This document shows, piece by piece, positions 1 through 33,586 of a DNA stretch of 33,586 bases; the stretch's first letter is position 1; every line of letters begins with the position of its first letter. Made by a program: the position numbers and the translations under genes. The DNA is taken from the NCBI RefSeq assembly GCF_006345805.1, contig NW_021832969.1, positions 1 through 33,586 of the forward strand. The letters are read 5' to 3'. This DNA is from Octopus sinensis (taxonomy: Eukaryota). The notes below the pieces were generated by a model. That model was not told the DNA's origin, made no database searches, and worked only from the letters and a program-made list of their open reading frames with translations.

Positions 1-850
1 GACAGCTCGCATTATCCAGTATTAAGACAATTTTTCTCTTTTCATTGATCATATCTTGATTTACTTTCCATAACCATTTCCCAAAAATATCACTAGTCAT
101 CCACGAATTTTTTGATGCAGCATATAGTACTCCGTGATCCTCAGCGTTAAAATTTTTTAAACACCTAGGAGATTTGAATTTTTCTTTTCTCCACTTATAG
201 TTTTAAATAGCAACTCGTGTCTTTTCTTGAACCGGTCTAGCCATCCATTTGATGCCTTAAATGATTCATAATTTATCTTTTTAGATAATTTTTTTGCAAT
301 CAGTTTTAAGATAGTTCCAGAAATTGGAAGAAATTCATCTCTCAGACGTAGAAAAGTTTCAAAAACTAATCTATCTATTCATTATTTGGATCATGTGATT
401 CCTTGATTCTATCGGATTCAGTTAATCCCGCGTCAAAATAATAAACAAAATTTTGTTTAATGCGAGAAATAGTACCTGTAATTAATAATTAGTTAAAAAA
501 GATACCTTTGCTCGTTTTATACTTTTTAGCAAGATCTCTTTCTGAAAATTGACCATGTTTTATATCTTTAGCGATTTTAATTTTTGTTTCATAATTAATC
601 TTTGAATTCTTTTTACGAACCATACTAAAGTCAAAATAAACACGTGAAATAATAGTATTAATTAATAATTAATAAATAAACTAACATTTTGTAATTAAAT
701 AAATTAATAAGTGCCCCAAACCGGGGTCATCAAAAATAAATAATAGAATGAAAAATTTACTGTTTTTAAAAACTGCCCCTAAAAGCGGGGGTGCCCCAAA
801 ACCCGAGGGTGCCCCACCCATGGGGTCTGCCCCAAACCGGGGTCGTACTG
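1..850 (-). mobile_element. pogo/Tigger-family DNA transposon, 5' part, internally deleted transposase with one 30-nt intron
   Basis: Minus-strand TIR CAGTACGACCCCGGTTTGGGGCA at 828-850 flanked by TA (851-852), with subterminal GTGCCCCAAA repeats at 711 and 791. ATG at 623 gives MVRKKNSK...KYKTSK|GTISRIK (GT-AG intron 476-505), then CENP-B-type FKASNGWLDRFKKRH joined directly to DDE_1-type KSPRCL...NSWMTSDIF...IVLILDNASC. The first catalytic D region is missing. Confidence 0.88.
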
Positions 851-919
851 TACTAACTTATATAAAATTTATGACGGGATACTAAAATTAAATATAATTA
901 AATCATTGGTGTTTAGAAT

Positions 920-1313
920 ATGAATTTTTTATGTTCTCGTATTGAAGATACAGATAATAAAGAAAATATTCCGCCAGAAAATTACAAATCAAATAAAAAA
1001 CATAAAAATGAACATTTCCAAAATAAAGAATTGGTTAGAAAATTATGTAAATAATTTTTAGAGCGAAATGGGTTCTGGATGGAATGTTCAGTGCCCACTC
1101 TGTAAATTGGTCAAATTTGTACATTATAAAAACAAAATGGTTAACTGCAGTTATTGCAAACACCGTTTCTGTAAATATTGCAAAATATCTACACATATGT
1201 ATTCAAAACCATGTTGGAATGCAGATTTAATATCGAAGGATTCTTATATGAGAGATCTTATTTTGCTACCAGAAAAAATACTAGAAAATAATTTATATCT
1301 AAAAACTTTATAA
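920..1313 (+). CDS. Small (121 aa) KEN-box + IBR/ZBR-type zinc-finger protein, 2 exons (920-1033, 1062-1313)
   Basis: ATG 920. A 28-nt GT-AG intron (1034-1061) joins in frame to ORF 1068-1313. N-terminal DNKENIPP; Cys pattern C-x2-C-x14-C-x2-C-x4-C-x2-C-x4-H-x5-C. Confidence 0.7.
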
Positions 1314-1420
1314 TTTTTCAAAAATCATATTTTTATTTCCTTTTTATCAATAGAATAATAATTAGTGGACAAAAAAAACATATTTATAGAGCTGATCGTT
1401 TTCACCTTGTTCTAATTTAT

Positions 1421-1844
1421 TATTATTATTATTTAAAGACCAAACACGGGCAAAGCCAGTTAATTATAGTTATTCCCGTGATCGCCGATCCAAACGAGGG
1501 AGATCCTTCTGAAAGGTTCAATCCTTCCCGCAAGATCGGCCTGAGACGACGATGTCCCAGGGTCTGAGGAGCTAAGAGTCCTTTTTTGGTCGCATTAATG
1601 CCTCCTGAGCGTTGCCATATCCGGAGGAATTTCCAACTGACATGGTGGACCCCGTAACGCCACGCTAAGCCCGGAAGGTAAGAGATCCCCATTTCCAACT
1701 GTGTCGTGCCAGAAGTACTCGTTGCCTCACGGGCAGGGGAACGATAACGAGAATTTGCCCCAGGATGAAAACTGGCCTCCTTCGGAATCGAACTCACGAC
1801 CGTCCAAATCCATTATCCATAGCTTAGTCTTCAGCCAAGGGGGC
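1421..1844 (-). mobile_element. tRNA-derived SINE (~420 bp) with (AAT)n tail and target-site duplication
   Basis: Minus-strand head GCCCCCTTGGCTGAAG...GAGTTCGATTCC...AGGAGGCCA with A box, B box and near-intact acceptor stem (1773-1844). GC-rich body, (AAT)n tail 1421-1433, flanking direct repeat tctaatttat (1411-1420) / tataatttat (1845-1854). Confidence 0.85.
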
Positions 1845-2419
1845 TATAATTTATAGGGTGATAATTAGAGGTCAGAAAACATATCCACTAATTGTTTTAT
1901 TTATTATCTACATTGGGCCTTATAATTAATAACTCATCAACGTGAATGCATTTCAAATATGTTAATGTCAAATAAAACATAAATTGACAAAGTAGTGTCA
2001 TTACCCTGCATTTAACATGTTGTTTTAGTGCTATCATTAATTGTTTTTTTACAATAAAATTAATATTTATTAGACCTTATTAAATTTATATTGACCTAGT
2101 TATGGTTTCATAAATAAATTATAAATATTGATGCATTAACAGAAATTTACTAAATATTACCAATTTATTTATAAAACACAAAGTCAAATAAGCTAGAATA
2201 TGTGAACATGTCAAATGATGTAGACATTCCAATGACTAAATTTATTACGTCCTATGAATCAACATCGGCATCAAAACTAACTATACACACCTTCAGCAAT
2301 TCAGCAATATTATACACACTTTCCAAGTTTTCATCACCGTCTGTCTCCGTTAAGTATTTTTCTCAATGGTGTTGTAGCCCGGGATTCCTCGATATCTCTG
2401 AAACGGACACCTACTGAAA

Positions 2420-2705
2420 ATATAATCTATCATCTCAAAATACTAGGCCCTAATGCTATCAAAACAATAGTCTCTATTCTGTTGCGAAATACGAAATACC
2501 ATCCCTCTGGAAGAAATCATGTATCATTCCATTGATCAAACCAAACAAACAGGGGCTGGCATTCCAAGTTCCTACCGCCCAATCTCTCTTCTGTGCACGC
2601 TAGCTAAAATCCTAGAAAGACTTGCTCGAATATCCAAACATTTGCCAACTTCCCATACTCAGCATGGTTTTAACCCACTGCACTCAACAACTACGTTCTC
2701 TCACT
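2420..2705 (+). pseudogene. LINE (APE-type non-LTR) reverse transcriptase N-terminal fragment
   Basis: Frameshifted peptide IPSLWKKSCIIPLIKP...SSYRPISLLCTLAKILERL...QHGF matches the LINE RT pre-domain/domain 1-2 motifs. Confidence 0.85.
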
Positions 2706-2989
2706 GACGTTAATCGAATATTTCAGGAATATTTGATAGCACACTTGTCCTGCATAGACTATTGTCGAAATCTGGTCCAGTGAGTTAGGTGGATTCTCGT
2801 TTATATAGGCAGCTACCCTTCTTCTATCTTTAGCATCAATAGAGGAGATAATTGCTTTCAACGCATTCAATTTTGAGTTCGTTCCCAGGTAAGGGGGACT
2901 TGAACTTTCATCAACAGAACGAGGCTGAACATCCTCCATGGCTGTTCTTTTTACAGTTTTAAATGATTACCATTAATCATACGGAATCA

Positions 2990-3339
2990 AATTTTGAGAT
3001 CTAGAAGTTGGGATAACATCTTTACAAAACTTTCAACAAATAAAGATCGAAAAAATGATGAAATATGACCTCCTATCCAAAGAGTTGGAATTAATCTATC
3101 ATGCGAAAATAGTACCCATTGTATTAACATGGGATGGGGTGGTTACTCAAAAATTTCTAAAATATGCACATTTTCTTAACATCAGGGAGAGAATGCACGC
3201 ATACATTCAATCACTCACTATAACGAAAACCCTTGAGATCATAATTTTTTCTTATAGAAACAGAATTGAACCCTGGGAAAGAACGCTTGAATTGGGCAAA
3301 AGAATAAGCGAGATTTATCACCAAATGAGTGTGTTTTAA
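2990..3339 (+). pseudogene. C-terminal restriction-like endonuclease (RLE) region of a non-LTR retrotransposon
   Basis: LEVGITS...EKMMKYDLLSKEL...IVPIVLTWDGVV matches the RLE E..K..KY..L..PIV..G pattern. A paralogous fragment lies at ~12150-12555. Confidence 0.75.
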
Positions 3340-3479
3340 TTGGTCCTCCACACGTGGCCAGCACGTGGCTCGGTAGCGTAGAAGGCCAGATACTGATGCA
3401 CACATATGTTTAACTCATCACTTGCGGAGTCTTTAGAGAGTACAGAGCTGAGATAGGAATTCACAAATGTGTCCTTGAT

Positions 3480-3710
3480 GATACTGAAATTACGGAATTG
3501 GAGTTAATCAGAATAGAATATGCTCGAACCCGTCCATAGGATAGAGCAGGTGCCTCATTTTAGATCCAAAGACCTGTACAAGGGGATTTTGTACATGTGA
3601 ACTTTCTTGAGGTTTGACTCGTTGATGACAATAATGTCTGGATGGTTGCTGTTTACCATCTCAACAAAGTCTCTTGGTAGTTAGGACATTCACAGTGATG
3701 ATAGGAGCTA
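3480..3710 (-). pseudogene. Possible APE endonuclease fragment of a LINE ORF2
   Basis: Minus-strand IITVNV...SNHPDIIVINESNL resembles the APE N-terminal xxNV and DIIxxxExxL motifs; stops and frameshifts present. Confidence 0.4.
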
Positions 3711-4351
3711 TGTTGCTGGCGTGCTCTTCTCAAATAAAAGCCATTGTATCATTTTAGGTTTTACACCTAGTTTTGTCAGGGCTCTTATACAACGTCAAAA
3801 GATATCTAAAAGGGATCGCTCGAGCTGTGCTTTGCTTTCGGAAGACTTTTATACATGTGTTTGTCCCACAGAGTAGGCACTGCATTTTTTCCCAAATCGG
3901 TTGCACCAAAAGCATCTTGCAGCAGGGGCTTGTACCACTCGTAACGGATAAGACTGAAGCCAGCTGCGAACCCGGCGCAAAAAATGGTGTTAGCCTCGGT
4001 TTTGGAGTCGAGCATCAACTTCCCAAAAGGAATGTCGGTTTTATACTGAGAGTATCTTTCGAACTTGAAGTCCGCCTCGAAAATTTCACGTAGATGAACG
4101 TCAAGATCTTTGTTCGAAATCCAGTGAGGGATCCTTTTTAAAATTTTCCTTATTTTAATTGGTCTGTTATTTCTACTTGAATAACTATTTTTACAAAATA
4201 AGAATAAACTTAAAGATAGAAATTGAAATGTGGGAATATTACAAAATCATTATGTCTTGTGATCTAATCAACATTAAATATTTTTCACATCAATATTTTT
4301 TCTATTTATAACAAAATTTCGTTGCATTAGACAAATTTTGACTCTAAATTA

Positions 4352-6138
4352 TGTCACAGTCCGAATAAAATACACGCCGAATAATTACATTCTTTAATTT
4401 TACTGAAATTAAAAATTTACACAACAAAATGTTTAATTATATTAAAAAATATGATTTTTAATGTAAAATTCATTAACCTTTTTACTAATTTATATAAACA
4501 AAACCAACCACACTCAATTTACGCAGTTAACTTATACGTTTGAATATTGTTATTCCATTTTAGGTTTCCTAATAAAATTTTCATATAAAATTTATCGTTA
4601 ATTTAAATAAAAAATTATTTTTATTATGGATTTATGAAAATTAATCAATTTTAGCTATTCGAGAAATATGAATTCCGTGTAACCGCTCACCGTCCTCCTT
4701 TTCGATAACATAGAGATCATTTCTTCGCTCGACAACAATATACTTATTAACATCAAGTCCATCGTACAGCGGATACTGCCGAACATTGGCATCGTTGTCC
4801 TGTCTAAAATTAATTTGACGCTTGAGACCTTAAAAGCACAGTCGTTCCGACATTGATATTTCTTCGTCGTATCTCCATTTTTTTTTCAATCATTTTTTCG
4901 CCAGCAATAATTAAGTTTTCTAATGCACTTTCTCGTGCCTCTGATAATCCAGTTGAATCATAGGCTAAAAGTTGCTCCATTCCCCCTTCATCAATCCTTC
5001 CAGGATTTTCAACACCCATGAATATATAAAAAGGGATTTTTTTTGTCGAAGAATGAATGCTGTTATTGTAATCATACACGATGTCCTTTATGCATTCGCG
5101 ATATCGTCCAAAACATTTTGAGAAGAACTTGCCGACGATATCCAGCGTTTTATGCTTTGATTAAATCTACAAATCGATTTAAATCATTAACTTTCGACTT
5201 GCCCTTGTACCCAAGGAGCACGAGGCCTCCCACGTACATGTTTTATACCATATTTCGTACATAGAGCATCCATTTGCGAATTGCAAAATTCCCTTCCATT
5301 ATCAGTGTGTAGAATAAGCGGAGGCCCGACATAATAAAAAATTCTTTGGAATAAATCTGCGATTTCTTCAGAAGATTTGGTCACCGACAGTTCAAGCATT
5401 ACATATTTGGAAAAAGAATCCACAATTACCAAAATCTATTTATTAACATTAAATTCATACCCAGCTAAAGCCATCATTCAACGCCGAATATCTTCTGAGG
5501 TCAATTAAATCCGCAATGTATCTGTCCCTACATCTCCTTGCAATGATTGGCGTAATCGGAGGCTTCGTAGACAATAATTTTTTCGACTAAGAATATTTAC
5601 TAAAAGGAGTTATTACCTGACAGAAAGCACAATTCGAAATCACCTTAGAGATTTCTTCTCTATTCAATCCATAATAGAGATTTCTTAATTTCGAAAAAAG
5701 CCGGTCTCTCCAAAGTGGTTATAGTTATGTTCCGCCTAAATTTTATTTATTAAGTTGGACCTCAACGCACTTAAGCTTTAATTCGATTTCATCTTCACAG
5801 AAAAAAACGCAATTTAAGCCCATTTTTCGAAAATATGTTTTTCCATTTTCAAAATGGAAATTCTTTCCCAATTTTGTGAGCCTGTATCGCTCATGCCGCT
5901 CGATTGACGATGTATCAAAGTTGGAGTCTTTCATTTCTTTGATTTTGTCCAGTGTTTCCTTAAATAATCTCACTACACGCATGTTCACGCTTTTTTAAAT
6001 AAAAAATAATAATGTGATTCTACTAAAATAAATAATCAATTATTGATTTTTTTCATACTAATTTTTAGATTTCTAATTTTTTCAGCCATTTGTGACAAGT
6101 GTAGATTATTCGGCGTGTATTTTATTCGGACTGTCACA
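4352..6138 (-). mobile_element. Complete Ginger-type (Gypsy-integrase-like) DNA transposon, 1787 bp
   Basis: 34-bp TIRs TGTCACAGTCCGAATAAAATACACGCCGAATAAT at 4352-4385 and, inverted with 1 mismatch, at 6105-6138. 5-bp TSD AATTA at 4347-4351 and 6139-6143. Encodes only an integrase: no LTR, RT or gag. Confidence 0.92.
4641..5982 (-). pseudogene. Ginger transposase (HHCC zinc finger + rve DDE integrase + C-terminal domain), 5 introns, three apparent 1-nt deletions
   Basis: ATG 5982, TAA 4641-4643. GT-AG introns at 5736-5760, 5587-5616, 5436-5460, 5167-5191 and 4804-4828. Motifs H-x3-H...CAFC, YIADLID, ILHTDNGREF, QGQVE. Frameshifts near 5708, 5192 and 5115; the last two are absent in the copy at 23585-23690. 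Confidence 0.9.
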
Positions 6139-6228
6139 AATTATAGCCTTCATTTTAAAACTTTCAAACAAGATACCAACAAAAATACATTAACAAACAT
6201 ACACCAAAATCAGAAAAACCGTTTCCTT

Positions 6229-6933
6229 ATGTAGTACAACTAAACTGAGATTTGATCGGAGAATCTCTGGTTATGTATTCTTCTGAATTTTAAAGCATTT
6301 ATGATATTTAATTAACAACGAAAATCGTTAAGTCCCAGCGGCAAGGACGCAGTGTGCGTTGCCCCGAACAATGGCCAGACCGATTCTTATAAATACATTA
6401 ATAAAAGTATTCTCCGTATAATAACAGGAACATTTCCAGAGCTTGGTTCGGCCTCCCCTTTTAGCTTTCTGTTTTGCACTTGCTTTACTTATTTCCGACA
6501 CAAGCAGTGACTTTATTTGAATCCGAGGGTTGTATAACTTTTGTTTAAAAACCCCGGACTACGACGAATACAATCTCATCAATGGTCAGAGAAATTTCGG
6601 AAATATTCGTGGAAACAACCACCGTCCTTCCAATCCCTTGCTTTGACTCTGAAATATTCCCCAAGTGGCGCGAATATTCTCTACTGTAAATTTAAAGGAA
6701 AAATCGAATAGAGTGGTAGACAGTCAATTTGGCCAACATTTGGTCAAAGTCTGTTCAATTCTTTTACAGGCTTCATTAATCTCTTTTTGGCCTGTTAGGA
6801 AGAGTAGAACATCGCCACTGGTCTCCTCACACATGTGGATCGAGATGACAAAATTAATCGCAAAATCCAAATAGTTAGACTCTGGCACAGGAGAATAATA
6901 CAATTTGACTAAAAACAATCTTCTTGGAATCAT
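6229..6933 (-). pseudogene. DHX15: Internal fragment of DEAH-box splicing helicase DHX15/PRP43, degenerate
   Basis: YYSPVPESNYL...IHMCEETSGDVLLFLTGQKEINEAC; GRTVVVSTNISEISLTIDEIVFVV; QKLYNPR...ISKASAKQKAKRGGRT; T*PEILRSNL. Stops, frameshifts and decayed motif VI; both ends missing. Confidence 0.88.
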
Positions 6934-7337
6934 TTGAATATTTTCTTTTCATTTTTATACTTTAATTTTGTTTATTTCAACAAATCTTGCTATCATTAAT
7001 CTAAATGACTTTATTTTTTAAAATCAGATAAAGGCTTTATTAACTAATTATTATCAAGAATATTTAATTTAGAACTTAAAGCCGTCACAAAAAGCTCCCT
7101 ATCTGACTAAACCGTATTACATTCAATTTTAAGAATCACATATTTGGTTAAAAATTGTGAGTTTATAAAATTTCCAACAAAAATTAAAATATTTCACTAC
7201 TTAATGGATACTTAGTTATTGGATTTGAGCTAATATAGTGAAAAATAAAATTAAGAGAAAATCCAATATGAGAACCACAATCTTTATGTGAAGTATCATT
7301 ACCAACGATTTTAACTATTTGATTTTTCTACTTATTG

Positions 7338-7610
7338 TAATTGGTCTGTTATTTCTACTTGAACAAATATTTATCACCAAATAAGAATAAACTTAGAAAT
7401 TGAAATGTGGCAATCTTACAAAATCATTTATGATCTAATCAACATTAAATATTTTTCACATTATTTAATAATTAATATTTTTTCCATTTATAACAAAATT
7501 TTTTTGCCCTTAACAAATTTCTACCCTAAATTCATTTACCAAACTTTCAAACAAGACACCAGCATAAATACATCAATAAATTTACACAAAAATCAGGAAA
7601 CATGTTTCTT
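7338..7610. repeat. Diverged ~270-bp duplicate of the sequence flanking the Ginger element (empty-site paralog)
   Basis: taattggtctgttatttctacttgaa...ctaaatt matches 4157-4350 and continues as aactttcaaacaaga...aaaatcag, matching 6159-6215. Confidence 0.85.
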
Positions 7611-7643
7611 AGAATAAACAAAACAGAATTAGAGTAGACACGA

Positions 7644-9336
7644 CTACTCCGTTTGGACATCAATGTGGGAGTATGAAGCAAAAAATGTCTAAAAGTACAA
7701 AAAAACAATAAACCTTCATAAACTGAGAATATTGGGATATATTCTCAGTCGCACATATTTCTCTAATCGAATGCATCGACAATTGTGGTATCCCTAAATC
7801 GACAGTCCTCAACCCTAGTCTAGTCGACATGACTGGGCCAATTGTACTCCCACAGGGCGAATCATTCCTCACCAAAATATCCTAAAATACATCAAAAATC
7901 ATACAGAAATGGGAACATTGGCAATATTACCAACTTCCTTAGCAACTGCCGCCGTAATGGCAGTGGTTGCGTAACTTTGGCAAGCATTATACTTGACAGT
8001 GACTCCCTATATACTTGATTACGTAATGTATTACAGCATTGAGATGTACTTGATGGAGAATCTCATGTTTTTCACTAGTATACTATATATAGATGTATTA
8101 CCTGTAGTTAGGATGTACCCCATGTACCATATCGGCACTAATTAGGAAGGAATTAGCTATAGTCTCCTCAAAACGTGACACACAATCAAATGAAGAACAA
8201 ATTCTGATCATAACTGACTGCATTAGTCGAGATTCCGCCCCCTGAGCAGAAGCAGAGCCAACCTAAGACAAAATACACACAAATCACAGACAACCTCTTC
8301 ATTGTCAAACAAGGCCACCATTCTAATAACGGAATCCTCTCCTAAACTGTCCAAAGATCCAATCAACCCCTAAATTTGAATAAAAACACATGTACCTCCA
8401 CACTGCTGTAACAGGAAGTCAGATTGTCAAGCCGAGGAGCAAATATAAACTCATTTCTTAACCCACCAGTGCGAGATGGCTGGGAATCTGAGAGCATCAA
8501 GTCTGTTGAGACAATCTGAGAGTTTTCCACGTTTAGTTGAGTGGCCAACAAATCTCTTAGAGGATCTTGGTCGTTGGCATGTGACTGCAAACCCAATAGT
8601 GGGATACTAATATATTTTATATAGATTTTGTTTACAAATTTGTCTCCTTGTTGAATTCAAGTTTATCGTTGGCAGTTCTGTCCAAGTGAATAGCTAAGGT
8701 AGGTATTCGAAGGAGAACATCTTTGATATCAACTAACCGGTGAACCAATTTATTATTTTCCTATATATATTTTTATATTTTATAAATTGATTGATTAATT
8801 AAATAACATACTAAAACTACTCTGTGATGTGGGGTAAAGTACCAATGTAAGTCACATGTAAAAACATACCCGAATAATGACTCTTCCAGCGATTTTAAGG
8901 TCTCTATCAAACCAAGTATGCCACAACCCTCCACCATAGCACTCACATCGGACAAGCTCACACCCACATGCAGTTGTTCTATAGTTGGGCTTAATCTTAC
9001 GAATAGTAAGAAATCAAGCAACTTTAATACAAGGACTGTCCGTGTGTGCTCCTACAATAGCAAAACCATTTCCGGGGACGTACTTCCCTCCGACAGCGAA
9101 TGCTATGATTGTTGAGAAATTGTTGATTATAAAGTACTGCAAAACATTATTTGATTTTGGCATTACTTTGCTTGAGGGGCTTAGTCTCCAAGAGGAGCGT
9201 TCTTTTAATTGTGTGAAGCCTGCTTGTAGGAGTAGGTTTTTAATTTGGTCCACCGCTATGGATTAGTATGGGTTGTAGAACCGTGATATGGAGAAGGAGA
9301 GTTGTCTATGAACGAGAGAAATCCAGGAATTGTCAT
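7644..9336 (-). CDS. DNPEP: Aspartyl aminopeptidase (peptidase M18), intact, 12 exons
   Basis: ATG 9336, TAG 7644-7646. Introns 9256-9281, 9137-9166, 8996-9022, 8761-8869, 8607-8635, 8370-8395, 8263-8294, 8075-8101, 8007-8034, 7882-7904, 7689-7713. Motifs [59 protein letters not shown] all in frame. Confidence 0.97.
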
Positions 9337-9740
9337 TGCACGTTTATATTAAGTGTATGTGAAATTTATTATACTATTTATATTGGGTTACCGATGTGTT
9401 GTAAAATAAAATAATTATTAAAAATAAATAAATTATAAAATGGATTAATTTTTACGATAAATAAATAAACCCACATTCTTTCCCTATCTTCACGAAAGTA
9501 TCAAGGCTGTCTCATTAATTTACAGACAACTTTATTAAAAGGATTAATTTAAGATTGTCAATTAAAAACTGATTAATCCGCTTGTTATCTCTTCTTTTTA
9601 ATAAAGATATTATTCTACATCCTCTGTCTCCAAATAATGACTCTTTTTTTGACTTTCCATATTATTTTCATACCAATGACTTGCTTCAGATCAGTCTTTA
9701 AAACACTTCTTCCTCTTTTATTAAAGAAAAGAAGACTTTT

Positions 9741-10505
9741 TTGAGATTTTTGGACTCGTGGACAGTTCTCTCCCCCGTAAGAGGAGTCTTCTGCCACAAA
9801 CCGTCAATACCTCTGTGGGAACTGTACGAATGTCTATTCCACGGTGGTTACTACGTGGACCGCGTTGGGAGTATTTTCGTGGATGACGCCCCAGGAAGAA
9901 AAAATGATTTCTCCTGCAGAGAACGGACAATTCGCCTACAATGTAGGCTGTGGTGCGATTTCTATCTTATATTAAGCTTTTTAAACTCCTGAGGAATTCT
10001 TTTTTAGCAAAGCGCCTCAGCCTTACCCATAGATGACACACGTCTCTGACTTTGACTGCGCTCTTGATGGAAACATCAACCCCAATCAGTCTTAAGTAGA
10101 GGATTGTGTTTGTCTGTGGGCCGCCCTGTTCTGGCAAGACTTGGTTGGCCACACGAATGGGTGCAGAAATAGCGGGAACAGTTGTCACACTTAACTCTCT
10201 GTCGAATGTTGAAGACTCGGATATATTTGGACAAATTGTGGTGGATGGGTTCCCGGGAACCAAGCGAGGTCGAAGGGATGTGATAAATAGTCTTGTCGAA
10301 CGTGGAACATATTTACTGTCATAACCTAACAGAGCCCGCATGTCTTGTTTTTGCAGTCACCCTCGAATTGGCTCGGCATTTAAATGCGGTGAGACACTTT
10401 TCGAGTGATGACGGTATTGATTTGATGTCCGAGGAAGAATTTGATGAGTTCTATGCCTGGTTTGAGTACCCCACGCTTGAGGATGGTTTTGTTCCTGTCA
10501 CATGA
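9741..10505 (+). pseudogene. Degenerate P-loop NTPase (AAA+, possibly midasin-like) fragment
   Basis: IVFVCGPPCSGKTWLA...VTLNSLSNVEDSDIFG contains a Walker A motif. In-frame stops lie immediately upstream and no Walker B was recognised. Confidence 0.45.
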
Positions 10506-10939
10506 ATTTGTCTAAGATTTTCAGTGGATAGCAAAAAATTGTTCGAATATTTTTACACTTTATGATTTGAAGATTTTTTGATGAATTTGTAGGCCTCGAT
10601 ACAAATCTGTCTGGTATTCTACACAAAATGACTTCCAAACACGTAACTCGAAATCGAAGGAATAATCATGTTTATTCTTATTTACACAACGTAAGAATCA
10701 ACATGAAATTTCTCAATCTGGTGGTTTCGTATCATGAATTCGTCAAAATGAAAGCTTCACTTTAAATTTTCTGTCAATTACCGACATGCAGTTGCTACTT
10801 TTGCATTTATTGGTGTATGGAATGTGCACGTTAATTTATTCAGGGATTAAATTTCGAGTCAAATTGATTTTTTTAGATATGATTTTAATCAAAAAGTGTC
10901 AATAAATATTTAATTAGCAGCAGAGGATAAGATGGAATT

Positions 10940-11222
10940 GTAATTCCCACGCAAAATGGTTATTGATATGCGTTTGAAAAGCCATGTCCGTTCCCGATGA
11001 TCATTTCTCCTTCTGCTTGCCAGGTCTCACAGTTTAATAAGAAATTTTTTAGTTCTAAGGACTCACAAATTCTTCACTGCGATCGGGGCAAAGTGCGATA
11101 ATGCACAGTATTTCTTGACTTTTAATGTTTCTGCCAGGTTGGCTGCGGAGCCCGGCTCTGCGGCTGACGTAAAGATGTTTCCGGTGGAGAAGGTGTCCGT
11201 GCAAGTTGCGTCCCAGATGAGG
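10940..11222 (-). pseudogene. 3' end (RLE domain) of a CRE-clade non-LTR retrotransposon
   Basis: IWDATCTDTF...GSAANLAETLKVKKY...FAPIAV...WLFKRISITILRGN is the characteristic CRE C-terminus. Confidence 0.85.
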
Positions 11223-11537
11223 TTGATGGCTTTTTCGACATCCTTAGGTTCCTCAGTTACGCAGAAGATTGGTTCTCCTCTGGTGGGATTATTGATAAAT
11301 GGGTTAGTTTCTTCACAAATGGCTTTGAGTTTGGACTCTGTCGATTAATATTCACGCAGCACCTTTTTTCTGACTATTTCTGCGGCGTACTGGGAATTGG
11401 GACTTGGATGGACATGATGATATTTTTTGGATTATAAAAAGAAAACATTTTATAAACAAACATACATAAATCAAACACAAAACGGCAATCAAGTATAATA
11501 ATTTACTATCGTCTATTCACGTCTCTACCTACCCGCA

Positions 11538-12028
11538 TTATTTCTTTACTTCCAACGCCAGTTTGCTCTTCATTCTGTCGCACTTGTCAGCCTTCGCAGA
11601 GTTTTCATTTATTCGTTTTATTCTTAAATGCAATACGAAACCAAACAAAATTTCATGCTCCTTCACCAAAAGCGACATTTTGGAGAGCTTTCCCTCCAGA
11701 TTGGTTATTTGAGTGGTCCGCAACTCCAATAGTTCCTCACAGGACTGATCACGTGATTACCCAAACTTGTATTTGTTCTCTTCGATAAGCCAGTTCCGAC
11801 TCCAAGACTTGATTGGCGTGCTAGGCTGGGTTCAACTGGATCGTAAGATCTGCCAGTTGGCTTCTTTGTGCGACAATCTGTTCACCTTGTCTTTTACTTT
11901 CGTTTTAGGCTTGTTTGTACACGTTTTCAAGTCCTACAATTTTTTCAATCATTGGGTGGTTTCCAAGTGGTTCGCCTTCAATAAAGAGAAAGAATTGGCT
12001 AATGTTTTAGAACAGTAACGTCGTCCAT
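11538..12028 (-). pseudogene. Degenerate coiled-coil protein gene fragment, unidentified
   Basis: Heptad-like peptides QRSQLADLTIQL..., LESELAYRREQI and LELRTTQITNLEGKLSKMSLL, interrupted by stops. Confidence 0.4.
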
Positions 12029-12149
12029 AATTGTACAGATAACTGGGCAGATATATTCAATGAGCATACTATCAAGGGTGCTATTTATCACAACGAAGTA
12101 GACATACAGTGAACAAAAATAAAAACTAAACATGCTTTTTTTAATAAAT

Positions 12150-12555
12150 TTACAATGGGACAATATTGCAAATGTCTCAAATTTATTCTTAGCATAGATA
12201 AAGGATTTTAAATTTTCTAGTTTATTGATAAATATATATTTATGCCCTTTTTTAAGTATTTTCTGGTTTCTTCTTTAATGGATACTTATTAAAATGACTT
12301 TTAAAGAACTTTGAGACAACTCCATCCCATGTCAAGACAATTGGAATAATCTATACCGACAGTTCGTTTGCAAGCAGGTTTTTTTGTGAAATTTTTGCCA
12401 CTTCAACTTGCATTAAACGAGCATGTGAGGTAAAGCCTACTTAAAGAAAATAACTTCTTTTTTGGGGGGTCAGAGACCAGGATTCAAGCGATAAGGCAGC
12501 TCGTCAGCCTTCAGTGGTTTGTATTCGAGGAGAAAATCTTTTCATTAACAATCCG
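12150..12555 (-). pseudogene. Second RLE-type non-LTR C-terminal fragment
   Basis: VGFTSHARLMQVEVAK...LLANEL...IIPIVLTWDGVVSKF is homologous to 2990-3339. Confidence 0.72.
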
Positions 12556-13105
12556 ATTAAACTTAAAAAGCTCGAATTTATATATTTATATTATAGATTA
12601 AATTTTGTGCGATAGCATAATAATGAATCAGGAATAATGTATGCAGCTCAATTTCCGAAATGTAAAATCCGGAACTCTAACTGCAAAAATTGAAAAGCAC
12701 GTTTACATAAATTTATTATTTTATTTATTATAAAATATTTAATATTCAATTTAATAAAATATTTAATTAATAAATTTAAGCGATTTCTCATTTTTGAAAA
12801 TAAAGAGTTTAATTCCTATTGTTTCAAAATGGGTTGAAAATTTGTTATAATTATGTATTTTGAGATTAGTCAGTTACCACAACTTTCTTAAGTAGTATGT
12901 AATTATGACGGGAATTCTCAAAGGGTAGGACATGGTTGATGGTCTGAGGTAAGTAAATAAGTTTAAAAAAAGATGTGATATCATTAAAAAATTGAGAAAG
13001 TTAAATCAAAAAGTAAAAAAATAATAACTTATATATATTTCCAATTATTTATTCACAAATATATTCTAAATTTAAGATCAGAATTTAAATTTTACATAAA
13101 AATAA

Positions 13106-13460
13106 TGTCACCGTTCATTCAATGGACCACGCCGTTGAATGGACCGACTACTTTTCATTAAAATAAAAATGTAATTTTTATGAAATAGATGACGATCAAA
13201 TTATTTTAAGTTAATAGACAATAATTGTTTCGAAATGTTTATTTTGTTTGTAATTTTTTGATCCATATTTGTTAGTGAAAGAAATTGATGGCTACAAAAC
13301 CTCAAACAACTCCTATAATCGCTAAAAGACTCGTGATAGATACATCGCCGACTTAATAAATCTTAGAGGTTTCTCCCCCTTAAATGATTCTTTTCCTGGG
13401 AATTACATTCGATTCATATTTTATAGATTTTAGTAATTATAAACTCTTTTTCTAAGTATG
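13106..13460 (+). mobile_element. Ginger-type element left end with deleted integrase fragment
   Basis: Begins TGTCAC. Peptide TKPQTTPIIAKR.RDRYIADLINLR...FSW|decayed intron|ILVIINSFSKY has the same intron position as the complete copy. Confidence 0.8.
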
Positions 13461-14529
13461 TTGTTGTGTAAATGACAACAGCGAAAATATCCGCATGTTG
13501 CAGATCTTCCTAGTGCTGAGTCACCCAATTACTTCGATTCTCTGCCTACTCGTCAGTCTGGTGATACTGCGCCCCGACTTATGATTCACTTCAACAAAGA
13601 TACAACGAGTCGCGTTATAAGTCAAACTGATCACGTGTCGTGGGTTTCTTTCGAAGGTGACCCCCTCACAAATGTAACTTCTACTTGATGACTGAAAAGT
13701 GTAAAACTTTGAATGCTCGGAACATTTGTTACTCTGAGTAGTTATGATTGCTCCCACGGAATATTCATGTTTACTCCCCAAGACACGATTTCCGGTGACT
13801 GTGAACTGATTTATCGAAGGACAGGCAATGAAAGCGCCTCCTTTCGACACTCCGAACTCCCAGTACTGGACGGAGCACCAATGATAATAATCTCTATAAA
13901 ATATCGATGGCATACAAATGTGGAGATATCGCTCAAATATTTCATCCAGTCCTCGCACTAGTCATGAATCACTCCAAAAATACTCAGTTCCGAGTTGGTG
14001 GAACAAGTCGACTCGTGTAACTTGTTTTCTAAAATGAGGGATTAATTCAACCAATGAGCAGCCTCTCGCTTCTCTCGCATCGGTAATGGTATGGGTTTAT
14101 GCACATGCGAAGTTGCCCTTTCCGAAATCCGTTTTCGCACAAAGAAACCAACTCACAGATTTCCACATCCTCCACCCGGAAGAGACGAAAGATAATCACG
14201 TGCGGGTAGTGTTTTTTCCCAGCAATCTGAATCAGTCGTGGAAAGTCAACCTGAATTCGTCCATCGACAGTGGACTCGATGCTCACACATCCTGTCGCTT
14301 GACGCCCTCCGTTGACAATTGCTTCAACAAAGTCTTGGATAACCTCGGAACTTTTGAATCTTCGGAGAAAGCCTTTGATCAAAGTTCTTGAATTCTCCTG
14401 TTTTGTCCCGTCTCTGGAAACTGTGCAGAAAATTAGATCGTCTGTGATTTCGTTGTACTCCCCGTCTTTCCCAAACATTTCTGAGGCAGACGCGTTTTGT
14501 CCATTTAAATATCGTGTTGATCCGGACAT
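13461..14529 (-). pseudogene. SMAD4: Divergent SMAD gene (SMAD4/Medea-like): MH1 plus N-terminal two-thirds of MH2, 3'-truncated
   Basis: MH1 CVSIESTVDGRIQ|IAGKKHYPHV...CINPYHY; MH2 HWCSVQYWE...YICEGV...IFVE. Introns 14227-14250, 14029-14051, 13958-13983, 13681-13707, 13506-13532. Homology stops at the Ginger junction near 13460 and no SFVKGWG-like segment was found. Subfamily assignment is tentative. Confidence 0.8.
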
Positions 14530-16246
14530 TGAATACGCCGTTCCAGTTTGTCAAAATACTCATTGTTTGAGTTTCTCAGGGGCATCGGGAAACCCCATTT
14601 GCTCTCTCTTTCATTCAAAAAGTTTACGAATCATGAAAAATTTGCCAAATATAGACTATGATAATTATAATTTCCATTTAAATTATAATAAGTGGGATTA
14701 ATCTCCCTAAAATAGTACCATTTTATTGTTTCCTAGACTAATAAGCAAATCAATTATCAAACTGCATGCATCCTAATCTTCTCAATAAACTGGCTTCTCG
14801 ATTCATTTTGCTTTTCCCTGCACATTCACAATTGTCTATGCCTGTAAAATGAAATTAAACAGGCAGGGTTTCTATCTCTTCTGTTGTCTTCAATCCTCAG
14901 GGAGTTGGATATTCCATTATAAAAGCTTAAGTAAATACAGTATGAATAGCATCTCCACCCAAATATGGCTTGAGTATAAATTATAACAACAGTCTGAAAT
15001 GAAGAGCACAATATAATGAAGTAAAGTAACTGTAACCAACTTCGGTGGCCGATGATTTGAAGCAATACTCAAATAATATGTATAATAATGAGTTAAATAG
15101 GCGTAACATCTCGAATGTGCATGTCATGATAATTGTTAGTTATTTGATATCATATCAGCCTCAATTAAATCAGATTTGACGACCTTGAATGCAAGCAAAC
15201 CTACAAACTGTAAAAGACTAAGCAGATTACCCTTTTCGAAGTTAGATTTCTTATAATCTCTTGACTTTTAATAAATAGGGGATTAATCAACGTTTTTTAG
15301 CCTGAAAGTACGACAAATGAGTCGATCAAAGAGATTAAAATCCATAATTGGAAAGGGAAAGACTCGTTAATAACATGTATTGCGAATGACCTAATTCACT
15401 CTGGCTTTATTAAAACGACTATAATTCTATTAAACTCTTGTGAGCAATGGTTTATGCTGAGACAAAAATTTTACTCGAGACTAAATTGACCCCATCGAGG
15501 TTAAATTATGGATTCTGATAATAAAGAAGCCCTAAATTACTTATTTGCAGTCATGTGATCAATTAGTCTATCAAATTAAAATCCAAGCAAACTAAAGTCT
15601 AAAATTGAGAAATTTAATTTGAAGTGTGGGTGCCAAAAAATAAAAATCTCACTTCTGTAAATTAGAGCTGAAAAGTAAAGTCCGGATTATATTCATTGCT
15701 TGAATTGTATCAAAACATGGAATTTGGGGAAACAGAGAATGTAAATGCGAGGAGTCCCACTCTACTGAAAACAGAATCTCGAGGGGCCAAGCAAATTAAT
15801 GGACTCAACGACAATGTATTTCATAAGGAATTTATTAACTTCTTGTTTACCTATTATTAGCAGGAAGCCAAAAATAATATAAAAATATTTTTTCTAGGAA
15901 TTATATCTGATAATTTCGACTTGATCAAAACGCAGTGTCAAACATCGGACACAAGGACTAACAAAACAAGACTCAACTAACGTGTTTATTCATTTGTGGG
16001 AATATAACTTATGTGACAATTTTTCATTTCACATCGACGAACGTAACAACCAAAGTTATAAAAATTTGTTTCAGTCACAAACAAAGCACAAAGGAATGGC
16101 CGGATTGCGACGGAGACATTGCAACATCAAAATGATAAACACAGAAATTTACTTTGGTGAGTTTTCTAGGGAAATTAATTTAGCTTCGACAATTTTTATT
16201 TGGAATGGAATGTGAAATTCATTAGAAATTTTGATCATTCTGAAAA

Positions 16247-18507
16247 ATGAATACTCTAAAAGATTTTCCACCTCACCCTCTGATTCGTGCTCTCTATGAT
16301 GTCTGGTTGAGAATCTGTGAAGTGTCGCGTAATTTGATTCGTATAATATTTTTAATGTTAATTAGCCAACCTGAGTCAAAAGTTCGGCAGATTAATTGAA
16401 AAATCTATAAATTAGCATAATCCTAAAAATATATTGGAAATCGCCGTCGACGCCTCGATGTGCTGTTCTATTTGCAGGCTGAAGGAAATGTTCAGGGAAT
16501 TTCCAAACAGTGGCAACCCAGGTGAATATACTAACGATTACTCCAGTAGTTTGGCATGCGGGAATCCTCACGGGCTGGTTAGTTGAGGTCCAAATGGATT
16601 GGATCATGACCAGCTTACGATTTGAGGACAATCTATTTTTTTCTGACTTTGATTTCCTCGACTCGCAGTACTTTCCGATTTTGATCTGTAGGGAAGTGTT
16701 GGATTTGGAGACAGTCCAGAGACTGCTTAATCAGATTCTTGACAGCTATGAGGGTGTGGGGACTAATCTGAACATCCAAACTCTATTCCGACAAATTGAC
16801 AAATTTGTAGTTGAGGGAAAATGTTTGAATGAGTTAGTAATTGTCGTATCATTACAGTCTCGATATGCCTGTTCCCCCAGCCAAGTCCATCAAATGTAAA
16901 CTCTTTGACGTTCGAACGATTAAATAACACGTAGAATGAAATCACGTTCGGGGAATGTAGCCAGGATCTCCAAGTTTGTAGAAGAATTTCTGGCTTTGTA
17001 TACGAGGACGAAATCGAGCTCATAAAATGGATGCATGTCCGCAGCTTCGAGAATGTTCTTCCCGTTGGTTCGTTGTTTAACAGCCAGAGTTCTCGATTAC
17101 TGCAAATGTCCGACACAAACTCGAATCTGGAAATGTCCTTCAACCAACAAGGAATCAACGTCTTTTTCGCGCTGCTCAAATTCCTGGAGGTCAGTCCATA
17201 ATAAAATTCGCAGAACGAATACGACGTCGCAAATTATTTCCGAGTCATCTCCCCGGCGTCGTCAAATTGGGATTTGTGGGATAGAATGGGGTATGGCAAT
17301 GAGTTTGTGGGGACCTACGAAGTATAATTGCAAAATGCTACTCTAGCACATGTTTCTCATCTGTCCTGCACGAGACAGAAAAACCTATCTAATAAATAAG
17401 AAAATTCCTTTTCATTGGTCCGCCAGTCCACTCATTTTGTAGTATCTACTTCAAACAGATGAGTCCCTACTCTCGGGACTTGCCTGTTAAATTGGTAGAC
17501 TACGATCCCATCTTCTCAAACGCCGGTCAGCACTCTGACATGACATTCTTGAACAGTGTCTCCAATTACGACGATTCGTGCGTGTTCTGTTCCAGGGAAA
17601 AGGTCACTCCCGACTTGTCAATTCTAGTTGCAAGACGAACTCGTCGGCGTCCTTAATTTGTGCAAGTCGATTTATTCCGCGTTTGACCTCGACTTGTCGG
17701 CAAAATTCATTTCAAAGCCTTCGATGAATTCAACAAGACACAAGGAGTGTGATTTGATCACCCAAGTTGACGGTGATTAATTTACCAGATAATTCGGAGT
17801 GCTCTCTCGGCGACGGGGATCACCTTCGAAGAGAGCGCTGGATATTCCCAACTGCCCTTTGTACTATTCCTGGCTAATGTACTAGGTAACTCTTAACGTC
17901 CGGACGTATGACGACTCCACTTACACGTGCGGGATCGTGGAGGTGGACCTCACTTCGGGGGAGAGATTTGATTTATTCTACGAATAGTCTCACCCTTGTG
18001 TCCAATGCCTAGTGATGGTTGCAGAAAGACTCCCGCAATCATTCATCACCAAATCATTGGGTCCATTCAAGAATTCACCAAGATCTTACTTCACCACTAC
18101 AAGGGATATTGGTTTTTCATATTCCTGACCTCAGGCCATTCTGGCTTTCCCCGATACAATGCACCGTCGTTTCCCTGCGAGAGGAGTTTTTGGAATATTC
18201 AAAGACGGTACTCTTGGTGGTTATAACCCAGGTCTATCAAACTATACGAAGACGGCACATCCGGGCAGTCATGTCTTGGAATTTCGACTGTTGCATCTCC
18301 GATCGACTCAATAACGCAAAAAAGAATTCAAGCTTCACTCTGGGTAATATGTCACTCCAACTACGCCCAGTCATTGGACGGGAAGAGCTTATGCAAAATC
18401 AAGTTCACGTGATTGGGACCAACTTGGATTTGGGACGTGTTTCCGTGGAGGTGGCAGTCGACTTGATGAGTGAATTACTCAATACGAAAAGCCGACAAGT
18501 TTTTTAA
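16247..18507 (+). CDS. Highly divergent threonyl-tRNA synthetase paralog, predicted catalytically inactive, ~18 ultrashort introns
   Basis: The spliced product is colinear with cytosolic ThrRS: RRISGF (QRIYGI), GINVFFALLKFLE, HC|IYFKQMSPYSRDLP, DDSCVFC, TCGIVEVDL...RFDLFY, PAIIHHQIIGSIQE, GYW|PFWLSPIQ, FTL|VIGREE, stop 18505-18507. GT-AG introns of 23-34 nt (e.g. 16341-16365, 16522-16546, 16833-16857, 16910-16934, 17064-17087, 17861-17885, 18112-18134, 18344-18370) give an open frame. The exon model at 16366-16480 is least certain. Confidence 0.85.
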
Positions 18508-18609
18508 CATCTTTTTGAGAATAAATATGGCTTCAATCAATTGATAATTACAAATTAAGAAAAAAATAAACAAAAGTGCTTATATGCCTTCAACCTAAAA
18601 ATATAAATA

Positions 18610-18890
18610 TGTCGAGGGTGAAATCGTGACAGATGTCATAACACTGACAGTCGTCTTAAGTCACCATAAAATAATAATCCACGACAAAATAATTACTTTA
18701 TCCTAACAGGCCATACTATGATGTTTGTCTATGATGACGCAGAATAAAACTGACTGAAATTATTTCTTGGAGAGCATTACGTGGATATTTCGAAAGTTAA
18801 AAAATTCCGACTGAAAAAGCCGAAAATTTCATTCTTATTGACAGAAAGCTATATCTGGAAAATACTAATCAACTCCACAAGCTTCAACAC
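18610..18890 (+). mobile_element. Probable Ginger-type element 5' remnant
   Basis: Begins TGTCG. Peptide KAENFILIDRKLYLENTNQLHKL resembles LYLKDENNQKHKL of the Ginger copy at 22117. Confidence 0.5.
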
Positions 18891-19403
18891 TTACAGAAGG
18901 TGCATAATATTTCTGAATCAACAAACCAGACGGTAAAGACAGCCTCAAAACATATATTAATTACAAATTTGGTTTTTCTCGGGTAAATTTCCTAATTATC
19001 AATAAAACCATGGGAGTAAATCGATCGAAACATAAATTTAGCATCAAAAAGTATTCAATTTATAATTACTTAAGCAGTTCATATTTGGAAGGACTAATTC
19101 TTCACTAAAATCAATAACCTTTGTTTCTTTCGTTTTTTACTTTGTACTTTCGTATTTTGAGAAGTTTGAAAAACTCATGTTCTTTCTCAACATTGATTAA
19201 AAGTTCATTAAAGTAAGCTACATATACCGTACACAAAAAATTGGAAAACATGTGTCAATTAAATTTTTATTTTTAAGAAAATGTTGTGAAAATGTGGCCG
19301 ATTTAGAATTTGGCCAGTTTTCGAAAGTTTATTTTACTTTTAATTATTTTTTACAAAATTAACATTTTAAGTATATAAAAATAAATTAAATATTGTGTTG
19401 TTG

Positions 19404-19630
19404 ATGGCAGGGCAGCTCGCTTCGATTTATGGGTCAGAAAAAGACAAGTATAGAGGGTATAGTCACAAGCAGAGTAAATTGTTCATTTTTCTTCAAAATC
19501 GGAGCATGCAGACACGGGGACCAGTGCACGCGCATTCACAACAAACCCAACTTCAGCCAAACCGTGCTGATCACGAACATGTTCCCGGGGGCACAGGTGA
19601 GTCACCTCTACTCGGGGTCAGCTCCAAGTT
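19404..19630 (+). pseudogene. U2AF1: U2AF small subunit (U2AF35) 5' fragment
   Basis: MAGQLASIYGSEKDK|VNCSFFFKIGACRHGDQCTRIHNKPNFSQTVLITNM with a 25-nt intron at 19448-19472. Homology ends shortly after a second putative intron at 19597; most of the UHM and the second zinc finger are absent. Confidence 0.88.
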
Positions 19631-19759
19631 GGTCTGCATTTTTAGAGATAATTCCTCCCTATTTTGTTTTTATGACAGAGTTTTTTGATTTAAATCATTT
19701 GATTTTAGTCAACAAAAATATCAATGTTACTTTGTTGACCTATGGGAGGAATTAAGTAA

Positions 19760-20250
19760 ATTGGATTCGATTATTTTGAAAACGAGGACGATTGTTTAAT
19801 CAAAAAAGTTAAAAATTATTGAGGTATCCATTTTAAAACAATTGAAGATCGAGCATATGAATACTCATTTTGGTAGAGACAGAATGCTCTCGTTACTAAG
19901 AGACCAAATATATTCAGCAACAAGGGAAGAAATTTGTAGTGTGATAGCAAAATGTGTCTATTGCCAAGTAATGTTGTTAATCAGTGTTAGTCGAAAAATT
20001 TCATGGAAACAAAACCAACTATCACCCCCATAATTGCAAGAGGACCTAGAGATCGGTATATTGCAGATTTAGTGGATCTAAGGAGATATTCAAACCTTAA
20101 CAGTAATTACGGGTGGGTCTTTTTTTTGAATAAGTCATAGTTGGTTGTTGTAATCGACTCCTTTTTCAAATTTGCAGTGGTAAAACTTGCAAAAACGAAA
20201 TCAGCTGAAGAAATAACAAGAAAGTTAAAAAAGATTTTCTTTTCAACAAC
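19760..20250 (+). mobile_element. Ginger integrase fragment with introns
   Basis: EHMNTHFGRDRM...CVYCQ|intron|SKNFMETKPTITPIIARGPRDRYIADLVDLRRY...W|intron|LVVIDSFFKF; cut off by the CRE element. Confidence 0.85.
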
Positions 20251-20254
20251 ATAA

Positions 20255-22104
20255 TTAACACGAGAAAGAGAACGATAACTTGTTCAGCGTGCTCAAGGCT
20301 CCTTCACATGTCATGCGTAGGAGTTTCTAAGAAGGCCCTTACTAACATTTCCCATTGGCACTGTCATCTATGCCTTCCAGCTGGGACTGCTCCCTTCAAT
20401 CAAACTGCTTGCACTGTGCCGTTGGATTACGAACGCCTACTTGACACGATTTCTAAATGGTCATCCTCAAGACACATCCCCATAAGGATCCCCAGAGGGG
20501 CTCGTTTAACCGTTGCCGACTGCCTTTCAGCCAGCATTGAAAGCGCGTCATCATCGAACGACATCAGTTACTGGACCCGCCTGCTTTGTTTTGCCCCTTG
20601 TGTTTTGGGTTTACCTTCTGGTTCTACAATTCGTGGTCGATCTTTATCATCGTCCGTCAAAGAAAACATACGCCTGCTTGATTCCGGACTTACGGTGATT
20701 GATCCCCCATTACAACCGGCTACTGTGAAGAGTCATCGAAAGATACCAAAGGATACACTTTCTGAAGAGATACACTTACGGAGGACCATTCATTCTAAAT
20801 TATTGGAAGGGGGAATACGCTCGGCTTTGAGAGTGCTCTCCAGTGATAGTCCATTCCTGAAACCTTCAATTGAGACTCATGAAGCTCTCCTGGATTGACA
20901 TCCGGCCGCTCCAAGCGACTCACGAAATCCACCTCTCCCAGGGATTCTTCAGCCATTGTCTGTCTCGGACGATGACATTAAAGCCGGAATTTTATCCTTC
21001 GCTCCAAGCAGCGGGGCGGGTCTAGACGGGCTGCGGCCAGGACATCTTAAGGACTTAATTTCGCCGGACACTGTAAACTCGGGATCACGGCTTCTTTCGT
21101 CGATCTGTTCTCTTATCAACAGAATGCTTTCTGGAGATCTTCCAGAGCTAATCCGTCACTTTTTCTTCTCTGAAAAACTGATCGCGCTAGAAAAGAAAGG
21201 AGGGGGTGTTCAATCCATTGCAGTTGGATCTGTCTTCCGTCGGCTAGCTTCAAAGATGGTATGCAGGGCTGTTATCCCAACATTAACCCCGCTATTGTGC
21301 CCTATTCAACTTGGAATTGGTACCCCAGGAGGTTGTGAAGCTGCAATACACGGAATCCGTGATTCAATCACATAAACAACAATACCCCCTATATTATTGT
21401 TAAATTGGACATCCGTAATGCATTTAACACCATTCGCCGCGACTCTATATTGGAGAACTGTCTTGAATTTTGTCCCGAAATATACAACTATGTACTCAGC
21501 TCATACGCGAAACCATCCACCCTCGTCCATGGCCCTTACCATATTTCCTCGTCCTCGGGGGTTCAACAAAGAGACCCATTGGGTCCTGTTCTCTTTTGCC
21601 TTGGAATTAATCACATTGCTAATAGCTGCTCAACCCCGCTGAATGTTTGGTACCTTGATGACTGCACCCTCGGAGGTCATGCCGAAACTGTCTTCAAGAC
21701 GCTCGTTGACCTAATTCCGAGACTTGAATGCGTTGGTCTTATACTGAACACTTCAAAAAGTGAAATCATTAATTTTGGGTTCCGTCGTGATGAATTCGAG
21801 GTTATTGTTTCCTCTTTCAGTGAGATAATTCCCGGAGCGTCCATCACGCCTAGTATCAGTGTGGAGATATTAGGCTGCCCATTGACAGATGGTGGAATCA
21901 AGGACGCTCTTGAAACTAAGGAAATGCTACTGGAAAAGAGCCTTCTTCCTGCTCAAAAATGCCCTTGGCATCCAAAAATTAAATCATGTGCTACGAGGGT
22001 CATCCTGCTTCTTAGAAAATGATCAACTTCATTCTATTATTGTCCTTTTCCGGAAAACAACCGAACGCATCATAAACATCAAATTCGACGATCAAGTTAA
22101 ATAA
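20255..22104 (+). mobile_element. CRE-clade non-LTR retrotransposon, degenerate (partial PHD finger + RT)
   Basis: CSACSRLLHMSC...WHCHLC; SGAGLDGLRPGHL; LIALEKKGGGV..IAVG..RRL; QLGIG..GGCEA; LDIRNAFN; GVQQRDPLGP; WYLDD. Stops at 20896 and 21373, a frameshift and deletions. Confidence 0.92.
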
Positions 22105-23506
22105 TGATCGGTATATTTGCGACTCCTAACTCATGGTCTTTATCTAAAGGACGAGAATAACCAAAAACACAAATTGGTCATTTGTCTGGACAATGAAATG
22201 GAGATGAGGACACTAGCATTCGCCATTCACCAAGAATCCCACTGGGGAATACGAAAGCTTCAGAAAAGGTGCAGTGAATTTTATTTCACTTTAAAACGTC
22301 CAATCATCGAACAAATTATAAAAGACTGCGAAATTTGTAAATTTGCCCTACCATTGAAAGTATTTTTAAAAAATATACCTAGGTGTCGGATTCTAATTAC
22401 CATGTATCTGCAGGAAAACCCAATGAAAGATTCCAGGCGGATCTTATTGATGTTAGAAGATATAAAAAGTTTAACGATGGATGTAATTGGATACTGACAA
22501 TTATTGACATCCACAGCAAATTTGTTGTCTGCAAATCTTTAAAAAATAAAACTGCTTCTGGTAAGACTTAAAATTTAATTGAAGAAGTGGTGAATAAATT
22601 CCAAAAATTGTTTTATCAAATTGGATATTGTCAGATCTTGCAAACGGACAACGGGTTTGTATTCAAAAACCAACTTATGGCTCAACTATGCGAGGAAAAC
22701 AAAATTAAGCATATTTATGGAAGGCCAAACCATCCTCAGTCATAAGTTTGTTAGTTTATATAACTTAGGGTGTAATTGAGAGGTTTAACCAAACTTTAAC
22801 TCGTGCTCTGGCCAAAATGATGGAAATGGAGGGAACTAAAAATTGGAAACAATTTTTAGAAAAAGTCAAATTTTCCAATAATACGTCACAGCACACGGCA
22901 AAAAATGAGACGCCGTTCAAAAAGTTTAGGGGTATTTCTGGAATTAACACCGTGATTAGTGAAATACCAGGTTTTTATTTCATTTATAACTTAGATGAAA
23001 ATATTGAGGCATCGTTAGAAACGAATAACACTATTTTTAATTTTTCGTCCCCAGATATGAATTCACCGTATTTTAAAAGAATGAATAAAAAGATGGGAGT
23101 TCACAGATCAAAGTATGATTTTGAAGAAGGGAATGACGTATAATTAATTAGTAACATTAAAGGTTCGAATATTAAAAGATTATGGAACAAATCCATCATT
23201 AAAACTAAGCAGATTTGAATCCCCATATGAAGAAAAGGGAACAGTGAAAGAAGTAATTTCAAATAACAGACTACTAGTGAGTTACCATTCCTAACATTTA
23301 GATCTAATTCCAAAATGAAACTAGGATCGTTGCTATGAACAGAGTTAAAAAATGTTAATCTTTTTAAGTGTTAACATGTCATTAGTTTTTTTTAATTGAT
23401 ACAAAAATACATCAATTAAAATACATCACCTGTCAAACTGATGGTCGCAATTAATGTCAAAAATACATCACATGTCAACTGATGGTCGCCAGCGTGGGTG
23501 GCGACA
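22105..23506 (+). mobile_element. Second Ginger subfamily, 5'-truncated, right end retained
   Basis: HQESHWG...CEIC, RFQADLID, ILQTDNG, GRPNHPQ...GVIERFNQTL, with short introns at different positions (e.g. near 22360, 22561, 22746). Subterminal repeat aatacatcac.tgtcaa(a)ctgatggtcgc twice (23420-23489); ends ...GGCGACA at 23506. Confidence 0.82.
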
Positions 23507-23835
23507 TATTTTTATGGATTGAATTATGGATTGAAAAGAGAAGAAATCTCAAAGGTGATCTCATGCTCATTCTATACAAGGGCAAGCCGAAAAGTTAATG
23601 ATTTAAAATCGATTTGTAGATTTAATCAAAGCATAAAACGCTGGATATCGTCGGCAAGTTCTTCTCAAAATTGTTTTGGACGATATTGCCCATTTTATAT
23701 ATTCATGGGTGTTGAAAATCCTGGAAGGATTGATGAAGCGGAAATTGAGCAACTTTTAGCTTAAGATTCGAAAGGATTATCAAATGTCCGATAAAGTGCA
23801 TTAGAAAATTTAATAATTGCTGGCAAAAAAAAGTT
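23507..23835 (+). mobile_element. Internally deleted copy of the 4352-6138 Ginger family
   Basis: Near-identical blocks to the reverse complement of 5640-5680, 5100-5200 and 4900-5030, joined across deletions. Confidence 0.85.
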
Positions 23836-23899
23836 GAAAAAAGAAATTATCATAAAAATAGACATTACACACAGCAAGATTTATCTCTTTATTTCAAAA

Positions 23900-24075
23900 C
23901 AAATCTAGGCCTTTTTGCATAATCTGCAAAATTTCTTTGGCCAATAGTTCAATGAAATTATCAAGATTAAAACACCATTTGAAAACTAGACATCCAAATC
24001 TAGTCGGATCTTCGCTTGAATATTTTCAAAATATAAAAAACAAGATTGATGAACCTACAACTCTTCAAAAGTTAA
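23900..24075 (+). mobile_element. hAT (Buster/Charlie-like) transposase BED-finger fragment
   Basis: PFCIICKISLANSSMKLSRLKHHLKTRHPNL...LEYF. Confidence 0.82.
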
Positions 24076-24148
24076 TCACTCATCATGCTCTTGCGCGAAA
24101 AAAGTTGAGAATCACTGTTTTAGCTTATGATTCGACAGTATTATCAAA

Positions 24149-24690
24149 TGTCGCAGTCCGGAAGCGTTACGGCGCCGGAAGCGTTACGCATGTAAACAAC
24201 AAAAATTAAAAATACGTAAAACAATAATAATCTGAAATTACATCTCTATTTCAAAAAGTTTTTTTCTACGTGGAGCCTCCATTAATACTGCATACGGACA
24301 ACGGCAAGGAATTTTGTAATGCCCATATGATTCGGCTTTGTGAAAAGTACAACATAAAGCATGTACGAGGAAGACCAAGGGCTCCCTGGATTCAAGGTCA
24401 GGCAGAAAGGTTATAATTTGACTAAATTTAAATGTTTATAGGCTCAATCAAAGTATAAAAAGGTGGATATCTTCCAAAAGTTATTCAGATGGACATTTTG
24501 GACGATACTGCGATATTATCAAAGACATCATATTTGACTACAACAATACTGTTCATTCTACTACACGGAATATCCCATTCTACATCTTTATGGCAATGCA
24601 ATTTCCAATAAGAACGAGTGATGAAGAATTAGAACAATGTCCGAGAAAGTGCATTAGAAAATTTAATAATTGCTGGCGAAAAAAAGTTGA
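24149..24690 (+). mobile_element. Further Ginger copy: TIR-like start and integrase core
   Basis: Begins TGTCGCAGTCCG. LILHTDNGKEFCN...RGRPRAPWIQGQAER|32-nt intron|LNQSIKRWI...DYNNTVHS. Confidence 0.8.
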
Positions 24691-26225
24691 AAAAAGAAAT
24701 TATCATAAAATAGACATTACATACAGCATGATATAATCTCTTTATTTCAATGTTTCTCTGGGCTGCATAAACAAAATTCTGAATAAACTGAAAATTCGAC
24801 AAGTTCACAAAATTAAACAATTCCAGTCGGAAATGTAAGCCAAGCGAAATTAAACAAAAAAAGATGGAAAATCAGATTTCCAGGAAAATGTTAACATTTG
24901 AATTTTATGCACATACGGACGGCAAAGATTAAAATTAAAATAAAAGTATTTCGGAACACCAATTGAAAAGTCAATATTTTACAAAGATTTAAGAATTGTG
25001 AATAATAGAGATTAAAAAGTAATATTTTACAAAGATTTAATCAAATTTTGATCAAAGAAAAATACAATAAAATAAAGTTGATAAATCATGAAATACCAAT
25101 AAAAATGAATATATACAATAGAAAGAAAATCAATTAAAAAGATGCATTCAATTGAGATTAAACTAGTAAGACAATAAGCACAAATTAACTTGTGAAATAA
25201 CTTTTTTCAAGGTATTCTACATGTACTCAATATTTAATCAGCAATAAAATGCATATAGAAAATTATACTTTAAAAAATTTTGAATAAAAAATAATAATCA
25301 ACGTACAAAAACAAAACAAACACAACAACAGGAAAGCGTGCAGAACACGCTATTGATAATAATTCGATATTTTTATTTATTTAAAAAATAAATATTTTTA
25401 GAAAATATATAAGTTATAATTCGATAATTGATTATATAACTTGATTATTGAAAATCCTCGAAATAGAATTGTTTTTATTGTCCAAAAAACTAAAACGTAA
25501 CGAACAAGGAGAAATCGTTAACGGAAGATAAAAACAAAACACCGAAGTGTCTCTTTCAGTGTATACGCCAAGTATTGTGATCAAACACAAGTTTTCTTCA
25601 GGACCATCTGGATTGTGGCCGCACAAAATACTTGAGAGTCTTCAATATTGCTAAAATTTAAAACATTTTTTAAAATAATCAGTCAATTTCAATTTTTTCT
25701 TATTTCTTAAATTTTTTCCAAGTTGAGATCTAAACTCATAATATGTCACAAACTCATAAAAAGATTTTCTTCATCGTTAAAATGTCATGATAACCTCAAT
25801 ATTCCAACAGAGTGATAGCGGGGCTGGGAAGCATTTCCGTAATGAAGTGGTGTCACAGAGGTTCCCGAAGTAATTTCTGATTGTCGCATTACTCCGATTC
25901 TTCTCTCCAGTGATTGTTTAGCGACTGGGCAACTTCCCCAATTGGCTCTGTGCGTCGACAGGCCACAATTACAGTCTCGTTCAAATGTTAGAGGCATTCT
26001 ATTTTTTCCCTAAAAAGGCACTTATTTATTATTTTTCGAAAGATTTTAAAGAATAAATTAAGTTTTTAAAGGAAATTAAACATTTCCAAAGTTTTTATAA
26101 ATATTCGACTGATAATATTCTCAAACTTGAAAACAAAAAATAATTGGTCGCTTATATGTTGAGGCACTTATGTAAAAAGCAATAATTCTATAATTTATTA
26201 TTATTAATTCTAATAAAAAATTCAA

Positions 26226-27184
26226 ATGCCTCGTGTATCAGCTTATAACAGGTTTCTCGTCATCGAAAAATTAAAATGTGGCGAATCTCAGGTGAAAATA
26301 TCCAAAGATTTGGGAATCTCTTGTTGTGCCATTCAAAAAATTAAAAAGCGATTTTTACACGGATATTTATATAACGATATGCCAAAAAAGGGAAGGAACA
26401 AAAAATTAACCAAAAATAATGAACGCTATCTTATCAGAATGTCAAAATTACACCCAAAAATGACCGCCAACGATCTTCTTATATGCTGTAACTTTTCCGG
26501 AAAAGTGAGTATTTCGACAATTAAACGAATTTTGAGACGCAACAATTTATTCGTGAAAAAACCAAAATTGACTGCATCTCAGGTTGATAAAAGATATACA
26601 TGGTGTCTTACTAAAATTCCGTGGAATCAAGACGACTGGAATTTAGTGATATTTTCTGATGAATGCCGGATTCAGTTAAATCAGATGTCTAGGCAATACA
26701 TAAGAAGACCCCCTGGATCAAAATTACAGAAAGAATATTCAATTGAAACTGTGAAATTCCCTTTATCAATTACGATATGGGGAGCAATTAAAAGCAATGG
26801 GCAAAGATCAATTGTCCTTTGCCGAAAAACAGTCGACTCCGCCGAATATCAACGCGTTATAAAAGAAGGATTTGAAAATTTTTATGAAGAAAATTATTTT
26901 CTTTAACATCAAAATTCACTAGAGCGTTTATGGCAGAAAACAACATAAAACTCATGGAAAAATGGCCAAGTCAATCTCCTGACTTAAATATAATTGAAAA
27001 TCTATGGGCAATTTTAAAAAAAGAAGTTAAAAAATGTGGAGAATCAACGATTCAAGAATTATGGAATGAAACAAAGAAGGCCTGGGAAAACATTGATACA
27101 GGTGTGGTTATTAAGCTTTTTGAGTCAATTCCAAGAAGAATATCTTCGGTGATCATAAATAATGGAGGAATGACTAAATATTAA
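26226..27184 (+). pseudogene. Tc1 transposase, inactivated
   Basis: Paired-like HTH, VIFSDE, TIWG, WPSQSPDLNIIENLW, GGMTKY. A stop plus small deletion at ~26904-26910 removes the QQDxAxxH second-D motif. Confidence 0.92.
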
Positions 27185-27364
27185 ATTTTTGGATAATTTT
27201 GTCTTTCGTTATTGAAATGTGCTTCTAACATATGAACGATGTATTATTTTGAGTTTCTTAGTAAATACACATTATAAACTAAATGTGCTCAAAAATTTTA
27301 GGTTAAGATTTTTTATTCAATAGTTTGTTATTAACAAAAAACTTTTTTCAAAAAATGACAAATA

Positions 27365-28020
27365 CACTCCTCGCCAAAAAAAATGATTCAAAATTCATAT
27401 TTAGTTTTTCTTTGAAAATCTTATAAATATTCTAATTTCAAAAAACTTAGTAGATTAGTTGTAATTATTATTATTTAATTTTAATAAAATATTTGTTAAT
27501 TACATTAATTTGGAAAAATTAAAAGCATGACAAACAATATGTTAGTATATGTCAGTGACAAAAAAAATGATTCAAAAAAATTATCTAAACAAATATCTCT
27601 TTATAAGATTTTAATATCTGTATTTTAGGGAAAATCATATGGATGACTTCACGAAAGGAAAAATTATTGCCTTATATGAAACCAAAAATGCCATTTCGGG
27701 CAATTTCTTCAAAAGTCGGGGTACATGAGGCAACATTGTCTAATTTTATCCAACGATACAAGAAGACAGGAAAGATTCATCGAAAACCAGGATCTCGACG
27801 ACCAAAAATACTTAATGAAAATGATTTAAAAGAATTGATAAAATATTCTGAAGAAAATCCAACAAAAACATCGAAAGAGATCTCAAATGAAATCGGGAAA
27901 CTAACAAATAAAAAAATTTCATCATGAACAATTATAAGAAATCTAAACGAAAATGGTATATTTGGGCGTGTCGCTAAAAATAAACCATTTTTGAACAAAA
28001 AAACACTGAAAAAAGATTGA
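27365..28020 (+). mobile_element. Nested, 3'-truncated second Tc1-family element
   Basis: TA|CACTCCTCGCCAAAAAAAATGATTCAAAA with an inner repeat at ~27553. ATG 27639 gives MDDFTKGKIIALY...RKPGSRRPKIL...VAKNKPFL with a frameshift and stop. Confidence 0.85.
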
Positions 28021-28177
28021 AAAGTGCCTTTTTTAGGGAAAAAATAGGGTGCCTCTAACATTTGAACGGGACTGTAATATAGAAAATACTTCCACATAGA
28101 AAGCGGCGCAGAGACTCCTTGTAGAAAGATGCAATATGACCAAAATTTTTACAGCAAAAACATTGCACTTAAGGTCG

Positions 28178-30300
28178 TTTTTTTCCATTTTTGAAATTTA
28201 TTCCCTTATAAATTTTCGAAATTTAGCGCAAAACGGAAAAAAAGTCAAGTTCGTTAACGAAATTACGGTTTTTTAAAACTGATATCACTTGCAATTGTAT
28301 GCGCAAACTTTTTTTCGTTCGCGTTAGCTTCTCGCCTGCCGAAATAGTTCGCTTCCTTTGTTTTATCTATTCTGTTTCATTTCTTCCGGAAAATAAATCA
28401 CATAAATTTTACAAAAATTCTTAGAGTAGTCCAGATTTTCTTTATTTTTAAAATTTTTAAATATTAAAAAGATTTTTATTAAACGTGATGAAAGTTTAGC
28501 AGCCTTTGTTGTCGATCGAGTGTACTCTTGTTTTTTCTTGTCGTAATTTTTTCTTCCGATGGAATCCTGGTCAATAATTGTTTTCGTCATTTTTTCTTCT
28601 TTTTGAAAAGAAGATATAATATTCCATATCGATGGATGACGATATCCCGTCAAATTGTATAATTTATTGTTCCATCCTTCACAATAGTTGTTTGTTCTTT
28701 GATCATTATTGAGCGTGGCTTCATACACATTCCATAAAATTGGAGGGAACAATGGAGAAATGTGCTGTATTCTAACAGATAAAGGGTTTTCTTGTTTATT
28801 TAAGCAACGATAATAACCACGAACATATGTTCGATCAACAATAATCTACTATATTTTGAATCTGGAACATCTTTTGGTATATTATCTATTAGGAATTCTA
28901 TTCCTTCTTCCAGATCTTGAATGGGCAAAAACGCAAGAGCGTCTATCATAGCGCAAAAAATGTGTGAAGTTAATATTTTTCTTTATATTCTTTTACTAAA
29001 TGCAATTCTTGAATTTTTCTCCAGGTTGACTGCCTTAGATGATAATAACATCCTCTAATATGTATTCGTCTCCCAAATACTGCAAGGACAGCTCGAAATA
29101 CCGAATCTTCAAAGTCTGCCATAATAGTTTCAAGACAAAATTCCAAATTCAAATTATGAATTGCATTTTAATAGTCTCAAAAAATTCTTCGTAAATCTTT
29201 CTTGATTTAGAAGGTAATATTCCATAAATAACTGTAATTGGACGGAATGAACTCAATTCTGAAAAATATATTGCTTGAATATGCATGGTGCCATAGAGAA
29301 ATTTCCATCCATATACCATACTTTGGAATTTGCCAATAACGTTAAATTAGTATTGGTGCTGAATATTAAAAGTCTATCGTTTCTTCTTTGATTATCATAA
29401 ATTAAAAAGTTTTCTGAATCCGGACCAAGAGTTGAAGTTAAAAATGATGGAATATCTTCTAGATCTAGAATATTTTTTGAATATGTAGAGACAAGCGTTG
29501 ATTTCTTATTGTTCGCTTGAAAGAATCTGCAGAAGGGAGAATAATTCTGGATGATGTATCACATTGAGAACAACATTTGAATAGATTGTAAGGGATTCTC
29601 TTGGCTCTTTTTGCAAGAAGTTTTGCCTTGTTGCACAACTTCGTCAGTTTTATTTGAGTTTCGTCTAATTCGTGATTGTGAGAGGTTCCTTCTTTAGGAA
29701 ACTCAAAGTTATGATTTGTCTTAAGCTTCCTCTGCATCCTTGCGAAGACTTTTTAACACAATTAAAAATTATATATTTTTTGTTGTCGAGTGCCTTGTAT
29801 ACATATAACCTTTGAAACAAATTTTTTTCCTCCTTTGTTAGATGATATTATCTCCATTTTGTCACTTATTTTTGCGGCATCCATAATATTTAAGATACAA
29901 TATGCATAATATTTAAGATCAAGGCGTAAGATTAAGCAAATAAGTCAGGCCACTTTTATTATTACTTTGAAGTTCTTAAATTGATTTAGGAAAAGCGATT
30001 ATTTTAAGACGGAAAATAAGTCAAGTTCGTTAACGAAATTACGGACTTGACTTTTTTTCCGTTTTGCGCTAAATTTCGAAAATTATAAGGGAATAAATTT
30101 CAAAAATGGAAAAAAAGTAAAGCGGAAAAAAAGTCAAGTATTGAAAAAAATTGTTAAAAAATAAAGTTGCTATTATTGCGAAAAAGATACAATATAAAGT
30201 AAACAAAGACGACTTGACTTTTTTTCCACTTGACTTTTTTTCCGCTTACGGACTTGACTTTTTTTCCACTTGACGTTTTTTTCCGCTTGACTTTCTTTCC
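28178..30300 (-). mobile_element. Mutator-like (MULE) transposon, degenerate transposase 28363-29857
   Basis: FLYWCH-like ICFKGYMY; WYMDGNF; IMADFE...GCYYHLRQ; FPPILWNVY...RTNNYCEGWN. ~70-bp inverted repeat 28178-28249 / 30046-30116; tandem GGAAAAAAAGTCAAG units at 30210-30300. Exact ends uncertain. Confidence 0.88.
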
Positions 30301-31583
30301 TACAATCGAATGGCCACGCATTCCTAAAGGATGATTCTGGTCCAAATCGATCTGAAAAGATCGAAAGTCCTTTTCCCTTTTAAATAGTAGCTCATATGAG
30401 CTCATATTTCCATTGTTTTTACACAAATTGATTTGCTCAATCAAAGGTACAAGAACCAAGCACTTGTTTATGTATATCTTCTATAAACTAAATTAAAAAG
30501 TTTTTTAAGTCAAAATGATATTTTCTTGGGTGATGGTAAATTTCATTTAATGGAACGCAAACTTGTGGAGATTGAAAAGATCGTTAAGTGCTAAAGATTT
30601 ATTTTAGTCTCCTTTGTTTTTAAAATAATCCTAAAAATGAGACACTTATAATTTTCTCTTAGTCCTAATTATGAACTATTTCTATTTTAAATGTCAATGT
30701 AAATAGGTCAATCAAATAATTTTATTGTCAGCTAGGTCATCATAATTTGAATTTTTATTGATTTAATTCAAAGAAAAACCGAATTTAATAAAAACCAGTC
30801 CCAAAATTAGTGACAGATATGGATTTTAACTTCAGGGGTTAAATGGAGGATAGTAGATCTCATCACATGGATAATTCACGAGTTTAAAATCACTGTCATA
30901 ATAAAAATAGACTTGGTTAATGACATTCTGATGGTTGGTAACAACCTTCACAGTAACCCCATACGACTTAAAAATTGCTTCTTCAAAACAGATACGCTAA
31001 ATCTCAAGGATTGCAATCAAACCAAATAACTTGTTTCTTTTGACGGAATAATTCCAGAATCAGAAAGTTTTCTAGAATGTATCAACAATAACTTAACTTG
31101 TCTAAATTAATTTCCTCGCGCAATTTTAACGCTTTACTGAAATATTCCAGTTCTCCATCGAGAATTCCTTTAAAATGCCGTCCATGTTTATTCCATTCAT
31201 GTTCCCTGAGTTTAATTTAACTCAATAATCACCAAAACATTTCATTCGGATGACTTTTTAGGTCGCTAGAAAAATATTTCTCTAGTTCTTTTTTTATTGG
31301 CTAAAAATTGATTTATTGAAACAGTACATTTAATTTAACAATAGAAAATGGACATGTCCCTTTAGTACTGAGATTTTTAACGGACCAGAGACCGTGAATA
31401 GTCCACGTTGATGCTCCCGTTTTTATGTAATCTTTATTCTTATTGATTATAACATATTAAGTAAACTTCAGCATAACCAGGCTGCCACTGTAAGGCATAG
31501 ACATATGATACAGAATCCATTCTAGATTAAAATTATGAAAATTAATTTTTAGTGTCTATTTTTAATAATTTCTATGAACAAAA

Positions 31584-31858
31584 CTAACAAGACCCAATTT
31601 ATGCAACTCATGTACACGTTTGAATATTGTTATTTCGTTTTAGGTTATCCTAATGAATTTTTTAGATAAAATTTATCGTTAATTTTTAATAAAAACTTAT
31701 TTTTATTCTGGATTTTAAAAAATTGACTAATTTTAGTCAATCGAGAATATGAATTCCATGTAACCGCTCCCAGCATTTGTTCACTCGACAACAATATATT
31801 TATTAACATCAAGTCCATCGTACATTTGATACTACCGAACATTGGCATCGTTGTCCTG
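31584..31858 (-). mobile_element. 3' end of a Ginger transposase and trailer
   Basis: Homologous to 4500-4803 (QDNDANVR...YDGLDVNKYIVV...ERLHGIHISR). Confidence 0.85.
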
Positions 31859-31870
31859 TTTATAAATAAA

Positions 31871-32172
31871 CTAGCTCGGCAGCTCGCTTCGCTCACCGCG
31901 ACCTAGCTCCTGCGGAGGCCTGTTTCATCAAACAACTATAAGTTTGTGTAGATGTATAAAACTACCTAGTTTAATGTAACCCTATTCTATCGCCTGTTGA
32001 TAAACGATGTTTGTCGTCCGTCCTTCCTTGGCATATATGAATAAATTTTCTCTTCTGCCTACCCTCGAGCATCCCACATACAGCTGTCCATGTGAAAAGC
32101 ACTCACTCTCTAAAAATAACCCAACTACCTTTAATGACTGTCCCTGGGCCTTGTTTATTGTCATTGCAAACT
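31871..32172 (-). mobile_element. Helitron 3' end with PIF1-like helicase C-terminal fragment
   Basis: FAMTINKAQGQSL..VGL..CFSHGQLYVGCSRV, followed on the minus strand by GC-rich ...GTGAGCGAAGCGAGCTGCCGAG and terminal CTAG|T (31871-31874). Confidence 0.85.
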
Positions 32173-32592
32173 TTTTTTTCATTTTTTGTGGTTTTTTTTT
32201 TTTTTATATTTAATTTTTTCATTTTTCTTTGTAATTTCCTTTTTTTTCTTTTTTTATTTTTTTTGTTTTTTTACTGGCGGAAATGGGGCAGGGGGAGATG
32301 CGGCAGGCAGAGATGCGGCAGGCAAGAAAGCGACACACAAAAAAGCGACACACAAAAAAGATTTATTAATTACCTTATTAAGCTGACCGTTTTTTCTTCA
32401 GCTTCGTTTTTCCTCCTTCGGTTATCTATTTAAAAAATTATTTTTGAATAATAAAAAGTTTAGGAAAAGAGGCATACCGAAAATAAATTCTATCTTTACG
32501 AAAAACTCAAGTAAATCTTAATAATAAAATGGTATGGTGTGTGTCTGTCTGTCTGTCTGTCTGTGTGTGCACACCAACTTCAAATTGGCAAT

Positions 32593-33505
32593 ACGATGTC
32601 CTCGACTTACATGATGAGGTACTTAAACCTTCCCCCCAAAAAAATTAAAAAAAAATTTTCTGCATTTTGGTTAAAATGAACAACTACAATGTCCTCGACT
32701 TACATGATGAAGTCCTTAAAACCTTCCCCCCCAAAAAAATTAAAAAAAAATTTCTGCATTTTGTTTAAAATGAACAACTACAATGTCCTCGACTTACATG
32801 ATGAAGTCCTAAAAACCTTCCCCCCAAAAAAATTAAAAAAAAATTTTCTGCATTTTTGGTTAAAATGAACAACTACAATGTCCTCGACTTACATGATGAA
32901 GTCCTTAAAACCTTCCCCCCAAAAAAATTAAAAAAAATTTTCTCCATTTTGGTTAAAATGAACAACTACAATGTCCTCGACTTACATGATGAAGTCCTTA
33001 AAACCTTCCCCCCCAAAAAAATTAAAAAAAAATTTCTGCATTTTGGTTAAAATGAACACTACAATGTCCTCGACTTACATTATGAAGTCCTAAAAACCTT
33101 CCCCCCCAAAAAATTAAAAAAAAATTTCTGCATTTTGGTTAAAATGAACAACTACAATGTCCTCGACTTACATGATGAAGTCCTTAAAACCTTCCCCCCC
33201 AAAAAAAAAATAAAAAAAAATTTTCTGCATTTTGGTTAAAATAAAAACTACAATGTCCTCGACTTACATGATGAAGTCCTTAAAACCTTCCCCCCCAAAA
33301 AAATTAAAAAAAATTTTCTGCATTTTGGTTAAAATGAACAACTACAATGTCCTCGACTTACATGATGAAGTCCTTAAAACCTTCCCCCCAAAAAAATTAA
33401 AAAAAAATTTCTGCATTTTGGTTAAAATGAACAACTACAATGTCCTCGACTTACATGATGAAGTCCTTAAAACCTTCCCCCCAAAAAAATTAAAAAAATT
33501 CTTCT
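32593..33505. repeat. Tandem array of 10 copies of a 93-96-bp unit, preceded by a (GTCT)n/(GT)n microsatellite at 32537-32569
   Basis: GTCCTCGAC recurs at 32598, 32691, 32785, 32880, 32973, 33066, 33159, 33255, 33349 and 33442. Length variation is almost all in homopolymer runs. Confidence 0.97.
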
Positions 33506-33586
33506 GATTGCGCTGTCAATTGGTGGTAAATTGTGTTAATGATTGTGCTAATGTGGTTTCAACTATCAAAGTGTTTTTCAAAATCT

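Follow-up and report, generated by a model that had tools for sequence, protein, structure and literature searches.

What becomes of a threonyl-tRNA synthetase (ThrRS) that loses its active site and keeps its reading frame is the question raised by a locus in a 2.7-Gb octopus assembly. The window, that is, the whole stretch of 33,586 nucleotides analyzed here, is the entire contig C9440. A sequence-only reading had placed a ThrRS-like gene with an open spliced frame at 16247-18507 (+), and both the position and the frame were confirmed. In the preferred model of this gene, hereafter gene C, the frame of 618 codons runs from an ATG at 16247 to a TAA ending at 18507, is interrupted by 16 GT-AG introns of 23 to 34 nt, and contains one terminal stop (Table 1). 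The intron number, put at about 18 in the earlier reading, was corrected to 16.

Table 1. Features of gene C and of the surrounding duplicated block (positions in the window)
Feature	Coordinates	Strand	Remarks
ThrRS-derived pseudo-synthetase gene C	16247..18507	+	17 exons, 16 introns, 618 codons (preferred model)
Exons 1-2, in place of the N-terminal/TGS domain	16247..16521	+	No profile recognition; intron 16382-16415 least secure
Degenerate editing (N2) domain	16547..17042	+	Neither the HxxxH nor the DLCRGPH motif retained
First part of the catalytic core, with motif 1 (retaining Gly and Pro), the ordering loop, and adjacent short strands	17043..17443	+	Zinc-ligand Cys lost
Remaining catalytic core	17444..18106	+	Lost: motif 2 Arg/Glu, Phe, Gln, Thr-loop Tyr/Lys, motif 3 Arg
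PFWLSP linker and anticodon-binding domain	18107..18507	+	Fold signature retained, both anticodon arginines lost
Putative upstream exon of 20 codons, rich in Arg, from ATG 16096, with a canonical 27-nt intron at 16157-16183	16096..16183	+	
Duplicated block comprising the Smad-like gene, gene C, and the 5' end of U2AF35	13200..19638		All or part ~98-99% identical in four other contigs; flanks differ

The earlier reading had allowed that a TAG at 16413-16415 might be exonic. This TAG most plausibly serves as the acceptor of an intron at 16382-16415, whose removal leaves the frame open and which lies within two alignment columns of the ancestral TGS intron; the 5' end of the model is provisional. 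A model with an exonic TAG was rejected, as was a model with 18 introns, in which a variant at 16436 would create a stop; in the preferred frame, the variants at 16436 and 16469 are both synonymous. Intron 16382-16415 is atypical in two respects: at 34 nt, it is the longest of the 43 introns of gene C and the two related genes described below, A and B (the others are 22 to 30 nt), and it is in phase 0, whereas its counterpart in the host ThrRS gene, A, and B is in phase 2. The segment 16341-16365 also resembles a typical intron, and removing it together with 16382-16415 shifts the frame. It is possible that translation of gene C starts at a later in-frame ATG. Upstream, a 30-codon frame at 16096-16215 (+) with an Arg-rich start could be a uORF or an alternative first exon; the exon starting at ATG 16096 reaches the main frame solely via a 106-nt intron.

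Judged by its profile scores and intron positions, gene C is by descent a member of the ThrRS family. Against a profile of 20 ThrRS proteins, the spliced product scored 165 bits (E 4e-52); the catalytic domain scored 105.7 bits, compared to a shuffle maximum of 7.3 (1000 shuffles, 676 reported), and the anticodon domain scored 57.7 bits, compared to 6.1 (1000 shuffles, 940 reported). All 16 introns map onto introns of the host ThrRS gene, 15 of them in the same phase within 6 alignment columns and 10 within 1 column. Since the scores exceed those of the shuffles and the intron positions match the host gene, the similarity is not due to chance. The editing domain gave a marginal 6.0 bits, equaled by 1 of 842 reported shuffles, and the profile gave no signal in the first 80 residues (the N1/TGS region). 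The colinearity with ThrRS proposed from the sequence therefore holds for the catalytic and anticodon domains, while the N-terminus and editing domain are aligned by their intron positions alone. The retained introns led us to reject an origin of gene C as a retrocopy. A Pfam search with 10 single-exon frames returned no families; the top PDB match of the C-terminal frame was a ThrRS, at an E value of 0.11; and frames of gene C matched anticodon-domain and class II core clusters in the ESM Atlas at 0.84-0.87, which we treat only as leads.

A ThrRS profile search of the assembly contigs found four kinds of locus among 27 scored candidates. The host ThrRS gene lies on the chromosome-scale contig C2 and has 17 introns of 211 to 3850 nt. 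Genes A (contig C13496) and B (contig C12762) lie on small contigs and have introns of 22 to 30 nt, and four further contigs carry copies of gene C. The introns of A, B, and C pooled have a median of 25 nt (n = 43); the reported median for dicyemid introns is 27 nt (PMC6543705), and among animals, introns this small are described solely for dicyemids and myxobolid myxozoans in the report that treats them (PMC13644364). A myxozoan source, our first guess, was rejected, as Pax6 points to Dicyema: a Pax6 gene with tiny introns on contig C9061 is 98% identical to Dicyema acuticephalum Pax6 over 122 residues, and every other match listed is below 80% identity. The assembly also holds two types of 18S gene, one of 1667 nt on a small contig and the host type of about 2600 nt. 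It thus appears that a dicyemid genome was coassembled with that of its octopus host. Because the window shares the intron size and contig class of these loci, and by this resemblance rather than by a physical link, it is assigned to the same dicyemid and is probably DNA of the parasite and not of the host. Candidate dicyemid small contigs are C9440, C13496, C12762, C9061, C1618, C2292, and C12467, and two more-divergent paired-box genes with tiny introns were seen on parasite contigs C12762 and C8591.

The small contigs contain at least one cytosolic SerRS, at least one mitochondrial-type SerRS, at least one U2AF35 type, and at least one parasite-type 18S gene (12 18S candidates scored), lower bounds that fit a single parasite species. 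We rejected the idea that A and B are orthologues from two parasite species, since a single parasite-type 18S was found among the 12 scored candidates; the finding of one cytosolic and one mitochondrial SerRS and one U2AF35 type, counts that are floors, also speaks against it.

The motif substitutions named in the sequence-only reading were found where it had placed them: FSNA at 17513, NSVSNYDDSC at 17552, NKKIPFHC at 17395, YSQLPF at 17843, and GSIQE at ~18060. Only 4 of 22 synthetic-site residues are kept in C, whereas A and B each keep all 22; the positions carry E. coli labels, among which the number of the motif 2 Arg agrees with the literature mapping. Among 217 columns with an invariance of 95% or more across 87 database ThrRS proteins and the host, A keeps 202, B keeps 169, and C keeps 73. 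The losses in C are uneven: 21/89 charged or polar, 34/90 hydrophobic, and 18/38 Gly or Pro invariant positions are retained, and the anticodon domain (14/24) has the highest share of any region. The sequence marks of an active ThrRS, namely the ATP arginines, the zinc triad, and the anticodon arginines, are missing from C. The motif 2 Arg and Glu are replaced by Ser and a gap and the motif 3 Arg by Glu; the Cys-His-His zinc triad has become Ile, Cys, and His; and the two anticodon-reading arginines are gone, one being Asn and the other falling in VHVIGT, which has no Arg. The core segment 17444..18106 retains one Asp, one zinc His, and the Gly-Ser of motif 3. By the logic of class II chemistry, the product of gene C would be unable to form threonyl-adenylate, and the residues support the claim that it is catalytically dead.

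Gene C is not the only ThrRS available to the parasite, as the search for a canonical gene yielded A and B, both with intact active sites and present in one full copy each. A is a fully intact ThrRS. B, at 3617-6060 of its C12762 locus, is intact for synthesis and degenerate for editing: it keeps one of five editing residues, has Ala at one anticodon Arg, and has a basic N-terminus under one first-exon model. B is likely to be a lineage-specific mitochondrial ThrRS because it is fast evolving (branch length in a quick tree, 2.66, versus 0.84 for A) and editing degenerate and has a presequence-like N-terminus. One report's list of tRNAs of Dicyema sp. contains no mitochondrial tRNA-Thr (PMC6543705).

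Over the core, C shares ~25% identity with A and with B, compared to 46% between A and B; the BLAST score to C is 139 bits for B and 124 bits for A. Three host-type introns (before VWH, after YSQLPF, and after YSKT) are present in C and absent from both A and B. Because it keeps these ancestral introns, C is probably older than the A/B split; the simplest reading of the intron pattern is a DNA-level duplication preceding that split, the alternative being that A and B lost the introns in parallel. These two genes were sisters in the quick tree (SH-aLRT 99) and more weakly so in a core-only tree (61/82). The trees cannot place C, whose branch length sits at the ceiling of 10, and a clade of A, B, and C is compatible with the data (p-AU 0.72).

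Full copies of gene C that are 98 to 99% identical are found on five contigs (C9440, C10817, C8692, C9510, and C9075), and ten shorter matches of 88 to 98% identity are found on six others. The block common to the five contigs spans only ~5 to 9 kb, and U2AF35 is complete only on C9510, its 5' part being cut in the other four, the window included; for these reasons, we rejected the possibility that the five contigs are plain alleles. As the sole contig with a complete U2AF35, C9510 probably represents the parent locus, and the copy in the window would have arisen by segmental duplication. That the window copy itself is a silent duplicate of a working parent locus is a sizable possibility, if one we would bet against. 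The earlier statement that all splice sites are intact is true of the window copy, but the C8692 copy has lost the acceptor at 17346, and the C10817 copy is frameshifted by a 1-nt deletion at 16319; these defects may be real lesions or sequencing errors. RDLP, listed earlier among the surviving motifs, is not fixed, its Arg having been replaced by Trp in three of the five copies. The C10817 copy differs from the window chiefly by C-to-T changes and single-base deletions, a pattern of decay or of poor consensus. Partial copies of C elsewhere carry indels already at 88 to 93% identity, showing how unselected copies decay in this genome; in the four fragments that were aligned, introns are kept and indels are present. 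Intron-bearing fragments of C and B at 88 to 98% identity on other contigs indicate frequent capture of gene pieces at the DNA level.

Other genes of the window were noted in passing. Head to head with gene C, inside the duplicated block, is a highly divergent Smad-like gene (13521-14850, -) with an MH1 domain and a short altered C-terminal part. The 5' part of U2AF35 (19405-19638, +) is cut by a transposon-like stretch, and other copies are cut elsewhere, one of them by LINE-like sequence. Open frames at 6328-6948 and 7660-9262 (-) resemble parts of an aspartyl aminopeptidase and a Prp43-type DEAH helicase, the helicase being the frame at 6328-6948.

The copies allowed us to ask whether gene C is selected as a protein. 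All five differ by 26 synonymous and 27 replacement changes, with 17.1 synonymous changes expected when the same base changes are placed at random (P = 0.006). With the frameshifted C10817 copy left out, 22 synonymous and 20 replacement changes were counted, with 13.0 synonymous changes expected (P = 0.0026; omega, ~0.4); the 12 differences of the frameshifted copy from the window look neutral (5 versus 4.5 expected). Introns vary less than synonymous sites (6/404 versus 22/390 sites; P = 0.002), as expected were they spliced. These data support the view that C is a real pseudo-synthetase under selection as a protein. The alternative that C is a dying or dead gene, its function recently lost or dispensable and its open frame a remnant, gains from the disabling changes in two of the five copies, the weak constraint that an omega of ~0.4 represents, the need for an atypical intron at the 5' end, and the fact that the lack of stops among the changes is not significant taken alone (chance, 0.12). 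However, a divergence of ~75% of amino acids with no stop or frameshift and with 15 introns in the ancestral phase requires long selection, and the synonymous excess among copies that are 98% identical implies that selection has also been recent. We therefore consider a dying gene improbable.

Constraint is unevenly distributed along the protein. The N-terminal half is indistinguishable from neutral (omega, ~0.8; n = 13), whereas the core and anticodon domain show an omega of ~0.3 (P = 0.001). The most constrained part, on tiny counts, is the motif 1 dimerization region, codons 222 to 322 (17043..17443), with seven synonymous changes and one replacement. Within it, codons 222 to 276 have four synonymous changes and no replacements (P = 0.004), which survives correction for eight regions (~0.03), and codons 277 to 322 have three and one (P = 0.03), which does not. 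The anticodon domain has five synonymous and two replacement changes (P = 0.07), and the three segments with motif 2, the Thr loop, and motif 3, taken together, have three and five. This lack of constraint at the active site bears on the idea that C has acquired a new enzymatic activity built on the class II site, in the manner of EpmA or asparagine synthetase A. A His, an Asp, and the Cys that replaces the second His do remain near the metal site; however, paralogues of the EpmA and asparagine synthetase A type retain the ATP-binding arginines of motifs 2 and 3, and C has lost both, the latter to Glu. A new enzymatic activity is, in our estimate, very improbable.

The reading that we favor, while giving it slightly less than an even chance, is that C is the inactive subunit of a heterodimer with a ThrRS whose active site is intact, as SLIMP is for SerRS. 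It rests on the dimer region of C, which is retained and, on small counts, appears constrained, whereas everything that acts on its own tRNA has been lost. The dimer elements of ThrRS are described as motif 1 and two adjacent short strands, and catalysis as requiring dimerization (PMC6794377); human ThrRS-L is reported to coprecipitate with ThrRS (PMC6794377; PMC10200997), and insect mitochondrial SerRS to be an obligate heterodimer of an active subunit and the dead-site SLIMP (PMC10570016). Motif 1 of C is 61% similar to that of the host. By this model, C, in what is likely a dicyemid, would have shed its ATP-, threonine-, zinc-, and anticodon-binding residues and kept an intact frame; it would be transcribed and spliced, and its product would fold and pair through the motif 1 surface with A or B, giving a heterodimer with one active site. 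C would supply the dimer contact needed for ThrRS catalysis, and its own dead face would thereby be freed for another use. By analogy with the asymmetric SerRS2/SLIMP pair, B would be a somewhat likelier partner than A because of its long branch, slightly higher BLAST score to C, and basic N-terminus. A mitochondrial partner is made less likely by the lack of a presequence in the preferred model of gene C.

Several observations weigh against a heterodimer: the N-terminal half lacks significant constraint, two of five copies are broken, and the trees are unable to place C. A and B each retain a motif 1 of their own (61% and 48% identical to that of the host, respectively) and show no evident loss for C to complement; the editing residues and the anticodon Arg lost from B are also lost from C. 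In yeast MST1, the noncatalytic subunit is reported to contact the tRNA bound on the other subunit through a loop containing Ser146, Tyr147, and Asn148 (PMC4756836). The corresponding loop of C is changed, with Trp in place of its Arg in three of five copies; C may not, then, supply such cross-subunit tRNA contacts. The motif 1 constraint fits a homodimer equally well, and a functional pseudo-enzyme acting apart from active synthetases, as a homodimeric scaffold or an accessory subunit of some other machine in the manner of PolG2 or HisZ, is the next reading to consider. The loss of the cross-subunit tRNA loop and the anticodon arginines suits it, the well-kept anticodon domain (14/24) might serve as a protein-binding module, and C may be too divergent from A and B (~25% identity) to form a mixed interface with either. 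On the other hand, no partner or extra domain is visible, and it is heterodimers of ThrRS paralogues that have a reported precedent (PMC6794377). We regard this homodimeric role as possible but rather unlikely.

Of the three roles that the sequence-only reading had proposed, the heterodimer partner is thus favored, by the constraint on motif 1 and the adjacent strands, and the loss of both anticodon arginines speaks against an anticodon-reading regulator that binds tRNA or mRNA. Use of the ThrRS anticodon domain to bind RNA would be consistent with the full-length architecture, with the recognizable anticodon domain, and with its excess of synonymous changes, but among the invariant residues, those that are charged or polar have been retained least. 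A regulator of this kind seems to us improbable.

C resembles the cytoplasmic-type ThrRS proteins (TARS1 family; human 4HWT and 4P3N, E. coli 1QF6, and yeast MST1 4YYE) in domain order and length class; it has 16 of the 17 mapped introns of the host gene and shares the motif 1 Gly and Pro, the PFWLSP linker, and the anticodon-domain signature. It differs in keeping 73 of 217 near-invariant and 4 of 22 synthetic-site residues and in its unrecognizable N-terminal domain. Other synthetase folds reused without aminoacylation, such as PolG2 and the HisRS-like domain of GCN2, derive from GlyRS or HisRS. The mitoribosomal protein mL39 derives from ThrRS N-terminal domains; the catalytic and anticodon domains, the best preserved in C, are missing from it. 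HisZ, like C, reuses a synthetase fold without aminoacylation but derives from HisRS (PMC9437257). SLIMP is, like C, a class II paralogue with a collapsed active site and an active paralogue beside it (PMC10570016). It belongs to a different synthetase family, SerRS, so that C would work like SLIMP, if our reading is right, without being a member of its family. SLIMP is also described as keeping a tRNA-binding coiled coil that its partner lost, whereas C has lost the anticodon arginines and A and B show no complementary loss, and its heterodimer has been demonstrated, whereas that of C is only inferred (PMC10570016). Vertebrate TARSL2/TARS3 (ThrRS-L) is likewise a third ThrRS gene in an animal and is reported to associate with ThrRS, but it aminoacylates and edits in vitro and has a long N-terminal extension (PMC6794377; PMC10200997); C is dead, shorter, and independently derived.

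The earlier remark that no equivalent animal ThrRS paralogue was known agrees with our literature search, in which no dead one was found in print for an animal. This search, whose coverage of subscription papers was poor, found neither a dead full-length ThrRS nor dicyemid synthetases. The ThrRS entries given in a review of duplicated synthetases are all active forms (PMC9437257), and the one supplementary file of PMC6736024 had no match for synthetase terms. In a word-indexed search for orthologues with the C-terminal frame of C, none of 700 scored candidates reached an E value of ≤0.001; an exhaustive HMMER search of 1.84 billion representatives gave one match, a repetitive 1961-aa protein judged spurious. 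These blank searches say little, because canonical ThrRS also missed the cutoff in the word-indexed search and because, in a search with an exon of gene A, the best 120 of 4342 matches included none labeled as dicyemid and none exceeding 78% identity.

The dicyemid gene set is described as reduced to ~5,000 genes (PMC6736024). That three ThrRS-type genes, one of them long dead, are kept in such a genome points to a needed noncatalytic job. It is possible, though less likely than not, that tRNA-Thr charging in dicyemids depends on an obligate heterodimer in which one ThrRS subunit is active and the other dead, a half-of-sites arrangement like that of SerRS2/SLIMP that arose independently of it and was kept although the gene set is among the most reduced in animals. 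As a practical point, the octopus assembly carries a parasite genome. Should C prove to pair with an active ThrRS, the SerRS2/SLIMP design would have a second, independent example, and one could ask directly whether dimeric class II synthetases repeatedly follow the route of losing one subunit's active site.
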